Shown here: positions 1 through 64,000 of the stretch, one piece after another | Layout of the letters: every line of letters starts with the position of its first letter | Numbering within the stretch: the stretch's first letter is position 1 | Assembly: GCA_043815185.1 (NCBI GenBank) | Contig: JBDRJF010000024.1 | Coordinates: 128,533-192,532, forward strand | DNA: 64,000 nucleotides | Source: Candidatus Omnitrophota bacterium | GTDB taxonomy: Bacteria; Omnitrophota; Gorgyraeia; Duberdicusellales; 4484-171 | Reading direction: 5' to 3' | Notes under the pieces: generated by a model | Databases searched by the model: none | The model's input: only the letters and a program-made list of their open reading frames with translations | What the model was told of the DNA's origin: nothing | Program-made: the position numbers and the translations under genes

Positions 1-289
1 ATTCAATAACTTTGGGAATTTTAAAATGGTCACCATCTTGTGAAGGAGAATTTTTCAAAATGTCATCTCGAGAAGTTGAAGTAAAAGCCTTATCTTCCCG
101 AAAAATATTCTTAGAAATATGTAAACCCCGTAAGGGTTCAATGCCCTCTACATCCAGCTCTTTTAACTTATCAATATAGCCGATAATTTTAGAAAGCTGT
201 TCACTTAAAACTTCTTTCTCTTGAGAAGTTATTTTTATTCTAGCTAACTTGGCTACATATTCTACGTTTTCTTTATGTTTTTCCTTCAT
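1..289 (-). CDS. gatC: Asp/Glu-tRNA amidotransferase subunit C (3' end cut by window edge)
   Basis: Not in the ORF track because it runs off the edge. My translation from the ATG at 289-287 reads MKEKHKENVEYVAKLARIKITSQEKEVLSEQLSKIIGYIDKLKELDVEGIEPL...HFKIPKVIE, which is GatC-like in length and sequence. A GAGGA sits 6 nt upstream. Confidence 0.8.
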   Translation of the reverse strand, partial: MKEKHKENVEYVAKLARIKITSQEKEVLSEQLSKIIGYIDKLKELDVEGIEPLRGLHISKNIFREDKAFTSTSRDDILKNSPSQDGDHFKIPKVIE

Positions 290-307
290 AATTTATCCTC
301 GCCTTCA

Positions 308-1852
308 TTAAGAAGGATGTAATTTACCGCGAAAGAGAGTGAGTTCTAAAAATGTTTGGAGGCGGCGTGACCGGCTAGGCCGCCTTAATTTCTTCAGGGC
401 TTTTGCCTCAATTTGCCTTATCCGCTCGCGAGTAACCTTAAAAATAGTTCCTACTTCCTCGAGGGTCTTAGGACTGCCATCTCCGAGCCCAAATCTTAAA
501 GTAAGAATATTTCTCTCCCGTTCGGTCAAACTGTCCATTGCCTGATCTAATTCCTCCTTAAGCATTGAGAAAACAGTTGCATTAGCCGGCGATACTGCTT
601 TTTTGTCCTCAATGAAATCGCCGAAGGAAGTGTCTCCATCATCGCCAATCGGCGTATGTATAGATATCGGTTGCTGTGATACCTTAATAATATCTTTTAT
701 CTTAGAAACCGGAAGCCTTAACTCTTTTGCTAACTCATCAGGAGTAGGTTCCTTTCCTTTCTCCTGGATAAAAAGCCGCGAGATTCGAATTATTTTGTTA
801 ATTGTCTCGGTCATATGCACAGGAATTCTAATCGTCCGGGCCTGATCAGCAATGGCCCGAGTTATTGCCTGCCTTATCCACCAAGTAGCATAAGTAGAAA
901 ATTTATATCCTCGTTTGTACTCAAACTTCTCTACCGCTTTAATCAGCCCGATATTTCCCTCTTGAATTAAATCCAGGAAAGAAAGACCTCGGTTTACGTA
1001 TTTCTTAGCTATACTTACTACTAATCGTAAATTCGCTTCGACAAGAGTACTCTTGGCGTGATTGTAAAGCATGTTCTTATCTAAGATGGCCCGCATTTTA
1101 TCTCTTACTTCTTCCTTGCCAAATCCAAGTTGTCTTAGGCATTTATTTTTTTGCCGTATTGAGCTGCGTTTCTCAATAAGCTTACTCTTACTCTGCCCCT
1201 TTATCTTATCGATCTTTCTCTTTAACCGTTCCGTTTCACGGACAACTTCTTTAGTTTTAAAAATTATCTTTTCTATTATCCCAATGGTAAAGTTAAAGCT
1301 CTTAAGGACTTCTTTCTGGCTTTCGACTCTTTTAACCCTGGCTAATTTACTGTAGAGTTCTCGTATCCTTTTGACTTCTTTTTCCTTACTCTCAATCTCT
1401 CCCTTAACAAAATCATCAGGATTAAGCTGATCTTTAAGTAACTGTTTAGAGATATCGATAAATGTATTTCGCGATATGCCGGTAGAGAAAACTTCGTCAC
1501 GTAAAACCTCTTCGGCATCTTCAATTCTCTTTGCTAATCTTATTTCTTCGTCTCGTGAAAGCAAAGGAATTTGCCCCATCTGCTTAAGATACATCTTAAC
1601 CGGATCATCTACCGGCTGGGAAGCAGGGGTAACTTGTTTTTTCTTTTCCTTCTCCCACTCAGCGACTTCTTTTGTTTCTAACACACTTATATCTTTACTA
1701 TCTAGATGTTCAAAAATCGTATCTAAGGCCTTGACGTTTATTATTTCCTCCGAAAGAAAATGGTTTATCTCATCGTAAGTAAGATAACCCTTCTTTTTAC
1801 CCAGATCGATTAACTGTTTAATACTTCGCTCTAAAAGTTTTTTCTTAACCAT
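308..1852 (-). CDS. rpoD: RNA polymerase primary sigma factor (sigma-70 family)
   Basis: 514 aa. Region 2 reads [24 protein letters not shown]; region 4 reads [28 protein letters not shown]. Confidence 0.95.
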
Positions 1853-3617
1853 TCCGTACCTCGCTATTAATCTCGCTATATTGGCGCAACAACTCTTTTA
1901 ACTTCTGTTTATCACCTCTTACCTCGGCTTCCTTTATTTGGCCCTTCAACCTTTTTTTTACCTCTACTGCACCTCTTTTGCGAAGTTTTATCAAACTTTC
2001 TTTAAAAGTATTCCTATCTAAAAGAATATCGTCGTCCATTAAAATCTTGGAAATAAAACCGCTAATTTCTTTATCTTTGATTGTTCCTAATAATTTCTGC
2101 ATAGAGCAATTCTCTTCTACAGAGTAAGTGTCAAAAAGAAAAGAGATGGTTTTCTGTGCTAGATATGAATGAAAGTGTTCTGCCTTTAAATTTTTTCTCA
2201 CCAGAGAAAAGACCTTAGGGTTAGTGATTATAAATTTAACTAGAACTTTTTCGGTGACCGACAAAGGCTCATTGTTCAAATTTATCCTTTTATCCCCGTA
2301 GAGAGTGGATGAGGTATGTTTCTTGTAAATATTATTTTTCTTGGCCAGGTTATTCCGGAACTCTGCAATCATAATTTCCTCTTTAACCCCTAAGCTACCG
2401 GCAAGTTTTCTGATATACTCATACTTTTGAACTTCGCTATTCAACTTCTCCAGGGTAGCAAGTATGTCTTTGGCGATTTTCGTCTTCCCCTCAATAGTTT
2501 CGACATCATAAGTCTTCTTCAAACTGGCTAATTTGTGATCAAAAAAATCGAGTTTATTGCTTAATAACTGTAAAAAATAATCCTTACCCTTGCAGCGAAC
2601 TAATGAATCCGGGTCAGAACCTTCCGGTAGGCTTACTACCTTAACGCTTAAATCATTTTCAAGAAGCAAGTCTGTCGACCTTGCGGTAGCAGCTTCACCA
2701 GCCTTATCAGAATCATAGACCAGAATTACACAAGAGGCGTATCTTTTAATCAAACGAATTTGTTCAATGGTAAGGGCCGTGCCTAAAGAAGCTACTATAT
2801 TCTTTATTCCCCTCATAAAAGGCGTAATCATATCCGAATAACCTTCGACCACGATCACAGTATCTTCTTTAATGATCTCTTCCTTAGAAAAATTAAATCC
2901 AAAAAGGTGTTCTCGCTTGCTGTAAAGAGTATTCTCTAAAGAATTAATATATTTAGGAGAGTTGTTAGCCTCAACCCAGGTTCGGGCACCAAAACCAACG
3001 ATACGGGAACGAACATCAAAAATGGGAAAAGTGATTCTATCTTGAAACAAATCGCGAAAACTTCCTCTGGCTGATGTAATCAACGATGCTTTTTCTAAAA
3101 CCTCTAAGGTAAACCCTTCTTTACGCATATACTGAAGAAGGGAATTCCTGCCCGGAGCAAAACCGAGCTGAAATTTATTAATCGTCTCAGGCCCCACACC
3201 TCTTTTATTTAAATAAGCACGGACGGGTTGACATTTCTCGCTATTAGTTAAATTCTTATGGAAGAATAAACCAGCCTTATTCGTCGCCTCATAGAGAATA
3301 TCCTTGGTTTTAGTGCTCTCGCCTTTCTGGCAAGGTACCGTTAAACCCAATCGTTTAGCTAACATTTCTACGGCCTCGGGAAAACTTACCTTCTCGATAA
3401 GAGCCAAAAATTGAAAAATTCCTCCCCCCTCGCCACAGCCAAAACAATGGAAAATTTGTTTCTGGGGACTTACGATAAAAGAAGGGGTTTTTTCGCCATG
3501 GAAGGGGCAAATTGCTTTAAAGTTTCTACCGGTTCGCTTCAAGGGAATGTAGCTAGAAATTAAGTCAGCAATATCAGTTCGAGACTGAACTTCTTCTATA
3601 AATGGTTGGGGAATCAT
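1845..3617 (-). CDS. dnaG: DNA primase
   Basis: Zinc-finger motif [21 protein letters not shown] and TOPRIM motif VVEGYSDM. The ORF extends to 3689, but the conserved N-terminus starts at [10 protein letters not shown] (ATG at 3617). Confidence 0.93.
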
Positions 3618-3704
3618 ACCTTTGATTAGCAAATGGGTGAAAGAATAAATAAGCAAATAGGTTAATGGTGTATTCGCCCATATACACATTAACCCGTTTA
3701 TCTA

Positions 3705-4667
3705 TTAGCTTTTTTTTCGTTTAAATCTTCGAAATCCTGCGAACTCGTAGATTGTAAGTTTTTCTTTGCTCTCCAAATAATCGAGCATGATATTAATACC
3801 TAAGCTATCGGAAGCAATATGCGAAGCGAATATTACATTTATTTTAGACTCTTTACACTTTTTAAAATGCTCCTCAGACTGATGCATCGCAATTATAGTA
3901 TCAACCCCACAAGAGGCAAGCTCTTTGTAGATGTCTTTCGGCCCTTCTGTTCCTCCGGTAAATTCAAGATGAATATTTTTGCAGCGGGAATTCTTATGTC
4001 CGACTACTATCTGAGGAGGATTGTTGTTTTTAGCAGCATCAATATACTCAGGAATAGTTTGTAAGATATCCATTACATTACCCAAATTTAAAGGTTTACT
4101 CTTATCCATAGTCTTTCGTAGATATTGATAAGCAAGATTATCACAAGGAGTATGCATACAGAGAAAGTTTATATTGAGCAAACGTGCTATATCAACGCTT
4201 CGGGAATGGTTGGCTGAACTAACTCTTCGGGCAACCTGAAACTTCCTTTCCTCCAAAAGCTTCTCACAAACACTCAGGGCTACACCCTCTTTAGTGAAAA
4301 CATCGATTTGTAAATCCATCACCTCATAAAAGTTAGCGTAGGCTCTCCCTTGAGGGTGATGTGAAACCACTAAGTCTATCTTTTTCCCTTTTTCTTTTAA
4401 TCTATCTACGAGAACCAACTCGCTCCCATCAACATCTATTCCCACAATCAGCGATTTTATGTTGCTTCCAAGGGCACCGCAGAGAATACGGGTGTCGGAA
4501 AAGGGGTTAAATAATGAATCCGAGTCGAAGAGATCTCTCCCTTTCTTGTCTGCTTTCTCTAACCTTTGTTGGTTTTTTTCAAGAAGTGCTCCTATTTCTT
4601 TACGGCTGCGGATATCAGCCTCAATCCCTTTCTTTACTACTTCTTGATAGAAATTTTTTAACTTCAT
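3705..4667 (-). CDS. NIF3-like (GTP cyclohydrolase 1 type 2 homolog) metal-binding protein
   Basis: 320 aa with a DLVVSHHPQG motif and C-terminal histidines typical of the NIF3/YbgI fold. Family assignment is from memory only. Confidence 0.5.
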   Translation of the reverse strand: MKLKNFYQEVVKKGIEADIRSRKEIGALLEKNQQRLEKADKKGRDLFDSDSLFNPFSDTRILCGALGSNIKSLIVGIDVDGSELVLVDRLKEKGKKIDLVVSHHPQGRAYANFYEVMDLQIDVFTKEGVALSVCEKLLEERKFQVARRVSSANHSRSVDIARLLNINFLCMHTPCDNLAYQYLRKTMDKSKPLNLGNVMDILQTIPEYIDAAKNNNPPQIVVGHKNSRCKNIHLEFTGGTEGPKDIYKELASCGVDTIIAMHQSEEHFKKCKESKINVIFASHIASDSLGINIMLDYLESKEKLTIYEFAGFRRFKRKKS

Positions 4668-5238
4668 AATATTCTTCTACCTCCTTATTTAATATAATTT
4701 CGGGGTTGAATTTATTATACACTTTAAAAGCTGTTAAGTAAATTCTAGGCCCAACATTTTTAAAAAGATTACAAGCTATACTCTGACAAAAATACTTTAA
4801 ATCAAGAGGAGATAGATACAATAAAAAAATGATTACACTCACAAGAAGCGAAGCCCTAAAAGCTCCAATAATAAATAATAACGCCCTTCCACTAAGGTGT
4901 TTATCTCCTTTTTTGGAAAAAGATGTTACTATTAATCTCAAAATAGCAAAAATCAATGTTATCCCGAAAAAAATCAAAAGAAAGGAGATAAAAAGGAAAT
5001 ATTCCCGGTTCAGAAGTGGTACATTAGCACTTATGGTATCGGATAAAGAAGAATAATACTGAAAAGCAAAAAAAGATCCTAAGAAAAAACCCAGAACTTT
5101 AAAACTTTCCTGTAAAATCCCTCGTGAGACTGAAATGTAAATAACTCTTAAACAAAGGATTAAAAAGAATAAATCTATTGCAACTTGACTAAAACTTTCA
5201 CCCATTGGTTTAAATACCACCCCGGTTAAAGGTTTCAC
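4621..5238 (-). CDS. CvpA-family membrane protein
   Basis: 205 aa with 4-5 hydrophobic helices and a CvpA-like N-terminus (IDLFFLILCLRVIYISVSRGILQE). Confidence 0.55.
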   Translation of the reverse strand: MKPLTGVVFKPMGESFSQVAIDLFFLILCLRVIYISVSRGILQESFKVLGFFLGSFFAFQYYSSLSDTISANVPLLNREYFLFISFLLIFFGITLIFAILRLIVTSFSKKGDKHLSGRALLFIIGAFRASLLVSVIIFLLYLSPLDLKYFCQSIACNLFKNVGPRIYLTAFKVYNKFNPEIILNKEVEEYYEVKKFLSRSSKERD

Positions 5239-5462
5239 CCTTTATCAGGGTAAATAGTATATAGCATACGCACAAAACTTTGTCAAGTGGCCCTTGGTTA
5301 ACATTTTATGGCTGTTTTTAAACCTGAACTGGGCTTGATCATATTGATTTTTGGCTATGTTTATGGTAAGTTAAAATCAGTGCCTACGGTGGGTTGTTTT
5401 TTCTTTCAATGATTAACTGTCGATCTTAATGGATTAAAAGATAAGGAAAGGAGAAAAAATAG

Positions 5463-6590
5463 GTGGAAACAGAAGCATTTGCTATAGCCTTTAGTGAACG
5501 GCTCCAGGCAGAAGCGATTAAGGAAGTTTCCTTAAAAATAAAATTAATCTTTCCTAAAAAGATCGATTATCTGATTATTTTATCCACGCCTGATTATCAC
5601 CCTGCAAATATATTAAAGACCGTAAATCTTACTCTGAAACCAAGACGGATTTTAGGAATACAATCTCCCTTTTTAATCTTTGAAGATAAGCTAATCACAA
5701 AAGGCATTGTTGTCTGTTGCATAAACAAAGAAGGAGTTGAATTCACCGAAGCTTTCTCTAAAGCAACAGGCGCTCAAGAAATCGAATCTTTCCTGATTTC
5801 TTCATTCAAAAAGTTAAGAAGACAAGATTACGCTTTCTTCTCCTTTATCTCTTCTCAAATTGACCCCACTGCCTATTTAAGAGGAGTAAGGCTGGCTCTG
5901 GGTAGATTTTTTGAGCTCTTAGGGTGTGGCTTCACAAAGAAATATTCATATCATAACTCCCAGATCATAAATAATGCTCCTAATGAAGGATTAATGAATA
6001 TTGCCATAAAAGGACTGCGGGTACGTTCATTGAGGTTAGGGGGGTATGTGCCCTTGGGTAAACCCTTCACTATTACTAAAACCACTCCCAACCGAGATGT
6101 GATTATAGAAATAAACCACCAGCCGGCGATAAATATCTACCAACACTACCTGGAAGAAAAATTTGACCTCTTTATAAAAAACCACCTTTTTGCTTTCTAC
6201 CCCTTAGGAATCAGCACTGGGGGCTCTTTAAGGCTTATTAATATTCTTGACCGGTTGGAGGATGGATCTTTAATCTGTAGGGGCGAAGCAAGGGAGGGAG
6301 GGATCGGATATGTTATGTTCCTTGATGCTGCCGTTCCCTTAGAAAGGTTAAAAGACAAATTAGCCCCTCTAAGAAACAATAGACAAGGGCTAACTTTTGT
6401 TATAAACTCTTTAACAAGAAAAAAAACTTTGGGAGAGAGTGCTAAGCAGGAAATCGTTTCGATAAAGAAGACTTTGGGCGATAACTCTAAGGTGATTGGA
6501 CTATATACTGATTATTCTTTTGTTTCCGATAAAGAAACCGGAAACATTGATATCGAAACCGGCAATCTCCTCATAACTACGTGGGAATAA
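5463..6590 (+). CDS. FIST-domain sensory protein
   Basis: 375 aa with a GTG start 10 nt after AGGAG. Size and layout resemble FIST_N/FIST_C, and it sits directly upstream of a histidine kinase. Confidence 0.5.
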   Translation: METEAFAIAFSERLQAEAIKEVSLKIKLIFPKKIDYLIILSTPDYHPANILKTVNLTLKPRRILGIQSPFLIFEDKLITKGIVVCCINKEGVEFTEAFSKATGAQEIESFLISSFKKLRRQDYAFFSFISSQIDPTAYLRGVRLALGRFFELLGCGFTKKYSYHNSQIINNAPNEGLMNIAIKGLRVRSLRLGGYVPLGKPFTITKTTPNRDVIIEINHQPAINIYQHYLEEKFDLFIKNHLFAFYPLGISTGGSLRLINILDRLEDGSLICRGEAREGGIGYVMFLDAAVPLERLKDKLAPLRNNRQGLTFVINSLTRKKTLGESAKQEIVSIKKTLGDNSKVIGLYTDYSFVSDKETGNIDIETGNLLITTWE

Positions 6591-6591
6591 C

Positions 6592-8052
6592 ATGATTAAC
6601 AATTTATTATCACTTGGGCCCCTGGCTAATTTGGTGATTATATTGGCCGGCGTAGTCACATTTCTGGTCTTTTTCATTGCTAAGAAAATGAAAAATGTTG
6701 CTACTTTACGAAAGGAATTAAATCGCTCAAGAAAGGTAATCCAAGATTTGGATCAGCAGGCAAAATTGATTATAAAAAGTGACATGGAGCTAAAATTGTC
6801 GCAGCAAGAGATAGAGAACGAACTTAATAAATTGTCCTTGATAAAGAATTTGCTCATTTCCTCTATCTCCACCTTAGACAACGATAAACTCTTCTCGGCC
6901 ATAGATAAAGAAATTATAAATGCCCTGGGGTTTAAGAGAGGTTTGATCCTCGATTTTAATAGCTTACGAGAAAAGGTCAATATTGGCTTTGAGGCTCCTG
7001 ATGTAGAAATATTCAGGACAGTTTTTGAGAAAAAAAAGGAGTTATTAAAAGATGTCCGGTTCCTGCACCCGGATTCTGAAACTTATAAGAATTTATTTCC
7101 TTCAAGCAGGAGTAAAGATGTTCTTATCGCCCCGATAAAAACAAGAGAACTTATCTATGCTATATTTATAGTATCCGACCTTACTTTGCATGCTGAAATT
7201 CGCCAATCAGAAGAAGAAGCATTTTTAATCGTCTGTATGTATCTTAGCCAGTGCCTTGACAATATACAGCTGTTTGAAGATCTCTACCATACCAAGGATA
7301 ATCTGGAAAAGAAGATTAAAGAGCGAACTAACGAGTTAGTTAAAAGTTTGAGAGCAATTGAAGTTATCAGTAAAACAAAATCTGACTTCATCTCCAGCGT
7401 GTCTCACGAATTAAGAACTCCTCTTACCTCGGTGAAAGGATTTTCTTCCTTGCTAGTGGGTGAGAAATTTGGTAAATTACCTGTTGGAGCAATAGAAAGG
7501 TTAGCTAAGATTGATACCAACGTGGATAAACTCATGACTATTGTAAATACTCTCTTAGACATTTCCCGCATTGAATCAGGTAAGATGGAAGTAAAAATCG
7601 CACCATTTGAGATTACAAAATTGATTAAAGATGTAGCGGATTTGCTGAGTCCTCAAATAGAATCAAAAAAAATCGCTTTGACTTTCAGCCTCCCTGAAAG
7701 TCTAAATGTGTATATGGATAAAACTCTCATTGAAAGAGTCCTAATCAATCTTATAAATAATGCTTTAAAATTTACCTCCTCGGGAGGAGAAATAAAGCTA
7801 ACTTGTGCCCAGGAGGATAAACAGGCTCTTATTTCAGTAGCCGATACCGGTTGCGGTATGAGGGAAGGAGATCTGACAAAAGTATTCCAGGAGTTTTTTA
7901 GAGCCAGTAATCCTTCGATTACTAAGATTGAAGGAAGCGGTTTAGGGCTTTCTTTGGTGAAAAAAATTATCGATACACATAAAGAAAAAATATGGGCTGA
8001 ATCTAAACTGGGGAAAGGTACGACTTTCTATTTTACTTTAAGAGTAGCCTAA
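6592..8052 (+). CDS. Sensor histidine kinase (N-terminal TM, coiled coil, HisKA, HATPase_c)
   Basis: H-box SHELRTPLTSV, N-box NLINNALKFT, G1 DTGCGM, G2 GSGLGLSLV. Confidence 0.88.
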   Translation: MINNLLSLGPLANLVIILAGVVTFLVFFIAKKMKNVATLRKELNRSRKVIQDLDQQAKLIIKSDMELKLSQQEIENELNKLSLIKNLLISSISTLDNDKLFSAIDKEIINALGFKRGLILDFNSLREKVNIGFEAPDVEIFRTVFEKKKELLKDVRFLHPDSETYKNLFPSSRSKDVLIAPIKTRELIYAIFIVSDLTLHAEIRQSEEEAFLIVCMYLSQCLDNIQLFEDLYHTKDNLEKKIKERTNELVKSLRAIEVISKTKSDFISSVSHELRTPLTSVKGFSSLLVGEKFGKLPVGAIERLAKIDTNVDKLMTIVNTLLDISRIESGKMEVKIAPFEITKLIKDVADLLSPQIESKKIALTFSLPESLNVYMDKTLIERVLINLINNALKFTSSGGEIKLTCAQEDKQALISVADTGCGMREGDLTKVFQEFFRASNPSITKIEGSGLGLSLVKKIIDTHKEKIWAESKLGKGTTFYFTLRVA

Positions 8053-8053
8053 A

Positions 8054-8983
8054 ATGTATAAATTAAAAATATTAATTGTTGATGATAACCCCGATATTTT
8101 GGACCTTCTGGAAGCTACTCTTCAGGATGAGTTTGAACTGATAAAAGCCACCAATGGTAACGAGGCCTTGGAGAAGCTAAAGAGTCAAAATCCTAATCTT
8201 TTAGTTTTAGACTATGTCCTCCCCGATTTAGAAGGCCCGGAAATTTGCAAGATCATAAGAAAAGACCCTCTATTTCTAAACACACCGATACTTATGCTTA
8301 CCGGAAAAGGAGAAGTCGAAGATAAGGTAGACGGGCTTGAAGCCGGAGCCGACGATTACATGCTAAAACCATTTGACCCCCAAGAACTAATTGCCCGAAT
8401 TAGAATGCTTATAAGACGCTCGGCAGCAAATTTAGATGCTAACCCTTTAACCCGCCTCCCAGGAAATGTGTCAATTAATAAAGAGTTAACTGAAAAAATA
8501 CAACTCAAAGAGAAGTTTGCTGTACTCTATATCGATATTGATAACTTTAAAGCTTTAAACGATTACTATGGATTCGAAGAAGGAGACAACGCTATTAAAG
8601 AGACGGCTCGAATCCTTATCGATTCTATCCAGAAAAAGGGAACTGCCAGAGATTTTGTGGGGCATATCGGAGGAGATGATTTTGTTATTATAACCACTCC
8701 TGAAAAAGCAGAAGTAATTGCCAAGAAGATAGTCGCCGATTTTGACAAAGTTGCTCCGACCTTCTTCAAAGAAAAAGACCGCCTAAAGGGTTATATTGAA
8801 ACAAAAGGCCGTGATAATCAAATCCATAAATTTAGTTTTATCACTATATCTATCGGAATAATTAATAATACAAAGCAAGATTTTACTCACACTGCCCAGA
8901 TAAATTCTGTGGGGGCAGAGATAAAAAGTCTGGCCAAAAAATTTCCAGAAAGTAAGTACCTATTTGATCAGAGAAGCTCTTAA
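8054..8983 (+). CDS. Response regulator receiver fused to a GGDEF-like domain (signature GGDDF)
   Basis: REC motifs ILIVDDNPD, LLVLDYVLPD and KPF. The C-terminal domain reads NPLTRLPGN...YIDIDNFKALND...HIGGDDFVII. Confidence 0.8.
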   Translation: MYKLKILIVDDNPDILDLLEATLQDEFELIKATNGNEALEKLKSQNPNLLVLDYVLPDLEGPEICKIIRKDPLFLNTPILMLTGKGEVEDKVDGLEAGADDYMLKPFDPQELIARIRMLIRRSAANLDANPLTRLPGNVSINKELTEKIQLKEKFAVLYIDIDNFKALNDYYGFEEGDNAIKETARILIDSIQKKGTARDFVGHIGGDDFVIITTPEKAEVIAKKIVADFDKVAPTFFKEKDRLKGYIETKGRDNQIHKFSFITISIGIINNTKQDFTHTAQINSVGAEIKSLAKKFPESKYLFDQRSS

Positions 8984-9058
8984 ATATAAAGGCTCGAGGA
9001 TAAAATTAAAAGTTGTTTTTATTCTTTGCCGCTTTTTTAATCTTTATCCTTGATATTT

Positions 9059-9336
9059 GCGAGGGTGGCGGAAACAGCTCTTGCGCAGCAAGACAATTGG
9101 TTATCAATAAAACAATTAGCTGTTCCCGCAATAGCTAAAAAGCTACAATAAAACTTTATCTAAGGCAGTAAGCTAAGCATAATAAATAAACTTTAATGCG
9201 AGGGTGGCGGAAACAGCTCTTGCGCAGCAAGATAGTTGCTTATTAATAAGGCGGCTAGTTGTTCCCGCAATGACTAACAGACTAAATTAAGACTTTATAG
9301 AAGATAACGAACTAAGTATAATACACAGACGTTAAT
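9059..9336 (+). repeat. Two tandem upstream modules (138 and 140 nt), each starting with the first 15 nt of tRNA-Leu(GAG)
   Basis: gcgagggtggcggaa occurs at 9059, at 9197 and as the tRNA 5' end at 9337. Both units continue aacagctcttgcgcagcaag...ag(c/t)tgttcccgcaat. Confidence 0.85.
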
Positions 9337-9420
9337 GCGAGGGTGGCGGAATTGGCAGACGCACTAGCTTGAGGGGCTAACGGTAGCGATACCGTAGGGG
9401 TTCAAGTCCCCTCCCTCGCA
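9337..9420 (+). tRNA. tRNA-Leu (anticodon GAG), no encoded CCA
   Basis: Hand-folded cloverleaf: acceptor gcgaggg/ccctcgc, anticodon loop ttGAGgg, long variable arm cggtagcgataccgt, T arm agggg-ttcaagt-cccct. Confidence 0.92.
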
Positions 9421-9564
9421 TAGTTTTATTTAATTAGAAAGTGACGGCGGACAAAAAAAGTCTGTGCTTTCGCATAAAATATCTTGGATCCAATAATAGC
9501 GGTTGAGGCTTAGCCTAAACCGGCTCGCCTTCGGCGAGATTGGATACAAGTCCTCTTCCTCGAA
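9421..9564 (+). repeat. tRNA-trailing structured module D1 (ends in a diverged copy of the tRNA-Leu 3' end)
   Basis: The 3' portion reads ggatccaat..cggttgaggcttagcctaaaccg..ctcgccttcggcgag..attggatac followed by caagtcctcttcctcgaa (3 mismatches to the tRNA 3' end), then CCA. Confidence 0.7.
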
Positions 9565-9580
9565 CCACAATGTACGGTAG

Positions 9581-10936
9581 ATGAAAAAACTCACTTTATT
9601 TCTGATAATTCTTGTATTTCCCACCATTGTAAATGCCGATGCAATTTACCTAAAGGGTGGCCAGAAAATAGAAGGAAAATTTTTAAATACAACAAGCGAG
9701 TATATAAAAATAGATTTTTATGGAGTAGAATTAACTTACTTCTTAGATGAAATAGATCATACAGATATGGATGAAAAACCGACTCAAGGTCATACTTCGG
9801 CTTTTGAGCGTAAAATAAAAGGGTTAAGTTGTACTACAATGGATGAGGTATTAGAACTTTCGGAAGAAGAAATAGATATAGCTACCGCACTTCTTATAAT
9901 ATCTAAGGAGTCTAATAATACCATAAATATCATAGATTATCGTAATGAAATTGATAGTATGGTATTAGAGTTATCTAGACGAATACGCGGCACGAAAGAT
10001 CCAAGAATGATTATAGAGACAATGAATTCCTATTTGTTCGATTCCATTGGATTCAAGCCAAGGATTTTAAAGGATTATGTCTCTGGAAGTAATCCGGAAA
10101 CCTCTTTTTTAAGTAATGTATTGGACAGAAAAGAAGGAGATTGTGAGGGTTTATCTGGTTTATATTTATCGCTCAGCGAAAGACTAACACTACCGATTTA
10201 CGGAGTGTCTTTACCCGCTCATAAGTTTGTTCGCTATACAGATGGCATAACTTCAATAAATATTGAAATGACGGATAGAGGGGAAGTCCACAGTGATGAA
10301 GAATATATAGAATATTATAATTTACCCGGAAAAACATCATTCAAAATTCAATCAAAAAAAGATTTTATTATAGATCATATTATAAAACTTGGCACTTTTT
10401 GGGGATATATAAAAAACCCAGATAAAGCCATTTTTTGGTTGGAGAAAGCTTTAGAGATAAATCCTCAAAGTGAACATGCTCATAATTCGCTGGGTCTCGC
10501 ATATAGAGAAAAGGGATTAATATCAGAAGCAATTTCGAAAATAAAAAAAGCTATAGAAATTAACTCTACTATAGCTGATTTTTACTATAATTTGGGTAGT
10601 ATATATGATAGAGAAGGGATGAAAGACGAGGCTATTGCAGAATATAACAAAGGGCTAAAAATAGCTCCTTCCCCTGCTATTTATTGCTTTCTAGGTAATA
10701 TATATGCTACAAAGGACATGTTGGATGAATCTATTATGCAATATAAATGCGCAATAGAACTCGACCCTAATTACGGTGATGCGCATTGTTTTATTGCTGA
10801 TTGTTACAGACGGAAGGGAGAATACAATCTTGCTTGGCAACATGCAAGAATTGCACAAAAATTAGGCCAGCCATTAGCTACATATGAGATAGAAGAACTA
10901 AATAAAGTTTCAAGCGAACCATCTTTAAAGGAATAA
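9581..10936 (+). CDS. Secreted transglutaminase-like / TPR-repeat protein
   Basis: Signal peptide MKKLTLFLIILVFPTIVNA, a Cys-core-like motif EGDCEGLSGLY, and C-terminal TPR repeats (AIFWLEKALEINP.., AISKIKKAIEIN.., AIAEYNKGLKIAP..). Confidence 0.6.
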   Translation: MKKLTLFLIILVFPTIVNADAIYLKGGQKIEGKFLNTTSEYIKIDFYGVELTYFLDEIDHTDMDEKPTQGHTSAFERKIKGLSCTTMDEVLELSEEEIDIATALLIISKESNNTINIIDYRNEIDSMVLELSRRIRGTKDPRMIIETMNSYLFDSIGFKPRILKDYVSGSNPETSFLSNVLDRKEGDCEGLSGLYLSLSERLTLPIYGVSLPAHKFVRYTDGITSINIEMTDRGEVHSDEEYIEYYNLPGKTSFKIQSKKDFIIDHIIKLGTFWGYIKNPDKAIFWLEKALEINPQSEHAHNSLGLAYREKGLISEAISKIKKAIEINSTIADFYYNLGSIYDREGMKDEAIAEYNKGLKIAPSPAIYCFLGNIYATKDMLDESIMQYKCAIELDPNYGDAHCFIADCYRRKGEYNLAWQHARIAQKLGQPLATYEIEELNKVSSEPSLKE

Positions 10937-11045
10937 AATAGTTACATTAAGGTAGGGGCATGACTACCTTAAATCAAAATAATTTGGTTGCTAAACCAAC
11001 CAAATAAAGTATTAATAAATTCGAAAAGAGTAAAAGGAGGGAAAA

Positions 11046-11477
11046 ATGGTTAAACGGCCGTATTTGATAAATTTTATCGCTTGGACCGAAATTATTTTTG
11101 GCTCAATAGGATGTTTAATTTTTGCGGGTTTAGCAGTATACAATCTAGTGGGGGGCTTTTTTGACCATACTTATGGTTACTGGGGCATAGCTTTTGGATT
11201 TATCTTTCTAATATCTGCCTTATTATTTCTTTTCCAAATGATTTGTGGACTAAGCATTTTTAAAGCTAAAAGATGGATTTTAACATTTGTTCTTGGTTTT
11301 TTTAAAATGCTTCTTTATTTAGCATGCATCGTTTTAAGCGTTTATTTAATATACATCAATAAGTATCTAAATAATCTTATCCTTTTTTGTGTATTGGTTC
11401 TGTTTATATTTTTAGCGTCAAGTATATATGTAGTTTGGTGGCTAAGCCGTCCTTTTGTAAAACAGCAATTTACATAA
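11046..11477 (+). CDS. Hypothetical integral membrane protein (4 TM)
   Basis: 143 aa and strongly hydrophobic, with AAGGAGG upstream. Confidence 0.45.
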   Translation: MVKRPYLINFIAWTEIIFGSIGCLIFAGLAVYNLVGGFFDHTYGYWGIAFGFIFLISALLFLFQMICGLSIFKAKRWILTFVLGFFKMLLYLACIVLSVYLIYINKYLNNLILFCVLVLFIFLASSIYVVWWLSRPFVKQQFT

Positions 11478-11525
11478 TCTATATCTAATAATTTTCTCTT
11501 ACTCTACTAAACTTTTAATGCTACC

Positions 11526-12283
11526 AGGGGACGGTTCTCGTTGCCCTATCCTTTACCCGCACAATAAGTTGTAAACACACCATTATAAATATCTAATTTA
11601 TTTGAAAGAAAAAGCCTTCTTTATACGTCTATTATAGAAAAGAGGAGGTTTTTATGCCACGCCAAGCCAGAGAAATTCCATCAGCAGGGTATCTACATAT
11701 AATAAGCCGAGGAAATAATAAAAGGAAGATCTTCCGCTACGAAAGGGATAAAAAGCAGTATTATCTCTATCTTAAAAATTTGAAGCAGCAAGAGAAGATT
11801 AATATTTGCCATTACTGCCTTATGGGTAATCACGTACATCTTCTTGTAGAGGTAAGGCAGGAAAGTAACCTATCCAGGTTTATGAAACGGATCAACCTTA
11901 AATATGTCTATTACTACCAAAGAAAATACACCTATTGTGGCCATCTCTGGCAGGATAGATTCCAATCAAAGATAATCAATAATGAGCCTTATCTGATACA
12001 ATGCGGTAAATACATAGAACTAAATCCTGTACGGGCCGGCATTGTTTCCTCTCCGGAAAATTACCCTTTCTCAAGCTATCACTACTATGGCGTTGGTCAA
12101 AAAGATTCACTTATTACCCCAAACCCTTTATATGAAGGCTTAAGTAAACAACAGGAAAAGAGACAGCATATATATAGAAATCTAATAATTGAGAAAGAAA
12201 ATGAGACAGAAGAAACAAAAAAATAATTGTCTGTTCATAACTAACTGGTGTATAATAAGTAAGGGGTGAGAGAACCGTCCCCT
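11526..12283. mobile_element. RAYT/IS200-like unit 1 bounded by 14-bp inverted repeats
   Basis: aggggacggttctc at 11526-11539 and its reverse complement gagaaccgtcccct at 12270-12283 flank the Y1 transposase gene. Confidence 0.6.
11654..12226 (+). CDS. IS200/IS605-family HUH Y1 transposase, REP-associated (RAYT)-like
   Basis: 190 aa. HUH motif GNHVHLLVEV; Tyr-motif region GKYIELNPVRAGIV; WQDRFQSKII. Confidence 0.75.
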   Translation: MPRQAREIPSAGYLHIISRGNNKRKIFRYERDKKQYYLYLKNLKQQEKINICHYCLMGNHVHLLVEVRQESNLSRFMKRINLKYVYYYQRKYTYCGHLWQDRFQSKIINNEPYLIQCGKYIELNPVRAGIVSSPENYPFSSYHYYGVGQKDSLITPNPLYEGLSKQQEKRQHIYRNLIIEKENETEETKK

Positions 12284-12297
12284 TCTGGAGGTTAAGT

Positions 12298-13062
12298 ATG
12301 GCAAAAATCACTTTCCTGGGAACTTCTTCAAGCATTCCTACAGACAAAAGGGACAATACTTCTTTTATTCTGGCTCATAAAAAACTTAGGCTTCTAATCG
12401 ACTGCCCCGGCTCGATAACACAGAAACTCTTAAAAATAGGGTTAGATTTTAGAAAAATAAAGGATATCGTTATCACCCACGAACACCCTGACCATATTTA
12501 CGGAATAATCTCACTCATTCATACCCAAGCTTACTTTAATGACAGCTTAAGAATATTTACTACCCCGCCTTCTCTAAAAATTATTAGGCAATTAATAAAG
12601 TTATTCGAATTGGATAAACCCCAGTATCCCAAGGTAAAGTATGTTAATGTATTTAAGAGAAAAAAATTCTTAAACAAGGAGGGGTTAAGAATATCGGCAA
12701 TAAGAAACAAACATATTCCCGGTTCTTTTGGGATAAGAGCCTCTTTCGCTAAAAAGTCCTTATTCTACTCTTCAGATACCTCATTCTCTAAAAGGATGCT
12801 GAAGGAAGCTGGCCAGACTAACTACCTTATCCATGATTGCACTGCTTCCTCCTCCTTTTTCCAAAAACACCCTTCTCTCTATAAAATGCATACTTCAGCC
12901 AAAGAGCTCAGCGATTACCTAAAGGCTTTCCTAAGGATAAAATTTATTCCAGTACATTTTTTACTTATTACCAAGAGTGAGGAGAAAAAAATAAGAAAGG
13001 AATTGAAATCTTTGGGCAGCAGGGTTATCTGGGCGGAAGATTTTAAAACAATTGTTCTTTAA
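12298..13062 (+). CDS. MBL-fold metallo-hydrolase, short RNase Z-like
   Basis: 254 aa. The N-terminus KITFLGTSSSIPTDKRDNTSF..LIDCPGS..ITHEHPDHIYG parallels RNase Z, but the protein is shorter, with no obvious flexible-arm insert. Confidence 0.55.
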   Translation: MAKITFLGTSSSIPTDKRDNTSFILAHKKLRLLIDCPGSITQKLLKIGLDFRKIKDIVITHEHPDHIYGIISLIHTQAYFNDSLRIFTTPPSLKIIRQLIKLFELDKPQYPKVKYVNVFKRKKFLNKEGLRISAIRNKHIPGSFGIRASFAKKSLFYSSDTSFSKRMLKEAGQTNYLIHDCTASSSFFQKHPSLYKMHTSAKELSDYLKAFLRIKFIPVHFLLITKSEEKKIRKELKSLGSRVIWAEDFKTIVL

Positions 13063-13703
13063 CGTTGATGTTCTAAGACAACTATCTGCTTAAAAGAATC
13101 TCTGTTCTGCGGGCTAATATCCAAAGAAACTCTCTTCTCATAATCCGGATTAAGATTTAGGAATTTCTCCACCCGGTCAATATCGAACCCCAGCTTAGAA
13201 GTCTTAAAGTGCATCGGAATAGTAATCTTGGGGACAATCTGTCTCAGGAAATCACTGGCTTCCTGAGCTCCGATAGTAAATACCCCTCCTACTGGAATGA
13301 AAGCAATATCGATATCAAAAAAAGGGGTTAAGTCAATGTCTTTTGTTCCTAAATCTCCGCAGTGAATGATCTTTAGGCCATCGGCTTGAATAGCAAAAAT
13401 TATATTCGGCCCGCGCTCCTTACCTTTCTCCTTATCATGATAAGATGGTATACCTTGGATCTCAAAATCCTTTATCTTAAACTTACCTTTTTTATCTACA
13501 ACTTGAGCGGTTTTAAACTCCCCAATGTGGTTGTGGTCAGTATGTTGGTGTGAAACAGTAACAATATCGGCTTTAAGACTAATCGGGCCATAGCCTACTG
13601 CCCCTGCGTATCCTCCGGATTCGTAAGGATCAGTAATTAATCTAGTTCCTTGATCGGTTTCTAAAAGGAAACAAGCGTGACCTAGCCAGCTTACTTTCAT
13701 CAC
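13059..13703 (-). CDS. MBL-fold metal-dependent hydrolase (UPF0173-like)
   Basis: 214 aa with MKVSWLGHACFLLE and VSHQHTDHNH motifs. Confidence 0.7.
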   Translation of the reverse strand: MMKVSWLGHACFLLETDQGTRLITDPYESGGYAGAVGYGPISLKADIVTVSHQHTDHNHIGEFKTAQVVDKKGKFKIKDFEIQGIPSYHDKEKGKERGPNIIFAIQADGLKIIHCGDLGTKDIDLTPFFDIDIAFIPVGGVFTIGAQEASDFLRQIVPKITIPMHFKTSKLGFDIDRVEKFLNLNPDYEKRVSLDISPQNRDSFKQIVVLEHQR

Positions 13704-14377
13704 TCCCCTTCCGCTTCTGCCTTTGCTAGCGTCTGAAGTATCTCTTCAGATATTCCAATATCAACTACCAATACCTTACCGCAAAGATCTTTACCTGGAT
13801 TTAAGAAAAAACCTCTCTTGGCAGCTATAAAAGTTATGGTATAGTCGGCCCTTATAGCACTGCCTAAGATTACTCCCTGATCCGGAGATAACCCCGAAGG
13901 GATATCGCAAGATACCACTTTTCTGCCGCTTTCATTTACCAAGTCGATAACTTCTCGAAGAAAAGGACTAACTTCCCCTTTTACCCCAATTCCTAAAATT
14001 CCTTCGAGGATAAAGTCTCTATCGCCAAAAAGCTTTTTAAGCTTGAAGGTATTGCTGCTTGTAATAGAGCGGATCCGGCAACCTATTTTCGCAAGAAGGT
14101 CTCTTTGAAAAATTGTCTCTGCCCCTAACTCCTTATCCTCTAGCACTGCTATCACCACATCATAACCATTTGATACAAGCTTGCGGGCACAGCTTAGGAC
14201 ATCGGCACCATTATTACCCCTACCCGAAATTACCAGGGCTCTTTTGCCTAAACCCAAACTATCAATAACCTTAAAGAGATTACTCGATGCATTCTCGATG
14301 AGTATTCTCTCCTCTAGGCCGATTTTCTTAGCTAAAGCTTCTAACTCTCTTAGCTTGTTTATGCTCAAGCCATCCAT
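13700..14377 (-). CDS. nnrE: NAD(P)H-hydrate epimerase (YjeF N-terminal domain)
   Basis: 225 aa with the GRGNNGADVL motif and typical YjeF_N length. Confidence 0.72.
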   Translation of the reverse strand: MDGLSINKLRELEALAKKIGLEERILIENASSNLFKVIDSLGLGKRALVISGRGNNGADVLSCARKLVSNGYDVVIAVLEDKELGAETIFQRDLLAKIGCRIRSITSSNTFKLKKLFGDRDFILEGILGIGVKGEVSPFLREVIDLVNESGRKVVSCDIPSGLSPDQGVILGSAIRADYTITFIAAKRGFFLNPGKDLCGKVLVVDIGISEEILQTLAKAEAEGE

Positions 14378-14429
14378 TTAAGAATCCTTTATCTTTTATG
14401 GTGTTTTAATCAAAAGGGGGTATCGACTC

Positions 14430-15405
14430 TCAGTGCACTTCTTTATCTTTGTCTTCCTTTTTAAACAAATCCAGAAATCTATCTTCATATTCTTTGTAAA
14501 CACTCCAATGATCAAGTTCGCTCTTCAGTTGATTAGCCAAAGTTATATCTTTTTCGGACTGCTTAAAAAGGTTATCTATCTTTTCGCGGATTGATTGAGG
14601 TAGTTTCGTGTAAGCGGCTAAATCTTTCTTTATCTTATCGATGTCTTCATCGCTTAAAGGACTGTGTTTAGAAGGAGAAGCCTCTCCTTTTAAGTAAGTG
14701 ATAAGTTTCTCTATCTCATCTTCAATGAACTTGCTTCGCGCGTCTATAGAAGAAAGGTTTAGATTTAACTTAAGATACCGGTTCATTACATCTAGAATAC
14801 CATTAGTTGCTTTAGGATTCTCGATCTGGGCGGTATAGAAAGGTATCTCCCCTAACAAACATACTCCTTTTACGCCTTTCTTCTTTCCGACTCCTAAGAT
14901 AATACCGTTAAGGCCACTTATCTGGCCTTCTTTTAAAACCTGTAGATTAAACTTCTCAAAAGGTTTTAAAGACTCATTATGAGTGGCAGCTAACCAGACC
15001 ATAGGCTTAGTTTTGTGGTCAATAGCTTCGGGCTTGGCAGCGAAAGTAAACATCAGTTTTACCTTATATTTCTTTACAAAGTTAATAATCATTAAGGAGA
15101 GAGCTTGGGCATGCACAAGCGGAGGTTGAACCTCCCCTAAAAAAAGAATTATGTCCGGTGAATTTTTACCTTTGTGGTAATAGAAGAATCCTGCCGGCAT
15201 ATCAGGGATGGTAATAACCCCTTTATCCACAGCTACTGCTGCCGGTTTAAAAAACTGATGGGCCGTGAGTTTAGCAAAAACCTTAAACCCCAAAACTTCC
15301 TTTAGGAAAAGTACGGCACGGTAAGCTACCTCCCCCATTCCTGGCCAGGCAGCGATAAAAATCGGATTTTTTAGCTTAGGTGAAACAATTTCTTTAATCA
15401 TCCTA
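14430..15405 (-). CDS. PAC2-family (proteasome assembly chaperone-like) protein
   Basis: The N-terminus MIKEIVSPKLKNPIFIAAWPGMGEVA is typical of the PAC2 family as I recall it. The ORF extends to 15470, but the extra 22 aa overlap a T-run and look spurious. Confidence 0.5.
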
Positions 15406-15628
15406 AATACTCTACCATAAGTTAAACAAAAAACCAATAAAAAACCCCACCTTTCATCCGTTACAGGCAATTGCTATCAATCCCTCGCTAGACAAGTGGG
15501 CACCGCATCATTACCGACCAAACGATAAGAGATATTGGCTCCCTATTAAGGGTGTTGGTTGTAGCACTCTTACCTGCTGACGCAATAGGCAGGGTTTATT
15601 TTCCCCTTGTTGTCTTCAGGTTAAACTT

Positions 15629-15656
15629 ATTATACCACTAACATCCTCTATTTCAA
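15629..15656 (-). promoter_or_regulatory. Sigma-70-like promoter (TTGAAA, 16 nt spacer, TATAAT) reading toward 14430..15405
   Basis: The minus strand reads ttgaaa tagaggatgttagtgg tataat. Confidence 0.45.
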
Positions 15657-15707
15657 GATATCTGCTGGCCGGCTACAAAAAAACTTTCCGGTAAATCAAA
15701 ATAATCC

Positions 15708-17675
15708 CTAGCGCAGACGCAGGCCAGCCTGGCGGCCTAATTCTTCTCTTATCCGGTTATGAAAAGAATCGACCTCGCCCGAAGCTAGGGTTTTCTCACT
15801 TGATTGATAAAAAACCCTTAAAGTAAAAGCTCTATACCCGGGAGTAATATCCTTACCCTTATAAATGTTAACTATGCTCAAGCCAGCCAAGTAATTGCCT
15901 TTTTTTCTAATAATTTCTTCGACTACTTTAAATTTAATATCTTTCTTTAGAGAAATACTTACATCCCGCCATATAGTTGGATAGGGACTAAATGGCTTAT
16001 ATTTCTTCTTTCGCTTCTTCTCCTGGAAAGCCGGTAGGCTTATTTGAGCGAAGAATAAATCTTCTTTTAGGTCAAACTTCTTCTTGGCTTGGCCGTTTAG
16101 CTTCCCTAAAAATCCAGCCCTTTGATTACCGATAAAGATTCCTAAAGCGTTAGTAAAATTATTCAGGCTCTCTTCCTTGAGTTGAAAATCATCTATGTTA
16201 AAAAAGCCCACAATATTCTCTACGGCTCCCTTGAGATAGAAGAAATCCTCCTCCTTACCACTAATGCCTAAACTTAAGTTAGACTCTTCCAAAAAACTCT
16301 GTTTATTTTTTGCATAGATGTCGGCGATTTCAAAAAACCGTAAACCGCTCTGGTTACGATTCAAATTATGCCTTATACTTTTAACCATACCTAATAGTAA
16401 ACTGCTGCGCAGGGAATCTTCCTGGCTGCGCAAGGGATTGATCAGTTCTATGTTTGAGTACCCTTGATCCTCTAAACTGCAGGTTACTATCTCTTTAAAC
16501 CCTGACAAAGCTACAAAGTCTGCCAATTCTCCCTTAAGACGATAAAGGCTCTTTTCTCCGCTAGTAGTGAAATCATTCTTTAGGTGGGGAATTCGGGCTG
16601 GTATTTTCGAATAACTATAAACCCGGGCGAACTCTTCATAAACATCAACTTCACTATTAATATCAAAGCGAGAATCTGAAGGTGAAACTATTATCTTATC
16701 TCCGGATATCTTCCTAACTCCAAAATCAAGACCGGTGAGGATTTTGGTTACTTTCTGCTTAGGTGCTACGATACCCAAATAAGCGCCTAAAGCGTTAAGG
16801 CTTATTGCTATCTGCTTTTTTGCTAACTGAGGCTTCCTCCCGACTTGCTTGTATCCGGCGGTCTTGCCTCCGGTTTCTTTTTCAATTAATTTAATAGCTT
16901 CACAAGAAACTACTTCTAATAAATGCGGCGGGACTACTCTTTCGAAACGATAAGAAGATTCGGTATCCAAACCGGCTACTCGCCGAGAGCGTCTGATAGT
17001 TAAAGGAGAAAATATTGCTGCCTCAAGAAAAACATTCTTAGTGTTAACATCTACCTCAGTATTTTTAGCTCCGATGACTCCGGCTAAGGCAACTACCTTC
17101 TTACTGTCGGCAATTACTAAATTATCTTGCATCAAAACCCTTTCCTTGCCATCAATCCCCAGGAAAAACTCACCTTTCTTGGCACGGCGGATATAGATAT
17201 TTCCTTTAAGCTTATCAGCATCAAAAGCATGAAGGGGATTACCCCACTTAAGCATAGAATAATTCGTAATGTCAACAATATTATTAACTGAGTTGAACCC
17301 GCAATTTGTAATTCGTTCTTTAAGCCAAGCCGGCGAGTTCCCCACCTTTACCTCCGCTAATCTTCGACCAATATAGTAAGGGCAATCTTTTTTATCCTCG
17401 ATTATAATTTCTCGGTCTAGAAGTGGTTTCCTGGCCAATACCGGATAGTCGACCTTCAGTTTCTTACCAAGAATTGCAGCTATCTCCCGGGCAATCCCCA
17501 CCATAGAAAGCCAATCATACCTATTGGTAGTTACCTCAACATCAAAAACCCAATCTTCTCCCTTCTTTTCAAAACATTCAACTTCCATGCCAGCCATAGT
17601 TAAGAAAACAGCTAAATCTTTAGCTGGAATACCTACTTTTAAAAACTCTTGAATAAAATTTAGACTAAACCGCAT
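15708..17675 (-). CDS. pheT: Phenylalanine--tRNA ligase beta subunit (short form, no N-terminal tRNA-binding domain)
   Basis: 655 aa. It starts directly with B1-like MRFSLNFIQEFL and sits adjacent to pheS. Confidence 0.9.
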   Translation of the reverse strand: MRFSLNFIQEFLKVGIPAKDLAVFLTMAGMEVECFEKKGEDWVFDVEVTTNRYDWLSMVGIAREIAAILGKKLKVDYPVLARKPLLDREIIIEDKKDCPYYIGRRLAEVKVGNSPAWLKERITNCGFNSVNNIVDITNYSMLKWGNPLHAFDADKLKGNIYIRRAKKGEFFLGIDGKERVLMQDNLVIADSKKVVALAGVIGAKNTEVDVNTKNVFLEAAIFSPLTIRRSRRVAGLDTESSYRFERVVPPHLLEVVSCEAIKLIEKETGGKTAGYKQVGRKPQLAKKQIAISLNALGAYLGIVAPKQKVTKILTGLDFGVRKISGDKIIVSPSDSRFDINSEVDVYEEFARVYSYSKIPARIPHLKNDFTTSGEKSLYRLKGELADFVALSGFKEIVTCSLEDQGYSNIELINPLRSQEDSLRSSLLLGMVKSIRHNLNRNQSGLRFFEIADIYAKNKQSFLEESNLSLGISGKEEDFFYLKGAVENIVGFFNIDDFQLKEESLNNFTNALGIFIGNQRAGFLGKLNGQAKKKFDLKEDLFFAQISLPAFQEKKRKKKYKPFSPYPTIWRDVSISLKKDIKFKVVEEIIRKKGNYLAGLSIVNIYKGKDITPGYRAFTLRVFYQSSEKTLASGEVDSFHNRIREELGRQAGLRLR

Positions 17676-17685
17676 AATTTATATT

Positions 17686-18744
17686 TTATAGAGAAAATTG
17701 CTGCAAGAACCTAATGTCATTTTCATAAAAAAGACGGATATCATCAATACTGTATTTAAGCATTGCTATTCGCTCAACCCCCATCCCAAAGGCAAAACCT
17801 TTATATTTTTTAGGGTCGATAGTACATGCTTTTAACACTTTAGGGTGAATCATACCACAACCTAAAATCTCAAGCCAACCCTTCCCCTTACAAACACTAC
17901 ACCTCTTCCCGCTTTTCTTTATTCTTATTCCTTTATTTTTCGCCCCCTTACATATAATACAAGAGATATCTACCTCAGCTGATGGCTCGGTAAATGGGAA
18001 GAAGTGGGGACGAAAACGCAGTTCAACATCCGGAGAGAAAAACTCCTTGGCAAAGTGAAGCAGTACGCCTTTTAGATGAGCAAAATTGAGATCCTCACTC
18101 ACGGCAAATCCCTCTATCTGGTGAAACATAAAAGAGTGGGTAGCATCTACCTCATCGGGCCGGTATACTCGGCCCGGTGAAATTACTGCTAAAGGAGGCC
18201 TTGTTCTTTGCATAACTCTTATCTGAGACGGTGAGGTATGGCTGCGCAAGAGGTACTTACCTTTATTTTTTTCGGGTATATTTAAATAGAAAGTATCAAA
18301 GACATCCCGGGAAGGATGTTCTAAAGGAATGTTTAAGGCTTCAAAGTTATACCACTCCTCCTCTATCTCTTCACCCTCGATAGTCCTAAATCCTAAATTC
18401 TCAAAAATTGTACAGATCTTCTGGCTAACCGTGGTTAGGATATGGCGTGAGCCGACCTGGGGGAAAACCGAAGGTAAGGTTAAGTCGCTTTTTTCTTCCT
18501 TACTTCTGGTTTCATTCAGGCGATTTTCCAATAAGCGGGTTATTTCTTGTTTGAAAACATTTAGCCTCTTACCCCAAAGCCCTCTCTCTTCTTTCGCCAG
18601 CCCGGGAATCCGGGAAAAAAGCCGGGTAAAAGTAGACTTTCGCCCTAAATATTTAATCTTTAAGGCCTCTAAATTTTGGGGAGATTCAGCTTCTTGAAAC
18701 TCTCTTTGGAATTCTTTTTCTAAACGTTTAAGCTCGTTTTCCAT
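17686..18744 (-). CDS. pheS: Phenylalanine--tRNA ligase alpha subunit
   Basis: 352 aa with class II motifs LRSHTSPSQIR, FRPHFFPFTEPSAE and GFAFGMGVERIAM. Confidence 0.95.
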   Translation of the reverse strand: MENELKRLEKEFQREFQEAESPQNLEALKIKYLGRKSTFTRLFSRIPGLAKEERGLWGKRLNVFKQEITRLLENRLNETRSKEEKSDLTLPSVFPQVGSRHILTTVSQKICTIFENLGFRTIEGEEIEEEWYNFEALNIPLEHPSRDVFDTFYLNIPEKNKGKYLLRSHTSPSQIRVMQRTRPPLAVISPGRVYRPDEVDATHSFMFHQIEGFAVSEDLNFAHLKGVLLHFAKEFFSPDVELRFRPHFFPFTEPSAEVDISCIICKGAKNKGIRIKKSGKRCSVCKGKGWLEILGCGMIHPKVLKACTIDPKKYKGFAFGMGVERIAMLKYSIDDIRLFYENDIRFLQQFSL

Positions 18745-19228
18745 ATTGGACCTTTATAAAATAGATAGCTGCGGTTGTCAAACAAATTATCGAAAGTATC
18801 ATCGCTAATCGCTTTTTCTGAGCCGAGACTGTAAATTCTCTTCTCTGCCCTTCTTGAACAACCCTTAAAACCTCCAGGTGTAGATCGCTTATCTGATGAA
18901 CTGGGCAATCTTTATAAAAGACCCCTTTAATTTGTAAATAGTCTCCTCTGTATCTATAACTTCCCCAATAGGTTATCAAATCTACGATATTTTTATCGGA
19001 TGAGAAAACTCCGATTTGTTTTGAACCCGATACAATATTTATCCAGACCCCTTGAGAATCCTTTAGAGGTTCCCCAACTACTTCACCCTCTATAGTAATT
19101 GATTGACCGCTAAATTCCTGCGGCGATGTTAATGCAGCATCTAATACCGAGGCTTGAACCGATAAAAAGGGAGTGCTGAAAGCTAGCAATAATAAGCAAA
19201 AAGTAAAAAATTTTAACTTACCAACCAT
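18728..19228 (-). CDS. Hypothetical exported protein with C-terminal TM anchor
   Basis: 166 aa with a signal peptide and a C-terminal hydrophobic helix. I recognise no family. Confidence 0.35.
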   Translation of the reverse strand: MVGKLKFFTFCLLLLAFSTPFLSVQASVLDAALTSPQEFSGQSITIEGEVVGEPLKDSQGVWINIVSGSKQIGVFSSDKNIVDLITYWGSYRYRGDYLQIKGVFYKDCPVHQISDLHLEVLRVVQEGQRREFTVSAQKKRLAMILSIICLTTAAIYFIKVQYGKRA

Positions 19229-19230
19229 GT

Positions 19231-20712
19231 TTATCTCCTAAACAACGATAAAATAAAGCCTAAGGAAACAAAAATTGAGATAAACTCTAATCTCCCGGCC
19301 CACATCTGAAAAATATAGACTAACTTTAAAGCTAAAGGCATTGCCGGATTAGTTATTCCCGCTGATAGCCCTACATTAGCAGTTGCCGAAACCGATTCAA
19401 ATAAGGCTTGAGATGCCGGGTAACCAAATCCCATAGCGACAATTGCTCCGGCTGCATAGGTAACGATAAAAATAAAAAAGAATAGATAAGCGTCTTTTAT
19501 CCGTTTATCCGAAAGGATCAGGCTTTGTAGATGATGAAACCTATCTTTATATACAGCCCTAAAAGGCAACATCCAACGCTTAATCTCCACGAAGAAAGTC
19601 TTAAAGACCAGCCCTACCCGCATCAGTTTTATACCTCCGGTTGTAGAACAGACGCCTCCGCCAATCATCATGGCAAAAATTACTGCTAGTAAACCTAAGG
19701 CCGGAAATTGATTTAACTCTCCAGCAGCCAAATTAGTAAAACCACAACCGCTGTGGGCGGAAATTAACTGGTAAAAACCTTTACGAAAAAGAGCCGGGCC
19801 TATTTTAGCTAAAGAGAAATAAAGAATAAGGCTAAGGGTACAGATAGTAAAGACAAAAGTCTTGATCTCAAAGTTTTTAAAGATTTCTTTTTTGCTCTTA
19901 TGCCAGAGCCAGAAGTGAAGATTAAAATTCATCGCTCCCAGAATCATAAAAACAATTGTAGCAATTTCTAAAGAGAAAGAGTGGTAATAAGCTATGTTTT
20001 GCGCTTGGGGAGCAAAACCTCCGGTGTCAAAAGAAGCAAAAAAGAGCCAAAGTGCATGGAAGAATGATTTCTCCCCGGATAATCCCAGGTTATAAAGGAT
20101 AACAACGAAGGTAACTACTCCTAAAACGAGATAGACAAAACTTACCTTCCAGATAAATCTTGCTGTGTCAATTACGTTGGGCAGAATCTTTTCCTGCCGA
20201 GCCTCCCCAATGTAGAATCCCAAAGCTACTGAACGGGCACGGGTTAAAATAGATAGGCTAGCTAAAATAATCCCCTGACCTCCGATAAACATTGTCAGGT
20301 GCCGCCACATATTATGGGCTAAAGAGAGGTGATCTAAATCCTGGATGAGGGTCAGGCCGGTAGTTGCAAATCCACTCATCGCCTCAAACCAAGCATCAAC
20401 GAAAGAAGCAAAGTGCGAAGAAAGATAAAGCGGTATGGCCCCCAACAATGAGAACACCAACCAGCCTAAACTAACAGTAAAGAAAGCATGAATCCAGCCT
20501 ACTTCCTTTTTTACCGGAAAGGCAATCAAAAGCAACAACCCTAAGGAAGCAGTAAAGGTGGAGCCGATTATAAAGTCAAGCAGCGGGGAAAACTCACCTT
20601 TAACCAAGGCTACCAGAAGAGGGATAAGCATAAAGAGGCTTAAACCTAAAATAAGCCTCCCTAAAATATTAAAAATTGTGGAAAAATCTCTTCTATCCGG
20701 GGAAATAATCAT
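19231..20712 (-). CDS. trkH: TrkH-family potassium uptake membrane protein
   Basis: 493 aa, polytopic, with repeated pore-loop-like GFATTG / TGGF / GCGF / NVGLS motifs. It lies next to the trkA genes. Confidence 0.85.
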   Translation of the reverse strand: MIISPDRRDFSTIFNILGRLILGLSLFMLIPLLVALVKGEFSPLLDFIIGSTFTASLGLLLLIAFPVKKEVGWIHAFFTVSLGWLVFSLLGAIPLYLSSHFASFVDAWFEAMSGFATTGLTLIQDLDHLSLAHNMWRHLTMFIGGQGIILASLSILTRARSVALGFYIGEARQEKILPNVIDTARFIWKVSFVYLVLGVVTFVVILYNLGLSGEKSFFHALWLFFASFDTGGFAPQAQNIAYYHSFSLEIATIVFMILGAMNFNLHFWLWHKSKKEIFKNFEIKTFVFTICTLSLILYFSLAKIGPALFRKGFYQLISAHSGCGFTNLAAGELNQFPALGLLAVIFAMMIGGGVCSTTGGIKLMRVGLVFKTFFVEIKRWMLPFRAVYKDRFHHLQSLILSDKRIKDAYLFFFIFIVTYAAGAIVAMGFGYPASQALFESVSATANVGLSAGITNPAMPLALKLVYIFQMWAGRLEFISIFVSLGFILSLFRR

Positions 20713-20943
20713 AGCCTATAAAGTAAATCAAAAAAGGGCTCGGAACTGTTAAAAGATTAAAGAAAGACAATACCCTAAACCGAGTATAAAAAAACACAAA
20801 AGAATTTCGATTATAATCCCGGTTACTACCCGCATTGATTTTGCATTTCTTTTATTACTTAAAGAATTAAAGCAAAAAACTAAAAATTAAATTTATTGAA
20901 AACTTAAAGTTTTGGGTTTTTAGTTTGACGCTTTTAGCTTTTT

Positions 20944-21609
20944 CTATATCTTCCCGATTAGTGCTTTAATTAATTTATTTTCTGTATCAATCAAAGCAGC
21001 AGCAATGATCTCATCGCCGGGTAATATCACTGTTGCACCAGAAGGAATGATTATATCCGGACCTCTTAGAATAGAGACTAGAACTGAATTTCGCGGGAGA
21101 GTAATATCTTTTAAGGCTTTATTGGCAATTGGTGAGGTTTGAGGAATATCTACCCGCACAATCGATAATCTCCCCTTCTGAATACTCAAAAGACTCATCA
21201 CGTCAGTGAAAGAAGCTTCCTCTTCTACAATCCGGGCAATTATCGAAGTAGAATCTACGGGGTTATCCACCTCCATGTATTTATAAAGAGGCACATGTTT
21301 AGGGTCATTAACCCTGGCCACAGTCCTTTTTACTCCAAACAACTCCTTGGCTAGATAACAGATAATAGTATTATCCTCGTCATTCGAAGTGGCGCTCACG
21401 CAGACATTAGCCTTTTCTATTTTAGCTTGTTGTAAAATATCCGGATAGGTAGCGTCCCCACCGATGATCATAACCCCCTGCAGTTCACCAGCTAATTTAT
21501 CACAAAGATTTTCGTTCTTATCGATAAGGCAAACCTGGTGATTGTCGTCTTTTAATTTTTTACCCAAAATTAAACCTAATCTGCCGGCACCAGCTATGAC
21601 AATATACAT
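20944..21609 (-). CDS. trkA: TrkA potassium uptake regulator (TrkA-N + TrkA-C)
   Basis: 221 aa with the N-terminal Rossmann motif MYIVIAGAGRLG. Confidence 0.8.
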   Translation of the reverse strand: MYIVIAGAGRLGLILGKKLKDDNHQVCLIDKNENLCDKLAGELQGVMIIGGDATYPDILQQAKIEKANVCVSATSNDEDNTIICYLAKELFGVKRTVARVNDPKHVPLYKYMEVDNPVDSTSIIARIVEEEASFTDVMSLLSIQKGRLSIVRVDIPQTSPIANKALKDITLPRNSVLVSILRGPDIIIPSGATVILPGDEIIAAALIDTENKLIKALIGKI

Positions 21610-21992
21610 TTCTTTAATACCTCAACAATTAAATAAGTACGGTTAACGATAGTTAGGCCCTCTTCTTTAAATACCTTCTTCTTCATGGCATCATTTACTT
21701 GCAGGATGACTTTCTTAATGCCATACTTTCTCTTTATGACTTTACCAACAACTAAGTTGATGTTGTCATTACCGGTAAGCAGGTATACGGCGTCGGCATC
21801 CTTTATCCCGGCCTTTTCTAAGGTACTTATGTCTAAAACATCAGCCCAAATCTTCTTCCCGTTAAAACCATCCCCTAGGGAGTCGAGATTCTTTAAGCTC
21901 TTATCTACCACCACCACGTTCTCGACCTTAGAAAGTTCGTAGGCTAAATTCTCACCGGTCTTACCGCAACCAATTATAACTATATACCGCAT
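21594..21992 (-). CDS. TrkA-N (RCK N-terminal) domain protein
   Basis: 132 aa with the motif MRYIVIIGCGKTG. Confidence 0.7.
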   Translation of the reverse strand: MRYIVIIGCGKTGENLAYELSKVENVVVVDKSLKNLDSLGDGFNGKKIWADVLDISTLEKAGIKDADAVYLLTGNDNINLVVGKVIKRKYGIKKVILQVNDAMKKKVFKEEGLTIVNRTYLIVEVLKKCILS

Positions 21993-22333
21993 TATTTTAC
22001 TGCCTCTACAATTTTTACAAACACCTCCGGATGTTCCGCAGCCAGTTTAGCTAAGATATCCCGGGAAAGAGGGATTTTCTTCTTGGCTAAAGCATGGATA
22101 AATCCCCGATAAGAGATACCGGTACCTTCTAAGGCTGCATTGATGCGCGTAATCCAGAGTGAACGAAATTCTCGTTTTTTTGTTCGTCTATGCCGATAAG
22201 CAAAGGCATAGGCGCGTCTTAGTGTCTCAATAGCTCTACGATATTTTGTAGAACGCTCTCCCCAATATCCTTTAGCTGCTTTTAAAACTTTTTTCTTCCT
22301 CTTACGGGAAGCAACGGAACTCTTAACTTTCAT
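21992..22333 (-). CDS. rplT: 50S ribosomal protein L20
   Basis: 113 aa reading RKRKKKVLKAAKGYWGERS..AYRHRR. Confidence 0.95.
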   Translation of the reverse strand: MKVKSSVASRKRKKKVLKAAKGYWGERSTKYRRAIETLRRAYAFAYRHRRTKKREFRSLWITRINAALEGTGISYRGFIHALAKKKIPLSRDILAKLAAEHPEVFVKIVEAVK

Positions 22334-22479
22334 TTTTTACCTCCAGTAGTCTTTCATCCCATCTTTGCTTGCTCTTCTTGCGAAAACTTATTTTGCATAT
22401 TAATAACGATAATGGATGCAATGCGGCTTTTCCAGCCGCTCCGCCTGCGGCGGAGATTGTATACAGCTTAGTCTCCTTT

Positions 22480-22680
22480 CTAGGCAGAGTAGGGTAGGGC
22501 TCTTTTGAGCACCCCGCTGTCTGCTTTTGACATTACAGCTTTACGCCTTAGTTTTCTCTTGCGTTTTTTAGATTTACCGCTTAAGAGATGGCGCCGGCCG
22601 GCCTTAGACCTTAAGCCTTTCTTCTTCTTGGTAATTTTTACTCTTTTGGCTACCGATTTTCTAGTTTTTAGTTTTGGCAT
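22480..22680 (-). CDS. rpmI: 50S ribosomal protein L35
   Basis: 66 aa reading MPKLKTRKSVAKRVKITKKKK. Confidence 0.95.
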   Translation of the reverse strand: MPKLKTRKSVAKRVKITKKKKGLRSKAGRRHLLSGKSKKRKRKLRRKAVMSKADSGVLKRALPYSA

Positions 22681-22740
22681 TAGTACTCCCTCTTTGTCTC
22701 TGTTCCTATTATATGCGAAATTAAAAGATATGGTAGCTGT

Positions 22741-23244
22741 TTATTTGGGGCTTAAAATTAAAACTAAAGTCTTACCCAGCATGTGCGGCTCCCGGTCTAC
22801 ACGGCCTACGCTCTCTATGTCTTTAAGCAGTTTATCGATTACTCTGTTCCCGATCTCCTTATGGGTGATCTCCCGGCCTTTAAACCACATCCTTACCCTT
22901 ACTTTATGTTTCCGCTCTAAAAATTCTTTTATATGTTTAAGCTTAACTTCATAATCATGAATGCCGATGCGCGGCCTTATTCTAACTTCTTTAATTTGAG
23001 CTTGTTTCTGATGCTTCTTAACTTCTTTTTCTCTTTTTTCCTGTTCGTATCTATATTTCGAAAAATCAATTATTCGACAAACCGGAGGTTTTGCTTGAGG
23101 AGCAACCTCTACCAAGTCTAAATCGACGTCCGCAGCCTTCTCAAATGCAATGTCGCGAGGAAAAACACCTAATTGTTCACCATCAGGACCAACTACCCTC
23201 AATGTTTTGGCAAAAATTTTCTCATTTACCCTCACGTACTTCAC
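22741..23244 (-). CDS. infC: Translation initiation factor IF-3
   Basis: 167 aa with VRVNEKI..LRVVGPDGEQLG and PPVCRIIDFSKYRYE. The true start may be a non-ATG codon, as is usual for infC. Confidence 0.9.
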   Translation of the reverse strand: MKYVRVNEKIFAKTLRVVGPDGEQLGVFPRDIAFEKAADVDLDLVEVAPQAKPPVCRIIDFSKYRYEQEKREKEVKKHQKQAQIKEVRIRPRIGIHDYEVKLKHIKEFLERKHKVRVRMWFKGREITHKEIGNRVIDKLLKDIESVGRVDREPHMLGKTLVLILSPK

Positions 23245-24952
23245 TTAGATTTTCCTCCTTTTTTAAAATATCCACTAAATCTTTTACCCCCATGCTACCT
23301 AAATTCTTCATCCCTCTGGCCCGAAGAGACACTTGACCATCCTGCATCTCTTTCTTGCCGACAATCACCATATAAGGAATCTTGATCAATTCTTTTTCTC
23401 TGATCTTCCTCTGTAAGGTCTCATCCCGTAGATCCGCCTCGGCCCTGAATCCTTTACCTTCCAAGGATTCCTTTATCTTCAAAGCATAATCTTTAGCTTC
23501 GGCAGTTACATTTAAGACACTCACTTGCATCGGAGCAAGCCAAAAGGGAAATTTACCGGCATAGTGTTCAATCAAGGTAGCAATGAACCGCTCAAAGCTG
23601 CCTAGGATTACCCGGTGAATCATAACCACTCGCAGATTCTCACCGGAAGTGGCCCGATAAGTTAAATCAAAGCGTTTAGGAATATTATAATCTAACTGCA
23701 CTGTAGCGCACTGCCATTGACGGCCAATAGCATCGCAGAGTTTAATATCAATCTTGGGCCCGTAGAAAGCACCGTCACCGGCATTTATCTTATAATTAAA
23801 GCCTTTTTTGTTTAAGACCTTTTCTAATATCGCCTGGGAATTCTCCCAATCCTCGGCCTCGCCGATAAACTTATTCGGCCGGGTGCTTAACTCAGCAATA
23901 AAATTAGTAAACCCAAATTTGGCCATAGCCACTTTTACAAATTCTAAAACGCCTTCTATCTCACTATAAAGATCCTCCTGGCGACAGAAAATATGAGCAT
24001 CATCCTGAGTAAAACCTCTTACCCTTAATAAACCATGCAAGACCCCGCTCTTCTCATAGCGGTAAACCGTACCTAATTCAAATAAACGCAGGGGTAAATC
24101 CCGCCAACTGCGCAGCTGGGACTTATAAATAAGTATATGCCCGGGGCAATTCATCGGCTTTAAAATAAACTCCTGGTTATCTTTTAGGATCGAATAGATA
24201 TAATCTTGGTAATACTCTAAGTGGCCGCTCTTCTCCCATAACTTCTTATCCATAATATGGGGGGTCTCGACCATCTTATACCCTCTCTTTAAGTGTTCTC
24301 TTATCTCCCAATCTTCGATTATTCTCTTTAAGACTGCCCCTTTGGGCAGATAAAAAACTAATCCGGCACCGGCTTGATTGTGGTAAATATCCACCAACTC
24401 CAGCTCTTTACCTAACTTACGGTGGTCTCTTTTTTTGGCTTCTTCTAAATTATTAAGATAAGTTTTGAGCTCATTCCTGGTAGGAAAAACTGTCCCGTAT
24501 ATCCGCAGCAGCTGGGGATTGCCTTCTTCTCCCTTCCAATAAGCCCCAGACATTGAGAGTAACTTAAACTGCTTTACCTCACCAGTTGATTTAACGTGCG
24601 GCCCCTTACATAAATCAGCAAAGTCGCCGTGTTTATAGATCGAAACCTTATCAGTAGCTAAACCTTTTATTAACTCTACTTTGTATTTCTCCCCTTTTTG
24701 ACCAAAGAACTTTATTGCTTCTTTTGTATTCAACTCTTCACAAATAAAAGGATGATTCGCATTGACCTCCTCCTTCATATTCTTTTCAATCTTGGATAAA
24801 TCCGCCTCAGATATCCCACCTGGTATATCAAAATCATAGTAAAAACCGTTTTCAATGGCCGGTCCAATACCTAACTTAGCCTGAGGATAGAGCTTTTTTA
24901 CCACGCTAGCTAAGATGTGGGAACAAGAGTGCCTTAAAGCATTTACATCCAT
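23222..24952 (-). CDS. thrS: Threonine--tRNA ligase (no N-terminal TGS domain)
   Basis: 576 aa. It starts at the editing-domain motif RHSCSHILASVVKKLYP..GPAIENGFYYDFD, followed by class II core motifs. Confidence 0.95.
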   Translation of the reverse strand: MDVNALRHSCSHILASVVKKLYPQAKLGIGPAIENGFYYDFDIPGGISEADLSKIEKNMKEEVNANHPFICEELNTKEAIKFFGQKGEKYKVELIKGLATDKVSIYKHGDFADLCKGPHVKSTGEVKQFKLLSMSGAYWKGEEGNPQLLRIYGTVFPTRNELKTYLNNLEEAKKRDHRKLGKELELVDIYHNQAGAGLVFYLPKGAVLKRIIEDWEIREHLKRGYKMVETPHIMDKKLWEKSGHLEYYQDYIYSILKDNQEFILKPMNCPGHILIYKSQLRSWRDLPLRLFELGTVYRYEKSGVLHGLLRVRGFTQDDAHIFCRQEDLYSEIEGVLEFVKVAMAKFGFTNFIAELSTRPNKFIGEAEDWENSQAILEKVLNKKGFNYKINAGDGAFYGPKIDIKLCDAIGRQWQCATVQLDYNIPKRFDLTYRATSGENLRVVMIHRVILGSFERFIATLIEHYAGKFPFWLAPMQVSVLNVTAEAKDYALKIKESLEGKGFRAEADLRDETLQRKIREKELIKIPYMVIVGKKEMQDGQVSLRARGMKNLGSMGVKDLVDILKKEENLSEVREGK

Positions 24953-24988
24953 GTTTTTCTTCTATGTTTTAGCTTTCAGCTTTATTTT

Positions 24989-25065
24989 TGGTGGGCGATA
25001 CAGGAGTCGAACCTGTGACCTTCTGAATGTAAGTCAGACGCGCTAACCAGCTGCGCCAATCGCCC
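24989..25065 (-). tRNA. tRNA-Val (anticodon TAC), CCA encoded
   Basis: Reverse complement folds as gggcgat tg gcgc agctggtta gcgc g tctga ctTACat tcaga aggtc acagg ttcgact cctgt atcgccc a cca. Confidence 0.92.
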
Positions 25066-25132
25066 GATAATTATACCGCTAAATAATACCAAAATCTTGA
25101 AAAAAAGCAAGTAACTTTAACGCTTAAACCTA

Positions 25133-25579
25133 CTATACCGTAGGTAAAGCCATCATACAAAAAGCCATCACAAAAAGAGCAACTGTCTCGATAATACCTA
25201 AGACCATTATATATTGGCCAAATCCTTTACCGGTCTCAGCTAAGGCATCAGCAGCGCTGGCCCCGGCTTTACCCTGCATCCAGGCCGAAGCACCCATGGC
25301 TAAACCAGCAGCTAAACCAAGGATCATCTGATACAAGTAAGTTTGAGGGTCAGCCGGCAAATTAGCCTCAATTATCTTACCCCTTAAAATCATCCCGTAA
25401 ATTGTCTGGGTTAACGGGGCTCCTACAAAAGCAATTAATGCAAAGGGTGCGGCCTTGTTCTGAGCAAAAGCCTTCTTCCAGGCCCCTACTGCAGCCATTC
25501 CGGCAACGCCTGTTCCCAAAGCTGAACCAATTGCCGCAAAAGTTAAAGACAAACTCATATCACCAAAACCTTGAACCAT
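25133..25579 (-). CDS. ntpK: V-type ATPase proteolipid subunit K
   Basis: Glycine/alanine-rich 4-TM proteolipid. The start at MVQGFG (ATG 25579) is preceded by GAGGAGG; the ORF-track start at 25594 is less likely. Confidence 0.8.
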   Translation of the reverse strand: MVQGFGDMSLSLTFAAIGSALGTGVAGMAAVGAWKKAFAQNKAAPFALIAFVGAPLTQTIYGMILRGKIIEANLPADPQTYLYQMILGLAAGLAMGASAWMQGKAGASAADALAETGKGFGQYIMVLGIIETVALFVMAFCMMALPTV

Positions 25580-25685
25580 AACACACCTCCTCAATGATCC
25601 GCCTTAGGCGGAGAATTGATCCCGACGAGCGTTGAAAAATTATGGAACAGAATTTTTCAACATATTCTGCGAGTCGGGATATATT

Positions 25686-27458
25686 TTATTCTCTAAATGG
25701 TTTATATTCAATACCTGACCATTGCATATCCAGATGACCGGAAAACTCTAACATATTAAGCCGTATGCCATGAACCACTACAGCCATTAAGGCTAAGAGT
25801 ATATTCAAGCTATGGCCTAAGAATAATATAAAAGCGGCCATCAAGCCGGTTAAGATACTATTACTGCCTGAGGATAAAGCCATGTTATTAAAAGCTGTTG
25901 CTACTGCTACTGTAGCATACCCGACAGCGAATAAACGCAAGTAAGAAACCACGTCCGAAAAAGACCCGATAACTTTTAGCGGCAGATCAGCTAAAGAGAG
26001 CAAAGCCCCTTTCAATATATTTTTTTTAGGATAAGCGAATAGAATAACTAAACTTGAGCCCAAGATAAATAAGCCTAAAGTAAAATCAGGAGCAGCTCTG
26101 TTTAAAACTAACTTCCCGGCAACAAAAAATACACTCCAAATAATACTGACCCAACCCAGCTGAGCTAAGGCCAGACGGGAATTAATAAAACGGAAGGCTC
26201 TTATTCCGTGCGCTATAGTCAAATGAATGGCTCCGATAAAAAAACATAGATAGATCATAAAAATCTGGTTGGATCCGATAAAACTATTCACCCTATCTAT
26301 TACTAAAGAATTTAAGACCGGCAGTTGAGCTATTTTTTCGAAGCCAAACCAGGTGCCGGTAACTACTCCCCATATAACAGTTGCTCCGCTCAAGAGATAG
26401 CTTAAGAAAAAAATGTCCTTTTTAGCTCTTTTAAACTTTTGCTGAAGAAAAAAGGTTACAGCTAAGAACAATAAACCATAACCGGCATCACCGATAAGCA
26501 TGGCAAAAAATATACTGAAAAAAATAAGAAACCAGAAACTAATATCATATTCGTTATATCCGGGGAGGGTGCCCATGAATTTAAATATTGGTCTTATAAT
26601 CTCAACCCAACCAGGATTACGAATCAGTGTGGGTACCTCATCAGTATCACCGGGATCCTCGACCACTGTCGCCCAACCCTGCTCCTTGGCAACTTTGTTA
26701 ATTTCTGAAATTGACTCCCGGGGACAGAAACCCTGCAGGCAGTAAATATCTTCCTGATGAGCCATACCAAAACGAACCTGATTAAATTCTAAACGTTTGA
26801 GGACTTCATCTTTAGCTTGGATAAAATATTTTGTATAGCCGGCAGCATCGGCTAATTCCTGATTAATTTCTTCTAATTCTCTTTGGGCAGCGGCTATCTT
26901 CTTCTCTAAAAAATAAGGGTTCTCATGGGGAACTTCTACTTCAGTTAAATTTAAAGATTCTTGTTCATTCCTAAAAAAGGCAGCCAGATAAACCTTGTTC
27001 CGTTCTTTTTTTAAAACATAGATTAAACTATCTTTAGGAAGTTTCTTTAGGTAGCGCCTGTCTCCGAGATAAAGTTTTATAAATACGCCTGAGGCCTTTA
27101 ACTCAGCCAAGGAGTGTGCGGATATCTTACCCCATTGTTTAAACCAAATAAGTTTAGCAGCAAGCTCCTTAAGCTTAACGTTCAGCTCCTGTTTCTTTCG
27201 GTCTAAAATAATTATTTCTTTGGTATAAAAGGAAATTTGCTCCTTATCTAAGCCTTTACTCACAGTTTTTGATTCCCCGAGAAGGTTTATGGCCTGATTA
27301 AATAACTGCAATTTATGCTCACAGGCGTCGATTGCATCAGCAGCCGGCTGACGCAAGTGCTTAATATGTATCAACCCTAATTTTCTCAACTGGGCCAAAG
27401 CACTGTTTACCTGCTTCCCCGAAACCAATAAGGCCATTTTTTTCATCTTAACTATCAT
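25686..27458 (-). CDS. ntpI: V-type ATPase subunit I (a-subunit)
   Basis: 590 aa with a soluble coiled N-terminal half and a polytopic C-terminal half. Operon position fits. Confidence 0.8.
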   Translation of the reverse strand: MIVKMKKMALLVSGKQVNSALAQLRKLGLIHIKHLRQPAADAIDACEHKLQLFNQAINLLGESKTVSKGLDKEQISFYTKEIIILDRKKQELNVKLKELAAKLIWFKQWGKISAHSLAELKASGVFIKLYLGDRRYLKKLPKDSLIYVLKKERNKVYLAAFFRNEQESLNLTEVEVPHENPYFLEKKIAAAQRELEEINQELADAAGYTKYFIQAKDEVLKRLEFNQVRFGMAHQEDIYCLQGFCPRESISEINKVAKEQGWATVVEDPGDTDEVPTLIRNPGWVEIIRPIFKFMGTLPGYNEYDISFWFLIFFSIFFAMLIGDAGYGLLFLAVTFFLQQKFKRAKKDIFFLSYLLSGATVIWGVVTGTWFGFEKIAQLPVLNSLVIDRVNSFIGSNQIFMIYLCFFIGAIHLTIAHGIRAFRFINSRLALAQLGWVSIIWSVFFVAGKLVLNRAAPDFTLGLFILGSSLVILFAYPKKNILKGALLSLADLPLKVIGSFSDVVSYLRLFAVGYATVAVATAFNNMALSSGSNSILTGLMAAFILFLGHSLNILLALMAVVVHGIRLNMLEFSGHLDMQWSGIEYKPFRE

Positions 27459-28066
27459 GTCCTGGCCGCTTCTCTTCTCCGTTCAATCTTAAGCTTGGCT
27501 ATCTTCCCTCTTACAACTTCTGCGGTCTGAAGCTCACCGATATATATCCGGATAACCCGAATGGTTTCTTGAGCTTGAGGAATTTTTACTTTCTCAAAAA
27601 GATTAACTCTCTGGGTTGCTATTCTTAACTCCTCTTTTAAAATGTCCGCTTGTTGATGGAGTACTGATAATTGTGCCTTAAAGGTTAACATCTCTTTTCT
27701 CACCTCAATAGCTTTGTCCGCCCAAAGGGGGGTAAGTAATAGGTCATAGGGTTTTTGTTTAAATTCAAGGCTTGAGAAGATCGGTAGCTCTATCCCGGCA
27801 ACATTGCCCGAAGAAATCTTGATGCTAACCAGGCTGCAAAACTGCTCCAGAGGCACCTCTTCAGCAAATAGGTCGACCCATTTTAAAACCTTAGCCCTTA
27901 AGTTTTCAGCTTGAAAAGAGACTTCTTGAATGGCTTGATGAACTCTCAGTATTTCTAACTGCAGCTGCTTCTTTTTCAGTTGCAGCATCGGCAGGTAGCG
28001 TTGGTAGCGCTTAAGATCTTCTTTTTGCTTTTTAAGTTCGTTTTTGGTTAATTTGATTTTAGCCAT
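27455..28066 (-). CDS. ntpD: V-type ATPase subunit D
   Basis: 203 aa reading [28 protein letters not shown], with long coiled coils. Confidence 0.8.
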
Positions 28067-29366
28067 CTAAGACTTCTTGGGGCCAGAATTCTTTTATTAG
28101 GTCTGTGCGGAAGCTGGTCTCCTGGGGAGAAAAACAACGCGCAATGATCTTCCATCCTTTATCAAGCGCATCTTCTAAAGAAATCTTGACTGATAAATCC
28201 ATCATCTCAGCTTCAAAGAGTTTTCCGTACTTTAATAATTTCTTATCCCAGCCACTCATCCGAAATCCCATTGCTCTTTTTTCTTCACTCTCTTTGTATT
28301 GAGCATAAAGCTGAATCATCCCATCCATAATAGCCCGGTGGTCTTTGCGGGTCTTATCATTTACCTGCTGTTTTAAGCGGCTTAAGGAACCAAACGGTTC
28401 GATTCTGCCTCCTCTTAAATAAAATTGTCCCTCGGTAATGTAGCCGGTATTATCCGGTACCGGATGGGTAACATCATCACCAGGCATAGTGGTTACGGCC
28501 AGTATGGTAATCGAGCCGGCGCCTTCAAAATCAACTGCTCGCTCATAACGCTTGGCCAACTGACTATACAAATCACCGGGGTAACCCCGGTTAGAAGGAA
28601 CTCTTTCCATAGTTATTGAAATCTCCTTTAAGGCATCGGAAAAATTAGTCATGTCGGTAAGCAAGACCAAAACATCTTTTCCGCCTAAAGCAAACTCCCC
28701 AGCCACAGCCAGGCATAAATCAGGAACCATCAACCCTTCCACTATCGGGTCAGAGGCAGTATGCACGAAAAAGATTGATTTGCTTAAAGCCCCACCCTCC
28801 TCCAAAGTATCTTTAAAGTATAAATACTGATCATGCTTAAGACCTATTCCGCCTAAAACAATCATATCTACCTCAGCCTGTAAAGCTATCCGAGCCAGTA
28901 ACTCATTGTAGGGCTCACCGGATACGGAAAATATCGGTAGCTTCTGCGAAACAACTAAAGAGTTGAAGACGTCAATCATCGGTATATTAGTCCTGATCAT
29001 CCGCTCAGGAATGATTCTTTTAGCCGGATTAACCGTCGGTCCGTTGATCTCAATTAAATTTTCAACCAGGTTTGGCCCTTTATCCCGAGGCTGACCGCTT
29101 CCATCAAAAATTCTCCCCAAAATATTGTCAGAAAAAGCAACCCTCATCGGATGGCCTAAGAATCTCACCTGATCATTAGTAGAAATACCTCTGCTGCCGG
29201 AGAAAACCTGCAGCGATACAACGTCATCTTCCAGCTTAATAACCTGGGCTAAAGACTTACCCCGTGAGGTTCGCACCTCAGCCAGTTCTTCATAAGCCAC
29301 GTCTTTGGCTTTTACCGTAATAACATTGCCGACAATACTAATAATCTTACTGTGAACTTTTCGCAT
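28059..29366 (-). CDS. ntpB: V-type ATPase subunit B
   Basis: 435 aa with [15 protein letters not shown] and [23 protein letters not shown]. Confidence 0.9.
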
Positions 29367-29381
29367 TAGCTCTCTTATAAC

Positions 29382-31130
29382 TTAAGCACTAACTTCAGCC
29401 TGAGTTTGCTTATAACTATCAAGATAATCATTAATTATTTTTTCTTGCTTCTTAAACTCTGAACTCTTAAATTCCTTATAATTCCAATCGATAAATAACT
29501 GACGCAGTTCATAAAAGGCTTTACGGGCCATTTCTTTCTGATCAAAGTCAAATTCTTGCTTTAGGGCTAGAGATACTTTTCCAAAAACATACTTTTGTCT
29601 CTCTAAGCTGGTAGCAGCATCTACTTCGTCAAAACCATTCTGCTGCAAGTAGCCACTATCTAAGAATTCAGCCTTAAGATAAACTATAAAATCTTCCATG
29701 GAAGTTCCTTCTTCGCCGACAACTTTCATCATTTGATGAACCTCATTTCCTTTATGCAGGATATTTTTAGCTTTTCTTATCAGTTCAGGTTCAATAAAGC
29801 CCCTGTAGCGTGACCAACTCTCAATGGGATCAATTGAAGGAAAATAACGAGCATTGGCTCTATCCCGGGATAATCCGTGAAAGGCCCCCACTACCTTTAA
29901 AGTAGCTTGAGTCACCGGCTCTTCAAAATTGCCCCCAGCCGGGCTCACGGTCCCGCCGATAGTAAGACTTCCCTTCTCTCCCGAATAAAGCTCAACCACT
30001 CCGGCCCGTTCATAAAATTCAGCAATCCTTGATTCTAAATAAGCTGGGTAAGCTTCTTCACCGGGAATTTCCTCTAGCCTTCCGGATACCTCACGCATAG
30101 CCTGAGCCCAGCGCGAGGTAGAGTCAGCCAGAAGTAGAACGTTTAAACTCATCTGGCGGTAGTACTCACCTAAGGTAGCGGCAGTATAAACTGAAGCATC
30201 CCGGGCAGCAACCGGCATCGAAGAAGTATTGCAAATAATGATTGTCCGCTCCATCAAAGACTTACCGGTCCGGGGATCAACTAACTCCGGAAACTTTCTC
30301 AAAGTCTCGACCACCTCCCCGGCTCGTTCCCCGCAAGCAGCGATAACGACAATATCAACCTCGGCATAACGACTGATAAGTTGTTGTAACACGGTTTTAC
30401 CGGCTCCGAAAGGACCGGGAATACAGTAAGTTCCGCCTCTGGCTACCGGGAAAAAAGTATCAATAATCCGAACTTTGGTAACCAAGGCTTCCTGGGGGAT
30501 GAATTTCTGCTGGTAAGCCTCAATGGGAAGCTTAATCGGCCATTCAAAAACCATAGTTAAGTTTAAGGCTTCTCCTCTCTGGTTCCTGACTTCGGCAATC
30601 TTATCGTTAATTTTATAACTGCCCTTCCCGGCTATGGCCGAAACTTCATACTCACCTTCTAAATTAAACGGTACCATAATAGCATGTTTGAAAATCCCCT
30701 CCTGGACATAACCTAAGGGGGTACCTTTGGTTACCTGTTCCTTGGCTTTAACTGTAGGAATAAACTCCCACTTTTTTTTACTATCCAGAGGTTCTAGCCG
30801 GATACCTCGGGGAAGAAAAAAACCAAACTGTTTAGCTAGACCAGGCAGTGGGTTCTGGAGACCGTCGTAAACTTGGCCGAGAAGCCCGGGGCCCAACTTC
30901 ACCGAGAGCATCTCCTGGGAAAACTCTACCTTATCCCCCACCTTTATCCCCTTGGTATCTTCAAATACCTGCATATAGGCGACGTCTTGGCTGATCCGGA
31001 TAACTTCAGCCATTAAGCGCTCGCTGCCTGAAAGCAGATAACCGACTTCGTTTTGAATAATATTATCGGTGAAGCTAACCGTTATCATATTACCCTGGAT
31101 TGATTTAATCTCACCCAATGGTTTACTCAT
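29382..31130 (-). CDS. ntpA: V-type ATPase catalytic subunit A
   Basis: 582 aa with Walker A GPFGAGKTV, LLADSTSRWAQAMREVSGRLEE and GSLTIGGTVSPAGGNFEEPVTQ. Confidence 0.95.
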   Translation of the reverse strand: MSKPLGEIKSIQGNMITVSFTDNIIQNEVGYLLSGSERLMAEVIRISQDVAYMQVFEDTKGIKVGDKVEFSQEMLSVKLGPGLLGQVYDGLQNPLPGLAKQFGFFLPRGIRLEPLDSKKKWEFIPTVKAKEQVTKGTPLGYVQEGIFKHAIMVPFNLEGEYEVSAIAGKGSYKINDKIAEVRNQRGEALNLTMVFEWPIKLPIEAYQQKFIPQEALVTKVRIIDTFFPVARGGTYCIPGPFGAGKTVLQQLISRYAEVDIVVIAACGERAGEVVETLRKFPELVDPRTGKSLMERTIIICNTSSMPVAARDASVYTAATLGEYYRQMSLNVLLLADSTSRWAQAMREVSGRLEEIPGEEAYPAYLESRIAEFYERAGVVELYSGEKGSLTIGGTVSPAGGNFEEPVTQATLKVVGAFHGLSRDRANARYFPSIDPIESWSRYRGFIEPELIRKAKNILHKGNEVHQMMKVVGEEGTSMEDFIVYLKAEFLDSGYLQQNGFDEVDAATSLERQKYVFGKVSLALKQEFDFDQKEMARKAFYELRQLFIDWNYKEFKSSEFKKQEKIINDYLDSYKQTQAEVSA

Positions 31131-31621
31131 GATAAGACCTCGGATAACTTATCAAAAACAGCTGTGCCTGCTTCTTTATTAAAAGTAAACAACCGCCTAA
31201 GGATCTGCAGTTTTAAAAAGTATAATATAAGAGCTTCTAAATCAAAAATGTGCCCAGACTCTAAATTTTCGATAAATTGCCAGCGCAAACTCAAAAGTTT
31301 AACCTCTGCCTCAAGTGGATTACCTTCGGCCAAATTTAAACTCAAGCCGGCGGATAACTTAAGCTCTTGATTGGTGTTTAGTTTACGCAGCGAAGCTAAA
31401 GCCTCTCTTAAGGCTAACTCAAAATCTTTATAAGTCTTGAGCACTTCCGGATCCTGGTCTTTAGAATAGAAATCATTAATACTAACCTGGGCCAGTATTG
31501 AAAAATCCTTGTTTGATAGCCACTTTTTAGCTTCGGCCAAGAACTGGCCTTGATCTATGCTGCTGGGCTCATCAAAGGTTAAAAAGGGGAGTTGGGCTAC
31601 AAAATAATAATACTTATCCAT
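31127..31621 (-). CDS. Conserved hypothetical protein of V-ATPase operons (DUF2764-like position)
   Basis: 164 aa between the E and A subunit genes, as in the E-X-A-B-D-I-K operons of chlamydiae and spirochaetes. The assignment rests on position only. Confidence 0.4.
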   Translation of the reverse strand: MDKYYYFVAQLPFLTFDEPSSIDQGQFLAEAKKWLSNKDFSILAQVSINDFYSKDQDPEVLKTYKDFELALREALASLRKLNTNQELKLSAGLSLNLAEGNPLEAEVKLLSLRWQFIENLESGHIFDLEALILYFLKLQILRRLFTFNKEAGTAVFDKLSEVLS

Positions 31622-32222
31622 TGTTGGTATTTAAAATTGCCCAAAGGGAGGGATTTAAAAATTCGCCTAAAGCTTCGAGGATACTTTGCTCAGTAAAATC
31701 ATAATGAACATCTTCGCCTTTTATGCCAATGTGAAACCCCTTATCAATAGCTTTGCTTACCTTTACTTCTATGGTCTTTTTGGCTTCGCTCTTGAAAGAA
31801 GCCAGAAGTAACTTCTCTAATTTTTCCTTATCAGCCTTATTTACCAAAATCTCCCAAACTAACTCATTCCCAGTTGAGAACTTATCAATTATTTTTAAGA
31901 TAATCTCTCCCATGAAACCGGGGGTTAAGGCATCAGCTGTCCGATCCTTGAGAATTCGGCTGAAAATCGCAACCAGCTCACCCTTCAAGGCTAAGCTTAA
32001 ATCCCGGGCTGCCTGCTTAAGCGAATCTTTAGCCTTAATTTCTAATTTTGCCGCCGAAACTTTAGCTTCTTTTTCTAATCTTAAGGCTTCTTCTTTAGCA
32101 GCTTTAATAATAGTTTCGGCTTCCTGCTTAGCTTTGCCTATAATTTCTCCGGCTTTCTTTTTAGCTTCTTCTATGCCGTCTTTTTTGATCTTAGCAATTA
32201 AACTCTCTAACTTTACTTCCAT
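31614..32222 (-). CDS. ntpE: V-type ATPase subunit E
   Basis: 202 aa with a K/E/A-rich N-terminal helix and a globular C-terminus. It is the first gene of the operon. Confidence 0.7.
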   Translation of the reverse strand: MEVKLESLIAKIKKDGIEEAKKKAGEIIGKAKQEAETIIKAAKEEALRLEKEAKVSAAKLEIKAKDSLKQAARDLSLALKGELVAIFSRILKDRTADALTPGFMGEIILKIIDKFSTGNELVWEILVNKADKEKLEKLLLASFKSEAKKTIEVKVSKAIDKGFHIGIKGEDVHYDFTEQSILEALGEFLNPSLWAILNTNNG

Positions 32223-32301
32223 CGAGCCACTCCTTTTAAAAAATTAAGCCCTAAAAGTATTTTAATTATATAACCGATTAGAGAAAAATCAATTTTTTTC
32301 T

Positions 32302-32973
32302 CTACCCGGCTAAAATAGCTTCGGCTGCCGCCAGGTAATCTTCCTTTTCAATAATTGGCCGGCCAACCACAATATAATCAGCCCCGTTGGCAAAAGCTTG
32401 GGAAGCTGTAGCCACTCGTTTCTGGTCTCCTTTATTATCCTGGGGGTTACGAATTCCCGGGGTAATAACTTTAAGTTTAGCAAAGTTACACTTAATTACG
32501 GCCACATCACCCGGTGAGGCAATTACTCCGTCTAAACCAACAGAATTTGCTTTATCAACCAGTGCTCTTACCTCAGCCTGAGTGGCAAGGGAACTAGTGA
32601 GTATGCTCACTCCTAAAATCAATGGTTTTGGTTGCTTAAGTTTCTCGGCGGCGGCCTCAACCGCTGCCTTAACTCTTCTTAAAGCTTCGACTCCCGCTTG
32701 CAGGTGTACTGTAAAAGCCCAAACTCCCAGCTCCGTAATAACCGCAGCGGTTTTAGCCATGGTGTTGGGAATATCATATAATTTTAAATCTAAAAATATA
32801 TCTATCCCTTGATTAATAAAGTTCTTTACAAAATCCGGCCCAAACTTATTAAAAGCAATTGAACCGATTTTAAATTTAACTCCCTGAGGAGAAAGCACCC
32901 TTACCACTTCTTTTATTTTAGCCTCTTGCTCTAAATCTAAAGCAACGATTAGTTTATTCCAGAGCCCGCTCAA
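32302..32973 (-). CDS. pyrF: Orotidine 5'-phosphate decarboxylase
   Basis: 223 aa with LIVALDL..FKIG..DLKLYDIPNT motifs. Confidence 0.87.
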   Translation of the reverse strand: MSGLWNKLIVALDLEQEAKIKEVVRVLSPQGVKFKIGSIAFNKFGPDFVKNFINQGIDIFLDLKLYDIPNTMAKTAAVITELGVWAFTVHLQAGVEALRRVKAAVEAAAEKLKQPKPLILGVSILTSSLATQAEVRALVDKANSVGLDGVIASPGDVAVIKCNFAKLKVITPGIRNPQDNKGDQKRVATASQAFANGADYIVVGRPIIEKEDYLAAAEAILAG

Positions 32974-33877
32974 TCAGGCCTCCTCTTAGTTTATTAATGT
33001 CACTTACTTTTTTATGCTTAAGATAGTTTTTTATTCCCGATAAAACAGTTGTTGCCCTATCCGGCTCAACTAAATTTATGGTTCCTAAACTAACTGCGGT
33101 TGCTCCGGCTAAGATGAACTCAACTGCATCCAAAGTACTCTCAATACCGCCGCCGCCGATAAGGGGAATCTTAACTGTCCGGGCTACTTTCCAGACCCGG
33201 TAAAGACTCATTGGTTTAATTGCTTTCCCGGAATAACCTCCGTAAATATTACCTAAATAAGGCCGGTGAGTTTGGGTGTTTATCCTTAATCCAAAAAAGG
33301 TATTGACTAAAGAAACAGCATCAGCTTCTGCTTGCTTAACTGCCCGGGCCACGCTTACGATATCACTTACCTCGGGAGTAATTTTTATAAATAAAGGCTT
33401 CTTGGTTAGTTTTCGCAAGGCCTTAGTTAAACCATAAGTTGCCTTGGGACTTTGTGAGATGAGCTTCTTTAACTTTAAGTTGGGGCAAGATAAGTTAATC
33501 TCTAAACCCGCCACTCCTGGCTCAAGGCTTAAGGCGCTGACAACTTCCTGATACTCCCTGTCTGAATTACCGCCAACACTCACAATACACTTGGTGTTTA
33601 GTTTTCGGATTAAGGGCAGCTTCTCGTTGATAAAAACTGCTAACCCCGGATTCTCTAAGCCTACCGAGTTCAGTACACCGCACTCACTCTCATAGATCCG
33701 CGGGCTGGGATTTCCGACCCGGGGCTTTAAAGTTATGGTCTTGGTGGTAATTGCTCCTAAAGCATTAAAGTTAACTAATCCTTTTAGTTCGTGGCCAAAA
33801 CCGAAAGTCCCGGAAGCAGAGATGATTGGGGTATCCAGCTTTAGCCTTCCTAATTTTACTTTTAAGTTAACCTTCAT
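32954..33877 (-). CDS. pyrD: Dihydroorotate dehydrogenase (class 1B catalytic subunit)
   Basis: 307 aa with PIISASGTFGFG, NLSCPN and GGGGIES motifs, paired with pyrK. Confidence 0.9.
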   Translation of the reverse strand: MKVNLKVKLGRLKLDTPIISASGTFGFGHELKGLVNFNALGAITTKTITLKPRVGNPSPRIYESECGVLNSVGLENPGLAVFINEKLPLIRKLNTKCIVSVGGNSDREYQEVVSALSLEPGVAGLEINLSCPNLKLKKLISQSPKATYGLTKALRKLTKKPLFIKITPEVSDIVSVARAVKQAEADAVSLVNTFFGLRINTQTHRPYLGNIYGGYSGKAIKPMSLYRVWKVARTVKIPLIGGGGIESTLDAVEFILAGATAVSLGTINLVEPDRATTVLSGIKNYLKHKKVSDINKLRGGLIERALE

Positions 33878-34230
33878 TTTCCAATAATCATATTCAGGGA
33901 TATAATCAGTAAAAATATTCCAAAAATCTTCTTTAATACCGGCCCGGGAACTTTATGCACGAAGATTGCACCGATTAATCCTCCAACCAGGAATCCCAAG
34001 CAGACAAAAGCAGCTACATTTAACTTAATATTGCCCTCAAGATAGTACTTCCAGGCAGCCAAAAGACCTATTGGCGGAATCATAATAGCTAAAGTGGTGC
34101 CCTGGGCTTGATGTTGGCTGAGGCCAAAAAAGTATACCAAGGCTGGAATTAAGATTGCACCTCCGCCAATCCCTAAGAACCCGCTAGCAATTCCAGCCAT
34201 TAACCCTAAACCTAAATATAAGTGCCACAT
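33874..34230 (-). CDS. Half-size TSUP (TauE/SafE-like) 4-TM membrane protein
   Basis: 118 aa with GIASGFLGIGGGAILIPALVYFFG, the typical TauE/SafE repeat unit. Confidence 0.6.
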   Translation of the reverse strand: MWHLYLGLGLMAGIASGFLGIGGGAILIPALVYFFGLSQHQAQGTTLAIMIPPIGLLAAWKYYLEGNIKLNVAAFVCLGFLVGGLIGAIFVHKVPGPVLKKIFGIFLLIISLNMIIGK

Positions 34231-34257
34231 ATCTACCTTCCTTTTTAATTAACTAGG

Positions 34258-35049
34258 TTAAAGGACCTCATTGAGCTTAAATACCGGTCCCTCCTTACAT
34301 ACTTTTTTATAGCCGGACTTAGTCTTTATGCTGCAGCCGCAGCAAACACCTAAGCCACAACCCATAAATTGCTCAAAGGAAACCTGGCAGTTTACTTTTT
34401 TATTGCCGGCTCTTTTAATAACTTTTTTCATTTGTTTAAACATTGCTTCCGGGCCACAGGAGTAAATGTTAATTGCCAGTTCCCGGTCCTGGGCATCAAG
34501 TACCCTTTCTAATAATTCAGTGGCAATGCCCTGGTGCCCATCTGAGCCATCTTCGGTAGCCACCATTACTTTACAGCCGCGTTTCTTAAAAGCATCTAGA
34601 CATAATACTTCGTCATCGTTTTTCGCCCCCAGGATAACAGCAGTTTTTGTTTTTTTTAATTTATCGGCTAAAAAGACCAGCGGGGCAACCCCTAAGCCTC
34701 CGGCAAGAAGAATATTCTTACCGGCCTTGCCGTTTAAACAAAACCCATTTCCCAAAGGCCCAATAATATTTAACTTATCTCCGGCCTTGTATCCCGACAA
34801 AATCTTAGTTCCTCTTCCCCGGATTCTAAAGAGGATAAATACGGTTTTACCCTTAAGGCAATGGATACTAAACGGCCTTCTTAAAATGGTTTTAATTATT
34901 TTAATATGCAGGAATTGTCCCGGCTGGGAATTCTTGGAAATATAGGCAGAATCAAAACTCAGAAGAAAGACATCAGGCTTGATTTCATTAACTTTTTTGA
35001 CTCTTGCGGTAAGTTCTTTAGGGGCCCCAGCCTTGATCATGCTTTCCAT
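34258..35049 (-). CDS. pyrK: Dihydroorotate dehydrogenase electron-transfer subunit
   Basis: 263 aa with the FAD-binding motif RRPFSI and a C-terminal Fe-S cluster CGxGxCxxC (MGCGLGVCCGC). Confidence 0.85.
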   Translation of the reverse strand: MESMIKAGAPKELTARVKKVNEIKPDVFLLSFDSAYISKNSQPGQFLHIKIIKTILRRPFSIHCLKGKTVFILFRIRGRGTKILSGYKAGDKLNIIGPLGNGFCLNGKAGKNILLAGGLGVAPLVFLADKLKKTKTAVILGAKNDDEVLCLDAFKKRGCKVMVATEDGSDGHQGIATELLERVLDAQDRELAINIYSCGPEAMFKQMKKVIKRAGNKKVNCQVSFEQFMGCGLGVCCGCSIKTKSGYKKVCKEGPVFKLNEVL

Positions 35050-35054
35050 ATTAT

Positions 35055-35091
35055 AGCAGATTATTTTAGTTTAACAATGGGGGAAAATTGA
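35055..35091. repeat. 37-bp direct repeat, copy 1 (pyrK promoter region)
   Basis: agcagattattttagtttaacaatgggggaaaattga is identical to 35946-35982. Confidence 0.95.
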
Positions 35092-35098
35092 ATCTTCA

Positions 35099-35941
35099 CA
35101 GACGTCCTATTTGCACCCCATTGTAGGCATCCTACAAAGGTACATCCTACTGGTGATCAATCCAGGCTATTATATCTTAAAATCCTTATCTATAATATCT
35201 TCATACATTCTTGGCATCAAAACATATTGTCTGTAAAATTTTCTACATTCCTCAACATTGCTAAATGTTCGATATAAAGGATTCGGTGTAAGTGAGGTGT
35301 TTTGTCGTCCATAGGCATAGAAAGCATAACTTGACCATTTGTAATCTTTTAAAGCTTTAACAAGTTTTGCTCTTAAAGGATTTGTCTCTATGTACCGCGC
35401 GCACTCTAAGAGATATTCGTTTTTTGCTATGATTTTGCTCTTATATCTTCCTTGATAAAGATGGCCTGTGTATTGGTATTTTTGTTTGAAATAAAAACGA
35501 TAAGATTGGAATATCCCTTGTGTAAGCTTTGCCAATTCTTCTTTTTTGAATACTTTCATTAAAAGATGGACGTGGTTATCCATAAGGCAATAATTGTATA
35601 GCTCAAAGGAGTATTTGTCTTTATACTTCTTTATTAGCGCTATAAACCTCTGATAATCCTCAATTACCTTCAATAGCCGCTGGCCATTGTTTCCTTTTTG
35701 TATAATATGGTAGATTGCACCATCGTATATCTGTCTTTTCACCGTAGACATAACTCTCGCCTCCTTCTTTTCTAGGGTGCACCTTTGTAGGCGTCCTACT
35801 TTACCCCTAAAATAGGACGTCTGTTATGCTTCCTTATATAATAGACGTTAGAGGAAGCTGATTTCTTTCAATTATTTTAAGTTTTTTGGTAGGGGTGTCC
35901 CTTTGTAGGACGCCTACTTTACCCCTAAAATAGGACGTCTG
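35099..35941. mobile_element. RAYT/IS200-like unit 2 bounded by about 50-bp imperfect inverted ends with REP-like hairpins
   Basis: The left end is cagacgtcctattt..gtaggcatcctac. The right end is gtaggacgcctac..aaataggacgtctg, with a second right-end-like copy at about 35776-35823. Confidence 0.7.
35170..35751 (-). CDS. IS200/IS605-family HUH Y1 transposase, REP-associated (RAYT)-like
   Basis: 193 aa with HUH motif DNHVHLLMKV, LYQGRYKSKII and ARYIETNPLRAKLV. It is a paralog of 11654..12226. Confidence 0.75.
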   Translation of the reverse strand: MSTVKRQIYDGAIYHIIQKGNNGQRLLKVIEDYQRFIALIKKYKDKYSFELYNYCLMDNHVHLLMKVFKKEELAKLTQGIFQSYRFYFKQKYQYTGHLYQGRYKSKIIAKNEYLLECARYIETNPLRAKLVKALKDYKWSSYAFYAYGRQNTSLTPNPLYRTFSNVEECRKFYRQYVLMPRMYEDIIDKDFKI

Positions 35942-35945
35942 CATC

Positions 35946-35982
35946 AGCAGATTATTTTAGTTTAACAATGGGGGAAAATTGA
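35946..35982. repeat. 37-bp direct repeat, copy 2
   Basis: Identical to 35055-35091. Confidence 0.95.
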
Positions 35983-36081
35983 GGGGGTTTTGTTGTTGAC
36001 ATATATAGTTATGGAGGTATATTTGGGGGTACAAGAAGAATCTGAAAATTAATTACTAGAATAAAACAAGAAGGAGGAATA

Positions 36082-36468
36082 ATGATTCCCGAAACAACTG
36101 GGTTAATTGAAAAAATAATACCTGCCATATTTGCATTGTTAGGGACATTTGTTGGTGCCCTCGGCGCAATTATTATAACTGCCATAAACAAAAGAAGTGA
36201 AGAAAGGAGACAAGTCCGTGAATTAGCATTCACCGCTGGAATAGAAAACTGGAAAGGGGCGTGTGAATTTGCAAAAAGAAATGGGGGTGCTGTTTCTCCG
36301 CTAGACCATTATTTAGTGCATATGAAATTATTGTCCGAAAAATTCTTAGAAGGGAAAACCAACTCAAGTGAGTTAGAAGAAAAATTGCAGGAATTGAAAA
36401 GCCTTAGCGCCCAGTTTGGCAAATACCTCGAAGAAAACAGCAAAAGCAAAGGAAAAAAGGGTAACTAA
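36082..36468 (+). CDS. Hypothetical single-pass membrane protein
   Basis: 128 aa with an N-terminal TM helix, AGGAGG upstream, and no family I recognise. Confidence 0.4.
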   Translation: MIPETTGLIEKIIPAIFALLGTFVGALGAIIITAINKRSEERRQVRELAFTAGIENWKGACEFAKRNGGAVSPLDHYLVHMKLLSEKFLEGKTNSSELEEKLQELKSLSAQFGKYLEENSKSKGKKGN

Positions 36469-36509
36469 CAATAACTTCACCCATCTGGTTTTGAGTCCTA
36501 GAGATAAAA

Positions 36510-36938
36510 ATGGGGCTGAGAGAGTACGAAAAAATCAATATTGCGGAATCTCTGCTTAATAAAGCTCTTTCGATTTATGAGAAAGGCGATAATTATTTTG
36601 CTGCTTTACATCTTGCTGGAGCAAGCGAAGAAATCTTAGGAAAGTATCTTACCATAAATGGATTACGAAACACCTTAGAAGATGAAAAAGAAGCATTAAT
36701 TTCGGTAAAGTATGACTTATTCAAAATACGTTTATCTGAAAAAGAAGCTATTAGTTCTTTGATTGGTGCTAAAAATGCAATAAAGCATATGAGTAGCGAG
36801 AAAGATAGAATCGTTAAAATGAATCCTAAAAAAGATGCAGAAGCTATGCTTGATAGGGCGATAGGAAATTGGTTAAGGTTAAAACGAAAAGTTACTCCTC
36901 AAATGGATAAATTTATAACTAGAAATATCAATCTCTAA
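36510..36938 (+). CDS. Hypothetical all-alpha protein (weak HEPN-like flavour)
   Basis: 142 aa. The patterns ALHLAGASEEILGKYL and AKNAIKH loosely resemble HEPN helices, but the R-x4-6-H motif is not intact. Confidence 0.3.
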   Translation: MGLREYEKINIAESLLNKALSIYEKGDNYFAALHLAGASEEILGKYLTINGLRNTLEDEKEALISVKYDLFKIRLSEKEAISSLIGAKNAIKHMSSEKDRIVKMNPKKDAEAMLDRAIGNWLRLKRKVTPQMDKFITRNINL

Positions 36939-38731
36939 CGATGAACTTCCACCAACCCCCTCACCGAATTACCGACATAGACCTTATCAGCGCTTTTGAA
37001 GTCTTTTAGGTAGAGCGTTTTCTCTTTTACTCTTCCTTTTCTTATTAGATGCTCTCTTAACACCCCGGGCAAAAGGCCGCTTTCCAGAGGTGGGGTATAT
37101 AGTCTTTTGCTTTGAAGAACAAATATATTGGTTATGGTCCCCTCAGTAAGCTCTTCCTTTTCATTTAAGAAGACGGTTTCAAAACATCCTTTAGCCAATC
37201 CTTCTCTCCTCTCCTGATCATAAAAAGCTCTTCGGGTAGTCTTATGATATAAAAATTTATCTTTGCAGTTTATCCTCTTATCACTTATTCTTATCTTAAC
37301 CGGGGTTTTGATCTTTTTTATTGGTTCTTTCTGGATATCAATACCTCCTTCTGGGCCTAATACTAATCTTACTTTTAAATTTCTATTCTCATTCGCTGCG
37401 GCTTCTTTTAATTTCTTTTTAATCTCTTTCACTTGATAAAGGTAAGAAAAGTGTTTCGCGGATTTCTCCAGCCTCTTTAAATGTAAATCCAAAAGATAAT
37501 AGCCTTTATCTTTACACCAAAGAATGCTCTCAACAAGGCCTATTCTCTCTAACCCATCTTTAAAGAATTTTGCTTTAAGCAGTGCTTCTTCATATTCAGC
37601 TTTTGGGTTTGAGTCATAGACTATCCCCCCGCCAATTCCTAACTCTCCTTTATTCTTCTTAATCTGAACTGTTCTTATGGCTACATTAAAACAGCTCTTG
37701 CCTTTCGGTGAAATATACCCGATTGCTCCGGTATATACCCCCCGGGGTTCTTGCTCTAACTTCTTTATTATCTGCATAGTCTTAATCTTTGGCGCTCCGG
37801 TCACTGAACCACAGGGAAAAAGCGAAGAAAATACCGCTTTTAATCTTAGCTTCTTCTTTAGTTCTCCTTCTATGGTTGAAGTCATCTGATAAAGGGTAGG
37901 GTGTTTTTCGATGTTAAAAAGCTTAGGTGCCCGCACTAACCCGGAGATTCTTCCCAGATCATTTCGCAACAGGTCTACTATCATTAAATTTTCAGCTCTT
38001 ATCTTATTACTCTTTTTTAAATCGGCTTTGCTCTGGGAATCTTCTTCCGCGGTCTCTCCTCTTTTAATTGTTCCCTTCATCGGCCGGGCAATAATTTTAT
38101 TCTTATCAATCCTGAAGAATAACTCCGGGGATAATGAGAGTATCTTCTCTGTATTGATATTAATTAAAGCTGAGTAAGGGGTGGGTTGAGAACGCCTAAG
38201 GTCTAAATACAGCCCTACTACATCCCCTTTAAAATCAAACTTTTCCTTAAAGGTAAAATTAACTTGATAGGTAAGGCCTTGCTCAAGATAGTATTTTATT
38301 TTTTTTATTTTCTCAGCATACTCTCTTTGGCTAATATTTGGTCTTATATTTTTTATCTCATATGATGATTTATCCAAAAGAGCGCGAGAACATTCCTGGT
38401 TAATCTTTTTCTTGCTGCTTATCTTTTTAGGCTTCTTACACACGCCAACCCAAGCTAAAGGGATTTTACCTTTTACTCTTAAAGGACGGTGGGCCTCTTC
38501 CAAGAAATACCCAAATTCATAAGAGAAATATCCGGCCAGCCAATAGCCTTTCTTAGAGTAATCTTCTAATCTTTTGAAAAATAAATCTAAATTATCCGCG
38601 GGCTTGAAGGTAATGATGTCTTTAAAGCTAGAAAATATAAAAGAAAAACGATCTTCTTGGGTCGTAGTTAGAGTTTCAAGAAGTATATAAGGCGGTTTTA
38701 AATTACCAAGGTAATTAAGTGGGTAACTCAT
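36935..38731 (-). CDS. pabB: Aminodeoxychorismate synthase component I fused to aminodeoxychorismate lyase (PabB-PabC)
   Basis: Chorismate-binding motifs SLFPCGSVTGAPK and RGVYTGAIGY, plus a C-terminal class-IV aminotransferase-like domain. The start is taken at the ATG at 38731, which overlaps the mutM stop (ATGA). Confidence 0.8.
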   Translation of the reverse strand: MSYPLNYLGNLKPPYILLETLTTTQEDRFSFIFSSFKDIITFKPADNLDLFFKRLEDYSKKGYWLAGYFSYEFGYFLEEAHRPLRVKGKIPLAWVGVCKKPKKISSKKKINQECSRALLDKSSYEIKNIRPNISQREYAEKIKKIKYYLEQGLTYQVNFTFKEKFDFKGDVVGLYLDLRRSQPTPYSALININTEKILSLSPELFFRIDKNKIIARPMKGTIKRGETAEEDSQSKADLKKSNKIRAENLMIVDLLRNDLGRISGLVRAPKLFNIEKHPTLYQMTSTIEGELKKKLRLKAVFSSLFPCGSVTGAPKIKTMQIIKKLEQEPRGVYTGAIGYISPKGKSCFNVAIRTVQIKKNKGELGIGGGIVYDSNPKAEYEEALLKAKFFKDGLERIGLVESILWCKDKGYYLLDLHLKRLEKSAKHFSYLYQVKEIKKKLKEAAANENRNLKVRLVLGPEGGIDIQKEPIKKIKTPVKIRISDKRINCKDKFLYHKTTRRAFYDQERREGLAKGCFETVFLNEKEELTEGTITNIFVLQSKRLYTPPLESGLLPGVLREHLIRKGRVKEKTLYLKDFKSADKVYVGNSVRGLVEVHR

Positions 38732-39528
38732 CTTTGACAATGAGGACAAAAACAAGTTCCTCGTCCGCCCAAGGATATCTTCTCTATTGGCCTCCGGCAT
38801 TCAGGACAAGGTTGATTCTTGCGGGCGTAAACTTTTAACCGCTTCTCCATACCGCCCCTGTCTCCACCCAGATCCCGGTAGGAATCAACTGATGAGCCCT
38901 TATACTTTATAGCTTCCTTTAGTACTGATACTACCTTCCGATGCAGAAGTTTTACTTCTTTTTCTCCTAAACTATTGGCGGCTCTTCTGGGGTCGATCTT
39001 AGCTAAAAACAAGGCTTCTTGAGCGTAAATATTGCCTAAACCGGAGATTAAAGTCTGATCCAGAAGTAAGACTTTTATTCTGGTCTTACGAGGTTTTAAA
39101 ATCGCCTTAAACTCAAAATCGCTCATATCCAAAGCTTCTTTGCCTAAGGTTTTTATGAATTTTAAATCGCGGTAATCGCTTCGTAACCTTAACTCCCCTA
39201 ATAGCCGAGAATCCATATAATTTAAGGCTGTACCGTCAGAGAAACGGAAAATGACTCTAGCCCTTTGGTCTTCCCTGCCATAGAGAAGCCAGCCGGAAAT
39301 TCTTAAATGAACAATTAGAAATTTGTCTTCTTTGAATTTAAGGATCAGGAGCTTGGCTCGGCGGATGATTGCAGTAATCTTCTCGCCAATCAACCCCTTG
39401 CGAAAATCAGCCGCTGCCGGCTCTTTAACAACGTTACTCTTGATAATCTTAACATCAACAATTTTTTTGTTGATAATTACCGCTTCCAAATCCCGTTTTA
39501 TAGTCTCAACTTCCGGTAATTCCGGCAT
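38728..39528 (-). CDS. mutM: Formamidopyrimidine-DNA glycosylase
   Basis: N-terminus MPELPEVET and a C-terminal zinc finger CPECRRPI..GGRGTCFCPHCQ. Confidence 0.92.
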   Translation of the reverse strand: MPELPEVETIKRDLEAVIINKKIVDVKIIKSNVVKEPAAADFRKGLIGEKITAIIRRAKLLILKFKEDKFLIVHLRISGWLLYGREDQRARVIFRFSDGTALNYMDSRLLGELRLRSDYRDLKFIKTLGKEALDMSDFEFKAILKPRKTRIKVLLLDQTLISGLGNIYAQEALFLAKIDPRRAANSLGEKEVKLLHRKVVSVLKEAIKYKGSSVDSYRDLGGDRGGMEKRLKVYARKNQPCPECRRPIEKISLGGRGTCFCPHCQR

Positions 39529-39558
39529 TTTAGTTCCTTTTCCTGGTTGGGCTGGGTA

Positions 39559-39786
39559 TCAACCAAGTAGGTAAAAGACAGTAATCACTATTATTAACAA
39601 AACCACTACCCAGGTTAACCGGGAACTCCCCCTTTCGGGAATGACCTCTTCTCCGCAATAAAGGCAAATAGTCGCATCATGGGGGATTGGTTTCTGGCAC
39701 CTAGGGCAGGGAGTTAGTTTACTGAAATCTAACTCTTCTTTTTCCTCGGAGATACTCTGGTAATCAAAATAGCCTTGATCCATCAT
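39559..39786 (-). CDS. Small zinc-ribbon protein with C-terminal TM helix
   Basis: 75 aa with CPRC..CLYCG and a hydrophobic tail. Confidence 0.4.
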   Translation of the reverse strand: MMDQGYFDYQSISEEKEELDFSKLTPCPRCQKPIPHDATICLYCGEEVIPERGSSRLTWVVVLLIIVITVFYLLG

Positions 39787-39815
39787 TCAATAATGGACAG
39801 GTACAAGGCCTGTCC

Positions 39816-40328
39816 CTACACAAGATGTTTGTAGATTCCCTGATACTCTTCAGTTTCATCAATACTGATAAACATAAGCTGAACTAGGCGGGCATTCTGC
39901 TTAACACTTACTCCTTGGGAATTGGAAACCACCAGAATAAACTCTCCCCGGCCCTTAAACCCGGCATCCCAGATTCCATTCTGGGTAAAAGCTCCCATCC
40001 GCAACAGAGAAGTGCGGCTAAAACCCAGGGCAGCTAAATTATTAGGCAGGTTGACTACCTCATTGGTTCTCGCTTTATAAGCGCCTGGTGAAAGCTCCCA
40101 CCAACCATACTTATCTTCTTGGCACCTCTTCTTAGGCATAAATTCTTTACCTTGGGGTATCACTCGCTGGGAATTAGAAAAATCTAAGGCTCCGGCAGAA
40201 TCAAATTCAAAAATCTTACCGACAGTTAAGTCAAAACCATTAGGGGTTAGCTGCTGATCTAAATTAATATACTCCTCAACCAAACCTTTCTCTTTGATTA
40301 ACTGCTCAATCTCTTTTTTATTAAGCAT
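39816..40328 (-). CDS. dcd: dCTP deaminase / dUTPase-superfamily protein
   Basis: 170 aa with the SRTSLLRMG motif and a GFKGRGEFILV beta-rich core. Confidence 0.65.
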   Translation of the reverse strand: MLNKKEIEQLIKEKGLVEEYINLDQQLTPNGFDLTVGKIFEFDSAGALDFSNSQRVIPQGKEFMPKKRCQEDKYGWWELSPGAYKARTNEVVNLPNNLAALGFSRTSLLRMGAFTQNGIWDAGFKGRGEFILVVSNSQGVSVKQNARLVQLMFISIDETEEYQGIYKHLV

Positions 40329-40782
40329 CTTTAACTTTACCTTTAATATAATTGATTGCTTCCTTAGCCGTCTTTACCTTTTTGATCCCCTTTATATCCC
40401 AGGTGTCTATCCCCACAATCGGCTTCTCCTCATTAAAGCCAAAAGCAATTTCAGACAAAGTCCCGTATTCACCGCTGATAGCAATTATGGCCTTAGCGGC
40501 TCTGACCACTAAAATATTTCGAGCATAGCCTAAACCAGTGGGTATCGTTACATCCAGGTACTTATTAGCATCCTCACCGTCAGAGCTGGGTAGAATTCCT
40601 ACGGTTAAACCGCCTTGGCTCCTCGCTCCCCGGCAAGCTGCTTCCATTACTCCTTCTCTGCCGCCGCAAATTAAGGCCCAGCCGGCTTTAGCGATAAGTT
40701 CACCTACTTCATAAGCTATTTTGTAAGCTCTTCTTGAAGCTTTATGGCCGCCAACTACAGCAACATTTATTTTCCTCATCAC
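40321..40782 (-). CDS. TIGR00725/LOG-like Rossmann-fold protein
   Basis: 153 aa with the GGREGVMEAACRGA motif. Confidence 0.62.
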   Translation of the reverse strand: MMRKINVAVVGGHKASRRAYKIAYEVGELIAKAGWALICGGREGVMEAACRGARSQGGLTVGILPSSDGEDANKYLDVTIPTGLGYARNILVVRAAKAIIAISGEYGTLSEIAFGFNEEKPIVGIDTWDIKGIKKVKTAKEAINYIKGKVKDA

Positions 40783-40801
40783 TTAGCTTATATTAGATAA
40801 A

Positions 40802-40939
40802 TGCCCCCGGCAGGAATCGTATGCAATCTGCCCCAGGCAGTTGAATTCGAAGAATTCACCCTATTGCATCCGATGGCCGCCATCACAATAAGTAAAAACC
40901 TTACCCAGCCACAGGCACCTATCGATTACTAAAAAACCG
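40802..40939 (-). repeat. tRNA-trailing structured module D5 (ends in a copy of the tRNA-Arg 3' end)
   Basis: The minus strand reads ggatgcaat..tgaattc-ttc-gaattca..ctgcc-tgg-ggcag..attgcatac cgattcctgccgggggca. Fifteen nt are identical to the tRNA, followed by 1 mismatch. Confidence 0.7.
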
Positions 40940-41011
40940 TGTCCCCGGCAGGAATCGAACCTGCATTTTTGGCTCCGGAGGCCAACGCTCTATCCGTTGA
41001 GCTACGGGGAC
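40940..41011 (-). tRNA. tRNA-Arg (anticodon CCG), no encoded CCA
   Basis: Reverse complement folds as gtccccg ta gctc aacggata gagc g ttggc ctCCGga gccaa aaat gcagg ttcgatt cctgc cggggac a. Confidence 0.9.
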
Positions 41012-41035
41012 GTTTTTGAAAAAGCCAGCTAAAAA

Positions 41036-41533
41036 CTATTTAATTAAAACTGTTTTTAAAAGTGATTTAAAACACCATTCTAAATAAACATTATCCCCGG
41101 TCTTTGATCCCGATAGATTCCGGGAAAAAACAGCTCTTGCCTTTTTCTGGCTTAAGACATTTTCTAACTCGCTTAAAGCTTTTTTACTCCCAGTCCCAGA
41201 GCCAAAGGTTAAAAAGCAGGCGGCTGTTTTATTATCAAGGCCACTCACTTTACTTAGGTAGCTCCGCAGAGCCGGGGCATAAGTAAAAGCCCAGACCGGG
41301 GAAGCAAAGATAACAAAGTCATACTCACCTAAATCATAGTTAACCTCTAGTAATTGGGGTTTCTTCCTAAATGCAGCATCGAGACATTGTTTAAGGAAAA
41401 GAACTGTTTCTTTCTCAAGTTTTAAATCAATTAAATCTAAAGAATTGCCTAAGGCACCTATTGCTTCTTTTAAAAATAAACAAGCTCTTCTAGTATTGCC
41501 GGTGAATGAATAAAAAACTACTGCGCCCTTCAT
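41036..41533 (-). CDS. Flavodoxin-family protein
   Basis: 165 aa with N-terminal MKGAVVFYSFTGNTRR. Confidence 0.6.
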   Translation of the reverse strand: MKGAVVFYSFTGNTRRACLFLKEAIGALGNSLDLIDLKLEKETVLFLKQCLDAAFRKKPQLLEVNYDLGEYDFVIFASPVWAFTYAPALRSYLSKVSGLDNKTAACFLTFGSGTGSKKALSELENVLSQKKARAVFSRNLSGSKTGDNVYLEWCFKSLLKTVLIK

Positions 41534-41535
41534 GG

Positions 41536-42771
41536 TTAAAATAATTTTAGTTGATCTTCGGCCTTCTCTTCTTGGTTTTTAAAGATCTTGATTATACCAT
41601 ATTCACCGTCATGGCCGGGGATTACTTCCAGATTCTTCTCCCTCACCCGTTTTATCCCCTCCGCTACTTTCTCCGGCAGCTGGGCGAATAATTCATCAAG
41701 CGACAGCTTATTTAAAATTTTGAACTCCGGCCCTGAGTTATAAACTATATCTAAATATTCCCGTTCAACAGCTTTACTCTGTTTGCCTAGCCCCTTGGCA
41801 TCAGCAATGATCTCTTCTAAAGCCACCATGCTTTTATAACCAATGGCACCCTCAGGAACAAACCCCTCTTTCCTGTCAGCTAACTCCTTAACCCGGCTTA
41901 AAACTCCCCGGGTTAGGGGCTTCTTACAGACCGGGCAGATACCTTGATGCTTTTTGCTCTCTTGGGGGTGAAAATTTATCTTACAATTTCTGTGGCCGTC
42001 ATAATGGTATTTCCCTTCCTCAGGAAAAAACTCAATGGTATAGAGAAACTTCTCCTTATCTTTTGTCTCCAAGACTTTTTTTATCTCCTGGTAACTAAAC
42101 TGGCAATTAAAAACATTGGCTTCCCGGCCAATCCGGGAAGGCGAATGTGCATCAGAGTTTGAGACTAACGAATACTTATCTAATTTTGAAATCATCCAGT
42201 TCATGGCTGGGTCAGAACTCAATCCAGTCTCAAGAGCAGTTATTTTCTCGGTATATTCTCCGTAAGCAGCTTCTAAAGAATCGAAACCGGATTTTGAACC
42301 AAAGACTGAAAACCAAGGGGTCCAGATGTGGGCCGGGATCAACATCAAATCGGTTGATATTTTAAACAACTCCTCGGCTAACTTCTTACAACTTAAGCCT
42401 AAAATCGGCCGGCCGTCTGAGGCAATGTTGCCGTGGGATGAAAGCATTTTATTGATCTCGCCGACTACTTCCAAAGAAGGTGCTAAAATTAGATTATGAA
42501 CCCGGTAGACGCTGCCGTCTTGAGCAAAGATACTTGAGATTTCAGCTGAGGGGATGAACCGAATCCCTTGGTAAATATATAAGCCGCTATTTTTATCGGG
42601 TTCTAAGTACCGCTTCAATTCCTGATACCAGAGGTGGTGGGTAAAATCCCCGGTTCCCAGAAGATCTACGCCTTTAAGCTTAGCCCACTTAGCTAAATTA
42701 GGAATATCCATAGACCGGGAAGTGGCCCGGGAATATTTTGAGTGGATATGAAAATCAGCTACAAACTCCAT
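41536..42771 (-). CDS. Endonuclease Q-like PHP-domain protein
   Basis: 411 aa with ADFHIHSKYSRATS at the N-terminus and a zinc ribbon CPVCKKPLTRGVLSRV, as I recall for EndoQ/TIGR00375. Confidence 0.62.
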   Translation of the reverse strand: MEFVADFHIHSKYSRATSRSMDIPNLAKWAKLKGVDLLGTGDFTHHLWYQELKRYLEPDKNSGLYIYQGIRFIPSAEISSIFAQDGSVYRVHNLILAPSLEVVGEINKMLSSHGNIASDGRPILGLSCKKLAEELFKISTDLMLIPAHIWTPWFSVFGSKSGFDSLEAAYGEYTEKITALETGLSSDPAMNWMISKLDKYSLVSNSDAHSPSRIGREANVFNCQFSYQEIKKVLETKDKEKFLYTIEFFPEEGKYHYDGHRNCKINFHPQESKKHQGICPVCKKPLTRGVLSRVKELADRKEGFVPEGAIGYKSMVALEEIIADAKGLGKQSKAVEREYLDIVYNSGPEFKILNKLSLDELFAQLPEKVAEGIKRVREKNLEVIPGHDGEYGIIKIFKNQEEKAEDQLKLF

Positions 42772-42857
42772 CAGTTCGATAATTCTTTTAAAAATTAATT
42801 ATTAGGTTCCTAAATTATCGCTCTTATAATCAAACCTGTCAAAGCTTAATCTTGGGA

Positions 42858-44144
42858 TTACTCTTCTTGGCGGGTGTAGACAATCTTGCCCTTCTTAATC
42901 GTAGATTCAATAACCCCGGTTAGTTCCTGGCCCAGGAAAGGAGTATTTTTAGATTTGGAAGCAATATTTTTCTCTACTACTTTCCAGGTTTTGCTTAAGT
43001 CAGCAATAACTAAATCAGCGGCAGCACCGGGAGTAACTTTGCCGTATCCAGCTAAGCCGGCAATGGCTGCTGGTTGGGCAGAGAGTTTATCGGCTATACC
43101 CCTTAAATCAATTACCTTCTCTTTTACTAAATAAGTATTGGTTAAAGAAAAGGCTAGTTCCAGGCCGATAAAGCCCGGGGGAGCAGCTTCAAAAGGAAGC
43201 TCTTTCTCGGCTAGAGAGTGAGGGGCATGGTCAGTGGCGATACAGTCAATTACTCCTTGAGCTAAGGCTCTCCGGATGGCTTTTTTATCTTCCTCATCGC
43301 CTAGAGGCGGATTAACCTTTAAGTTGCCGGAGAAGTTGCTCTTCTCAATATCATCAACGGTTAAAACAAAGTAGTGGGGACAGGTTTCAGCCGTAACTTT
43401 AACTCCCTCCTTTTTAGCCCTTTTGATTATTTCAATACTCTTAGCACTACTTATATGAGCAAGATGAATCCGGACATCTAAATATTTCGCCAGCTCAATA
43501 TTCCGGGCTACGACTAAACTCTCGGCAATATCCGGTACGCCGGGGATTCCGTACTTAGAAGCAATCAGGCTCTCCCGCATACTGCCGTTATTGGCTAGTT
43601 GTTTATCTTCGCAGTGCGAGATAATCAAAAGGCCCGACATCTTGGCGTACTCATAGGCCCGGCGTAAAATTAAACTGCTGGCTATTGAGTTGCCATCATC
43701 ACTTAAGGCCAGGCACCCGGCTCTTTTTAAAGCTGCAAATTCAGTTAGCTCTTTGCCAGCTCTATTTTTAGTTATCGCTCCCACCGGATAAATGTCAATA
43801 AGGTTAAGACGCCGGCTCTCTTCAACTACCCAGCTGGCCAAACCTTCATTGTCTATAGGAGGCTGGGTGTTAGGCATACAGAAAATTGTAGTAAAACCTC
43901 CCTTGGCCGCAGCAGTAGAACCGCTTAAGAAATCTTCCTCATCCTCCCTGCCCGGGGTGCGCAGGTGTGAGTGTAAGTCAATAAAACCGGGGAAGACACA
44001 CTTACCACCAGCGCTGATTTTTTTATCCGCCGGCCCAGAGATATTCTTAGCAATCTCGGTAATCTTGCCGCCCTCGATTAATAAATCAGCTTCAATAATC
44101 TTATCAAAATTTACGATCTGGGCTTTCTTGATTAAAATCCTCAT
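42858..44144 (-). CDS. pyrC: Dihydroorotase
   Basis: 428 aa with DLHSHLRTPG and ATDHAPH motifs. Confidence 0.9.
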   Translation of the reverse strand: MRILIKKAQIVNFDKIIEADLLIEGGKITEIAKNISGPADKKISAGGKCVFPGFIDLHSHLRTPGREDEEDFLSGSTAAAKGGFTTIFCMPNTQPPIDNEGLASWVVEESRRLNLIDIYPVGAITKNRAGKELTEFAALKRAGCLALSDDGNSIASSLILRRAYEYAKMSGLLIISHCEDKQLANNGSMRESLIASKYGIPGVPDIAESLVVARNIELAKYLDVRIHLAHISSAKSIEIIKRAKKEGVKVTAETCPHYFVLTVDDIEKSNFSGNLKVNPPLGDEEDKKAIRRALAQGVIDCIATDHAPHSLAEKELPFEAAPPGFIGLELAFSLTNTYLVKEKVIDLRGIADKLSAQPAAIAGLAGYGKVTPGAAADLVIADLSKTWKVVEKNIASKSKNTPFLGQELTGVIESTIKKGKIVYTRQEE

Positions 44145-45073
44145 ATTTGCCTCTTTCTTGTTCCTACTAAATATAATACAGCCATTCTTACAGCTAAACC
44201 GTTTTCGGCCTGCTTTAAAATCAAAGGGTGAACTTGCTCTTTTAGGTTTGAACTTATCTCAATACCCCAGTTTACCGGGCCGGGATGCATAATTAAGCAG
44301 CTCTTTTTGGCTTTCTTTAGTCTCTCGGGGGTCAAAGCGAACCTATTGACATATTCGCGCAGACTAGGAAAGAAGGAAAAGTCCTGCCGTTCTTTTTGGA
44401 TCCGCAGCATTATAATAACATCAGCCTCTTTTATCTCCTGATCTAAATCGTACGATACCTTAACCCCCAGCTTCTGAAACTCAAAGGGAATAAGGGTACT
44501 TGGCCCGCAGACTGTTACTGATGAGGAGAATTTTTGAAAACCAAAGATATTAGAACGGGCTACCCGGGAGTGAGCTATATCCCCGACGATTAAGACTTTT
44601 AATTTCTCCAGGCTCCCCCTGGCTTCCTGAACCGTAAACATATCCAGCAAAGCTTGGGTTGGATGTTCATTCCTTCCGTCCCCGGCATTAATAATACTAG
44701 CTTGGGTATAGCTGGCCAACGAAGGCAAAGATGCTCCCAGGCCGATTCTAATTATCATAATATCGGGGTGGTAGGCCTCTAAATTCTTGATAGTGTCAAT
44801 TATGGTCTCACCCTTGGTTAAACTGCTTGATGAAGACGAGAAATTCACCACATCAGCACTTAAGCGCTTGGCAGCCAGTTCAAAAGAAGTCCGGGTCCGG
44901 GTTGAGTTCTCAAAAAACAGATTAACAATAGTCTTTCCTCTTAGGGCCGGAACTTTCTTAACCTCTCTTTGAGAAATCTCTTTAAAAGAGTTGGCGAGAG
45001 CAAATACTACTTCCAACTCCTGACGGCTGAAATCCTTAATCCCTAAAATATGCTTTTTCTGCCATTCTTCCAT
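44141..45073 (-). CDS. pyrB: Aspartate carbamoyltransferase catalytic subunit
   Basis: 310 aa with STRTRTSFE, HPTQALLD and HPGP motifs. Confidence 0.95.
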   Translation of the reverse strand: MEEWQKKHILGIKDFSRQELEVVFALANSFKEISQREVKKVPALRGKTIVNLFFENSTRTRTSFELAAKRLSADVVNFSSSSSSLTKGETIIDTIKNLEAYHPDIMIIRIGLGASLPSLASYTQASIINAGDGRNEHPTQALLDMFTVQEARGSLEKLKVLIVGDIAHSRVARSNIFGFQKFSSSVTVCGPSTLIPFEFQKLGVKVSYDLDQEIKEADVIIMLRIQKERQDFSFFPSLREYVNRFALTPERLKKAKKSCLIMHPGPVNWGIEISSNLKEQVHPLILKQAENGLAVRMAVLYLVGTRKRQI

Positions 45074-45625
45074 TTAATTACTCTCCCCGATTACTACCAC
45101 TTCATCAACTGCATCGCACTCATCGAGCCTTACCTCAACCACTTCTCGCCGCGAAGTGGGAATATTTTTCCCTACATAGTCAGCTCTTATCGGTAGCTCC
45201 CGAAAACCCCTGTCTACTAAGACTAAATATTCTACCCGTTTAGGCCGGCCAAAGTCCATAATTTCATTTAAGGCTGCCCGGACAGTTCGCCCGGTATAAA
45301 GAACATCATCAACAAGAACTACTATTCTTTCGCTCAAGTCGAAGTTAATCTTAGTCTCTTTAACTATTGGCTTAGGCCCAATAGTAGTTAAGTCATCCCG
45401 GTAGAAAGTAATATCTAAAACACCCAAAGGAATTTTAACCCCACTGATCTCTTTTATAATTGTTTGGATTCGTTTAGCCAGGTGAACTCCCCGAGTTTGA
45501 ATACCGACCAAAGCTAATACGCCTGGATCAGGGCTCTTCTCTAAAATTTGGTGAGCAAGACGATAGAGCGTCCTCTTAATGCCGTCCTGAGAGAGTATTT
45601 TCTTTTTTTCCTTCTGACTACCCAT
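45074..45625 (-). CDS. pyrR: Bifunctional pyr operon regulator / uracil phosphoribosyltransferase
   Basis: 183 aa with the PRPP motif VLVDDVLYTGRTVRAA. Confidence 0.9.
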   Translation of the reverse strand: MGSQKEKKKILSQDGIKRTLYRLAHQILEKSPDPGVLALVGIQTRGVHLAKRIQTIIKEISGVKIPLGVLDITFYRDDLTTIGPKPIVKETKINFDLSERIVVLVDDVLYTGRTVRAALNEIMDFGRPKRVEYLVLVDRGFRELPIRADYVGKNIPTSRREVVEVRLDECDAVDEVVVIGESN

Positions 45626-45770
45626 AAAAATAAAAAAACCGTTCCAGCTTCCTGCTAAAACGGCCCACTTTTTGAGATTCTTTAAACTTTCTCATAATAT
45701 GTCCTTGTCGGCCTCACCGGACCGACTTAAAGGCTATATAATATATACCCTACCTGAGATATTTTGTCAA
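45626..45770 (-). promoter_or_regulatory. pyrR promoter plus PyrR-type transcription attenuator
   Basis: On the minus strand: TTGACA (45770-45765), a 17-nt spacer and TATATA. A hairpin gtcggTCCGGTGAGGccgac (45726-45707) resembles the PyrR-binding UCCAGAGAGG loop. A terminator hairpin ccgtt..aacgg (45663-45639) is followed by a T7 run just before the pyrR ATG. Confidence 0.5.
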
Positions 45771-45826
45771 GGAGAATCTAGTAATTCGGGACAGACCCAG
45801 TTTAGTATTTTACTTTTTCTGTTTTC

Positions 45827-46546
45827 TTAAAAGAACTCCTTTACTGGCTTAGCCTTTTTAAATGGGCCCTGTCCCGAATTGAGTTTGCGGTTATCTATCA
45901 CTAAAACAAACTCACCCTTAGGCTTTTTCTGGCTAAAATAGCTTATGGCCTCCTCTATTCCTAGCTCTAAGGTCTCCTCGAACTTCTTGGTCATTTCGCG
46001 GGCGATAGCTACTGGAACTTCTCCTAAAACCTCTTTTATCAATTCCAATGACTTTAAGACCCGGTAAGGAGATTCAAAAAATACTAGAGCAAGATCCCAT
46101 TCTTTTACCTTCTCTAGTAGTTTCTTCCGGGCATTATTTTTGCGCGGCAGATACCCTAAGAAAGCAAACTTATCATGAGGTATTGAAGCTAAGCTTAAGC
46201 AATTAATAATGCTTGAGGGGCCGGGTAAAGAAGTAATTGGTATTCCTTCTTGGCGGCAGACTTTTATTAACCTATATCCGGGGTCAGAAATAGTGGGAGT
46301 GCCGGCTGATGAGACTAAAGCGATGTCACGGCCTTTCTTTAACTCTTCGATTACTAAAGGTATCTTCCTTATTTCATTATGTTCGTAGAAACTGGCTAGA
46401 TCTTTTTTGACCCCCAAGTGTTTTAAAAGTCTGCCGGTCTTACGAGTATCCTCGGCTAAGATAAGACTCACTTGGCCTAAGATACGAATTGCCCTTAAAG
46501 TAATGTCTTCTAAATTCCCAATCGGAGTAGCTACCACATACAACAT
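45827..46546 (-). CDS. rsmI: 16S rRNA (cytidine1402-2'-O)-methyltransferase
   Basis: 239 aa with MLYVVATPIGNLEDITLRA and a tetrapyrrole-methylase fold. Confidence 0.85.
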   Translation of the reverse strand: MLYVVATPIGNLEDITLRAIRILGQVSLILAEDTRKTGRLLKHLGVKKDLASFYEHNEIRKIPLVIEELKKGRDIALVSSAGTPTISDPGYRLIKVCRQEGIPITSLPGPSSIINCLSLASIPHDKFAFLGYLPRKNNARKKLLEKVKEWDLALVFFESPYRVLKSLELIKEVLGEVPVAIAREMTKKFEETLELGIEEAISYFSQKKPKGEFVLVIDNRKLNSGQGPFKKAKPVKEFF

Positions 46547-46556
46547 CTTAATTTTC

Positions 46557-48386
46557 CTATTCTACGGTAACTGATTTTGCTAGGTTCCGGGGTTGGTCTA
46601 TCTCGCAACGGCGATTCTTCGCTACAAAGTAAGCAAACAGCTGCAGGCTTACAGCAACTAAAAAAGGGCTTAAGTCCTGACTGGCAACTTGAGGAATATA
46701 AATTATTTGGCTGCTTAAGGTGCTGGCCTCCTGGTCATTATCACTTAATATAGTTAAAATCTTACCCTTCCTGGCCTTTACTTCCTGCATGTTAGAAACC
46801 ATTTTCTCATATAGTGCATCGGCAGGGGCAATGCAGACAACTGCCCGATACTCATCAATCAAAGCAATCGGGCCGTGTTTCATTTCGCCGGCAGGGTAAC
46901 CTTCAGCTGGAATGTAAGAGATCTCTTTTAACTTCAAAGCTCCTTCCAGAGCCGAAGGATAGTTTAGCCCGCGGCCTAAGAACAAAAAAGACCCAAACCG
47001 AGAAAACTTATTGGCAATTCTTCTGATCCTGGAACTGGTATCTAATATCTCCTGTAGATAGCGGGGAGTTTTCTTAAGACCGCTTAAGATTTTTTTTATC
47101 TTAGGCTCGCTTAAAGTCTTCTTCAACCGAACCAGGTAGAGAGAAAATAGATAAAGTGAGAAAACCTGGGCGGTATAAGCTTTGGTTGAGGCGACCCCGA
47201 TCTCTGGGCCGGCTAAGGTGGCGATAAAGCCGTTGCTTTCCTTAACTAAGCTTGAGCCTAAAACGTTACAGATGCTTAAAATCTTTGCTCCCTTCTTCTT
47301 GGCCTCTCTCACTGCGCCCAAAGTATCAGCAGTTTCACCGGATTGAGATATAGCCAGGAGTAGGTCGTTTTTGGCTAGTTTGAGTTTACGGTAACGAAAC
47401 TCCGAAGAAGTATCTATCTCAATATCAAGACCAGAATATTTTTCTAAAAAATATTTAGCCACATAACCGGCATGATAGGCTGTGCCACAGGCAACTATAA
47501 AGATTTTTTTTACCTTCTTGAAGTATTTATCGGAGATGTTAAGGCTGGGAAAACCTATTCGCTCTCCCTTGCAATATAAGGAAAGAATTTTCCGCAGCAC
47601 CCCGGGTTGCTCAAAAATTTCTTTAAGCATAAAGTGCTCATAACCCTTTTTCTCAGCCGCTTTAGCTTCTAACTTAACCTTCTCTATCGCTGGTTTTACT
47701 CTCTTATTCTGAAAACTGAGTATCCTTATCCCTTTTTTACTTAAAACTGCCATCTCTTCATCCTTTAAATAAACCACTCTCCGGGTAAAGGGTAATATCG
47801 CCAGAATATCAGAAGCTAAAAAATTACCTTCATCCCCCAAGCCAATGATTAGGGGGCTAGCTTTTCTCACCGCGACAAGCTTATCGGGTTCATCAGCCGA
47901 AACTATACCTAAGGCAAAAGATCCTTTTAGTTTACTCACTGCTTTTTGAACCGCATCCTCTAGAGACCTCTTATAAAACTTGGCAATTAAATGTACGATG
48001 ACCTCGCTATCAGTCTCGCTTAAAAACTTATATCCTTCTTTAATTAATTGAGTTTTTAAGGGAAGAAAGTTCTCAATAATCCCATTGTGGACAATAGCGA
48101 TCTTTCCCTGGCTGTCTAAGTGGGGATGAGCATTAATCTTATTGGGCCGGCCGTGAGTAGCCCAGCGGGTATGTAAAATACAGAGAGAAGTTTTGGCGTT
48201 TATTTTGCCCCTTAAATCTTCTGACAACCGCCTGATTCTACCGGGCCTTTTCCGAAGGAAAAGCCTGCTCTTATCCACACTGGCGATTCCGCAAGAATCA
48301 TACCCCCGGTATTCTAGACGGGATAAACCGGTTACTACCGCAGAAATCGGCACCCCTTTGCCGACATATCCAAAGATACCACACAT
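46557..48386 (-). CDS. glmS: Glutamine--fructose-6-phosphate aminotransferase
   Basis: The mature N-terminus is MCGIFGYVG (ATG at 48386, sharing 1 nt with the upstream stop, TAATG). SIS domains follow and the C-terminus is ..LAKSVTVE. Confidence 0.95.
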   Translation of the reverse strand: MCGIFGYVGKGVPISAVVTGLSRLEYRGYDSCGIASVDKSRLFLRKRPGRIRRLSEDLRGKINAKTSLCILHTRWATHGRPNKINAHPHLDSQGKIAIVHNGIIENFLPLKTQLIKEGYKFLSETDSEVIVHLIAKFYKRSLEDAVQKAVSKLKGSFALGIVSADEPDKLVAVRKASPLIIGLGDEGNFLASDILAILPFTRRVVYLKDEEMAVLSKKGIRILSFQNKRVKPAIEKVKLEAKAAEKKGYEHFMLKEIFEQPGVLRKILSLYCKGERIGFPSLNISDKYFKKVKKIFIVACGTAYHAGYVAKYFLEKYSGLDIEIDTSSEFRYRKLKLAKNDLLLAISQSGETADTLGAVREAKKKGAKILSICNVLGSSLVKESNGFIATLAGPEIGVASTKAYTAQVFSLYLFSLYLVRLKKTLSEPKIKKILSGLKKTPRYLQEILDTSSRIRRIANKFSRFGSFLFLGRGLNYPSALEGALKLKEISYIPAEGYPAGEMKHGPIALIDEYRAVVCIAPADALYEKMVSNMQEVKARKGKILTILSDNDQEASTLSSQIIYIPQVASQDLSPFLVAVSLQLFAYFVAKNRRCEIDQPRNLAKSVTVE

Positions 48387-48859
48387 TATTCCTGGCTCCT
48401 TTCTTCTGGTCTTTGGGGAGCAACAAAGCAACTCTCGACTTTTTTATTGGTAAAATAAAAAATAAGTATGCCAGGATAAATTATTTGCAAGATAGCCTGG
48501 TTAATCGATAAAGAATTAAATAAGGCTGTGACTCCGGTTAGAATAACCGTAAAAAAAGAAAAGTAAAGGGTAAGCCGCCGGCCCCACTCTTTTCTTAAAA
48601 GGATTCCTAACCCGGACAGTAAGAAGATTGTGGCGATAATTGCTTGTGATAGGATAATCACTTTAAATTGTGGGGTAGTTAAGGGGCCGCCGGAAATAAT
48701 CTTATTGAACTCACCGCGGAGAGCCTGGCTGGCTGAAGAACCCGGATTAAAGTAAACCGGTAAGAAGATGCCCAAAGAAAGCAAACCAAGGACGAAAAAA
48801 TTGAATCCTCCCAAAATTAAACTTCCCCAGGGCTGTTTTTTTCTTTTCTTCCTATCCAT
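48386..48859 (-). CDS. Hypothetical membrane protein (4 TM)
   Basis: 157 aa, hydrophobic, with no family I recognise. Confidence 0.4.
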   Translation of the reverse strand: MDRKKRKKQPWGSLILGGFNFFVLGLLSLGIFLPVYFNPGSSASQALRGEFNKIISGGPLTTPQFKVIILSQAIIATIFLLSGLGILLRKEWGRRLTLYFSFFTVILTGVTALFNSLSINQAILQIIYPGILIFYFTNKKVESCFVAPQRPEERSQE

Positions 48860-48871
48860 ATAAATAAAAAG

Positions 48872-49020
48872 CGACCCCAGCCGGATTTGTATGCCCTCTC
48901 CGACGAAGTCGGAGCCGGTTGAGGCTAAGCCTCAACCGCATATGCATACAAAATAAGACATTGGCTTTTGTCGCTACCCCTGAGTTTTAGCTGGATACTG
49001 AGCTTTAGCATTAAATAATA
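48872..49020 (-). repeat. tRNA-trailing structured module D4 (ends in a copy of the tRNA-Glu 3' end)
   Basis: The minus strand reads tgtatgc..cggttgaggcttagcctcaaccg..ctccgac-ttc-gtcggag..gcataca followed by caaatccggctggggtcg (18 nt identical to the tRNA). Confidence 0.72.
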
Positions 49021-49095
49021 CGACCCCAGCCGGATTTGAACCGGCGCCGTCGCCGTGAAAGGGCGATGTCCTGAACCGGGCTAGACGATGGGGTC
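49021..49095 (-). tRNA. tRNA-Glu (anticodon TTC), no encoded CCA
   Basis: Reverse complement folds as gacccca tc gtct agcccggttca ggac a tcgcc ctTTCac ggcga cggc gccgg ttcaaat ccggc tggggtc g. Confidence 0.9.
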
Positions 49096-49115
49096 GAAAG
49101 TGTTTCTTATTTTAG

Positions 49116-49123
49116 ATTATACA
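49116..49123 (-). promoter_or_regulatory. Extended -10 element (TGTATAAT) 20 nt upstream of tRNA-Glu
   Basis: The minus strand reads tgtataat ctaaaataagaaacactttc followed by the tRNA 5' end. Confidence 0.4.
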
Positions 49124-49151
49124 GTTAATTTGTCAACCAAACTTTCTTTTT

Positions 49152-51596
49152 TTAGTCTTCGGGGATGCTGCGGGCGATAGTAGAAAGTTTGTCGGCTTTC
49201 TCTAGGTTTATTACCTTCACCCCTTGGGTGGAGCGGCCGGAAACTCGGATGTCCTGAACTTTGGTCCGGATAAGGATTCCCTTTTGTGTAATACAGATTA
49301 CTTCATCGTCAGGCCTAACCAGAACTAACGCCCTAACCCGTCCTATTTTAGAAGAGAGCTTTATATTAATTACTCCCTTACCCCCTCGGGATTGTAAACG
49401 ATACTCTTGAATCGGGGTTCTTTTGGCAAAACCGTTTTCGGTAGCTGTAAGAAGGTAGAAATCTTCTTTTTTCAAGGATCTTTTAATTAAAACCATTCCT
49501 AAGGTGATATCTTTCTTGGCTAACCTCACTCCCCGGACACCCTGGGATTGTCGTCCGGTCGGTCTTATATCACTGCTCTTAAATTTTATCGCAAGGCCTT
49601 CTTGAGTTGCTAAAATCACCTCTTCTTCTCCGTCGCAGACTCCGGCCCCAACCAGATTATCGTCTTTCCCGAGAGTTATGGCAAATATTCCGCTTTTACG
49701 TATATTGGAAAATAGCCCCAAAGAAGTCCGCTTGACCATACCCTTCTGAGTCGCCATAAAGATAAACTTCTCAGAGTCAAAATTTTGGACTGCTAAAACT
49801 GTGGTGATTTTTTCCTTCCCGGAAAGACTTAAGAGATTAACCATTGCTCTCCCCTTAGAGATTCGTGAGCCAGTAGGAACCTCATAGGTCTTGAGAGGAT
49901 AAATCTTGCCTTGATTGGTAAAAAACAAAAGAGTCTCTTTGCTGGAAGCAACAAAAAGATGCTCAACAAAATCAGCATCAGCAGTAGCCATAGCAGCAAC
50001 TCCCCGGCCTCCCCTTTTTTGTTGTCGATAAGTAGTCAGGGGCATTCGCTTGACGTAGCCGGAACCGGTTATACTGATAACCATGTCCTCCTCTACAATT
50101 AAATCCTCAATCTCTATCTCTTCTTTCTGGGCTACAATCTCAGTGCGCCGCGGGTCAGCAAACTTTTCCCGTATCTCTTGTAACTCCTCTTTAATTAAAA
50201 CCTCCTGTCGCTTCTGGGAAGACAGTATCGACTTTAAGTATTCTATTCTCTTCAACAGCTCTAAATACTCTTGCTCTATCTTTTCCCGCTCCAGGGCACA
50301 TAGCCTCTGCAATTGCATCTCTAAGATTGCCTGAGCCTGAATCTCGGTAAGCTTAAATTTCTTCATCAGCGCTAGCTTAGCATCCTGAGGGTTTTTAGAC
50401 TTTTTAATTGTCTCAACCACCTTATCTAGAAACTTCAGGGCAATCTTTAGCCCTTCTAAAATGTGGGCCCTTCGTTCGGCCTTATCCAGCTCAAACCGGG
50501 TTCTTCGGACAATTACCTCTTTGCGAAAATTAATATGGTGGAAAAGCATCTCCTTTAAACCGAGAATTTGGGGTTTGCGATTTACCAGGCACAAAAAGAT
50601 AGCCCCAAAAGTTGTCTCCATACTAGTATGCTTATAGAGCCGATTTAGAACTATCTCGGCTTGGGTATCGCGCTTAAGCTCGATTACGATCCTTATCCCT
50701 TCTTTGCCTGACTCATCACGAAGATCAGATATCCCCTCTACTCTTTTGCTGGTAATAAGCTGGGCTATCTGCTCCATTAAGGTAGTCTTATTAAGCTGAT
50801 AAGGAATCTCGGTAATCACAATCTGATCCTTGTTCCTTTCCCGTTCAACAGTTGCTTTAGCTCTAACCGTGAGCTTACCCCGGCCTTCCTTGTACATGTC
50901 AAGAATACCACTTCGCCCACAGATTGCACCGCCGGTAGGAAAGTCTGGCCCCCGAACATACTTATGAAGATCTTTTACCGAAGCTTTGGGTTGATCGATT
51001 AAATAGATTAAAGCATCGCAAATTTCCCCCAAGTTGTGTGGTGGTATATTAGTAGCCATACCAACAGCAATCCCGCTTGCGCCGTTAAGCAGCATGTTGG
51101 GTAATACCGAAGGAAGAACCTCTGGTTCAGTGAGAGAGTTATCAAAATTAGGGAAAAATTTAACTGTATCCTTGTCAATGTCTTGTAAGATATAGTCGGT
51201 TATCCGAAACATCCGAGCCTCGGAATAACGCATAGCAGCCGGTGGGTCTCCATCAATAGAACCAAAATTACCTTGGCCATTTATTAAAGGATAGCGCAAA
51301 GAAAAATCCTGAGCCATTCTCACTAAAGCATCGTATACGGCTATATCCCCGTGGGGGTGGTATTTACCTAAAGTCTCACCTACGATTCGAGCACACTTCT
51401 TGTGGGCCTGATTGTAGCGCAGGTGTAACTCATGCATAGCGTAAAGGATCCTTCGCTGTACCGGTTTCAAACCGTCTCTGATGTCCGGAAGAGCCCTGCC
51501 GACAATTACACTCATAGCGTAAGAGAGGTAGGATTCTTTCATCTCCTCTTCTAAATATTTACTGATGATTTTTTCTTTAAAACCTTCGGCCATCAT
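49152..51596 (-). CDS. gyrA: DNA gyrase subunit A
   Basis: 814 aa with [16 protein letters not shown], the active-site region [10 protein letters not shown] and C-terminal beta-pinwheel repeats. Confidence 0.97.
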
Positions 51597-51614
51597 CTGT
51601 TGTTTAATACCCCC

Positions 51615-54244
<2,630 letters not shown>

Positions 54245-54250
54245 AAAGAA

Positions 54251-55348
54251 TTATGGTTTCATGGGAAGGATTAAGTAAATATATCTTTCTTTTCTTAACA
54301 CCGCAGGTTTATCAGCCCCAAAAAAATCAATACAAACCTCTTCGTCTTCAAGGTTTTTTAAGGCATCGATTAAATAGTTCGGGTTAAACCCAATTTCTAG
54401 ATGCCCGCCGCTATAGGTGGCAGCCACTACTTCTTTCACTTCACCTAATTGAGGGGTGTTTTTGTAAATAGTTAGGTTGTCTTTTTTCAGCTCTAATTTC
54501 ACCCCTTGATAATCGCTGGTTGAGAGTAGATTCGCCCTTTTAAAGGCAAAAAGCAGCTTTTCCCGATCAACTCTTAATTTATCTTTTCCTTCTTTAGGGA
54601 TATATTGAGAGTAGTTAGGGAACTCCCCCTCTATTGGCCGGGCAATAAAATAAGTGTTTTTAAAATCAAAACTAACCCGGTTCTCCTCCACGGATAAATA
54701 CACTTCCTCTTTGGTTTCTTTTATTAGTTTATGTAGCTCACTTACTGCTTTCGCAGGAAGAATAAAGCATATTTTCGAGGTTAGTTCGGGTTGTTTGGGG
54801 GGTAGTTTCCGCCAAACAAAAGATAACCTCTTCCCGTCAGTGGAAATTAATTTTATTTTATTCTCCTCTATCTCAAAAAGGATACCCCCTAAAACATAAT
54901 TACTATCCTCGTGGCCCACACAAAAAGCAGTCAACTTAATCATCTCCCCTAATTCTTGAGGGTCTAATTTGATAAGAGATACACCTCCCTTCTCCTGAAT
55001 CTGGGGGAATTCTTCGGGGTTTAAAACCCCTAGTTTAAACTCAATATTTTCACACTTTACTAAAAGGTTGTTTTTGGTTTTTTCGATGGTAATTTCTTGG
55101 GGGGGTAGTTCGCGAATAATTGAAAGAATTTTTTTCATTGGGATAGCTATCTGCCCGGTTTCTAATACCTTATTGGGTTGCAGAGATATTATAGATACAT
55201 CTAAATCTGTAGTGGTGAACTTTAAGTTATCTTTTGTAGCAGTTATTAAAACACTGCTTAATAAAGGAAAGTTCTGTTTGGTTGTAGAAGGGCCTAATAC
55301 TTTTAATAGGTTTTCTACTAATATATCTTTATTAATAATAAATAACAT
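54251..55348 (-). CDS. dnaN: DNA polymerase III beta sliding clamp
   Basis: 365 aa with three-domain clamp length, C-terminus ..YLILPMKP, adjacent to dnaA. Confidence 0.9.
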   Translation of the reverse strand: MLFIINKDILVENLLKVLGPSTTKQNFPLLSSVLITATKDNLKFTTTDLDVSIISLQPNKVLETGQIAIPMKKILSIIRELPPQEITIEKTKNNLLVKCENIEFKLGVLNPEEFPQIQEKGGVSLIKLDPQELGEMIKLTAFCVGHEDSNYVLGGILFEIEENKIKLISTDGKRLSFVWRKLPPKQPELTSKICFILPAKAVSELHKLIKETKEEVYLSVEENRVSFDFKNTYFIARPIEGEFPNYSQYIPKEGKDKLRVDREKLLFAFKRANLLSTSDYQGVKLELKKDNLTIYKNTPQLGEVKEVVAATYSGGHLEIGFNPNYLIDALKNLEDEEVCIDFFGADKPAVLRKERYIYLILPMKP

Positions 55349-55442
55349 AGTAGTATTAGTAGTAAGCGTTGTGAGTTTTGTTAAGAAGTGAATATTCTAC
55401 CAGAACCAAAGCTAAAAATAAATGTTTTATTCACAAACCTCT
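55349..55442. promoter_or_regulatory. dnaA-dnaN spacer with DnaA-box-like 9-mers
   Basis: TTATTCACA at 55427-55435, plus weaker inverted matches agtgaatat (55387-55395) and tgtgagttt. Confidence 0.4.
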
Positions 55443-56777
55443 TTACAAACTCTTGATTTCTTGTGTAAGGCTGTCAATAGTGAGTTTTATTTTTTTATTC
55501 TTTTCACACTCTCTCTTTATTTTTTTACAAGAATAAAGAATTGTGGTGTGGTGTTTAGCCCCAAAAAAACTCCCAATTTCCGGCAGGGACAGCTCAGTTA
55601 ACTCTCGCACTAAGTACATCCCAACTTGCCGGGGGAGCACTAAAGTTTTGTTTCGCTTCTTGTTTTTCAGGTCTTCCCTACTCACCCCGAAATAATTCCC
55701 TACTTTAAGCAAAATAGTGTCAGGGGTCACCCGCTTGTAGATTTCCTTAACCATATCTTTTAAAATTTCTTTAGCCAGCTCCAAACTTATTGGTTTATTT
55801 TCAATTAAAGAGTAAGCGATAATTCTTACTAAAGCCCCCTCCAGTTCCCGTATATTAGTGGTGATATTTTCGGCAATAAAATGAATGACATCCGAGTCGA
55901 TTTTTATTGGGTCTTTCTCTAATTTTTTCTGCAAAATAGCCACCCGGGTTTCAAAGTCAGGTAGTTGGATATCCACTACCAACCCCCAATTAAACCGGGA
56001 GATTAATCTTTCTTCCAATTTACTAATCTCTTTTGGTGGTTTATCAGACGAAACAATGATTTGCTTGTGGTGGTCATACAAGACATTAAAGGTGTGGAAA
56101 AACTCTTCCTGGGCAGCTTCTTTCCCAGCCAGAAACTGTATATCATCAATCAAAATAACGTCAATATCCCTATATTTTTGACGGAATTTTTCAGTTGAAC
56201 GGTTACGGATAGAAAAAATAAGTTCATTGGTGAATTTTTCTGAAGAAATATATTTTGCTTTTAGCGACGGCCCTCTGGCGAGAATCTGATGGGCAATTGC
56301 CTGCATAAGATGTGTTTTTCCTAACCCTACTCCCCCATAAATAAACAGGGGGTTATATGCTTTACCCGGGGCATTGGTTACAGCCAGAGAAGCAGCGTGA
56401 GCCATCCGGTTTGAGGCCCCCATAATAAAATTATCAAAAGTAAAGCGCGGGTTTAGGCGCAGAGAATCTTGAGGTTCCTCGCGGAAACTCTGCTGGATTG
56501 TCTTAAAAATTTTAGTAGTCTTTTTTTTAAGCAGGTTGGGATTTACATCAAAGATCACTTCAAAATCCTTTTGAGCTAGCTCGCTTAAAACCTGTTTTAT
56601 TTGAGGAAGATAGCGGCTTTCCACCCAGTTTTTAAAAAAATTATCCGGGGCTTCCAGAGTTAAAGAGGTTTGGTCGATTATTTTTAAGTTAAGCGGTGCA
56701 ATCCAGGTGTCGAACGAGGTTTCACCCAGAATACTCTTGAGTTTCTCTTTACAGGTTTGCCAAATTTGTTCCGTCAT
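55443..56777 (-). CDS. dnaA: Chromosomal replication initiator protein DnaA
   Basis: 444 aa with Walker A GGVGLGKTHL, the sensor region, and domain IV ending GAKHHTTILYSCKKI. Confidence 0.97.
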   Translation of the reverse strand: MTEQIWQTCKEKLKSILGETSFDTWIAPLNLKIIDQTSLTLEAPDNFFKNWVESRYLPQIKQVLSELAQKDFEVIFDVNPNLLKKKTTKIFKTIQQSFREEPQDSLRLNPRFTFDNFIMGASNRMAHAASLAVTNAPGKAYNPLFIYGGVGLGKTHLMQAIAHQILARGPSLKAKYISSEKFTNELIFSIRNRSTEKFRQKYRDIDVILIDDIQFLAGKEAAQEEFFHTFNVLYDHHKQIIVSSDKPPKEISKLEERLISRFNWGLVVDIQLPDFETRVAILQKKLEKDPIKIDSDVIHFIAENITTNIRELEGALVRIIAYSLIENKPISLELAKEILKDMVKEIYKRVTPDTILLKVGNYFGVSREDLKNKKRNKTLVLPRQVGMYLVRELTELSLPEIGSFFGAKHHTTILYSCKKIKRECEKNKKIKLTIDSLTQEIKSL

Positions 56778-56785
56778 TTTAGTGA

Positions 56786-56814
56786 AGATTCACAAAATTC
56801 ACAACTTATTCACA
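56786..56814. promoter_or_regulatory. Three direct DnaA-box-like 9-mers in the dnaA/rpmH divergent spacer
   Basis: agATTCACA (56786-56794), aaATTCACA (56795-56803) and TTATTCACA (56806-56814), compared with the TTATCCACA consensus. Confidence 0.55.
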
Positions 56815-56875
56815 CCCAACAAGCGAGGCGGAAATAATTATACCGCAATAAATTTTCTTTGCAACATTTTTATGG

Positions 56876-56903
56876 TTGACACAAGGAAAAGATATGTTAA
56901 AAT
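56876..56903 (+). promoter_or_regulatory. rpmH promoter (TTGACA, 16 nt spacer, TGtTAAAAT)
   Basis: ttgaca caaggaaaagatatgt taaaat. The -10 element ends 7 nt before the rpmH ATG. Confidence 0.55.
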
Positions 56904-56910
56904 TTCATCT

Positions 56911-57048
56911 ATGAAAAAGAATATCAAAACACCCACCAAACTAAAAGGGAAAAAAAAGAAAGGATTCCGGGCCCGGATGGCAAGTGCTGGCGGCAAGAAA
57001 GTCATAAAGCGCAGAAGGAAAAAAGGCCGGAAAAAGCTCAGTTTATGA
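56911..57048 (+). CDS. rpmH: 50S ribosomal protein L34
   Basis: 45 aa reading MKKNIKTPTKLKGKKKKGFRARMASAGGKKVIKRRRKKGRKKLSL, the inner ATG of ORF 56707..57048. Confidence 0.9.
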   Translation: MKKNIKTPTKLKGKKKKGFRARMASAGGKKVIKRRRKKGRKKLSL

Positions 57049-57251
57049 GAAAGGTAGTGCTCTTTTTTTTAAGGCTTTATCGTTCAGTGTCCGGGGTATT
57101 TCCCGGCCGTTGTATCTACTTTCCTACCTGTTCCCAATATTCTCAACAAGCTTTTTTACACTACCCTTTTTTTAAAGCTTTGAAACTTAGCTTAATTCGC
57201 CTCCTCCGCTGCAACCCTTTTGCCAAGGGGGGGATTGACCTTTTAAAATAA
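57045..57251 (+). CDS. yidD: Membrane protein insertion efficiency factor YidD
   Basis: 68 aa with CIYFPTCSQYSQQA..RCNPFAKGGIDLL. Its ATG overlaps the rpmH stop (ATGA). Confidence 0.85.
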   Translation: MRKVVLFFLRLYRSVSGVFPGRCIYFPTCSQYSQQAFLHYPFFKALKLSLIRLLRCNPFAKGGIDLLK

Positions 57252-58705
57252 TGATGGAAAAGCGGTTTTTCTTAGCTTTTGTTGTAACTTTAGTTTTTTT
57301 TGTAATCTATTCCCAGCTGGTTGCACGATTCATGCCGCAACCAGTTCCTCTACAAGGAGATAGAAAAGAATATTCCCGGGAAGACCAAGGCTCGCTACAG
57401 CCTGGACAAATTTCTTCCCAGCCTTCCCCTTTAATCATAGAAGAACCAGCTGAATCGATTGATTTCCCTCAAGCAGTCATAGGTAATTTTGTTATAACAT
57501 ACTCTCCTTTAGGTGGTTACATAAAAAGTATCGCTATCGGTGATCAAGCCAGTGAACTTCCTTTTCAGAATATTGGTTTTTTGCCTCAAGACCAGGGTAA
57601 ACAATTCACTGCCAATATCAGCGATAAAGGAATTGAATTTATTGGGCCGGGTGACCAGCGCAAAGCATTTGTCTTTGAGGGCTATAGCTTAGGAATAACT
57701 CTTAATCCTCCACCAGTTGAACCGCTAGTTCTGTTCTCGAACTCTTTACACCCCAATATGTTAGACCAAAGATATCAGGAAATTTTTTATTCTCGGGGGC
57801 AAGTCATAAAAAGAAGCTCAGCACAAAAAATGAAAGATAATACTTATAGCAGTGTTGAATTCGCCGGAGCCCGGGATCGCTATTATTGTTTTTCATTACT
57901 CAAAGGGAACTATAAATTCAAGTGGTTAAAAGACAAGGAAAAAGGGCACTTGTATCTCTTTTCTCCGCCGGAGCAAATTTTAGTTTATGTTGGGCCTCAA
58001 CTTAACAAAGAGCTAAAACCATTTGGGCTAGAGGGGGTTATCTACTATGGTTTCTTCCATGCCATTGGTGTGGGGATGATAAAACTTCTCTACTTTTTTT
58101 ACTTTCTGACCAAAAATTGGGGTTTAAGCATTGTTTTCTTCTCCGTCTCAGTTTCTTTGCTCCTCTTCCCCTTTACATCTAAGAGTACTGTAGCTATGCG
58201 GAAAATGCAGCAGATTCAGCCGGAAGTCGAAGCCATAAAAGCCAAGTACAAGGATAATCCTCAGAAGTTACAAAAAGAAACCATTGAATTATATCGAAAA
58301 TACAAGATAAATCCTTTGGGCGGGTGTTTGCCGTTGTTATTTCAGCTTCCGGTAATTATGGCTTTTTACCAGATTATTTTTCGTTTTGTAGAGTTAAGAG
58401 GCGCTCATTTCTTATGGATTAAAGATCTTTCTCAGCCGGATCGCTTTTGCAAACTCCCCTTCCCTGGCCCCTTAGGTTACTTGAATCTCCTCCCGATTTT
58501 TTTAGTGGCTATAGGGCTTGTGCAGCAAAAAATTACTACCTCCTCCTCCGCTGCTCCGTCGCAACAGAAATCAATGGGGCTGTTTTTTACAGTATTTATC
58601 GGAGTTATTTTTTACACCTTCCCTTCAGCCCTAACCCTGTATTGGCTTATCCAGAATTTATTTACCTTGTCTCATCAAGCCCATCTAGCCCGAAACAAGA
58701 CCTAA
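57251..58705 (+). CDS. yidC: Membrane protein insertase YidC
   Basis: 484 aa with an N-terminal TM helix, a periplasmic domain and the conserved core MRKMQQIQPEVEAIKAKYKDNPQKLQKETIELYRKYKINPLGGCLP. Confidence 0.92.
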   Translation: MMEKRFFLAFVVTLVFFVIYSQLVARFMPQPVPLQGDRKEYSREDQGSLQPGQISSQPSPLIIEEPAESIDFPQAVIGNFVITYSPLGGYIKSIAIGDQASELPFQNIGFLPQDQGKQFTANISDKGIEFIGPGDQRKAFVFEGYSLGITLNPPPVEPLVLFSNSLHPNMLDQRYQEIFYSRGQVIKRSSAQKMKDNTYSSVEFAGARDRYYCFSLLKGNYKFKWLKDKEKGHLYLFSPPEQILVYVGPQLNKELKPFGLEGVIYYGFFHAIGVGMIKLLYFFYFLTKNWGLSIVFFSVSVSLLLFPFTSKSTVAMRKMQQIQPEVEAIKAKYKDNPQKLQKETIELYRKYKINPLGGCLPLLFQLPVIMAFYQIIFRFVELRGAHFLWIKDLSQPDRFCKLPFPGPLGYLNLLPIFLVAIGLVQQKITTSSSAAPSQQKSMGLFFTVFIGVIFYTFPSALTLYWLIQNLFTLSHQAHLARNKT

Positions 58706-58711
58706 ATACAG

Positions 58712-59184
58712 GTTTCCACGTGAAAACGGACAGGTTTCCACGTGAAAACGGACAGATTTTCACGTGAAAACGGAGAGGTTTCCACGTGAAAACACTTAAG
58801 TGGAAACATTCACTATAGCAACACAAAGAGTCCACAAGTCCAATTCTCAAAACGCAAAACAAGCCAGGCTTAACTAACCAAAATTAGGTAATTTTTTTGG
58901 TTATTTTCACGTGAAAACACAAAGAACTTGACAATCGCTCTTTTTTTTATTACAATTAGGTAAAGCTTCAGCCTTTGGCGCATAAACTAGTAGAATATTG
59001 CGAATCTAGTTGCTGGAGTAAATCACTAGCTGATATTAAAACAGGTGTGGAAACATTAATTTTGTCAATTGCTCTGAGGGTAAAGCGGTTTTCACGTGTC
59101 TCTCCCCTGAGAATAAAAGTACTGGGGAGATCCATGTGGAAACCTCTATCATTCCATAAGAGCACGAGGTTTTCACGTGAAAAC
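58712..59184. promoter_or_regulatory. Array of six 16-bp parS-like palindromes plus four half sites
   Basis: RTTTYCACGTGAAAAC occurs at 58712, 58734, 58756, 58778 (exact 22-bp spacing), 58903 and 59169; the last is the perfect palindrome GTTTTCACGTGAAAAC. Half sites lie at 58800, 59047, 59088 and 59136. Confidence 0.6.
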
Positions 59185-59206
59185 GCAAGAGCATTAATAA
59201 ACTAAA

Positions 59207-60019
59207 ATGGGCAAAATAATCGGCATTTGTAATCAAAAAGGTGGTACTGGCAAGACGACCACAGCGATTAATTTAAGCTCGTTTTTAGGCCTGGGGAATA
59301 AAAAAACTTTACTTATTGACATGGATCCTCAAGGTAATGCTACTTCCGGAGTAGGATTTGACAGCCAAGGAAAAAACTCTATTTACGATGTAATTATGGA
59401 CAAAGCTCTTTTGTCCGAAAGCATTTATCCTACTAAATGGCCGCAATTACAGCTTATCCCTTCAGACATTTCCCTTACCGGCGGAGAAGTTGAATTAGTC
59501 AATACCGAGAATAGAGAATTGCGGTTAAGTCAAAGGTTGGAGGAGATCAAGAATGATTTTTCCTACATTATTATTGATGCGCCGCCTTCTTTAGGCCTGC
59601 TTACGGTAAATGTCTTAGCCGCTTCGGATAGTTTGGTTATTCCGGTACAATGCGAATACTATGCTTTAGAGGGAGTTTCCAAATTAATCAATACTGTAGA
59701 GCTAATTCGTGAAAGATTAAATCCTTCATTAGAGATTGAAGGGGTTCTTCTCACCATGGCTGATTTTCGTACCCGGCTTACTTTGCAGGTGATAGAGGAG
59801 GTGCGAAGGTTTTTTCAGCAAAAAACACTTGATGTTATTGTACCTCGGAATATAAAACTTGCTGAGGCTCCTAGTTTTGGTAAGCCGATCTTTTTTTACG
59901 ATCCGGCTTGCGTGGGTGCTAAAGCCTACTTAAATTTAGCTCAAAAAATATTAAAGGAGAATATAGAACTTAACCAATTAGCAAGTCCGGTTGACAGAGC
60001 ACCTTCTCTCACCGGATAA
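59207..60019 (+). CDS. parA: Chromosome partitioning ATPase ParA/Soj
   Basis: 270 aa with the deviant Walker A NQKGGTGKTT. Confidence 0.92.
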   Translation: MGKIIGICNQKGGTGKTTTAINLSSFLGLGNKKTLLIDMDPQGNATSGVGFDSQGKNSIYDVIMDKALLSESIYPTKWPQLQLIPSDISLTGGEVELVNTENRELRLSQRLEEIKNDFSYIIIDAPPSLGLLTVNVLAASDSLVIPVQCEYYALEGVSKLINTVELIRERLNPSLEIEGVLLTMADFRTRLTLQVIEEVRRFFQQKTLDVIVPRNIKLAEAPSFGKPIFFYDPACVGAKAYLNLAQKILKENIELNQLASPVDRAPSLTG

Positions 60020-60035
60020 AGATAAGGAGTTAACA

Positions 60036-64000: not shown

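Follow-up and report, generated by a model that had tools for sequence, protein, structure and literature searches.

Tandem units upstream of tRNA-Leu(GAG)

The window, the whole 64 kb stretch of DNA that was analyzed, contains a gene for tRNA-Leu(GAG) that is preceded by two tandem units (Table 1). An MBL gene and a RAYT-like gene lie nearby, as do genes for a TPR protein and a response regulator. Exactly three copies of the 16-mer TGCGAGGGTGGCGGAA are present in the window, at 9058, 9197 and 9336, where about 0.06 matches are expected by chance with two mismatches allowed; G1 of the tRNA fragment thus falls at 9059, 9198 and 9337. The first-pass annotation had recognized three copies of the tRNA 5' end, and these are confirmed. 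The spacing that it gave as 138 and 140 nt is 139 nt in both cases, and its second fragment begins at 9198 rather than 9197. The copied nucleotides 1-15 cover the acceptor 5' strand, U8, G9, the 5' strand of the D-stem and A14-A15.

A single tandem array (9058-9351) was identified using TRF, with a period of 139, 2.1 copies, 80% matches and no indels. The two units are identical at 108 of 139 positions (78%), and the 31 positions that differ follow a non-random, complementary pattern. Repeats of 14-16 nt flank each 123-nt insert, and the first-pass annotation was right to treat the unit as an indel with direct tRNA repeats at its borders.

The upstream cassette has a paralog at tRNA-Leu(TAA), located in the tRNA-Cys/tRNA-Leu spacer. 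The covariance model detects three copies only in the 64 kb, all at tRNA-Leu genes. Five tRNAs of the window are also followed by a cassette of a second type, in which a three-way junction leads into an 18-nt copy of the tRNA 3' end. UUCG loops occur in these downstream cassettes.

Table 1. Coordinates of the units, cassettes and related features in the window.
Feature	Position	Strand	Remarks
Unit 1	9058..9196	+	TRF array, repeats; ancestral left flank and hairpin core apparently kept, 3' promoter half apparently decayed
Copy 1 of tRNA-Leu(GAG) nt 1-15	9059..9073	+	
Unit 1 conserved hairpin	9068..9129	+	Covariance model R1 95.7 bits, fold, pair counts
Unit 1 P0	GCGG 9068-9071 pairs CCGC 9126-9129	+	
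Unit 1 P1	AACAGCT 9073-9079 pairs AGCTGTT 9118-9124	+	
Unit 1 H1	9080-9092	+	CTTGC-GCA-GCAAG
Unit 1 internal loop	9093-9117	+	25 nt
Weak promoter-like site, unit 1	9155..9183	+	TTTATC-17-CATAAT, read from sequence; below scan threshold
Unit 2	9197..9335	+	Ancestral 3' half with promoter-like site apparently kept; internal-loop ("second hairpin") region diverged
Copy 2 of tRNA-Leu(GAG) nt 1-15	9198..9212	+	
Unit 2 conserved hairpin	9207..9268	+	Same P0/P1/H1; R1 84 bits; P1 with one G-U pair
Promoter-like site, unit 2	9294..9322	+	TTTATA-17-TATAAT; passes promoter scan; conserved in L002 and L005
tRNA-Leu(GAG)	9337..9421	+	CCA not encoded
Downstream cassette of tRNA-Leu(GAG)	9422..9567	+	U-rich start, hairpin, three-way junction
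P1 of tRNA-Leu(GAG) downstream cassette	9483-9494 pairs 9539-9550	+	
Decayed copy of tRNA nt 56-73 plus CCA	9547-9567	+	End of tRNA-Leu(GAG) downstream cassette
Downstream cassette of tRNA-Arg(CCG)	40802..40938	-	
Downstream cassette of tRNA-Glu(TTC)	48871..49019	-	
Paralogous upstream cassette of tRNA-Leu(TAA)	63234..63370	+	R1 49.2 bits; starts with own tRNA's TGCCGGGGTGTTGG
Downstream cassette of tRNA-Leu(TAA)	63459..63599	+	Three-way junction; 18-19-nt copy of tRNA 3' end
Downstream cassette of tRNA-Val(GAC)	63715..63848	+	

Structure, occurrence and conservation of the cassette

The cassette hairpin is built from P0 (4 bp, using tRNA nucleotides 10-13), P1 (7 bp) and H1 (5-6 bp, capped by a tri- or tetraloop); the internal partner of the tRNA-derived nucleotides 10-13 is CCNN. 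Each unit folds in silico as drawn in the first-pass annotation. Both contain the two elements that it had listed as shared, an outer helix (GCGG A AACAGCT / AGCTGTT C CCGC) and a first hairpin, and they differ, as it reported, in the second hairpin, which is AATTG/CAATT in unit 1 and a 9-bp helix of TAGTTGCTT and AAGGCGGCTA in unit 2. The latter helix includes three G-U pairs and the outer helix of unit 2 includes one. Such pairs, read on the plus strand, had been taken as a hint of an RNA transcribed in the direction of the tRNA. The argument stands for the outer helix and first hairpin, where both wobbles found across 13 aligned copies are G-U on the tRNA-sense strand. The G-U pairs of the second hairpin carry little weight because that hairpin is not conserved beyond each unit.

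The outer helix and first hairpin are conserved in the 13 homologous copies, with compensatory changes. In an alignment fitted to the covariance model, which leans towards the modelled structure, 98.6% of cells pair, versus 26-58% when the partners are slid. Four pairs are changed on both sides. Variants of P0 are GCGG/CCGC, TTGG/CCAA and ATGG/CCAT, the two-sided change in P1 is from G-C to A-U, and H1 varies among C-G, A-U and G-C. The observed covariation score, drawn from approximately three or four independent lineages or paralog groups, was reached by none of 500 shuffles. The model-fitted alignment was used in place of MAFFT alignments of all cassettes, which mis-registered H1; P0 and P1 were nonetheless recovered when an independent MAFFT alignment was given to RNAalifold. 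The two generic signs of a structured RNA under selection are both present here, over few independent lineages: helices are maintained by compensatory changes, and conservation exceeds the neutral rate. Most helix positions are invariant across copies, and this could alternatively reflect sequence-specific recognition at the DNA level. The 9-nt 5' tail of the cassette stays unpaired in every consensus fold. As a conserved partner of the fragment's acceptor strand, a 3-4-bp pairing with NYCC was considered and rejected, because it is present in TAA and CAA cassettes and absent from GAG cassettes.

When GTDB genomes and JGI metagenomes were scanned with a sequence pattern, the cassette was found directly upstream of tRNA-Leu(GAG), tRNA-Leu(TAA) or tRNA-Leu(CAA), the sole exception among the matches being a stand-alone core in L006. 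In related Omnitrophota MAGs and metagenome contigs, the cassette of approximately 139 nt is present as a single copy per tRNA-Leu. It starts with positions -1 to +13/15 of its own tRNA (i.e., the first 13-16 nt), with a single mismatch (G1 to A, in L007), and ends in an AT-rich tail of approximately 65 nt; in the GAG lineage this tail includes a sigma-70-like promoter that ends 14 nt before the tRNA. Stand-alone copies of both cassette cores were located (in L006, at position 3632 of L003 and at 22411 of the window). Flanking duplications were not significant at the stand-alone L006 copy, nor at two stand-alone three-way-junction copies.

No Rfam 15 family was identified over either cassette type when the window and six loci were searched, whether the gathering threshold or E<=1-10 was applied. 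Scans of viral contigs with both cassette patterns returned no match, and neither did phage and plasmid collections queried with the two units by blastn; full-text literature searches found no description of such cassettes.

Conservation of the hairpin and tRNA fragment reaches 95-100% at divergences that leave fourfold-degenerate sites approximately 50% identical or saturated. For example, the fragment and core of unit 1 are 95% identical to the L005 cassette, compared to 52% at fourfold sites of the adjacent response regulator. In L018, at 30% fourfold-site identity, the fragment is 100% identical and the helices are kept. These values indicate purifying selection on the fragment and hairpin core. 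Identity of the 14-nt fragment over saturating divergence is not obviously explained by duplication and deletion alone, and calls for some selection or frequent homogenization.

Promoter-like sites and copy number at the locus

The first-pass annotation had placed a -10-like element at the end of each unit. Both elements are present (CATAAT at 9178-9183 and TATAAT at 9317-9322), each 14 nt before the next G1, and only that of unit 2 belongs to a site that passes the promoter scan. The unit 1 site scores 8/12 and would start a transcript approximately 7 nt before fragment copy 2, the assignments in both units being consensus matches only. The window, L002 and L005 have the pattern TTTA(C/T)A-17-(T/C)ATAAT within their GAG cassettes. 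No promoter was found inside the L004 cassette; there a strong TTGACA-17-TATGAT lies upstream of the fragment. The sole good promoter in tRNA-Leu(CAA) and tRNA-Leu(TAA) contexts is upstream of the cassette. Thus, we infer that the cassette is transcribed as a pre-tRNA leader or spacer, and its removal by RNase P would follow.

Neither an intrinsic terminator nor an attenuator was recognized, as the conserved hairpin is followed by CCCGCAAU, and the single match of the terminator scan (9224-9239) is no better than chance. A sigma-54 promoter (GG-N-TTGC) was rejected because its spacing would exceed the proper length by one nucleotide and its GG derives from the tRNA. Resemblances to rrn boxA, an IHF site and an integron attC site were ruled out on sequence. 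A T-box or specifier function was also set aside, as UGGN and codon-like triplets are inconsistent across isoacceptors and lie inside helices.

Comparison with relatives separates the two halves of each unit. Against the single cassettes of L003 and L005, identity is 95% for the core of unit 1 and only 62-71% for its 3' half. The core of unit 2 is 84-86% identical to those of relatives and its 3' half 85% identical to L005; over L002 and L005 together the value for this half is 80-85%, and for L003 only 57%. We conclude that the units probably decayed in a complementary way, with the hairpin retained in unit 1 and the promoter in unit 2. The 3' half of the L003 unit is 57-62% identical to both window units, against 89% fourfold-site identity. 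This divergence is far above the fourfold-site prediction, and therefore the history appears to be more complex than one recent duplication.

The first-pass annotation had proposed a check of unit copy number in related assemblies. At the syntenic locus there are two units (in the window), one or none; one is the usual number among relatives, others lack the unit, and L003 has one plus a 19-nt remnant of a second. L026 is the sister of the cassette-bearing L005 (bootstrap support 100%), and in L026 the left flank of the cassette (CTTAATATT) is joined directly to the intact tRNA, a precise loss between the direct repeats. L032 has an empty site of the same kind, and L029, L027 and L020 are also empty. 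The cassette is dispensable, as it is absent at the locus from these five related lineages.

In L003, the displaced 3'-end copy retains the CCA and flank that are found after the intact tRNA in L005. This comparison shows that the downstream cassette is an insertion at the T-loop, accompanied by an 18-nt duplication.

Origin of the units and alternative explanations

We consider it probable that the units are a local, lineage-specific tandem duplication of a tRNA-Leu leader cassette that is conserved in one Omnitrophota clade. Whole units would be gained or lost when the 14-16-nt direct repeats recombine unequally or replication slips between them. After duplication, the halves would decay in the complementary manner described above, and the sigma-70-type promoter of unit 2 would fire approximately 7 nt ahead of the tRNA. 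The cassette itself may be transcribed in the tRNA direction within the pre-tRNA leader, and then be cut away by RNase P. In this respect it resembles the non-coding parts of stable-RNA operons: tandem promoters such as rrn P1/P2, structured pre-tRNA leaders that RNase P cuts away, and spacers that give rise to small RNAs. Like these, the cassette supplies or follows a promoter and is situated within the leader or spacer of a tRNA transcript, from which RNase P would free it. To our knowledge, no described leader starts with an exact copy of the tRNA 5' end and closes a hairpin on it.

Serial site-specific integration, which the first-pass annotation had raised for the array, now seems unlikely. 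In this reading, a small structured mobile element of approximately 123 nt would target the D-loop-coding part of tRNA-Leu, duplicate 14-16 nt and have struck the window twice. Direct repeats of the target do bound the unit, homologous cassettes occur at three tRNA-Leu genes, each with the sequence of the local tRNA, and presence among close relatives is patchy. The stand-alone hairpin core of L006 is away from any tRNA, and the downstream cassettes act as insertions (with the 18-nt duplication) and have cores away from tRNAs as well. However, there is no transposase or integrase gene within or adjoining the unit. The nearest recombinase-like gene (11654-12226) is a REP-associated Y1 transposase-like gene with unrelated flanking repeats. 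Its REP, GGGGACGGTTCTC, occurs only at 11527 and 12270, on either side of the RAYT-like gene, and is absent from the units. RAYT was also rejected as the mobilizing enzyme, as the tRNA 3'-end copy is absent after the RAYT unit in L032 and the REPs are unrelated to the cassettes. Further, the units share lineage-specific states (the GCA loop and the TTTAT variant of the -35 element) and show complementary decay, as local duplication predicts, and the copy numbers in relatives fit unequal recombination between the 14-16-nt repeats. There are just three copies in 64 kb, and viral, phage and plasmid collections are without matches.

As with the att duplications made by integrases at islands and prophages, direct repeats of part of a tRNA bound the insert, the gene is left intact and copy number varies. 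In contrast to those duplications, the upstream cassette repeats the tRNA 5' end (nucleotides -1 to +15) instead of the 3' part, its 123-nt insert lacks a tyrosine or serine integrase, and its hairpin pairs with 4 nt of the repeat; orthologous cassettes also appear to be vertically inherited under purifying selection. It is in the downstream cassettes that the 3' part (nucleotides 56-73) is repeated.

It is quite unlikely that the cassette is a tRNA-mimic regulator acting in trans or in cis. Here the released leader would use a stable hairpin as a handle to display an acceptor 5'-strand copy in single-stranded form, and would target the 3' acceptor strand of tRNA-Leu, the downstream 3'-end copies or a tRNA-Leu-specific protein, two copies doubling the dose. 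The fragment is perfectly conserved and co-varies with its cognate tRNA over three isoacceptors, selection appears to act on P0, which employs tRNA-derived nucleotides, and the 9-nt tail is left unpaired in all consensus folds; this tail is complementary to the downstream 3'-end copy in the window and in L003. That reading is hard to reconcile with loss of the cassette without replacement in five related lineages and with the missing downstream partner at most cassette-bearing loci. Also against it are the lack of an Rfam family match and of a terminator.

Decay of tandem tRNA-Leu genes to pseudogenes of which only the 5' ends are left is a very improbable source of the units. An exact tRNA 5' end opens each unit, P0 reproduces the D-stem pairing, and a period of 139 nt is plausible as an 85-nt tRNA plus a 54-nt spacer. 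The sequence that follows P0 in unit 1, ATAGCT-AAAAA-GCTAC, is similar to that of the anticodon arm, CTAGCT-TGAGGG-GCTAAC, but this likeness is confined to unit 1, in its decaying half. ARAGORN and the Rfam tRNA model RF00005 call only 9337-9421 and nothing in 9058-9335, even at E<=10, and past nucleotide 16 an alignment to the tRNA recovers only CGCA (the 3' side of the D-stem). A non-tRNA hairpin is instead strongly conserved, and is also found in a non-tRNA context. The two strands of P0 in the CAA cassette are perfectly complementary (ATGG/CCAT), whereas those of the D-stem of that tRNA are not.

Tandem repeats are error-prone in short-read MAGs, yet wrong expansion of one cassette during assembly is scarcely credible. 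The differences between the two units, by their number and complementary pattern, speak against identical repeats having been collapsed or expanded, and the nearest relative, L003, was independently assembled in several samples and carries a second-unit remnant.

For the tandem duplication of a conserved leader cassette, a prior step may be envisaged. The cassette may have arisen as a small structured insertion in the region of tRNA-Leu genes that codes for the D-loop, with an intact gene regenerated by duplication of its first 14 nt; in the GAG lineage, the insertion would also have supplied the tRNA with its own promoter. Where anatomy, conservation, copy-number variation and promoter positions can be read from the aligned loci themselves, the insertion origin of the upstream cassette is suggested more weakly, and only by analogy with the downstream cassettes, because no empty-versus-filled pair tells which copy of the repeat is new. 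A broader proposal, which we regard as doubtful, is that both types of Omnitrophota cassettes enter the D- or T-loop-coding part of a tRNA gene, duplicate 14-18 nt up to the mature end, pair 4 nt with the target and are later retained as leaders or trailers. Entry might be as DNA or via an RNA intermediate, and the target could be recognized by base pairing of four cassette nucleotides with the first target-derived nucleotides.

Several mobile systems share parts of this anatomy. Integration of casposons and CRISPR spacers by Cas1-family integrases involves long target duplications and tRNA-gene targets. The cassettes similarly have long duplications (14-18 nt) at tRNA genes, and tandem arrays are possible; this is a resemblance only, as a Cas1 gene and terminal inverted repeats were not seen and the inserts are approximately 125-145 nt. 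At the ends of IS200/IS605 elements, a 4-nt internal guide pairs with the sequence flanking the cleavage site, beside a subterminal hairpin, and insertion produces no target duplication. In the cassettes, the hairpin likewise has at its base a pairing of four internal nucleotides with four of the tRNA-derived repeat, and a Y1 (HUH) transposase-like gene lies 2.3 kb away. Unlike these elements, the cassette has a 14-16-nt duplication, and the Y1 gene of the window resembles a RAYT gene and has REP repeats of its own that are unrelated to the cassettes. The wobble pairs, together with the UUCG loops of downstream cassettes, point to RNA over single-stranded DNA.

REPs, REPINs and MITEs are also short non-coding hairpin units, and stand-alone copies of both cassette cores add to that likeness. 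The cassettes differ from them in their very low copy number, in ends without terminal inverted repeats and in a strong tie to tRNA loops with long copies of tRNA ends. Compared to MITEs in particular, the inverted repeats are internal (P1 and H1), the duplication is 14-16 nt rather than 2-10 bp, and only three copies occur in the 64 kb.

For annotation, the locus is a warning that "tRNA fragments" beside tRNA genes are not always integrase scars. It also offers a clean natural case of repeat-mediated change in copy number (0, 1 and 2) followed by complementary decay of duplicated non-coding elements. Questions raised are how duplications of 14-18 nt that end exactly at RNase P or RNase Z sites are made, why the copied 5' end stays identical to the tRNA, and whether such leaders and trailers influence tRNA maturation or supply. 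If our reading is right, this uncultured clade of ultra-small bacteria has tRNA genes embedded in modular, selected RNA structures that start or end with copies of the tRNA's own ends.

The tandem pair before tRNA-Leu(GAG)

Three occurrences of the 16-mer TGCGAGGGTGGCGGAA lie at a spacing of exactly 139 nt, and the third is the start of tRNA-Leu(GAG). The first-pass annotation was off by one in its spacing (138/140 nt; measured, 139/139) and in its fragment coordinate of 9197. A single array was reported by TRF (period 139, 2.1 copies, 80% matches, 0 indels). Single-sequence folds of both units reproduce the helices drawn previously, including an outer helix (GCGG-A-AACAGCT / AGCTGTT-C-CCGC) and a CTTGC-GCA-GCAAG hairpin. 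The second hairpin does differ between the units and is G-U-rich in unit 2, but it is not conserved in other copies; this stretch is an AU-rich internal loop. With 31 mismatches across their 139 positions, the units are unlikely to have arisen by misassembling identical copies. Membership tests rejected the units as tRNAs, MITEs, REPINs, terminators or Rfam family members.

Features of the window and of related loci (locus handle before the colon; all other positions are in the window)
Feature	Position	Strand
Copies of the 16-mer	9058, 9197, 9336	
TRF array	9058-9351	
Upstream unit 1; unit 2	9058-9196; 9197-9335	
Sigma-70-like site, unit 2	9294-9322	
Counterpart site, unit 1	9155-9183	
Covariance model copies	9068, 9207, 63244	
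tRNA-Leu(GAG)	9337-9421	
tRNA-Leu(TAA)	63371-63458	
Downstream cassette, tRNA-Leu(GAG)	9422-9567	
Downstream cassette, tRNA-Leu(TAA)	63459-63599	
Downstream cassette, tRNA-Val(GAC)	63715-63848	
Downstream cassette, tRNA-Glu(TTC)	48871-49019	-
Downstream cassette, tRNA-Arg(CCG)	40802-40938	-
Stand-alone upstream core	L006:1722-1782	
Stand-alone junction copies	22411-22470; L003:3632-3700	+; +
tRNA-Val(GAC) with different trailer	L001:2827-2992; L008:5832-5997	-; -
Insertion of ~2.7 kb	9568-12297	
Y1 transposase-like gene	11654-12226	
Inverted GGGGACGGTTCTC repeats	11527, 12270	
MBL-fold gene	12298-13062	
6S RNA	15440-15598	-
dnaA	55443-56777	-
yidC	57251-58705	
22-nt unit array	58708-58793	
parA	59207-60019	
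Tandem ~22-nt repeats	L021:3440-3520	

Distribution, structure and probable transcription of the upstream cassette

A 137-nt segment of like architecture, opening with that tRNA's own TGCCGGGGTGTTGG, precedes tRNA-Leu(TAA) in the window. A single scan each of GTDB genomes and JGI metagenomes with hairpin-derived patterns identified 12 loci (given L handles here). These are on metagenome contigs and in MAGs that bear the label Candidatus Susulua stagnicola or 'uncultured Planctomycetia'; the response-regulator protein adjoining the cassette loci is annotated as Candidatus Omnitrophota. At 11 of these, a single cassette is located directly upstream of tRNA-Leu(GAG), (TAA) or (CAA), with start-to-start spacing of 131-139 nt, and opens with the first 13-16 nt of that tRNA (one mismatch in all, in L007). 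The twelfth, L006, has the hairpin core alone (38 bits), which lies in the 5' region of a gene for a CARDB-domain protein and is closed by another 7-bp helix (GTCAAGA/TCTTGAC); it lacks a tRNA fragment, and no nearby tRNA or significant flanking repeat was found. No Rfam family matches the upstream cassette, nor does any entry in phage, plasmid and viral collections. The cassette is conserved, and is not a local oddity of the window.

A covariance model built from five GAG-type cores, comprising helices P0, P1 and H1, identifies exactly three copies in the window. In an alignment of 13 distinct copies, which is fitted to the model and to which about 3-4 independent groups contribute, 98.6% of cells pair, versus 26-58% with partners slid by 1-3 columns. 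Four pairs are changed on both sides. P0 occurs as GCGG/CCGC, TTGG/CCAA or ATGG/CCAT, one P1 pair as G-C or A-U, and the first H1 pair as C-G, A-U or G-C; where only one side of a helix pair has changed, the result is always G-U as read on the tRNA-sense strand. The observed covariation score was not reached in any of 500 shuffles. P0, P1 and H1 are kept with compensatory changes, in support of the outer helix and first hairpin drawn from the two units. RNAalifold, applied to an unrelated MAFFT alignment of full units, recovered P0 and P1 and found no conserved pairing of the fragment's first 9 nt or of the AT-rich 3' half. In the CAA cassette, P0 (ATGG/CCAT) pairs perfectly, unlike the D-stem of the tRNA itself; P0 has therefore been matched to the local fragment and was not taken from the tRNA.

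Judged by fourfold sites in the neighbouring response-regulator gene, taken as neutral, the core is strongly conserved. Between the window and L005 these sites are 52% identical, the fragment and core of unit 1 95%, and the 3' half of unit 2 85%. Against L018, with fourfold sites only 30% identical, the fragment is 100% identical and the helices persist, H1 being longer and one pair U-G.

The 3' half of GAG-type cassettes includes a conserved sigma-70-like site, TTTA(C/T)A-17-(T/C)ATAAT, ending 13-14 nt before the tRNA (in the window, L005 and L002). The idea that each fragment could start its own transcript would suit unit 2, where the promoter-like site, a consensus match, is conserved in L002 and L005, better than unit 1, with its weaker match (8/12). 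At the CAA locus, L004, the sole good promoter (TTGACA-17-TATGAT, extended -10) is 11 nt upstream of the fragment, and no good promoter was found within the cassette. The TAA cassette is in the tRNA-Cys/tRNA-Leu spacer, without a promoter of its own. Thus, we infer that these two tRNAs are expressed only via transcription through the cassette. These contexts, together with the sense-strand wobbles, make a sense RNA the most likely folded species, presumably a pre-tRNA leader removed by RNase P; transcription in the tRNA's direction, proposed in the first-pass annotation, is consistent with the same evidence. Cassette and tRNA are probably transcribed together, and cassettes of the GAG lineage probably supply the tRNA's own promoter. 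In the cassette-free L026 and L027 the tRNA starts only 2-4 nt past the response-regulator stop codon.

Gain, loss and decay of units

Syntenic loci were fetched from relatives via the conserved FIST / histidine kinase / response-regulator gene cluster. Two units are present in the window; L003 has one, along with 19 nt remaining from the 3' end of a further unit; one is present in L002, L005/L013, L017 and L018; and none in L026, L032, L029, L027 and L020. L021, the most distant relative examined, has tandem ~22-nt repeats (GACCAAAGACTATAGACCATAGACC...) after the response regulator gene, in place of the tRNA. In the response-regulator gene tree L026 is sister to L005 (100% bootstrap) and nested among cassette-bearing lineages, and the absence of the cassette there is therefore a secondary loss. 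The left-flank sequence of the fragment in L005, L002 and the window (CTTAATATT / CTTTATCCTTGAATT) joins the intact tRNA directly in L026 and L032. Thus, exactly one cassette insert plus one copy of the direct repeat is absent there. A like exchange between direct repeats, run in reverse, would yield the window's two units.

Unit 1 retains the ancestral left flank and a core 95% identical to those of L003 and L005, with a 3' half only 62-71% identical to theirs. The 3' half of unit 2, promoter included, is 80-85% identical to L002 and L005; its core is only 84-86% identical because of ten changes in the internal loop. Common to both units are the GCA loop and a T in the -35 element, each characteristic of the window/L003 lineage. 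The pattern is one of complementary decay after local duplication. The 3' halves of the units diverge by 32%, versus 11% at fourfold sites between the window and L003, which, with the L003 remnant, suggests an array older than the divergence of the window and L003 lineages, at a locus with rapid turnover. The 3' half of L003 itself shares only 57-62% identity with either window unit, a sign of a history more complex than one recent duplication. Overall, it is well supported that the pair arose specifically in this lineage by repeat-mediated duplication, and that what was duplicated is a conserved tRNA-Leu leader cassette, under selection and bounded by direct repeats.

Trailers, neighbouring features and origin

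Five of the seven complete window tRNAs (Leu-GAG, Leu-TAA, Val-GAC, Glu-TTC and Arg-CCG) also carry a 3' segment of ~135-150 nt, ending in a three-way junction, after which come 18 nt that copy nt 56-73 of the same tRNA. The CCA-encoding Val-TAC and Cys-GCA lack one. The outer 4 bp of the trailer P1 are formed with the copy's first four nucleotides and co-vary with the T-loop (CTTG/CAAG, ATCG/CGAT, TTTG/CAAA); one compensated change (CTCG/CGAG) lies within the tRNA copy. Position 5 of P1 is a G-A or G-G mismatch in six of seven copies; the 9-bp P1 of tRNA-Glu lacks this mismatch. Several hairpin loops are C(UUCG)G, an RNA-specific stability motif. In L003, the displaced 3'-end copy retains CCA and flank (AAATGGCAAAGATTATTTTT), both of which directly follow the intact tRNA in L005, and the functional tRNA copy lacks CCA. 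The L003 trailer was thus inserted with duplication of 18 nt, which stop precisely at the discriminator base. Of the 18 positions, 3 have changed in each displaced copy at tRNA-Leu(GAG), different ones in the window and L003; unlike the upstream fragment, these copies decay freely. Either selection or homogenisation by recurrent unequal exchange may keep the upstream fragment identical to the tRNA.

The junction model matches twice away from tRNAs, with no significant flanking direct repeat at either site; the window copy is between rpmI-like and rplT-like genes, both on the opposite strand. In L001 and L008, tRNA-Val(GAC) has a different trailer, with three hairpins in series and, last, 12-13 nt copied from the tRNA 3' end (CTGTATCGCCCA), and therefore more than one trailer family exists.

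The ~2.7-kb insertion relative to L003/L005, between the tRNA-Leu trailer and the MBL-fold gene, encodes a TPR/transglutaminase-like protein, a 143-aa membrane ORF and a REP-associated Y1 transposase-like protein. The Y1 gene is flanked by inverted repeats, and also follows tRNA-Leu(GAG) in L026 and L032. The window's MBL-fold gene, whose counterpart comes directly after tRNA-Leu(GAG) in relatives, weakly resembles RNase Z (TIGR02651, 109 bits; cutoff 293), with a below-threshold match to the anti-Pycsar Apyc1 family. Also identified was a 6S RNA just above the Rfam gathering score (49.5 vs 46.4) and conserved in L003. Four tandem 22-nt units (ACAGGTTTCCACGTGAAAACGG), each with inverted DnaA-box-like TTTCCAC/GTGAAAA motifs, are located between yidC and parA, near dnaA and at the cumulative GC-skew minimum; from these sequence features, the region is probably the chromosomal replication origin.

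Upstream and downstream cores behave as low-copy dispersed structured repeats, strongly associated with tRNA loops. It is mainly for this reason that we take seriously an origin of the upstream cassette by insertion with target duplication, the weaker claim. Duplications of both kinds stop exactly at mature tRNA ends. The closest known case is the partial tRNA duplication left by integrases, in which part of a tRNA gene is likewise repeated; here, however, the repeat comes from the 5' end, no integrase is present, and the 123-nt insert is itself a structure under selection. Cas1-type integration makes long target duplications and IS200/IS605 elements use guide/cleavage-site pairing; both likenesses may serve as leads only. 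The nearby Y1 gene is RAYT-like (75.9 bits; cutoff 80), and its REP repeats are its own, unrelated to the cassettes.

The tandem finding is real and, as a local duplication, modest in itself. It is, however, a pointer to a feature of tRNA loci that is fairly widespread in one Omnitrophota clade and apparently not yet described.

Follow-up and report, generated by a model that had tools for sequence, protein, structure and literature searches.

Small structured insertion modules at tRNA genes and start codons of Omnitrophota: a family not described before

Background

Why should a functional tRNA-Leu(GAG) gene that lacks an encoded CCA be followed, after 126 intervening nucleotides, by a second and diverged copy of its own 3' end that is continued by CCA, and why should the ATG of a protein gene (position 9581) begin just 13 nt past this CCA? 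The question is raised by a 64,000-nt stretch of DNA from a Candidatus Omnitrophota genome assembled from a metagenome, which was analyzed at its full length and is called the window below; it represents ordinary core chromosome around dnaA/oriC. The preliminary description of the window reported the terminal copy with its 3 mismatches, the CCA and the 13-nt distance to the ATG, and the sequence is as described. It also suggested that, as in integrase-type insertions, the tRNA gene originally ended in the distal copy whereas an element brought the proximal one, and that such modules may form the 5' UTRs of the downstream genes. Here we analyze the locus, its paralogs and its orthologs, and report a family of small structured insertion modules.

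Results and discussion

The tRNA-Leu(GAG) locus

The region comprises the following features:

9337-9420, plus strand: functional tRNA-Leu(GAG) gene without encoded CCA (ARAGORN 9336-9421; Rfam 48 bits)
9403-9420, plus strand: positions 56-73 of this gene, i.e. the proximal copy, which came with the element
9421-9482, plus strand: left part of the 3' module, T-rich at its beginning and with the motif TTTAAT and a hairpin; kept in the related genome L031
9483-9551, plus strand: three-way junction (3WJ) core of the 3' module (match to covariance model R1 with 80 bits; fold z = -3.0; pair counts)
9547-9564, plus strand: distal copy, the displaced original 3' end of tRNA-Leu(GAG) (positions 56-73), with 3 substitutions
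9565-9567, plus strand: CCA, encoded by the original tRNA-Leu(GAG) gene (compare the CCA of the intact gene in L075-77 and the CCA after the distal copy in L031)

The distal copy (CAAGTCCTCTTCCTCGAA) matches tRNA-Leu(GAG) positions 56-73 except for C63>T at 9554, C66>T at 9557 and C72>A at 9563, while the chance expectation for an 18-mer match with at most 3 mismatches is 0.03 in the window. The last 5 nt of the 3WJ core are shared with the distal copy. The CCA stands above chance, being kept in the orthologous module of L031, and the same combination of a distal copy with CCA and a proximal end without it occurs at tRNA-Pro(CGG) and tRNA-Pro(GGG) of related genomes. The left part of the module has no paralog at other tRNAs in our sample.

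Filled and empty sites in related genomes

Orthologous loci were retrieved via the neighboring proteins from relatives labeled here by L numbers, all of the compared genomes being metagenome-assembled; at tRNA-Leu(GAG) the identity of the response-regulator gene is 94% for the sister genome L031 and 88% for L075-77. The 3' module is present in the window and in L031, and absent from L075-77 as well as from the more distant relatives L078 and L079. In the module-free L075-77, tRNA-Leu(GAG) ends with ...CTCGCA-CCA-ttaaaacaaATGGCAAAG, and in L031 the distal copy carries the flank CCAataataagaaATGGCAAAG, which is the same as the post-tRNA flank in L075-77. Because the native flank of the module-free relatives follows the distal copy of L031, this copy with its CCA can be identified as the old end of the gene, and the CCA noted in the preliminary description is therefore the encoded CCA of the ancestral tRNA gene. 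Thus, to judge from the aligned flanks, the distal copy is the original end of tRNA-Leu(GAG), and the working gene uses a new 3' end without CCA. The polarity suggested in the preliminary description is borne out by these flanks and by that of the tRNA-Glu module, for which L080 provides the empty site.

The tRNA-Glu site is empty in L080 (the closest relative, 95% identity of GyrA), L081 and L082. The window differs from L080 here by 149 additional nt, enclosed by a perfect direct repeat of 18 nt (from C56 to the discriminator), and the flank past the distal copy, including an ATG 12 nt further on, resembles the post-tRNA flank of L080 with few substitutions; the insertion is recent. The 3' sites of tRNA-Leu(TAA) and tRNA-Val(GAC) are in turn empty in L071, L073 and L074. 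Taken together, the modules are discrete insertions, polymorphic among close relatives and always bounded by a direct repeat of the target, and in every case their placement restores the functional unit that they interrupt.

Once displaced, the Leu(GAG) end decays and is not conserved, since 6 of its 18 positions differ between the window and L031 (five of the six being C>T), compared with 11% divergence at the fourfold sites of the adjoining gene. The junction diverges in the same pair of genomes by 8% vs 11% at fourfold sites, i.e. at about an equal rate; an inference of purifying selection from this pair was dropped, given the fourfold divergence of merely 11%. The possibility of a degenerate tRNA pseudogene was rejected too: tRNA positions 1-55 find no counterpart in the left part, and the empty sites show a discrete insertion.

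The 3' module family and its three-way junction

Four other tRNA genes of the window are followed by modules of 133-151 nt, each of which ends in a copy of positions 56-73 of its own tRNA:

40799-40938, minus strand: tRNA-Arg(CCG) 3' module (3WJ 40815-40874, distal copy 40802-40819)
48869-49019, minus strand: tRNA-Glu 3' module (3WJ 48885-48952, perfect 18-nt distal copy 48872-48889)
63459-63600, plus strand: tRNA-Leu(TAA) 3' module (3WJ 63520-63584, distal copy 63580-63597)
63715-63849, plus strand: tRNA-Val(GAC) 3' module (3WJ 63776-63834, distal copy 63829-63846)

In the window and the related genomes we found 14 modules after 10 different tRNA species. They exhibit ~125-131 nt between the repeats and are composed of a left part, variable and 60-67 nt long, and the conserved 3WJ behind it, so that the closing helix P1 begins 60-67 nt past the tRNA end. 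The left parts are specific to their sites, an observation that counts against a mobile-element explanation, and blastn found no paralogous source copies for them in the sampled DNA. The consensus of P1 is yTyG-G-ATsCAAT ... ATTGsAT-A-CrAr (CTTG-G-ATCCAAT / ATTGGAT-A-CAAG in Leu(GAG)). P2 is usually a REP-like palindrome, which is also scattered alone through these genomes, and P3 is a GC hairpin (in Leu(GAG), a REP-like hairpin and a GC hairpin with a TTCG loop, respectively).

The outer 4 bp of P1 are formed between an internal tetranucleotide, which we call the guide, and the first 4 nt of the right-hand repeat (C56-N59 of the T-loop), and a conserved G.A mismatch lies exactly at the boundary between the element and the tRNA-derived sequence. 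The guide/target pairs are GTTG/CAAC for Phe, CTTG/CAAG for Leu, TTTG/CAAA for Glu, Pro, Tyr and Val, and ATCG/CGAT for Arg; the guide covaries with the target across tRNAs. The covariance model R1 identified 28 full-length cores in ~195 kb and 6 more in JGI metagenome contigs. In the alignment of the 28 copies, which was fitted to the model, 96% of cells are paired and 13 pairs vary on both sides, with GC7/AU5/CG5/UA5 and UA14/AU12 at the two outermost pairs of P1; these pairing values are reached by 0 of 500 shuffles, no slid register comes close, and a hand-independent MAFFT alignment gave the same picture. Orthologous Leu(TAA) modules exhibit compensatory changes in P1 and P2, in genomes that are ~50% diverged at fourfold sites; a host function is another possible reason for a conserved junction. 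In the recent Glu insertion the guide is already complementary to the target, so the match was there at insertion rather than evolved later.

The search of Rfam at the gathering threshold identified only tRNAs and 6S RNA in the window, and nothing over the modules even at E<=10. No terminal inverted repeats were found at the ends of the element (TAGTTTTATT... and ...GATTGGATA). Several candidate signatures and readings were considered and discarded. The P2 hairpin GGTTGAGGCTnAGCCTCAACC turned out to be a generic REP-like palindrome, intergenic and located mostly away from tRNAs; a self-cleaving ribozyme was dismissed, as the hammerhead core motifs are missing from the junction (by eye). A helix closing the tail with the left part, in the manner of a minihelix mimic, is exact in the Phe module and weak or absent elsewhere: a G-rich stretch complementary to the tail exists in the left part of some modules (e.g. 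GCCGAGG in Phe), while the Leu(GAG) tail has no partner that covaries between the window and L031, and the z-scores of the tail duplexes are mostly -0.3 to -2. Viral contigs scanned with the P1 pattern yielded only chance matches, without tRNAs, a scan of JGI metagenomes for REP plus P1 yielded zero matches, and a second JGI scan returned start-codon copies only. As far as sampled, the family is confined to one group of Omnitrophota genomes.

Modules at the 5' ends of Leu tRNAs

Both Leu tRNA genes of the window are also preceded by modules, which begin with an exact copy of nt 1-13 of the tRNA, two of them in tandem at Leu(GAG):

9059-9071, plus strand: exact copy of nt 1-13 of tRNA-Leu(GAG), the distal one, which keeps the native upstream flank and opens 5' module 1
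9068-9132, plus strand: 3WJ' core of 5' module 1 (match to model R2 with 92 bits; alignment A4)
9198-9271, plus strand: 5' module 2 (second copy of nt 1-13 at 9198-9210, 3WJ' core at 9207-9271)
9294-9322, plus strand: promoter-like site TTTATA-17-TATAAT (10/12 matches) in the spacer of 5' module 2, ending 14 nt before the tRNA
63235-63370, plus strand: 5' module of tRNA-Leu(TAA) (copy of nt 1-13 at 63235-63247, 3WJ' core at 63244-63306)

The 5' modules lie on the strand of the tRNA itself and share the layout of the 3WJ modules. They open with the target tetranucleotide (GCGG or TTGG, at D-stem positions 10-13), a single mismatched base and a stem of 7 bp, continue with two hairpins, the returning strand of the stem and the guide (CCGC or CCAA), and close with a spacer that contains a promoter-like site and with the new copy of nt 1-13. 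In 5' module 1, the D-stem strand GCGG pairs with the internal CCGC to form the closing helix, beside an A.C mismatch. The number of 5' modules at Leu(GAG) varies from none in L079 through one each in L078, L075 and L031 to two in the window. One further member was found in a promoter/operator region, with a 17-nt repeat. The 5' modules are a sister family of the same layout, placed after position 13 of Leu tRNAs.

Type B copies at start codons

R1 also finds many cores away from tRNAs, to which the metagenome scan adds more. These type B copies are antisense to diverse genes (e.g. rpmJ, rplT, pgsA, gmd, an MBL-fold gene), and their position coincides with the start codon. In them the guide (G/A)ATG is paired to CAT(C/T), which corresponds to the native start codon plus the preceding base in reverse complement. 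The native ribosome-binding site is usually in the right flank, and the opposite end of the element contributes a leader of ~75 nt together with a new Shine-Dalgarno site and ATG. One copy is present in the window:

22411-22468, plus strand: type B 3WJ core between rpmI and rplT, antisense to both; adjoining it are a new leader, Shine-Dalgarno site and ATG, which belong to rplT

This rplT-linked copy is kept in a JGI relative. The junction of yjeF_N and the MBL-fold gene contains a type B insert of ~190 nt in L031 and is empty in the window and in L075.

The downstream gene and alternative explanations

The gene at 9581 is itself part of a later arrival:

9568-12297, no strand assigned: 2.7-kb insertion specific to this lineage, with the former tRNA end on one side and the MBL-fold gene (12298) on the other

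This block contains the TPR/transglutaminase-like gene at 9581, an ORF of 143 aa and a RAYT-like Y1 transposase (11654-12226), and is missing from L031 and L075. We propose that the stretch 9421-9546 is probably a non-autonomous insertion module of ~125 nt, a member of a structured mobile family, and that its proximity to the ATG at 9581 is incidental. It was suggested in the preliminary description that the modules serve instead as 5' UTRs or processing signals of the downstream genes, i.e. as functional RNA leaders with a tRNA-like 3' end cut by RNase P or RNase Z. Such a role would agree with the fold of the module, which is better than that of its shuffles (z = -3.0), and with the substitutions in distal copies, which are mostly C>T or A>G and would preserve G.U pairing with the 5' strands of the tRNA. 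Moreover, no terminator is predicted between tRNA-Leu(GAG) and 9581, so passive read-through may occur, though nothing suggests that the module serves this end, and the only sigma-70 promoter-like site inside the 3' module is a single weak match (9/12). However, the same 12-13 nt spacing between the tRNA and the ATG, with the same gene, exists without any module in L080 (Glu) and L075 (Leu), and this closeness, inherited from the tRNA, leaves the leader idea unsupported. The three modules in question also precede unrelated genes (for the TPR/transglutaminase-like protein, a SLOG-family protein and an unknown protein), a distal copy is continued by CCA only where CCA was encoded in the ancestral gene, evolution of the distal copy at Leu(GAG) is faster than that of fourfold sites, the tail lacks a consistent partner strand, and type B copies carry the same core in the opposite transcriptional orientation at start codons of many protein genes. 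On these grounds we regard a leader function as very improbable, and the nearness of the module to the ATG as most likely incidental.

The suggestion of an integrase-type insertion holds for the geometry and for the polarity of original and arrived copies, and fails for the enzyme and the scale, as no integrase was found in the window or beside any sampled module and an element of ~130 nt occurs at more than 10 different tRNAs. It could be rescued by postulating a tyrosine-integrase island at a T-loop attachment site, later reduced by internal deletion to its two arms. The T-loop is a classical crossover position for tRNA-targeting integrases, and the repeat begins there; the distal and proximal copies would correspond to an attL/attR pair, and real islands do exist in the tRNA clusters of the relatives (a serine recombinase at tRNA-Asp in L071, an island with a reverse transcriptase and restriction-modification genes in L074). 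Nevertheless, the uniformly small distance between the repeats and the constant position of the core at 10 tRNAs argue against random deletion remnants, the same core and boundary logic recur at start codons, a promoter and D-arms, and the guide covaries with each target, all of which makes island remnants an unlikely source of the modules. Selection could also have retained domesticated elements, either as a stabilizer, insulator or terminator after the tRNA or as a portable promoter/leader cassette before genes. This would fit the Arg(CCG) junction, in which the window and L017 differ at a single one of 60 nt, compared with 21-27% of the fourfold sites, the Leu(TAA) left part, only ~8% different in genomes with ~50% fourfold divergence and accompanied by helices with compensatory changes, the persistence of the rplT-linked copy, and the promoter-like site, Shine-Dalgarno site and ATG which 5' modules and type B copies bring along. 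But the presence of modules varies among very close relatives, the Val(GAC) module is swapped between the window and L005, the junction diverges between the window and L031 at nearly the fourfold rate, the junction is used in either transcriptional orientation, and low divergence could instead result from recent transfer or gene conversion; we thus find a domesticated host function hardly probable as the general explanation, and retain that of insertion modules of a structured mobile family.

Comparison with known systems

Islands and prophages with tRNA-targeting integrases share with the modules the insertion inside a tRNA gene, the direct repeat from the T-loop to the 3' end, and the outcome, in which the copy nearest to the tRNA body rebuilds the gene and the original end is displaced together with its native flank. 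The modules differ from them by the lack of an integrase, the ~125-130 nt between repeats, and the use of one core with an internal 4-nt guide for more than 10 tRNA specificities and again at start codons and promoters. Casposons generate target-site duplications of 14-35 nt, integrate at tRNA 3'-distal regions, exhibit an invariant tetranucleotide at one end of the duplication and re-use sites in tandem (PMC4779613). Long flanking repeats, tRNA 3' targets, a key tetranucleotide and tandem re-use of a site are likewise typical of the modules, which however are miniature, lack terminal inverted repeats as well as Cas1 and PolB (Pfam scans of the window), and possess a tetranucleotide that is not invariant and covaries with the internal guide.

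In the IS200/IS605 family the cleavage or target tetranucleotide is set by an internal guide tetranucleotide located 5' of a hairpin, and no duplication is made (PMC6006769). The modules resemble these elements and the REP/REPIN/RAYT systems in the strand-specific folded end of the element and, with another geometry, in the interaction of guide and target tetranucleotides; RAYT-like genes also occur in the genome, as do REP hairpins, one of which makes up helix P2 of the module. Nonetheless, the analogy to IS200/IS605 is loose because of the position of the guide and the missing duplication: there the guide belongs to a single hairpin and makes partly non-canonical contacts, whereas in the modules it is on the far side of a 3WJ and forms a plain Watson-Crick helix, and the modules are flanked by repeats of 13-22 nt, including the perfect 18-nt repeat at Glu. 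No Y1 transposase was found whose own flanks carry the structures of the module, unlike in IS200/IS605 and REPIN systems. With bacterial MITEs (Correia elements, ERIC, RUP) the modules have in common that they are short, non-autonomous, multi-copy, structured when transcribed, located at gene boundaries and able to donate promoters. They depart from classical MITEs in having neither terminal inverted repeats nor a short fixed duplication, and in being inserted inside gene ends (T-loop, D-stem, start codon) with regeneration of the interrupted part.

Possible mechanism and candidate enzymes

We envisage that the modules move, or moved, by a structure-dependent mechanism, in which the folded junction, as single-stranded DNA or possibly RNA, would pick its target by 4-nt pairing. 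Insertion would create or require a direct repeat of 13-22 nt, by which the interrupted gene would be regenerated. The repeat might be a long target duplication made by the insertion itself, which would account for the gene being intact in every case, for the encoded CCA that stays behind and for the sharp, perfect repeat at Glu; this option is weakened because the length of the repeat, 18 nt at all tRNA 3' sites and 13-22 nt at the 5' modules, ranges over ~6-15 nt at start codons, and such variation does not fit one fixed stagger. Alternatively, an element carrying a copy of the target might be joined site-specifically, which would explain the conserved leader, Shine-Dalgarno site and ATG of type B copies and might explain the left part of the Val(GAC) module; this option is weakened because left parts at different tRNAs share motifs. 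The first ~45 nt of the Val(GAC) module resemble the native trailer of the empty sites, which is at odds with simple models both of target-site duplication and of a carried copy.

The enzyme would act in trans, with an HUH/RAYT-type single-strand DNA enzyme as the leading, though tentative, candidate. The guess of a single-strand DNA mechanism comes from the observation that the only mobile-element enzymes of the window are RAYT-like HUH proteins, encoded by two genes, one in the 2.7-kb block and the other as follows:

35170-35751, minus strand: RAYT-like Y1 (HUH) transposase flanked by inverted REPs, candidate trans-acting enzyme

With NF047646 (cut-off 80), the two proteins reach scores of 76 and 69 bits. 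Each gene is flanked by its own REPs, which differ from the module, and one of the cassettes is bounded by a perfect 37-nt direct repeat; neither R1 nor R2 has a match beside the two genes. Integrase, Cas1 and reverse transcriptase genes were searched for in the window and none was found, and the sampled DNA contained no autonomous copy of the module and no module-linked enzyme. Perhaps the modules represent a novel class of miniature mobile elements, defined by a 3WJ, a programmable 4-nt Watson-Crick guide and a gene-end-regenerating duplication of ~18 nt, and mobilized by a RAYT-type HUH enzyme or another one; we put this forward as a speculative possibility. No description of such elements was found in the full-text literature searched, and the family of small structured insertion modules is previously undescribed.

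Conclusions

For genome annotation, partial tRNA copies and "tRNA-like" tails beside Omnitrophota tRNA genes are to be read as insertion scars and not as regulatory leaders or pseudogenes. The 4-nt guide that covaries with the target points to a simple, retargetable recognition rule, relevant to HUH enzymes, RAYTs and programmable insertion. If the modules do constitute a new class, such an element could live harmlessly in tRNA T-loops, D-arms, start codons and promoters. If they are mobile, as their anatomy suggests, they would be selfish elements that occupy the most conserved sites of the genome without cost by rebuilding the end of the gene they split, and promoters, ribosome-binding sites and the encoding of CCA would have been rewired along the way.

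Left parts of the modules

The Phe module (in the related locus L003) and the Leu(TAA) module (63459–63520 in the window) have homologous left parts, both of which contain GCCGAGGTT. This sequence is found as the acceptor 5' strand in tRNA-Phe but not in tRNA-Leu(TAA), and its presence inside the Leu(TAA) module hints that a module was transferred between tRNAs. In the Val(GAC) module, the first ~45 nt (63715–63760) are similar to the native tRNA-Val trailer in two module-free genomes (L071 and L073), which could mean either that a remnant has been kept at the 'empty' sites or that the trailer has been captured by the module. A wholly different module is found at the Val(GAC) site in the related locus L005.

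Helix P2, one of the three helices of the junction, is in most modules an incorporated REP-like palindrome, CGGTTGAGGCTwAGCCTCAACCG, which is also scattered through the intergenic regions of several related metagenome-assembled genomes (loci L002–L057), some of them labelled 'uncultured Planctomycetia'. Copies of it in the window include:

9499–9522, REP-like palindrome
48916–48939, REP-like palindrome
63533–63556, REP-like palindrome

A perfect sigma-70 consensus promoter, TTGACA-17-TATAAT (63857–63885), lies directly 3' of the Val(GAC) module and upstream of tRNA-Asp, and it is kept in relatives both with and without modules. In the module-free relatives L071 and L074, real islands are present 3' of the equivalent tRNA cluster:

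L071, 11228–12977, island with a large serine recombinase gene overlapping the tRNA-Asp end
L074, 13040–20573, island encoding an HTH protein, a reverse transcriptase, RadC and a type I restriction-modification system

The tRNA-Leu(GAG) locus and other genes

The orthologous distal copies of the tRNA-Leu(GAG) 3' end in the window (9547–9564) and in the sister genome L031 (2121–2138) differ at 6 of 18 positions, five of these differences being C>T, and their divergence is approximately three times that of the fourfold sites of the neighbouring gene in the same pair of genomes. This divergence might, for example, stem from deamination of an exposed strand. The sequence that follows is missing both in L031 and in another related locus, L075:

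9568–12297, 2.7-kb block directly 3' of the old tRNA-Leu end and CCA; contains a TPR/transglutaminase-like lipoprotein gene, a 143-aa ORF without a family and a RAYT-like gene
11654–12226, this RAYT-like gene, the second in the window, with its own inverted REPs (CCAGGGGACGGTTCTC...) on its flanks

Elsewhere in the window, a 6S RNA gene was identified on the minus strand (15440–15598; Rfam RF00013, 49.5 bits with a gathering score of 46.4). Five GyrA homologues from Omnitrophota (P0285, P0314, P0319, P0345 and P0358) have lengths of 1055–1339 aa and contain intein/homing-endonuclease Pfam domains, which GyrA of the window lacks.

Insertions at promoters and start codons

The loci concerned are:

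34258–35049, dihydroorotate dehydrogenase electron-transfer gene, with a promoter split by the RAYT-like cassette
35170–35751, minus strand, RAYT-like gene (cassette region 35055–35982)
22411–22468 (region 22333–22700), start-codon-type junction copy between rpmI and rplT
L005 158–305, minus strand, member of the 5'-module family with no tRNA nearby

The minus-strand RAYT-like gene is flanked on both sides by inverted REPs, and its cassette has a perfect 37-nt direct repeat at its borders (35055–35091 and 35946–35982). Since the downstream copy of this repeat continues into TATAAT, the insertion both splits and rebuilds a promoter of the dihydroorotate dehydrogenase electron-transfer gene. At rplT, CTG stands where the ATG of the apparent old start would be expected, and the present start is a new GGAGGT...ATG; an orthologue of this junction copy occurs in a JGI metagenome contig (L085, 2154–2211). 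A 17-nt repeat (TTTTCACGTGGAAACAC) flanks the element in L005; it overlaps CACGTG palindromes, with a TATAAT box after it. Here an operator/promoter has received the insertion and is rebuilt by it.

Follow-up and report, generated by a model that had tools for sequence, protein, structure and literature searches.

The tRNA-Arg(CCG) gene on the minus strand of the window (the whole 64,000-nucleotide stretch analysed, from a Candidatus Omnitrophota bacterium) is followed by a folded segment that ends in a second copy of the tRNA's own 3' end. What is this segment, and how did the tRNA end come to be there twice?

Layout of the unit behind tRNA-Arg(CCG)

A first-pass annotation had described, at 40802-40939, a module that when read on the minus strand has the same architecture as other copies in the window. 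All of the features it listed are present there, including the closing helix ATGCAAT/ATTGCAT, both hairpins and the junction GATTGCATAC. The features, in the order in which the minus strand is read, are as follows.

40940-41011 (lower boundary 40939/40940), minus: tRNA-Arg(CCG), intact, without encoded CCA (ARAGORN; Rfam tRNA model, 72.9 bits)
40940-40957, minus: proximal copy of the direct repeat, tRNA positions 56-73, CGATTCCTGCCGGGGACA (sequence)
40875-40939, minus: spacer of about 64-65 nt (sequence)
40929-40939, minus: T-run within the spacer
40904-40919, minus: "anti-tail" GGTGCCTGTGGCTGGG in the spacer, complementary to the tail
40872-40884, minus: small spacer hairpin
40816-40874, minus: three-way-junction fold, 59 nt (models R1 and R2, DNA fold z, covariation)
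40871-40874 with 40816-40819, minus: outer helix of the fold, ATCG with CGAT
40870 with 40820, minus: G.A mismatch of the closing helix
40863-40869 with 40821-40827, minus: inner helix, ATGCAAT with ATTGCAT
40842-40858, minus: hairpin 2, TGAATTC-TTC-GAATTCA
40828-40840, minus: hairpin 3, CTGCC-TGG-GGCAG
40802-40819, minus: distal copy of the direct repeat ("tail"), CGATTCCTGCCGGGGGCA, 18 nt (sequence)

tRNA-Arg(CCG) is itself the gene with the duplicated 3' end. The tail agrees with its positions 56-73 at 17 of 18 nucleotides: the first 15 repeat positions 56-70 (40943-40957) exactly, as the annotation had noticed, and are followed by one mismatch (G for A) and then CA. An exact 15-mer repeat of a tRNA within 200 nt has a chance expectation of about 1e-5. 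The distance from the tRNA end to the end of the copy, previously given as 138 nt, was measured as 137-138 nt. The closing helix comes to 12 bp in total, as 4 bp, the G.A mismatch and 7 bp, and its outer 4 bp (ATCG/CGAT) use the first four bases of the tail, tRNA positions 56-59.

The unit is about 120 nt long and has no ORF. The predicted single-stranded DNA fold of the module has -17.5 kcal/mol (z = -6.1), a stability that 0 of 200 shuffles attained. A scan of 40600-41200 for an intrinsic terminator (a G+C-rich hairpin with a T-run) found none on the minus strand. Comparison with Rfam 15 returned zero matches over the module, at the gathering score or permissively up to E = 10, the tRNA itself being the sole match, and neither ARAGORN nor the Rfam tRNA model detected a cloverleaf in 40802-40938.

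Family membership and copies in the window

Two covariance models were used. A MAFFT alignment of four copies (A1) was structurally poor, and for this reason model R2 was built from exactly the other four window copies with the structure entered by hand, and model R1 from an alignment of 13 copies, with the Arg copy left out. The annotation had let membership of the Arg copy depend on its scoring with a model of the other four. R2 gave it 41.5 bits (E = 8.3e-9), the top match outside the training set, and the claim therefore survived; R1 gave 37.0 bits. The further copies matched by both models in the window are the following.

9483-9564, plus: copy after tRNA-Leu(GAG), tail with 3 mismatches to the tRNA
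22410-22468, plus: sixth copy, not tRNA-adjacent, between rpmI and rplT and antisense to both (R1 39.3 bits, R2 28.3 bits)
48872-48953, minus: copy after tRNA-Glu(UUC), tail exact over 18 nt
63520-63597, plus: copy after tRNA-Leu(UAA)
63776-63847, plus: copy after tRNA-Val(GAC)

The names rpmI and rplT rest on ORF sizes, translations and the usual thrS-infC-rpmI-rplT order, with no database match. Where units sit behind tRNAs in the window, they do so solely behind tRNAs without encoded CCA; in a hand-corrected and biased sample, 0 of 5 CCA-encoding tRNAs have a unit, compared with about half of those that lack CCA. With the origin near 57 kb, the window copies divide into four on the template of the lagging strand and two on that of the leading strand, a split that is uninformative because the strand is set by the orientation of the tRNA.

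Spread across genomes and tRNAs

The proteins neighbouring the Arg unit have their best matches in Candidatus Omnitrophota. The hairpin-2 palindrome, which occurs in three window copies, was found in just four metagenome-assembled genomes (MAGs), three labelled Planctomycetia and one Omnitrophota, where the full fold lies behind tRNAs and also between protein genes. A metagenome scan with a pattern combining the closing helix and the T-loop yielded 22 loci, 21 of them genuine copies, and every one with enough flank lies 55-75 nt after a tRNA and ends in that tRNA's positions 56-73. An Arg-specific pattern had zero matches in the metagenomes, and the hairpin-2 pattern had zero in viral contigs. 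Together the window, the four MAGs and the 21 metagenome contigs hold about 45 copies; the copies were gathered by sequence patterns, and the share linked to tRNAs is biased for that reason.

In the 27 complete tabulated tRNA-adjacent units, and likewise in the window Leu-GAG copy and in L023, the fold is co-oriented with the tRNA, lies 55-75 nt downstream and is closed by a copy of positions 56-73 of that very tRNA. The host tRNAs number at least 17: Met, Leu-UAA, Leu-GAG, Ser-GCU, Trp, Lys-CUU, Val-GAC, Val-UAC, Ala-GGC, Phe, Pro-UGG, Pro-GGG, Tyr, Arg-CCG, Glu, Asp and Arg-UCU. The co-orientation of the 27 complete units, each with its own tRNA's end, bears out the earlier proposal that the link to tRNAs is mechanistic and not due to chance. 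The accompanying statement that the orientation always follows the tRNA is right for the copies at 3' ends, but the fold is found, too, in inverted orientation at tRNA 5' ends and at sites without a tRNA. The copies are best read as a family of small insertion units of Omnitrophota; literature searches found the family undescribed.

Filled and empty sites

The flavodoxin / tRNA-Arg / TIGR00725 locus was followed through relatives, given below with the identity of the neighbouring protein to that of the window.

L021 and L022 (92%): Arg unit present, tail 18/18
L023 (82%): the unit followed by an island of 0.95 kb with a 229-aa ORF, next a third partial copy CCTGtCGGGGACA, and beyond it the flank as at empty sites
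L024, L025 and L027 (78%): empty, the tRNA being directly followed by TATACAAAAAAA..ATG
L026 (77%): the island alone, with a flanking 13-nt repeat
L028 (73%): other cargo behind the same left end

The synteny comparison thus places the Arg unit at the same locus in L021, L022 and L023, where the L023 tail is also identical to the tRNA at 18 of 18 positions. The Arg unit is an insertion, present in close relatives and absent from three slightly more distant ones. The annotation had not foreseen an insertion that some relatives lack. The island of L023 has a terminal hairpin too, and this hairpin extends its pairing by a few bases into the third tRNA-end copy behind it. A second pair of filled and empty sites is provided by L023 and L024, where a non-tRNA copy is inserted in a T-run, with left flank CTTCTTTTTT and right flank CATCTTTTTT in L023. 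Two units form a tandem array in L046.

Three inverted copies lie at tRNA 5' ends in the window: two tandem units, 139 nt apart, upstream of tRNA-Leu(GAG), and one upstream of tRNA-Leu(UAA). In each, tRNA positions -1 to 14-16 are copied at the start and the fold comes next; when read on the opposite strand it has the same plan of 4 bp, mismatch, 7 bp and two hairpins. The models match the inverted copies weakly in the opposite-strand orientation (R2 E = 0.03 and 0.23). They look like the same kind of element inserted the opposite way, at the D-arm. These three copies had been overlooked in the annotation, as had the 12-bp extent of the closing helix, the sixth window copy and the anti-tail in the spacer.

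Pairing with the target and length of the repeat

Whichever tRNA a unit follows, the 5' strand of its outer helix is complementary to that tRNA's T-loop bases; the pairs seen are CTTG/CAAG, CTCG/CGAG, GTTG/CAAC, ATTTG/CAAAT, TTCG/CGAA and ATCG/CGAT. Between orthologous loci the changes are compensatory: at Leu-UAA the window has CTCG/CGAG and L002 has CTTG/CAAG, and at Val-GAC the window has CTTG/CAAG and L002 has TTTG/CAAA. In its outermost 4-5 bp the closing helix joins a tetranucleotide internal to the element to the first bases of the distal repeat, and the choice of target therefore looks guided by base pairing, tRNA by tRNA. In three copies (window Leu-UAA, L002 Val-GAC and the non-tRNA copy of L023) the first four tail bases match the internal tetranucleotide and not the target; the pairing is therefore preserved for its own sake.

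At tRNA sites the direct repeat always starts at C56 and is 18-88 nt long. It measures 18-20 nt in most copies, 25 nt in L036, 45 nt (perfect) in L048, about 75 nt in L050 and about 88 nt in L049, where the entire native spacer is duplicated, including the 5' strand of the outer helix. Repeats at non-tRNA sites are 3-10 nt. In L040, CCA follows the distal copy and does not follow the proximal one, so that the distal copy is the original tRNA end.

The tail is identical at 18 of 18 positions where the co-duplicated flank retains 76-82% (P ~0.007 and 0.03), and between the window and L023 identity is 64% in the spacer, 89% in the fold and 94% in the tail. The tail, conserved more strictly than neutral flank, is thus constrained, or homogenised against the tRNA. 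A spacer stretch complementary to the tail (T-stem and acceptor bases) occurs in about 40% of units, Arg included, and is absent or insignificant in about 60%. Pairing is better between cognate spacers and tails than between non-cognate ones (Wilcoxon p ~0.03). The Arg anti-tail/tail duplex has -17.7 kcal/mol against a non-cognate mean of -10.3 (z = -3.2), no non-cognate tail pairs better, and the minimum-energy fold of the Arg unit pairs the anti-tail with the tail. In L049 and L050 the anti-tail is part of the co-duplicated native flank.

Conservation of the fold

Covariation was counted in 46 copies aligned to R1, so that the counts come from an alignment fitted to that model. Paired cells made up 97.5%, against 25-41% in slid controls, and changes on both sides were seen in 24 of 28 pairs, values that 0 of 500 shuffles attained. 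Hairpins 2 and 3 differ wholesale among copies with pairing still perfect, and the hairpin-2 loop is found in both orientations, TTA and TAA. In the closing helix the sequence itself is preserved (GGATNCAAT with ATTGNATAC), and the G.A mismatch is retained in 41 of 42 copies read on their own strand.

Wobble pairs are ordinarily tolerated in functional RNAs, and equal complementarity on both strands together with a strand-marking mismatch is typical of hairpin sites recognised as single-stranded DNA. Among 1054 cells, G-T occurs in 7 and A-C in 10; a G-T count no higher than that of A-C points to folding as DNA rather than RNA.

Candidate enzymes

Two genes of the IS200-like Y1 transposase family Y1_Tnp (Pfam) lie in the window.

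11654-12226, plus: Y1_Tnp gene
35170-35751, minus: Y1_Tnp gene

Each is flanked by inverted palindromes of its own, AGGGGACGGTTCTC and GTAGGCGTCCTAC, which differ from the family fold, and the fold itself is absent from these flanks. The two transposases are candidates only, tied to the closing helix by nothing found here. Inverted copies of the hairpin-2 palindrome lie on either side of a Y1_Tnp-like gene in L014 and L020; the palindrome is therefore the repeat sequence of that gene and has colonised one arm of many folds. No tyrosine or serine recombinase was found in the unit or the island, the island ORFs (L023, L028) having no Pfam match, and no integrase stood out in the subset of window ORFs scanned. 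The most plausible enzymes would be hairpin-recognising Y1/HUH transposases of the IS200/RAYT kind.

Proposed mechanism

We think it slightly better than an even chance that the unit is a hairpin-ended insertion element, non-autonomous, whose choice of tRNA ends depends on short base pairing and which leaves the tRNA whole because the end is duplicated. Such a unit would consist of a variable left arm and a conserved three-way-junction fold of 55-70 nt, its 12-bp closing helix carrying the fixed G.A mismatch, and its landing site would be the segment of a tRNA gene from the T-loop to the 3' end. The fold may act as single-stranded DNA; an enzyme supplied in trans could recognise helix and mismatch and join the element end beside a single-stranded target paired to the guide tetranucleotide; and copying from the break point before the second joint is made would yield a repeat of variable length. 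Since the repeat starts at C56 and extends at least as far as the tRNA end, the tRNA gene stays intact.

A bolder version, which we put forward tentatively and hold to be rather doubtful, is that the units represent a new class of programmable mobile DNA. These geneless elements would carry a short "address", namely the guide tetranucleotide and sometimes a 12-nt tail-complementary stretch, that is rewritten for each tRNA, pairs with single-stranded loops of folded tRNA genes (T-loop or D-arm, according to orientation) and inserts while the tRNA end is re-copied, so that essential genes survive.

If the units are mobile DNA that reads its target by pairing, they would be a very small and re-addressable addition to the nucleic-acid-guided mobile elements, and mobility would explain the tRNA fragments behind most tRNA genes in the little-studied Omnitrophota. 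If they are tRNA-like RNAs instead, they would be a new kind of tRNA-linked transcript.

Several observations speak against the proposed mechanism: the Y1 genes of the window have different palindromes of their own, the units have long flanking repeats where classical IS200/IS605 elements duplicate no target sequence, and strict tail conservation with tail-complementary spacers in about 40% of units could indicate an RNA or host function.

Comparison with known systems

The family shares features with each known system considered and yet fails one defining test of each. IS200/IS605 elements and REPs use hairpins and tetranucleotide pairing; in IS608 a tetranucleotide beside the hairpin foot base-pairs with the junction sequence, the site being read by DNA-DNA pairing, and classical IS200/IS605 elements make no target duplication. 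The family resembles these elements and the REP/REPIN (RAYT) sequences in its small size and possible non-autonomy and in imperfect hairpins with a fixed irregularity. In the family, too, a tetranucleotide pairs with the junction sequence, and the pairing covaries; it may correspond to the tetranucleotide at the hairpin foot of IS608. Y1 enzymes are a further likeness, given the Y1_Tnp genes in the window and the one hairpin of many copies that is the palindrome of a Y1-like gene (L014, L020). In contrast to IS200/IS605 and REP/REPIN, which neither duplicate their target nor choose tRNAs, family units have repeats of 18-88 nt at tRNAs, and in place of a simple hairpin they have a three-way junction whose helix runs on without a break into the guide pairing. 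The GTAG or CGTC tags of REPs (PMC3733652) are both absent from the family fold.

Integrated elements commonly leave tRNA fragments behind (PMC9897764), and a direct repeat of the tRNA 3' end from the T-loop is the textbook signature of integrase insertion (PMC9897764, citing Williams 2002 and Reiter 1989). Among integrative elements that use tRNA 3' ends, some are without an integrase of their own; like the family, such elements have a repeat starting in the T-loop and restore the tRNA (PMC9897764). They also accrete in tandem and vary in presence among relatives, again as in the family, which differs in its length of about 120 nt, the absence of an integrase and a repeat of 3-88 nt, and in that a single fold is used at 17 or more tRNAs, with tail and guide matched to each.

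The integron attC is a structured site whose outer helix spans the junction. It shares with the family an imperfect, structured palindrome at the 3' end of the unit, an outer helix that reaches into the following sequence, a variable centre between conserved outer arms and a strand-marking irregularity; integron cassettes, moreover, may have an ORF or lack one and line up at a fixed site in one-way tandem arrays, as units here do. The arms of attC are RYYYAAC/GTTRRRY, whereas those of the family are GGATNCAAT and ATTGNATAC. The outer pairing of attC follows a shared consensus, whereas that of the family is target-specific; the repeats are much longer, and no IntI or attI was found in the sequences examined.

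Casposons integrate at a tRNA 3' end, require the T-loop region and produce a 15-bp target duplication, and the family is like them in the tRNA 3'-end site, the T-loop and an unusually long duplication (PMC5137440). They are large, however, with terminal inverted repeats, Cas1 and a polymerase, and a duplication of fixed length, none of which is found in the family. A classical MITE has terminal inverted repeats at both ends and a fixed duplication, whereas the inverted repeat here is internal and at one end only and the direct repeat is variable.

Alternative explanations

An unlikely alternative to insertion by an element is that the segment is transcribed along with the tRNA and functions as an RNA. 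In that case the tRNA's acceptor/T-stem helix would be mimicked by spacer, fold and tail, with the tail paired to the anti-tail and the three-way junction in place of the T-loop. The transcript could be a substrate of RNase P, RNase Z or the CCA-adding enzyme; alternatively, it could provide CCA-less tRNAs with a decoy, a terminator or a processing signal. Much of the geometry agrees with this: units at 3' ends always share the tRNA's orientation and lie 55-75 nt downstream of it, a T-run comes after the tRNA and another after the tail, conservation is stronger in the tail than in its flank, and window units are restricted to tRNAs without encoded CCA. Cognate spacers also pair better with their own tail (Wilcoxon p ~0.03; Arg z = -3.2), and one Arg anti-tail/tail pair, as read from the sequences, has changed on both sides, from C-G in the window to U-A in L023. 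The anti-tail is nevertheless absent or insignificant in about 60% of units, and in L049 and L050 it is co-duplicated native flank. The helices show no tolerance of wobble (G-T 7, A-C 10), the unit is missing from otherwise syntenic relatives, copies lie antisense between protein genes or inverted upstream of tRNAs, and the module strand has no terminator-like site; position 3 of the Ala-unit mimic, read from the L040 sequence, would moreover lose the G3:U70 pair. Another proposal is classical site-specific integration by a tyrosine recombinase acting in trans, with recombination between the tRNA gene and a small circle whose attachment site is a tRNA 3' end. The structured recombination site would then be the fold (compare attC and, in phage CTX, the folded attachment site), and the tail would correspond to attR. 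The textbook integrase signature of the tRNA 3'-end repeat from the T-loop (PMC9897764), the tandem accretion of units and an ORF-carrying island at one tRNA-Arg end, and the CCA that marks the distal copy of L040 as the original tRNA end are all in keeping with this proposal. We consider it quite improbable all the same, given that no integrase lies in the unit or island, cargo ORFs have no Pfam match and none was evident among the window ORFs scanned, that one lineage would need matching attachment sites for at least 17 tRNAs, and that repeats of 45-88 nt with non-conserved flank, or of 3-10 nt at non-tRNA sites, fit a fixed core poorly.

No dedicated enzyme would be needed if a replicating strand switched template twice at microhomologies of 4-5 nt, the second switch returning to the T-loop and re-copying the interval. 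This would account for a repeat whose start is fixed at a microhomology and whose length varies, for perfect palindromic helices with the hairpin-2 loop in both orientations, and for L049, where the 5' strand of the outer helix is native flank and not borne by the element. The conservation across genomes of the closing-helix sequence and its G.A mismatch suggests recognition by a protein, however, and together with near-identical copies at many unrelated loci it makes template switching very unlikely. To a decayed tandem tRNA copy or a chance repeat we give almost no credence: the tail is indeed tRNA-derived and the anti-tail GTGCCTGTGGCT resembles the tRNA 5' end GTCCCCGTAGCT, but ARAGORN and the Rfam tRNA model detect nothing, D arm and anticodon arm are absent, and the same non-tRNA fold recurs behind at least 17 tRNAs, so that, with a chance expectation of about 1e-5, the family evidence already refutes it.

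Several other candidates were rejected. Small ribozymes (hammerhead, hatchet, twister) do not fit junction strands that have no conserved core and no Rfam match. A homing guide RNA of the TnpB/Cas12 or CRISPR-transposon type that used the tail as its guide would need a much larger scaffold and a target-adjacent motif that varies by tRNA, and no such genes lie nearby. A retroviral-type primer-binding site on the opposite strand was set aside, with nothing complementary to CCA, as was a split or permuted tRNA, the full tRNA being intact upstream. An appeal to UUCG tetraloops as evidence for RNA is indecisive between RNA and DNA because the loops are 3-nt, T-rich and closed by C-G.

In practice the units cause annotation errors, in the form of partial tRNA copies, apparent "terminators" and spurious small-RNA calls, and they are useful markers of recent genome change in Omnitrophota.

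Inverted units at tRNA 5' ends

Besides the modules that trail tRNA genes, units of inverted orientation were located upstream of two tRNA-Leu genes in the window:

9058-9139 (+), 5' unit upstream of tRNA-Leu(GAG)
9197-9278 (+), 5' unit upstream of tRNA-Leu(GAG)
63234-63310 (+), 5' unit upstream of tRNA-Leu(UAA)

The two units at tRNA-Leu(GAG) form a tandem pair with a spacing of 139 nt. Each unit opens with a duplicate of the tRNA sequence from -1 to 14-16, a three-way fold comes next, and reading of this fold on the minus strand gives the plan of the 3' module. In L002, a locus from a related genome or metagenome contig, the place taken in the window by an inverted 5' unit, between tRNA-Cys and tRNA-Leu(UAA), is occupied by a LAGLIDADG homing-endonuclease-like ORF of 116 aa (4377-4727, +).

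Islands, tandem modules and encoded CCA

Larger and repeated insertions were found at tRNA 3' ends in the compared loci, of which L023, L026 and L028 are the relatives' versions of the flavodoxin/tRNA-Arg/TIGR00725 locus:

L023 1895-2847 and L026 1514-2471, 0.95-kb island at the tRNA-Arg 3' end
L046 780-1045 (-), tandem module pair after tRNA-Lys(CUU)

The island carries an ORF of 229 aa with a signal-peptide-like N-terminus and no Pfam match, and terminates in a hairpin pairing into a further tRNA-end copy. L028 shares the left end of the island, followed by different cargo (166 and 542 aa). In the first unit of L046, the closing helix is a variant, with GGAACCAAT paired with ATTGATTTC.

Only two complete tRNA genes in the window lack a trailing module, and these are also the only ones encoding CCA:

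24989-25065 (-), tRNA-Val(UAC)
63129-63205 (+), tRNA-Cys

Across all loci, a sample biased by its collection by pattern, no module followed a CCA-encoding tRNA (0/5).

Y1 transposase genes and a family copy away from tRNA

IS200-like, RAYT-type Y1 transposases are encoded at two places in the window, which also contains one family copy with no adjoining tRNA:

11654-12226 (+), Y1 transposase gene
35170-35751 (-), Y1 transposase gene
22410-22468 (+), family copy

Both transposase genes are flanked by their own inverted palindromes, AGGGGACGGTTCTC and GTAGGCGTCCTAC. The second unit is bracketed by an exact 37-nt direct repeat (35055-35091 and 35946-35982, -), of which the proximal copy forms part of the following gene's promoter region. 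Like the tRNA modules of this genome, this unit is an insertion flanked by a long target repeat. In many modules, hairpin 2 consists of the palindrome GCGGTTGAGGCTWAGCCTCAACCG. This palindrome is found inverted on both sides of a Y1_Tnp-like gene in two compared loci (L014 2600-3382; L020 3727-4509), and resembles REP sequences in its solitary occurrence at many intergenic sites.

The family copy lies between rpmI and rplT (assigned by ORF size and gene order), antisense to both. On its right side, the sequence resembles a degraded duplicate of the start codon and ribosome-binding site of rplT.

Replication origin region and 6S RNA

ORF translations at approximately 49150-60900 were identified by eye as gyrA, gyrB, dnaN, dnaA, yidC, parA and parB. 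Gene orientation flips at about 56.8-57.2 kb, which argues that the replication origin probably lies within the window. Elsewhere, a 6S RNA was matched marginally over the Rfam gathering score:

15440-15598 (-), 6S RNA, 49.5 bits

Follow-up and report, generated by a model that had tools for sequence, protein, structure and literature searches.

The window analysed here is a stretch of 64,000 nucleotides from an Omnitrophota bacterium, with a GC content of 40% and a GyrA protein for which our search returned only Omnitrophota relatives. On its minus strand it carries a gene for tRNA-Glu(UUC) that does not encode CCA, and between this gene and a small downstream ORF lies an inserted unit that is the subject of this analysis (Table 1). 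The predicted promoter of the tRNA-Glu gene is strong and is kept in alignments with relatives, and between it and the ORF neither a further promoter nor a terminator was predicted. There is no integrase in or beside the unit, whose neighbours are the small membrane ORF and housekeeping genes, gyrA and glmS among them. A preliminary description of the sequence had placed a module behind tRNA-Glu(UUC) on the minus strand, and this was borne out by both ARAGORN and Rfam; the closing helix and the ctccgacTTCGtcggag hairpin that it listed are likewise present. It had further stated that the last 18 nt of the module repeat the 3′ end of the tRNA, and indeed caaatccggctggggtcg is identical at 18 of 18 positions to C56-G73 of tRNA-Glu, the last 18 nt of the gene (49021-49038), which form the proximal copy of this direct repeat (repeat family D16); the two copies are spaced 149 nt apart. 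The distal copy stops 12 nt upstream of the ATG at 48859, again in agreement with that description, and the homologue of the 157-aa ORF in relatives starts 12-20 nt past the end of tRNA-Glu.

Table 1. Coordinates of the tRNA-Glu(UUC) locus and its unit, of the related units and of the Y1 transposase genes in the window.
Feature	Position	Strand	Basis or remark
tRNA-Glu(UUC)	49021-49095 (ends 49020/49021, 49095/49096)	minus	ARAGORN; Rfam tRNA, 60.8 bits
Sigma-70-like promoter of tRNA-Glu, TTGACA-16-TAAAAT, 11/12	49109-49136	minus	prediction
Inserted unit, 149 nt = 131 nt of new sequence + 18-nt duplicate	48872-49020	minus	alignment with relatives
Glu unit, T-rich left end (tattatttaat...) + variable spacer, ~70 nt	48951-49020	minus	sequence
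Glu unit, three-way junction: closing helix tgtatgc/gcataca + two hairpins	48888-48950	minus	fold z = -3.5; family covariation
Glu unit, hairpin 1, cggttgaggcttagcctcaaccg, REP-like palindrome	48916-48938	minus	sequence
Glu unit, hairpin 2, ctccgacTTCGtcggag, cUUCGg loop	48898-48914	minus	sequence
Distal copy of tRNA C56-G73, caaatccggctggggtcg, then original flank CTTTTTATTTATATGG	48872-48889	minus	alignment
Downstream ORF, 157 aa, membrane-like	48386-48859	minus	ORF; no Pfam match
glmS, after the 157-aa ORF	46557-48431	minus	gene neighbourhood
Arg(CCG) unit, behind tRNA-Arg(CCG) 40940-41011	40802-40939	minus	different hairpins; 17/18 copy (D18); common to L193
Leu(GAG) unit, behind tRNA-Leu(GAG) 9337-9420	9421-9564	plus	hairpin 1 kept; degenerate copy 15/18, then original CCA
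Leu(UAA) unit, behind tRNA-Leu(UAA) 63372-63457	63458-63597	plus	hairpin 1 with flipped loop; repeat family D6
Val(GAC) unit, behind tRNA-Val(GAC) 63641-63714	63715-63847	plus	different hairpins; repeat family D9
Sixth copy, rpmI-rplT spacer, no tRNA nearby	22350-22465	plus	antisense to operon; without tRNA-end copy
IS200-like Y1 (HUH) transposase gene	11654-12226	plus	PF01797, E = 1e-17; flanked by 14-nt inverted repeat
Second Y1 transposase gene	35170-35751	minus	PF01797, E = 1e-12; flanked by GTAGG...CCTAC REP-type hairpins

The synteny of gyrB, gyrA and tRNA-Glu is kept in more than 40 Omnitrophota loci. GyrA identity to the window among the relatives that we compared ranges from 85 to 95%, with L001 at 95% and L002, L003 and L039 at 87%; L001, L193 and L198 are contigs of one genome, referred to below as the 95% relative. 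Alignments showed that the Glu unit is missing from L001, L002, L003 and L039, and also from L193-L197. In the first four of these loci tRNA-Glu directly precedes CTTTTTATTTATATGG, whereas in the window the same sequence comes after the distal copy, and the flank past the distal copy is identical to the L001 flank at 32 of 34 positions. A contrast between filled and empty sites was seen at four loci, namely Glu, Leu(UAA), Val(GAC) and Leu(GAG): in L066, L067 and L071 the Cys-Leu-Val-Asp cluster is compact and has neither the Leu(UAA) nor the Val(GAC) unit, and the Leu(GAG) unit is present in L198 and absent from L201-L203. The Arg(CCG) unit is common to the window and its 95% relative (L193), while the Glu unit is found in the window only; judging from these alignments, the units are of different ages at different loci.

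The empty Leu(GAG) allele has the sequence ...CTCGCA-CCA-ttaaaac, and in the filled alleles the CCA is found next to the distal copy. The cassette is therefore a clean insertion with the discriminator base as the last position before it, and the gene that remains functional loses its encoded CCA, leaving the tRNAs that carry a unit without one. Consistent with this, in the window all five unit-bearing tRNAs lack CCA and the two complete unit-free tRNAs have it (Fisher P = 0.048). A duplication longer than 18 nt was sought in the window and none was found. The idea that the proximal trailer at Val(GAC) corresponds to the native trailer of L067 was discarded, the score lying within the background of unrelated T-rich trailers.

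Units of this family lie behind five of the eight tRNA genes in the window (Leu-GAG, Arg-CCG, Glu-UUC, Leu-UAA and Val-GAC), so that the family is present at most tRNA genes there and not only at Glu and Leu. The distance from the end of the tRNA to its copy is 133-149 nt across the five units, and the repeat always starts at C56. The units have in common a junction core, GGATnCAAT ... AGATTGnATAC, in which four of the nine pairs of the closing helix show compensatory changes and a G-A opposition is conserved; none of 500 shuffles reached the observed covariation score. In four units, hairpin 2 carries its cUUCGg loop on the tRNA-sense strand. From these comparisons, the cassette begins with a T-rich left end, continues through a spacer that varies among units and closes with the conserved three-way junction, which ends in ...AGATTGnATAC(A/G); the hairpins within the junction are exchangeable, the Arg and Val units carrying others. 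We also considered that the spacer might be a decayed tRNA 5′ half, and rejected this since it has no similarity to the tRNA 5′ half.

The sixth copy in the window (22350-22465) is homologous to the tRNA-linked units over its full length, the T-rich left part included, and full-length homologues away from tRNAs were also found in the metagenome loci L049, L051, L056 and L062. Flanking repeats at these five tRNA-free copies were not above background, and the apparent target duplications at L062 and at window position 22350 were dismissed as matching no better than mismatched pairings. In all five, the left end lies less than about 20 nt from the ribosome-binding site and start codon of an oppositely oriented gene. 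Plasmid and phage collections contained no match to the unit, the hairpin and the motif of a second, type B family (described below) were not found in viral contigs, and a 14-mer from the end of the unit gave chance matches only among the viral contigs; on these null searches, an origin from a virus, plasmid or phage was rejected. Retroposition from a mature tRNA is unlikely as well, given that the copies lack CCA and that the UUCG loops are on the tRNA-sense strand. No known RNA family in Rfam matches the units in the window or at four related loci, and we found no account of such units in Omnitrophota in the literature.

The preliminary description had drawn attention to a hairpin shared with both Leu modules, and we recovered it at 9500-9522 with one mismatch and at 63534-63556 with a T/A flip of the loop. 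All three occurrences of hairpin 1 in the window are inside tRNA units, and none of 100 shuffles gave any match. In public metagenome contigs, however, hairpin 1 occurs at 16 loci, nearly all of them without a nearby tRNA, and by the criterion set in the preliminary description the proposed link between the hairpin and tRNA genes fails. Hairpin 1 is instead a generic, exchangeable REP-like palindrome, and the link to tRNAs is a property of the whole unit, equally true of units with other hairpins. In L064, five copies of hairpin 1 lie behind successive genes within 7.7 kb, and those at 5946 and 6706 bracket an ORF (5986-6696) that scores 22.7 against PF01797, below the cut-off of 23, and is 25-31% identical to both Y1_Tnp genes of the window. 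The latter are flanked by their own palindromes and not by hairpin 1. The cassette around the second of them (35055-35982) has inverted ends CAGACGTCCTATTT and AAATAGGACGTCTG and lies between the two copies of a 37-nt direct repeat without mismatches (35055-35091 and 35946-35982); a direct duplication of this kind is not expected for IS200-type elements.

Rates of change were compared between the window and its 95% relative at the Arg and Leu(GAG) units, taking as neutral baselines 18% at gyrA four-fold sites for Arg and 11% at the four-fold sites of the neighbouring response-regulator gene for Leu(GAG). The spacer had changed at 11 of 68 positions in the Arg unit and at 10 of 63 in the Leu(GAG) unit (16% in each) and evolves neutrally in both. 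The three-way junction had a single change among 53 positions at Arg, located in a loop (P = 3e-4 against 18%), and 5 among 62 at Leu(GAG); its conservation is significant at Arg only and at Leu(GAG) is merely below the level of the spacer. In the tRNA-end copy we counted 1 change in 17 positions at Arg and 6 in 18 at Leu(GAG), the positions differing by lineage. These comparisons indicate that the three-way junction is kept by purifying selection in situ. Since the junction is conserved while the copy appears to decay neutrally, the copy is best read as an unconstrained insertion scar, neither a mimic of the tRNA nor a guide. It had been suggested in the preliminary description that the module adopts the terminal sequence of its host tRNA, but the decay of the copy is at least as fast as neutral change, and beyond it comes the original flank, which at tRNA-Leu(GAG) includes the original CCA; the copy is therefore a displaced or duplicated target segment and not a functional adopted end. 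The duplex energy between the copy and the body of the unit was no better than with shuffled bodies (z from -2.4 to +1.1). An acceptor/T-arm minihelix was also tried, in that single folds paired the copy with an upstream strand, yet this pairing was not significant against shuffles.

Repeats of other kinds were also observed at tRNA genes. Both tRNA-Leu genes are preceded by mirror-image units, at 9058-9335 (two tandem 139-nt units) and at 63234-63370, which consist, in this order, of a 13-16-nt copy of the tRNA 5′ end that reaches to the D-loop, a covarying ACAGCT.../...AGCTGT junction, TTCCCGCA and a spacer of about 65 nt that contains a promoter-like TATAAT. The relatives L198, L201 and L204 have one such unit, in which the 5′ copy is perfectly conserved, unlike the 3′ copies, and the mirror unit before Leu(UAA) is missing from L066, L067 and L071. 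A further family, type B, which is unrelated to the units of the window, was found behind tRNA-Glu in L016, L021, L023, L047, L007 and L041. A type B unit is a copy of the T-arm that is split in the T-loop by two hairpins, and the 139-nt units form tandem arrays. The positions considered for this family are 6695-7027 and 7217-7929 in L047, 5590-5852 in L007 and 5625-5840 in L012. In L047, 2.4 tandem copies are followed by an HTH and Fic/Doc-like gene pair, and in L007 and L041 a further hairpin pair sits within the type B copy, between its T-stem part and its acceptor part.

Taken together, we consider it probable (at about 60%) that the unit behind tRNA-Glu is one copy of a family of non-autonomous mobile cassettes of ~115-130 nt that insert at tRNA genes and are co-transcribed with them as a trailer. 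Of the earlier proposal of a mobile or gene-converting element, the mobile part thus stands, in view of the presence and absence of units among relatives, the covarying core and the locus-specific 3′ end, and gene conversion is not needed. The cassette sits right after the discriminator base, with a 16-18-nt duplicate of the tRNA (C56/A58 to N73) bounding its far side, and because this duplicate runs from the T-loop to N73 the tRNA gene stays whole. The distal duplicate retains the original flank, together with the original CCA if one was encoded, and then decays neutrally. The unit is probably transcribed from the tRNA promoter as a 3′ trailer, because it has no promoter or terminator of its own and the downstream ORF of relatives starts a few bases past the tRNA. 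RNase Z would cut after G73 and CCA would then be added, and the junction may persist either as a free RNA resembling the RtT RNA of E. coli or within the ORF-glmS message as its 5′ leader, one of which would be the function under selection in situ. The cUUCGg loops on the tRNA-sense strand are compatible with such a role as RNA.

No mobilising enzyme linked to the ends of the units was found in the window. A simple staggered cut is not supported, because the five tRNA-free copies show no significant flanking repeat. We tentatively entertain, as a possible but doubtful mechanism, that a Y1/HUH transposase acting in trans recognises the hairpins and nicks single-stranded DNA at the T-loop of the T-arm hairpin, and the Y1 gene at 11654-12226 is a candidate for this trans-acting enzyme. 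This model is favoured because the tRNA-free copies are without repeats, because the right end ...ACA/ACG resembles the T-loop TTCA/TTCG, and because Y1 genes are present; according to it, the element would carry a replacement for A58-N73, which would not be a classical staggered-cut duplication. Known IS200/IS605 elements make no duplication. The arrays in L047, L007 and L012 end in partial units, and no single model explains these. A broader and rather more doubtful idea is that a new class of elements homes to the elbow loops of tRNAs, the T-loop at about position 56-58 and, for the mirror family, the D-loop at about 13-16. A replacement tRNA end, with which the 5′ family would also supply a promoter, would keep the gene, HUH enzymes would act on the single-stranded T-arm, the E. 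coli RtT units and the Omnitrophota type B family would stem from the same process, and the host would have co-opted the junction RNA.

An unlikely alternative takes the units for miniature integrative elements or attachment-site relics, which would have arisen from crossing over in the T-loop by a P4-like tyrosine integrase and would represent a minimal attP or the remnant of an island deletion. A repeat that extends from the T-loop to the end of the tRNA, with the original flank past the distal copy, is the classical signature of integration, and in both this repeat and the reconstituted tRNA, as well as in the displaced end with its native flank, the units resemble P4-type attL/attR sites. 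The flanks of tRNA genes are also true integration hot spots in this phylum: a large serine recombinase adjoins tRNA-Asp in L067, a toxin-antitoxin cassette lies behind the tRNA-Glu array in L047, and a 2.7-kb islet lies behind tRNA-Leu(GAG) in the window; tandem arrays occur as well. However, no integrase is found in or next to any unit, five tRNAs would require five specificities, and homologous tRNA-free copies exist that have no repeats. Neither a constant unit size of ~139 nt nor a selected junction would be expected for relics of deletion, and in the mirror units it is the 5′ end of the tRNA that is replaced, at the D-loop, something that no known class of integrase does. The 131-nt payload without an integrase, the many tRNA specificities, the 5′-end mirror family and the tRNA-free copies likewise set the units of the window apart from P4-type sites.

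That the unit is instead an immobile, host-encoded functional RNA, such as a signal for tRNA processing or termination or an RtT-like small RNA, which arose by local duplication of the tRNA 3′ region and whose copy is needed for recognition by tRNA enzymes, seems to us quite unlikely. The conserved and covarying three-way junction and the UUCG loops on the sense strand would fit this explanation, as would the 3′ end of E. coli RtT, which is a tRNA-end copy, and the folds that pair the copy with the upstream strand. Against it stand the homology of the core at five unrelated tRNAs and at tRNA-free sites, the clean presence or absence among relatives, the decay of the copy at or above the neutral rate, the complementarity of the copy to the unit, which is no better than in shuffles, and the dissimilarity of the spacer to the tRNA 5′ half. 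A guide-RNA-like module, in which a scaffold with a 16-18-nt 3′ guide matching the tRNA gene would direct a TnpB/Cas12-type nuclease or an RNA-guided transposase to tRNA genes, has the right layout and size (scaffold, then 3′ guide, ~130 + 16-18 nt), an invariant GTTC(A/G) just before the target in the tRNA and IS200/IS605-type Y1 genes in its favour, but this reading is highly improbable and was rejected, as the would-be guide decays, varying at 6 of 18 positions between two close lineages, the intact tRNA at the same locus would be self-targeted, TnpB, IscB and Cas genes were not found in the flanks examined, and Rfam gave no match.

The closest known system to the mobile tRNA-trailer cassettes that we favour is RtT of E. 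coli, which has the same architecture, although the units of the window are not members of its family. In E. coli, 178-bp units lie behind tyrV (three units) and between tyrT and tyrV (one), each ending in AATCCTTCCCCCACCACCA, which corresponds to A58-A76 of tRNA-Tyr, and Rfam RF00391 (RtT) matches all four. The E. coli tyrT repeats, each of which closes with the final 19 bases of tRNA-Tyr, were already known in the late 1970s, and we know of no explanation of their origin to date. The 3′ end of the annotated rttR RNA is the end of the first tRNA-Tyr copy. According to PMC3318445, which cites Bosl and Kersten 1991 for rttR, this RNA is a product of one repeat unit. Both kinds of unit lie directly 3′ of a tRNA in the same orientation, end in a copy of the terminal tRNA segment that begins in the T-loop, contain GC-rich hairpins and can form tandem arrays with a fractional last unit; the E. 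coli unit also holds a copy of the 5′ strand of the T-stem, AAGGTTCGA, as do the type B units of Omnitrophota. In the window, RF00391 had no match that reached the gathering score, and four related loci gave none at E <= 1; neither sequence nor structure homology is detectable between the two. E. coli RtT occurs at a single tRNA locus and has CCA within the unit, whereas the family of the window is found at at least five different tRNAs, lacks CCA, has tRNA-free copies, is accompanied by a mirrored 5′ family and has recently been gained and lost.

An RtT-like architecture is seen here with gain and loss as recent as between genomes that are 5% apart in GyrA. The presence of the units at five tRNAs and the separation of a conserved junction from a decaying copy make the origin and the function of tRNA trailers testable. 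The units remove the encoded CCA from the tRNA gene, as at Leu(GAG), and would provide downstream genes with structured leaders.

The units also share features with REP/BIME sequences and their RAYT transposases, in that hairpin 1 is a short perfect palindrome, is dispersed, mostly after genes, and brackets a Y1-like gene in L064, in that the two Y1_Tnp genes of the window have flanking palindromes, and in that the unit, as in a BIME, combines hairpins into a mosaic. They differ from these in that the whole unit goes with tRNA ends and has a tRNA-derived repeat as its boundary, which is foreign to REP/BIME sequences, in that hairpin 1 is replaceable, and in that the Y1 match in L064 is just under the Pfam threshold. 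With MITEs and PATEs they share small size, lack of coding capacity, structure, multiple copies and a presence that varies among lineages, but only their tRNA sites show a flanking repeat, whose left edge always falls on the same tRNA position. They lack terminal inverted repeats, the unit ends TA(G/C)TTTTAT... and ...AGATTGnATACA not being inverted copies of each other. A PATE of the IS200/IS605 type would be inserted 3′ of a fixed tetra- or pentanucleotide and would make no duplication; here most left flanks finish with ...CA, and the repeat at tRNA sites would then have to be borne by the element.

Several other features of these loci were noted. Between the tRNA-Leu(GAG) unit and a metallo-beta-lactamase gene lies the islet of about 2.7 kb (9581-12290), which encodes a TPR/transglutaminase-like protein, a 143-aa membrane protein and the Y1 transposase with its inverted repeat AGGGGACGGTTCTC. 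The metallo-beta-lactamase gene (12298-13062, plus strand) has the corresponding fold and an RNase Z-like N-terminus and is a candidate RNase Z gene. In relatives, the metallo-beta-lactamase gene starts ~10-15 nt past tRNA-Leu(GAG) or its unit; in L198, L201-L203 and L204 the tRNA or unit directly precedes the conserved downstream gene, which is the metallo-beta-lactamase gene in L198 and L201-L203. In L067, a gene for the 570-aa large serine recombinase (11228-12977) adjoins or overlaps the 3′ end of tRNA-Asp in the Cys-Leu-Val-Asp cluster, and an integrated element probably starts there. The contigs of L066, L068-L070 and L001/L193 end less than ~100 nt from rpoZ or within the tRNA cluster behind gmk-rpoZ; tRNA-linked repeats appear to break metagenome assemblies at tRNA clusters.

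Elsewhere, the GyrA homologues P0045, P0074, P0079 and P0118 are ~1250 aa long and contain intein and homing-endonuclease domains. A 6S RNA is encoded in the window at 15440-15598 on the minus strand (RF00013, 49.5 bits, just over the gathering score). Near dnaA, between a YidC-family gene and a ParA-like gene (59207-60019), there are four tandem 22-nt repeats at 58708-58815 and single copies at 58904-58922 and 59167-59188, with the palindrome TTTCACGTGAAAA, which we take to resemble parS.

What the first reader, a model, noticed from the sequence alone, without database searches (positions are those of the whole stretch)
58712..59184. Dense array of parS-like 16-bp palindromes, four in exact 22-bp phase, immediately upstream of parA
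There are six full copies of RTTTYCACGTGAAAAC plus four half sites within 470 bp between yidC and parA. The inner 12 bp TTTCACGTGAAA of three copies equal the core of canonical parS (TGTTTCACGTGAAACA). The copy at 59169-59184 is a perfect palindrome 22 nt before the parA ATG. The first four copies are embedded in exact 22-bp direct repeats (caggtttccacgtgaaaacgga), which is two helical turns. Chromosomal parS sites are usually dispersed single copies, whereas a phased tandem array looks more like a plasmid centromere or iterons. The half site GTTTCCAC(A/G) also resembles a DnaA box, so this could be part of a second or bipartite origin module. All small ORFs predicted here are probably spurious.
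Basis: partly seen in the sequence, partly recalled or inferred. Interest (0 to 1): 0.6.

Follow-up and report, generated by a model that had tools for sequence, protein, structure and literature searches.

The report
Variant parS centromere with matching ParB
The repeat array in front of parA is most likely this Omnitrophota bacterium's chromosome-segregation centromere, built from an altered version of the near-universal parS site, and the ParB protein encoded next to it has changed at the amino acid that reads the altered base.

Summary
Six copies of RTTTYCACGTGAAAAC and four half sites lie in the 501-bp yidC-parA gap. Four copies sit in a 22-bp tandem array. There are none elsewhere in the 64 kb, and no canonical parS within 3 mismatches.

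The window is the origin region of a Candidatus Omnitrophota chromosome: gyrB-dciA-dnaN-dnaA | rpmH-yidD-yidC-[array]-parA-parB.

The site differs from parS (TGTTTCACGTGAAACA) only in the outer dinucleotide of each arm, TG to GT. The adjacent ParB has Lys where other ParBs have Arg173, the residue shown to hydrogen-bond that guanine.

Ten related Omnitrophota loci carry 45 such sites, all in the same gap, with none in 181 kb outside it. Omnitrophota with Arg173 ParB carry canonical parS at the same spot.

I picked further Lys173 ParBs by protein sequence alone: an Elusimicrobia MAG, an unassigned low-GC lineage and soil Gaiellales. Every one carries the same variant site and no canonical parS.

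The DnaA-box/second-origin reading fails. Perfect DnaA boxes sit beside dnaA, not in the gap, and the sites travel with parAB rather than with dnaA.

The exact 22-bp phasing is a private tandem duplication. Verdict: a new variant of a known kind. ParB binding is inferred, not shown.

The parts
58708..58793 (.). 22-bp tandem array, 3.9 units with consensus ACAGGTTTCCACGTGAAAACGG, holding sites 1-4
   Evidence: TRF; spacing 22/22/22
58712..58727 (.). variant parS site 1, GTTTCCACGTGAAAAC
58734..58749 (.). variant parS site 2, GTTTCCACGTGAAAAC
58756..58771 (.). variant parS site 3, ATTTTCACGTGAAAAC
58778..58793 (.). variant parS site 4, GTTTCCACGTGAAAAC
58800..58807 (-). isolated half site (GTTTCCAC on the - strand)
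   Evidence: isolated half sites are almost absent in relatives, so this is probably a decayed copy
58903..58918 (.). variant parS site 5, ATTTTCACGTGAAAAC, ending 9 nt upstream of the -35 hexamer
58928..58956 (+). sigma-70-like promoter TTGACA-17-TACAAT (11 of 12), candidate parAB promoter
   Evidence: equivalent 11/12 promoters lie inside the gap of L001, L081, L083 and L084 and can be read in L207-L209
59047..59054 (-). isolated half site (GTTTCCAC on the - strand)
59084..59147 (+). long inverted repeat of two half sites (59088-59098 + and 59136-59143 -) flanking a GGGGAGA/TCTCCCC stem; a hairpin if transcribed
   Evidence: I2, 24-nt arms, 79%; RNA fold -33.6 kcal/mol, z = -4.4; the same structure is present in L207
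59169..59184 (.). variant parS site 6, perfect palindrome GTTTTCACGTGAAAAC, ending 22 nt before the parA ATG
   Evidence: a site ending 15-46 nt before the ATG is present in all 10 related loci
59207..60019 (+). parA (270 aa Walker-type ATPase)
60036..60863 (+). parB (275 aa) with ParB_N, HTH_ParB and ParB_C domains; specificity positions 173/179/184/201 read K-A-K-T, and 202 is Q

Best explanation
The array is the chromosomal centromere, a cluster of ParB loading sites, of an Omnitrophota bacterium. It is built from a lineage-specific variant of parS, (c)GTTTYCACGTGRAAAC(g). This keeps the inner 12 bp of canonical parS but swaps the outer dinucleotide of each arm from TG to GT.

The cognate binder is the ParB encoded 0.85 kb downstream. 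In this ParB, Arg173, the residue that contacts guanine 1 of parS in other ParBs, is replaced by Lys. In this clade Gly201 and His202 are also replaced, by Thr/Ser and Gln.

By analogy with characterised ParABS systems, ParB dimers would nucleate on the six sites, close as CTP-dependent clamps and spread. The resulting partition complex would sit about 2 kb from dnaA and be moved by ParA. These steps are inferred.

The sites bracket the parAB promoter, and one always lies just 5' of the parA start codon. The cluster therefore probably also lets ParB feed back on parAB expression. This part is less certain.

The exact 22-bp x4 phasing is a recent local tandem duplication that raises site number. 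It is not a conserved design.
For: **Site statistics and location**
- 12 strand-hits against 0.22 expected, confined to the gap.
- No canonical parS within 3 mismatches in 64 kb.
- GC skew changes sign at 56-60 kb, and dnaA, dnaN, dciA and gyrB lie alongside.

**Conservation**
- Ten Omnitrophota loci (ParB 65-100% identical) hold 45 sites in 4.6 kb of yidC|parA gap and 0 in 181 kb outside it.
- The DNA between the sites is not conserved.

**Positional replacement**
- Omnitrophota with Arg173 ParB carry canonical TGTTTCACGTGAAACA (L003) or TGTTCCACGTGAAACA (L027) just 5' of parA.

**Covariation**
- All 7 Lys173 loci have variant sites and no canonical site.
- None of 64 Arg173 loci has a variant site, and 45 of them have canonical parS.
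- All 120 closest ParB clusters are K173 plus T/S201 plus Q202.
- The alignment to Spo0J, Noc and Myxococcus ParB structures is ungapped over 94 residues. K aligns with R in ParB and Q in Noc.

**Published mechanism (PMC7383237)**
- R173 hydrogen-bonds parS guanine 1.
- R173 was invariable among parS-binding variants.
- Changing it to Q re-targets Noc to adenine 1.

**Prediction test**
- Lys173 ParBs chosen by protein sequence alone were an Elusimicrobia MAG and an unassigned low-GC lineage.
- Each has two perfect GTTTTCACGTGAAAAC sites beside parA and no canonical parS.

**A further phylum**
- 120 of 120 Gaiellales-type ParBs are K173.
- These genomes carry the same site about 9 kb from parB and no canonical parS.
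- In rough NJ trees the K173 lineages are not monophyletic.

**Linkage to parAB**
- The sites move with parAB in L081, where parAB is not next to dnaA.
Against: - No binding, ChIP or segregation data exist. ParB as the binder is inferred from covariation and adjacency.
- The 10 Omnitrophota loci belong to one clade, so they count as one evolutionary event.
- Independence of the K173 lineages rests on rough NJ trees. The P0265 lineage may share the Omnitrophota event.
- Whole-genome site distribution is unknown. Only 64 kb here and at most 21 kb per relative were read.
- Lys could in principle still contact guanine, and Arg173 ParBs tolerate some parS mismatches. Orthogonality to canonical parS is therefore unproven.
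- The role of T/S201 and Q202 is unexplained, since Gaiellales, Elusimicrobia and P0265 keep G201/H202.
- The autoregulation idea rests only on consensus promoter matches. One locus, L082, has no match.
Confidence: 0.8

Rival explanations
1. The palindromes are DnaA-box pairs or iterons of oriC, or of a second or bipartite origin module upstream of parAB.
For: - The half site GTTTCCACA loosely resembles a DnaA box. The window has three such half sites ending in A or T.
- The region lies at the GC-skew switch.
- There is a precedent for a DnaA-box cluster upstream of gidAB-parAB (oriCII) in Pseudomonas (PMC13438810, listed).
Against: - The half site has 2-3 mismatches to TTATNCACA.
- The gap has no box at 0 mismatches and only one at 1 mismatch, and the window as a whole shows no enrichment (53 against 51.9 expected).
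- Perfect TTATYCACA boxes are conserved next to dnaA in 6 of 6 loci and absent from all six yidC|parA gaps. DnaA therefore appears to keep its canonical box.
- Isolated half sites are not conserved in relatives, whereas the full 16-20 bp dyad symmetry is. That symmetry fits a dimeric HTH protein.
- The sites follow parAB when it is away from dnaA (L081).
- In Gaiellales the site is single and 13 kb from dnaA.
Confidence: 0.03
2. The sites are operators for some other dimeric transcription factor that controls parAB, not for ParB.
For: The sites bracket a strong consensus promoter, and one always sits just 5' of the parA ATG. CACGTG-centred palindromes are bound by many protein families.
Against: - The only factor found to covary with the site across Omnitrophota, Elusimicrobia and Gaiellales is ParB residue 173. 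That residue reads the very base that changed.
- The site is canonical parS apart from that dinucleotide.
- It replaces canonical parS at the same position in related Omnitrophota.
- In Gaiellales the site is not at the parAB promoter.
Confidence: 0.05
3. ParB does bind the sites, but the cluster serves mainly as an autoregulatory operator (KorB-like or type Ib-like repression of parAB). The segregation centromere would then lie at other sites elsewhere in the genome.
For: - A site ends 9-11 nt upstream of the -35 hexamer in the window, L207, L208 and L209.
- A site starts 8-10 nt after the -10 hexamer in L001, L002, L083, L208 and L209.
- The genomes were not read in full.
Against: - No other site was found in the 63.5 kb of origin-proximal sequence here, nor in 181 kb of flanks in relatives.
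- In characterised systems a single parS is enough both to load ParB and to act as centromere (established knowledge), so the two roles are not exclusive.
Confidence: 0.1

Closest known systems
Canonical chromosomal ParABS: ParB/Spo0J with parS TGTTNCACGTGAAACA (B. subtilis, Caulobacter, Thermus, Myxococcus)
   Same: - The parA-parB operon and the ParB domain set are the same: ParB_N with GxxRxxA, HTH_ParB and ParB_C.
- The location is origin-proximal.
- The site is a 16-bp dyad with an identical inner 12 bp (TTTCACGTGAAA). Position 4 allows T or C, as in canonical sites.
   Different: - The outer dinucleotide of each arm is GT instead of TG, often extended to cGT...ACg. This is 4 mismatches in 16, so consensus searches miss it.
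- ParB has Lys rather than Arg at 173, and in this clade T/S201 and Q202.
- All known copies are packed into one intergenic gap, four of them in tandem.
Noc-NBS (Bacillota): the characterised natural specificity switch within the chromosomal ParB family (Jalal et al. 2020, PMC7383237)
   Same: The logic is the same. A change at residue 173 (R to Q in Noc, R to K here) is paired with a change of the base at half-site position 1 (G to A in NBS, G to T here).
   Different: - There is no gene duplication. The single ParB itself has changed and stays with parA.
- Position 6 of the site is unchanged (A), and residue 201 is T/S/G rather than R.
- No NBS sites are present.
- The change recurs in several phyla rather than occurring once in Bacillota.
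Replicon-specific parS/ParB pairs of secondary chromosomes and plasmids, and the tandem centromere sopC of plasmid F (12 x 43-bp repeats, each with a 16-bp inverted repeat); from established knowledge
   Same: A diverged palindrome is recognised by a cognate ParB. Copies are clustered or tandem next to the par operon.
   Different: - This is the main chromosome origin region, with dnaA, dnaN and gyrB adjacent.
- ParA is the short chromosomal type.
- The tandem arrangement is not conserved among relatives.
P. aeruginosa ParB binding to half-parS heptamers (Kawalek et al. 2018, cited within PMC7383237; recalled from knowledge)
   Same: The window also has isolated half sites (GTTTYCAC) near the full sites.
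   Different: The half sites here are few and not conserved in relatives. They are probably decayed copies.

Membership tests
Chromosomal ParABS centromere (parS/ParB) | Adjacent parA-parB operon; ParB with an N-terminal CTP-binding domain (GxxRxxA), an HTH DNA-binding domain and a C-terminal dimerisation domain | tested here: met
   TIGR00180 at 173 bits. PF02195, PF17762 and PF23552 are present. GERRYQAA keeps the G..R..A pattern. PDB relatives 1vz0, 7bnk, 6sdk and 6t1f match at E values down to 1e-49.
Chromosomal ParABS centromere (parS/ParB) | Origin-proximal location | tested here: met
   The GC-skew sign change falls at 56-60 kb. The dnaA start is 1.9 kb from the array.
Chromosomal ParABS centromere (parS/ParB) | Site matches the consensus TGTTNCACGTGAAACA | tested here: not met
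   There are 0 matches at up to 3 mismatches in 64 kb. Every copy differs at both outer dinucleotides, while the inner 12 bp is identical in 3 of 6 copies.
Chromosomal ParABS centromere (parS/ParB) | Arg at specificity position 173, which contacts guanine 1 | tested here: not met
   The residue is Lys in the window and in all 120 closest clusters. In a diverse sample, 135 of 141 representatives have Arg.
Chromosomal ParABS centromere (parS/ParB) | ParB binds the site and loads as a CTP-dependent clamp; ParA-driven segregation | not testable with these tools
   Supported only indirectly, by the covariation and the successful prediction test.
Noc-NBS nucleoid occlusion | NBS sites TATTTCCCGGGAAATA and specificity residues Q-K-K-R | tested here: not met
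   The window has no NBS at up to 2 mismatches. Its residues are K-A-K-T, whereas the Bacillota controls in the same scan read QKKR.
oriC DnaA-box cluster / iterons | Several DnaA boxes (TTATNCACA, up to 1 mismatch) clustered in the element | tested here: not met
   The gap has one 1-mismatch hit and no perfect box. Perfect boxes lie at 55427 and 56806, flanking dnaA.
oriC DnaA-box cluster / iterons | The element is linked to dnaA/oriC rather than to parAB across genomes | tested here: not met
   In L081 the sites stay with parAB and no dnaA lies within 9 kb. Gaiellales have a single site 9 kb beyond parB.
Plasmid-type tandem-repeat centromere (sopC-like) | A conserved head-to-tail array of repeat units, each carrying one ParB site | tested here: inconclusive
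   The window has such an array (period 22, 3.9 copies). Nine related loci do not. Their closest pairs are 23-36 bp apart with no fixed period.

The most novel reading that the evidence does not exclude
Arg173 to Lys in ParB is a recurrent, convergent specificity switch. It has created a second, orthogonal class of chromosomal centromere, the 'GT-parS' GTTTYCACGTGRAAAC, in at least three phyla: Omnitrophota, Elusimicrobiota and Actinomycetota/Gaiellales. On this reading K173 ParBs do not use canonical parS and R173 ParBs do not use GT-parS. One residue-base pair would then be enough to re-target a centromere otherwise regarded as universal.
Probability: 0.5. Interest if true: 0.75.

Novelty: new variant of a known kind. 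Interest (0 to 1): 0.62.

Why it matters
parS is one of the most conserved protein-binding DNA sites in bacteria, and genome annotation and origin-mapping tools look for its consensus. These lineages escape such searches, so they would be scored as lacking parS.

The pairing of a single base change with a change in the one residue known to read that base, seen in several unrelated phyla, is a natural experiment on how DNA-binding specificity evolves. It complements the ParB-to-Noc story and can be tested directly with purified proteins and R173K/K173R swaps.

If the two classes prove orthogonal, the pair would also add to ParB/parS-based DNA-labelling tools.

The window itself shows how fluid centromere copy number is. 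The sites duplicate, move and decay within one intergenic region while their sequence stays fixed.

Tried and rejected
- **DnaA-box or iteron reading.** Tested with TTATNCACA scans in the window and in six related loci, and rejected.
- **Non-coding RNA in the gap.** Rfam at gathering thresholds finds nothing between 58.7 and 59.2 kb.
- **Intrinsic terminator.** The one 'terminator-like' hit at 58749-58712 is simply two adjacent palindromes.
- **Literature.** No paper in the held library contains the variant sequence, or links Omnitrophota or Gaiellales with parS.
- **Technical dead ends.** Three regex attempts returned empty tables because of an off-by-one error in the motif spacing. They were corrected.
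- **Clustering.** tblastx single-linkage clustering of the high-GC metagenome hits chained into one uninformative component. It was replaced by tblastn with the genes of L205.
- **Intermediate genotype.** P0249 (R173, S201, Q202) was meant to separate the roles of residues 173 and 201/202. Its only contig is 2.5 kb and shows just a degenerate canonical-type site, so the result is inconclusive.
- **Unexplained metagenome hits.** About 12 of the 80 hits to the 18-mer lie in unrelated contexts, for example next to a Fic-domain gene in L117 and L136. This is roughly what my own rough estimate gives for chance matches in a collection of that size. I did not pursue them.

Full report

Yes. The 501-bp gap between yidC (57251-58705) and parA (59207-60019) holds six copies of RTTTYCACGTGAAAAC. 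They start at 58712, 58734, 58756, 58778, 58903 and 59169.

The 14-mer core with up to 1 mismatch gives 12 strand-hits against 0.22 expected from dinucleotide shuffles. All lie in the gap and none elsewhere in the 64 kb.

The first four copies are spaced exactly 22 bp apart. TRF calls one array at 58708-58793, period 22, 3.9 copies, 92% matches and no indels.

Four isolated half sites are present. The last copy is a perfect palindrome ending 22 nt before the parA ATG.

**2. Where are we?**

NCBIfam and Pfam identify the gene order as gyrB, dciA (91 aa, PF05258), dnaN and dnaA on the minus strand. On the plus strand come rpmH, yidD, yidC, the gap, parA, parB and ndk.

GC skew is negative up to about 56 kb, zero across 56-60 kb and positive beyond. 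This is therefore the replication-origin region.

The closest genomes are Candidatus Omnitrophota MAGs.

**3. What is the site?**

It is not canonical parS. TGTTNCACGTGAAACA has no match within 3 mismatches anywhere in the window.

Aligned on the shared CACGTG centre, the site differs from parS only in the outer dinucleotide of each arm. Compare T-G-TTTCAC with G-T-TTYCAC. In relatives the dyad often extends to cGTTTYCACGTGRAAACg, or even to 20 bp.

**4. Comparative evidence within Omnitrophota**

Ten loci share the synteny, with ParB 65-100% identical. Together they carry 45 such sites. All lie in the 4.6 kb of yidC|parA gaps and none in the other 181 kb read.

The sequence between the sites is not alignable. 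Copy number runs from 2 to 6 and the spacing is irregular. The closest pairs are 23, 25, 32 and 36 bp apart. The window's exact 22-bp x4 array is therefore a private tandem duplication.

One site always ends 15-46 nt before the parA ATG.

In L081, from the 1.82-Mb record CP070807.1, parAB sits beside only a 48-aa yidC fragment and polysaccharide genes, with no dnaA within 9 kb. Three sites still precede parA there.

More distant Omnitrophota carry canonical parS at the same place: L003 has two perfect copies and L027 has one with a single mismatch.

**5. The protein covaries with the site**

Jalal et al. 2020 (PMC7383237) identified four ParB/Noc specificity positions: 173, 179, 184 and 201.
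- R173 hydrogen-bonds guanine 1 of parS.
- R173 was 'invariable' among parS-binding variants in their library.
- R to Q re-targets Noc to adenine 1 of NBS.

The window ParB aligns without gaps over 94 residues to the Spo0J, Noc and Myxococcus ParB structures. It reads K-A-K-T at these positions, with Q at 202.

My scan recovers QKKR for Noc and R..G for Spo0J in the Bacillota controls, which validates the register.

The contingency over 85 sequences:
- All 7 K173 loci have variant sites and no canonical site.
- None of 64 R173 loci has a variant site, and 45 have canonical parS.

All 120 closest ParB clusters are K173 with T/S201 and Q202. The base that changed is therefore exactly the one read by the residue that changed.

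**6. Other lineages, and a prediction test**

A metagenome scan for the 18-mer returned a few Omnitrophota contigs. Unexpectedly, it also returned about 70 soil contigs of roughly 70% GC.

These soil contigs are Gaiellales-type Actinomycetota (names). The site there is an AT-rich island just 3' of a histidine-kinase gene, about 9 kb beyond parB. The surrounding origin region reads dnaA | rnpA-yidD-yidC-jag-gidB-parA-parB.

All 120 ParBs of this group read K-R-E/D-G-H, so K173 recurs but with G201/H202 unchanged. No canonical parS is present in L113, L205 or L206.

I then searched 1.84 billion representatives and looked only at residue 173. Among the best 150, 135 have R, 5 have K and 1 has H.

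Two of the K173 proteins fall outside the clade. P0356 comes from an Elusimicrobia MAG and P0265 from an unassigned low-GC lineage. Their loci each hold two perfect GTTTTCACGTGAAAAC sites beside parA and no canonical parS.

In rough NJ trees the K173 groups are not monophyletic. The Omnitrophota clade nests among R173 Omnitrophota, while the Gaiellales and Elusimicrobia groups sit elsewhere.

**7. The DnaA / second-origin idea**

- Perfect TTATYCACA boxes sit about 30 bp from the dnaA start in the dnaA|rpmH spacer of 6 of 6 loci. In the window there is another in the dnaN|dnaA spacer.
- No yidC|parA gap has a perfect box.
- Isolated half sites are not conserved, whereas the full dyad is.
- The sites follow parAB rather than dnaA.

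I reject this reading.

**8. How it most likely works**

Shown by the data:
- site statistics;
- conservation and position;
- covariation with ParB residue 173 across phyla.

Inferred from established ParABS biology:
- K173 ParB dimers nucleate on the six sites;
- they close as CTP clamps and spread;
- the complex beside oriC is segregated by ParA.

A consensus promoter lies inside the gap at 58928-58956 (11 of 12). Site 5 ends 9 nt upstream of its -35 hexamer. In relatives a site either abuts the -35 hexamer or starts 8-10 nt after the -10 hexamer. ParB autoregulation of parAB is therefore plausible but untested.

**9. Caveats**

- There are no binding data.
- Whole genomes were not read.
- The Omnitrophota loci count as one evolutionary event.
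- Independence of the K173 lineages rests on rough trees.
- The role of T/S201 and Q202 is unexplained.

**10. Verdict**

This is a real feature. It works like a parS centromere but fails two defining features of the canonical family: the consensus sequence and Arg173. It is best filed as a new variant of a known kind.

Nothing in the searchable literature describes it. It is interesting mainly for the recurrent one-residue, one-base covariation.

Noticed in passing
window 59084-59147; L207 about 1985-2050: A long inverted repeat made of two half sites flanks a G-rich stem. As RNA it folds at -33.6 kcal/mol (z = -4.4). It lies in the presumed parA leader and is conserved in the nearest relative, L207. 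Its function is unknown. It could be a leader RNA structure or a split palindrome.
   Followed up: partly
L007 5978-5993; L004 about 5849-5864; L037 parB; L214 7165-7180: Other Omnitrophota carry different perfect palindromes just 5' of parA: TGCTCCACGTGGAGCA in L007 and TGCCTGCCGGCAGGCA in L004. One ParB has Asn at position 173 (L037). An H173 ParB (P0291) has TTTTTCACGTGAAGAA 8 bp before parA. parS may be diversifying more widely in these phyla.
   Followed up: partly
window parB 60036-60863 (GERRYQAA); P0001-P0120: In the Omnitrophota K173 clade the third arginine of the ParB 'arginine patch' GERRxR is usually Gln, and varies among Q, H, Y, E, L and K. Gaiellales keep GERRWRA. The G..R..A core is retained.
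   Followed up: partly
L081 8732-9121 (CP070807.1): In this genome parAB, its sites and a 48-aa remnant of yidC lie next to polysaccharide-synthesis genes rather than the dnaA region. This looks like a rearrangement that moved the centromere module as a unit.
   Followed up: partly
L085-L164 high-GC loci, e.g. L159 33-75 and L090 3273-3298: In Gaiellales-type contigs the site lies right after a histidine-kinase stop codon. It is often embedded in a longer palindrome whose flanks differ between contigs but stay complementary. It may double as a hairpin or terminator. Some contigs have two sites 28-35 bp apart.
   Followed up: partly
P0249 / L216 138-153: One ParB has R173 but already S201 and Q202, and sits near the K173 clade in a rough tree. 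It could be an intermediate genotype. Its short contig shows only a degenerate canonical-type site, TCTTTCATGGGAAACA, 9 nt before parA.
   Followed up: partly
window 53969-54244 (-): The conserved 91-aa ORF between dnaN and gyrB is a short DciA (PF05258, 27.3 bits against a cutoff of 24). NCBIfam gave no hit for it.
   Followed up: yes
window 56778-57251: rpmH is followed directly by yidD and yidC, with no rnpA between them. Three direct ATTCACA-type DnaA boxes (one a perfect TTATTCACA at 56806) lie in the 134-bp dnaA|rpmH spacer.
   Followed up: partly
window 15440-15598 (-): Rfam finds a 6S RNA (49.5 bits, gathering score 46.4). It also finds eight tRNAs, five of them (one cut off by the window end) clustered at 63.1-64.0 kb just downstream of the par region.
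   Followed up: no
L117 13601 and 13650; L136 1560: Contigs of about 61% GC carry the 18-mer next to a Fic-domain gene and an XRE-type HTH gene. No ParA or ParB is detectable in the stretches held. These may be chance matches or a different use of the motif.
   Followed up: partly
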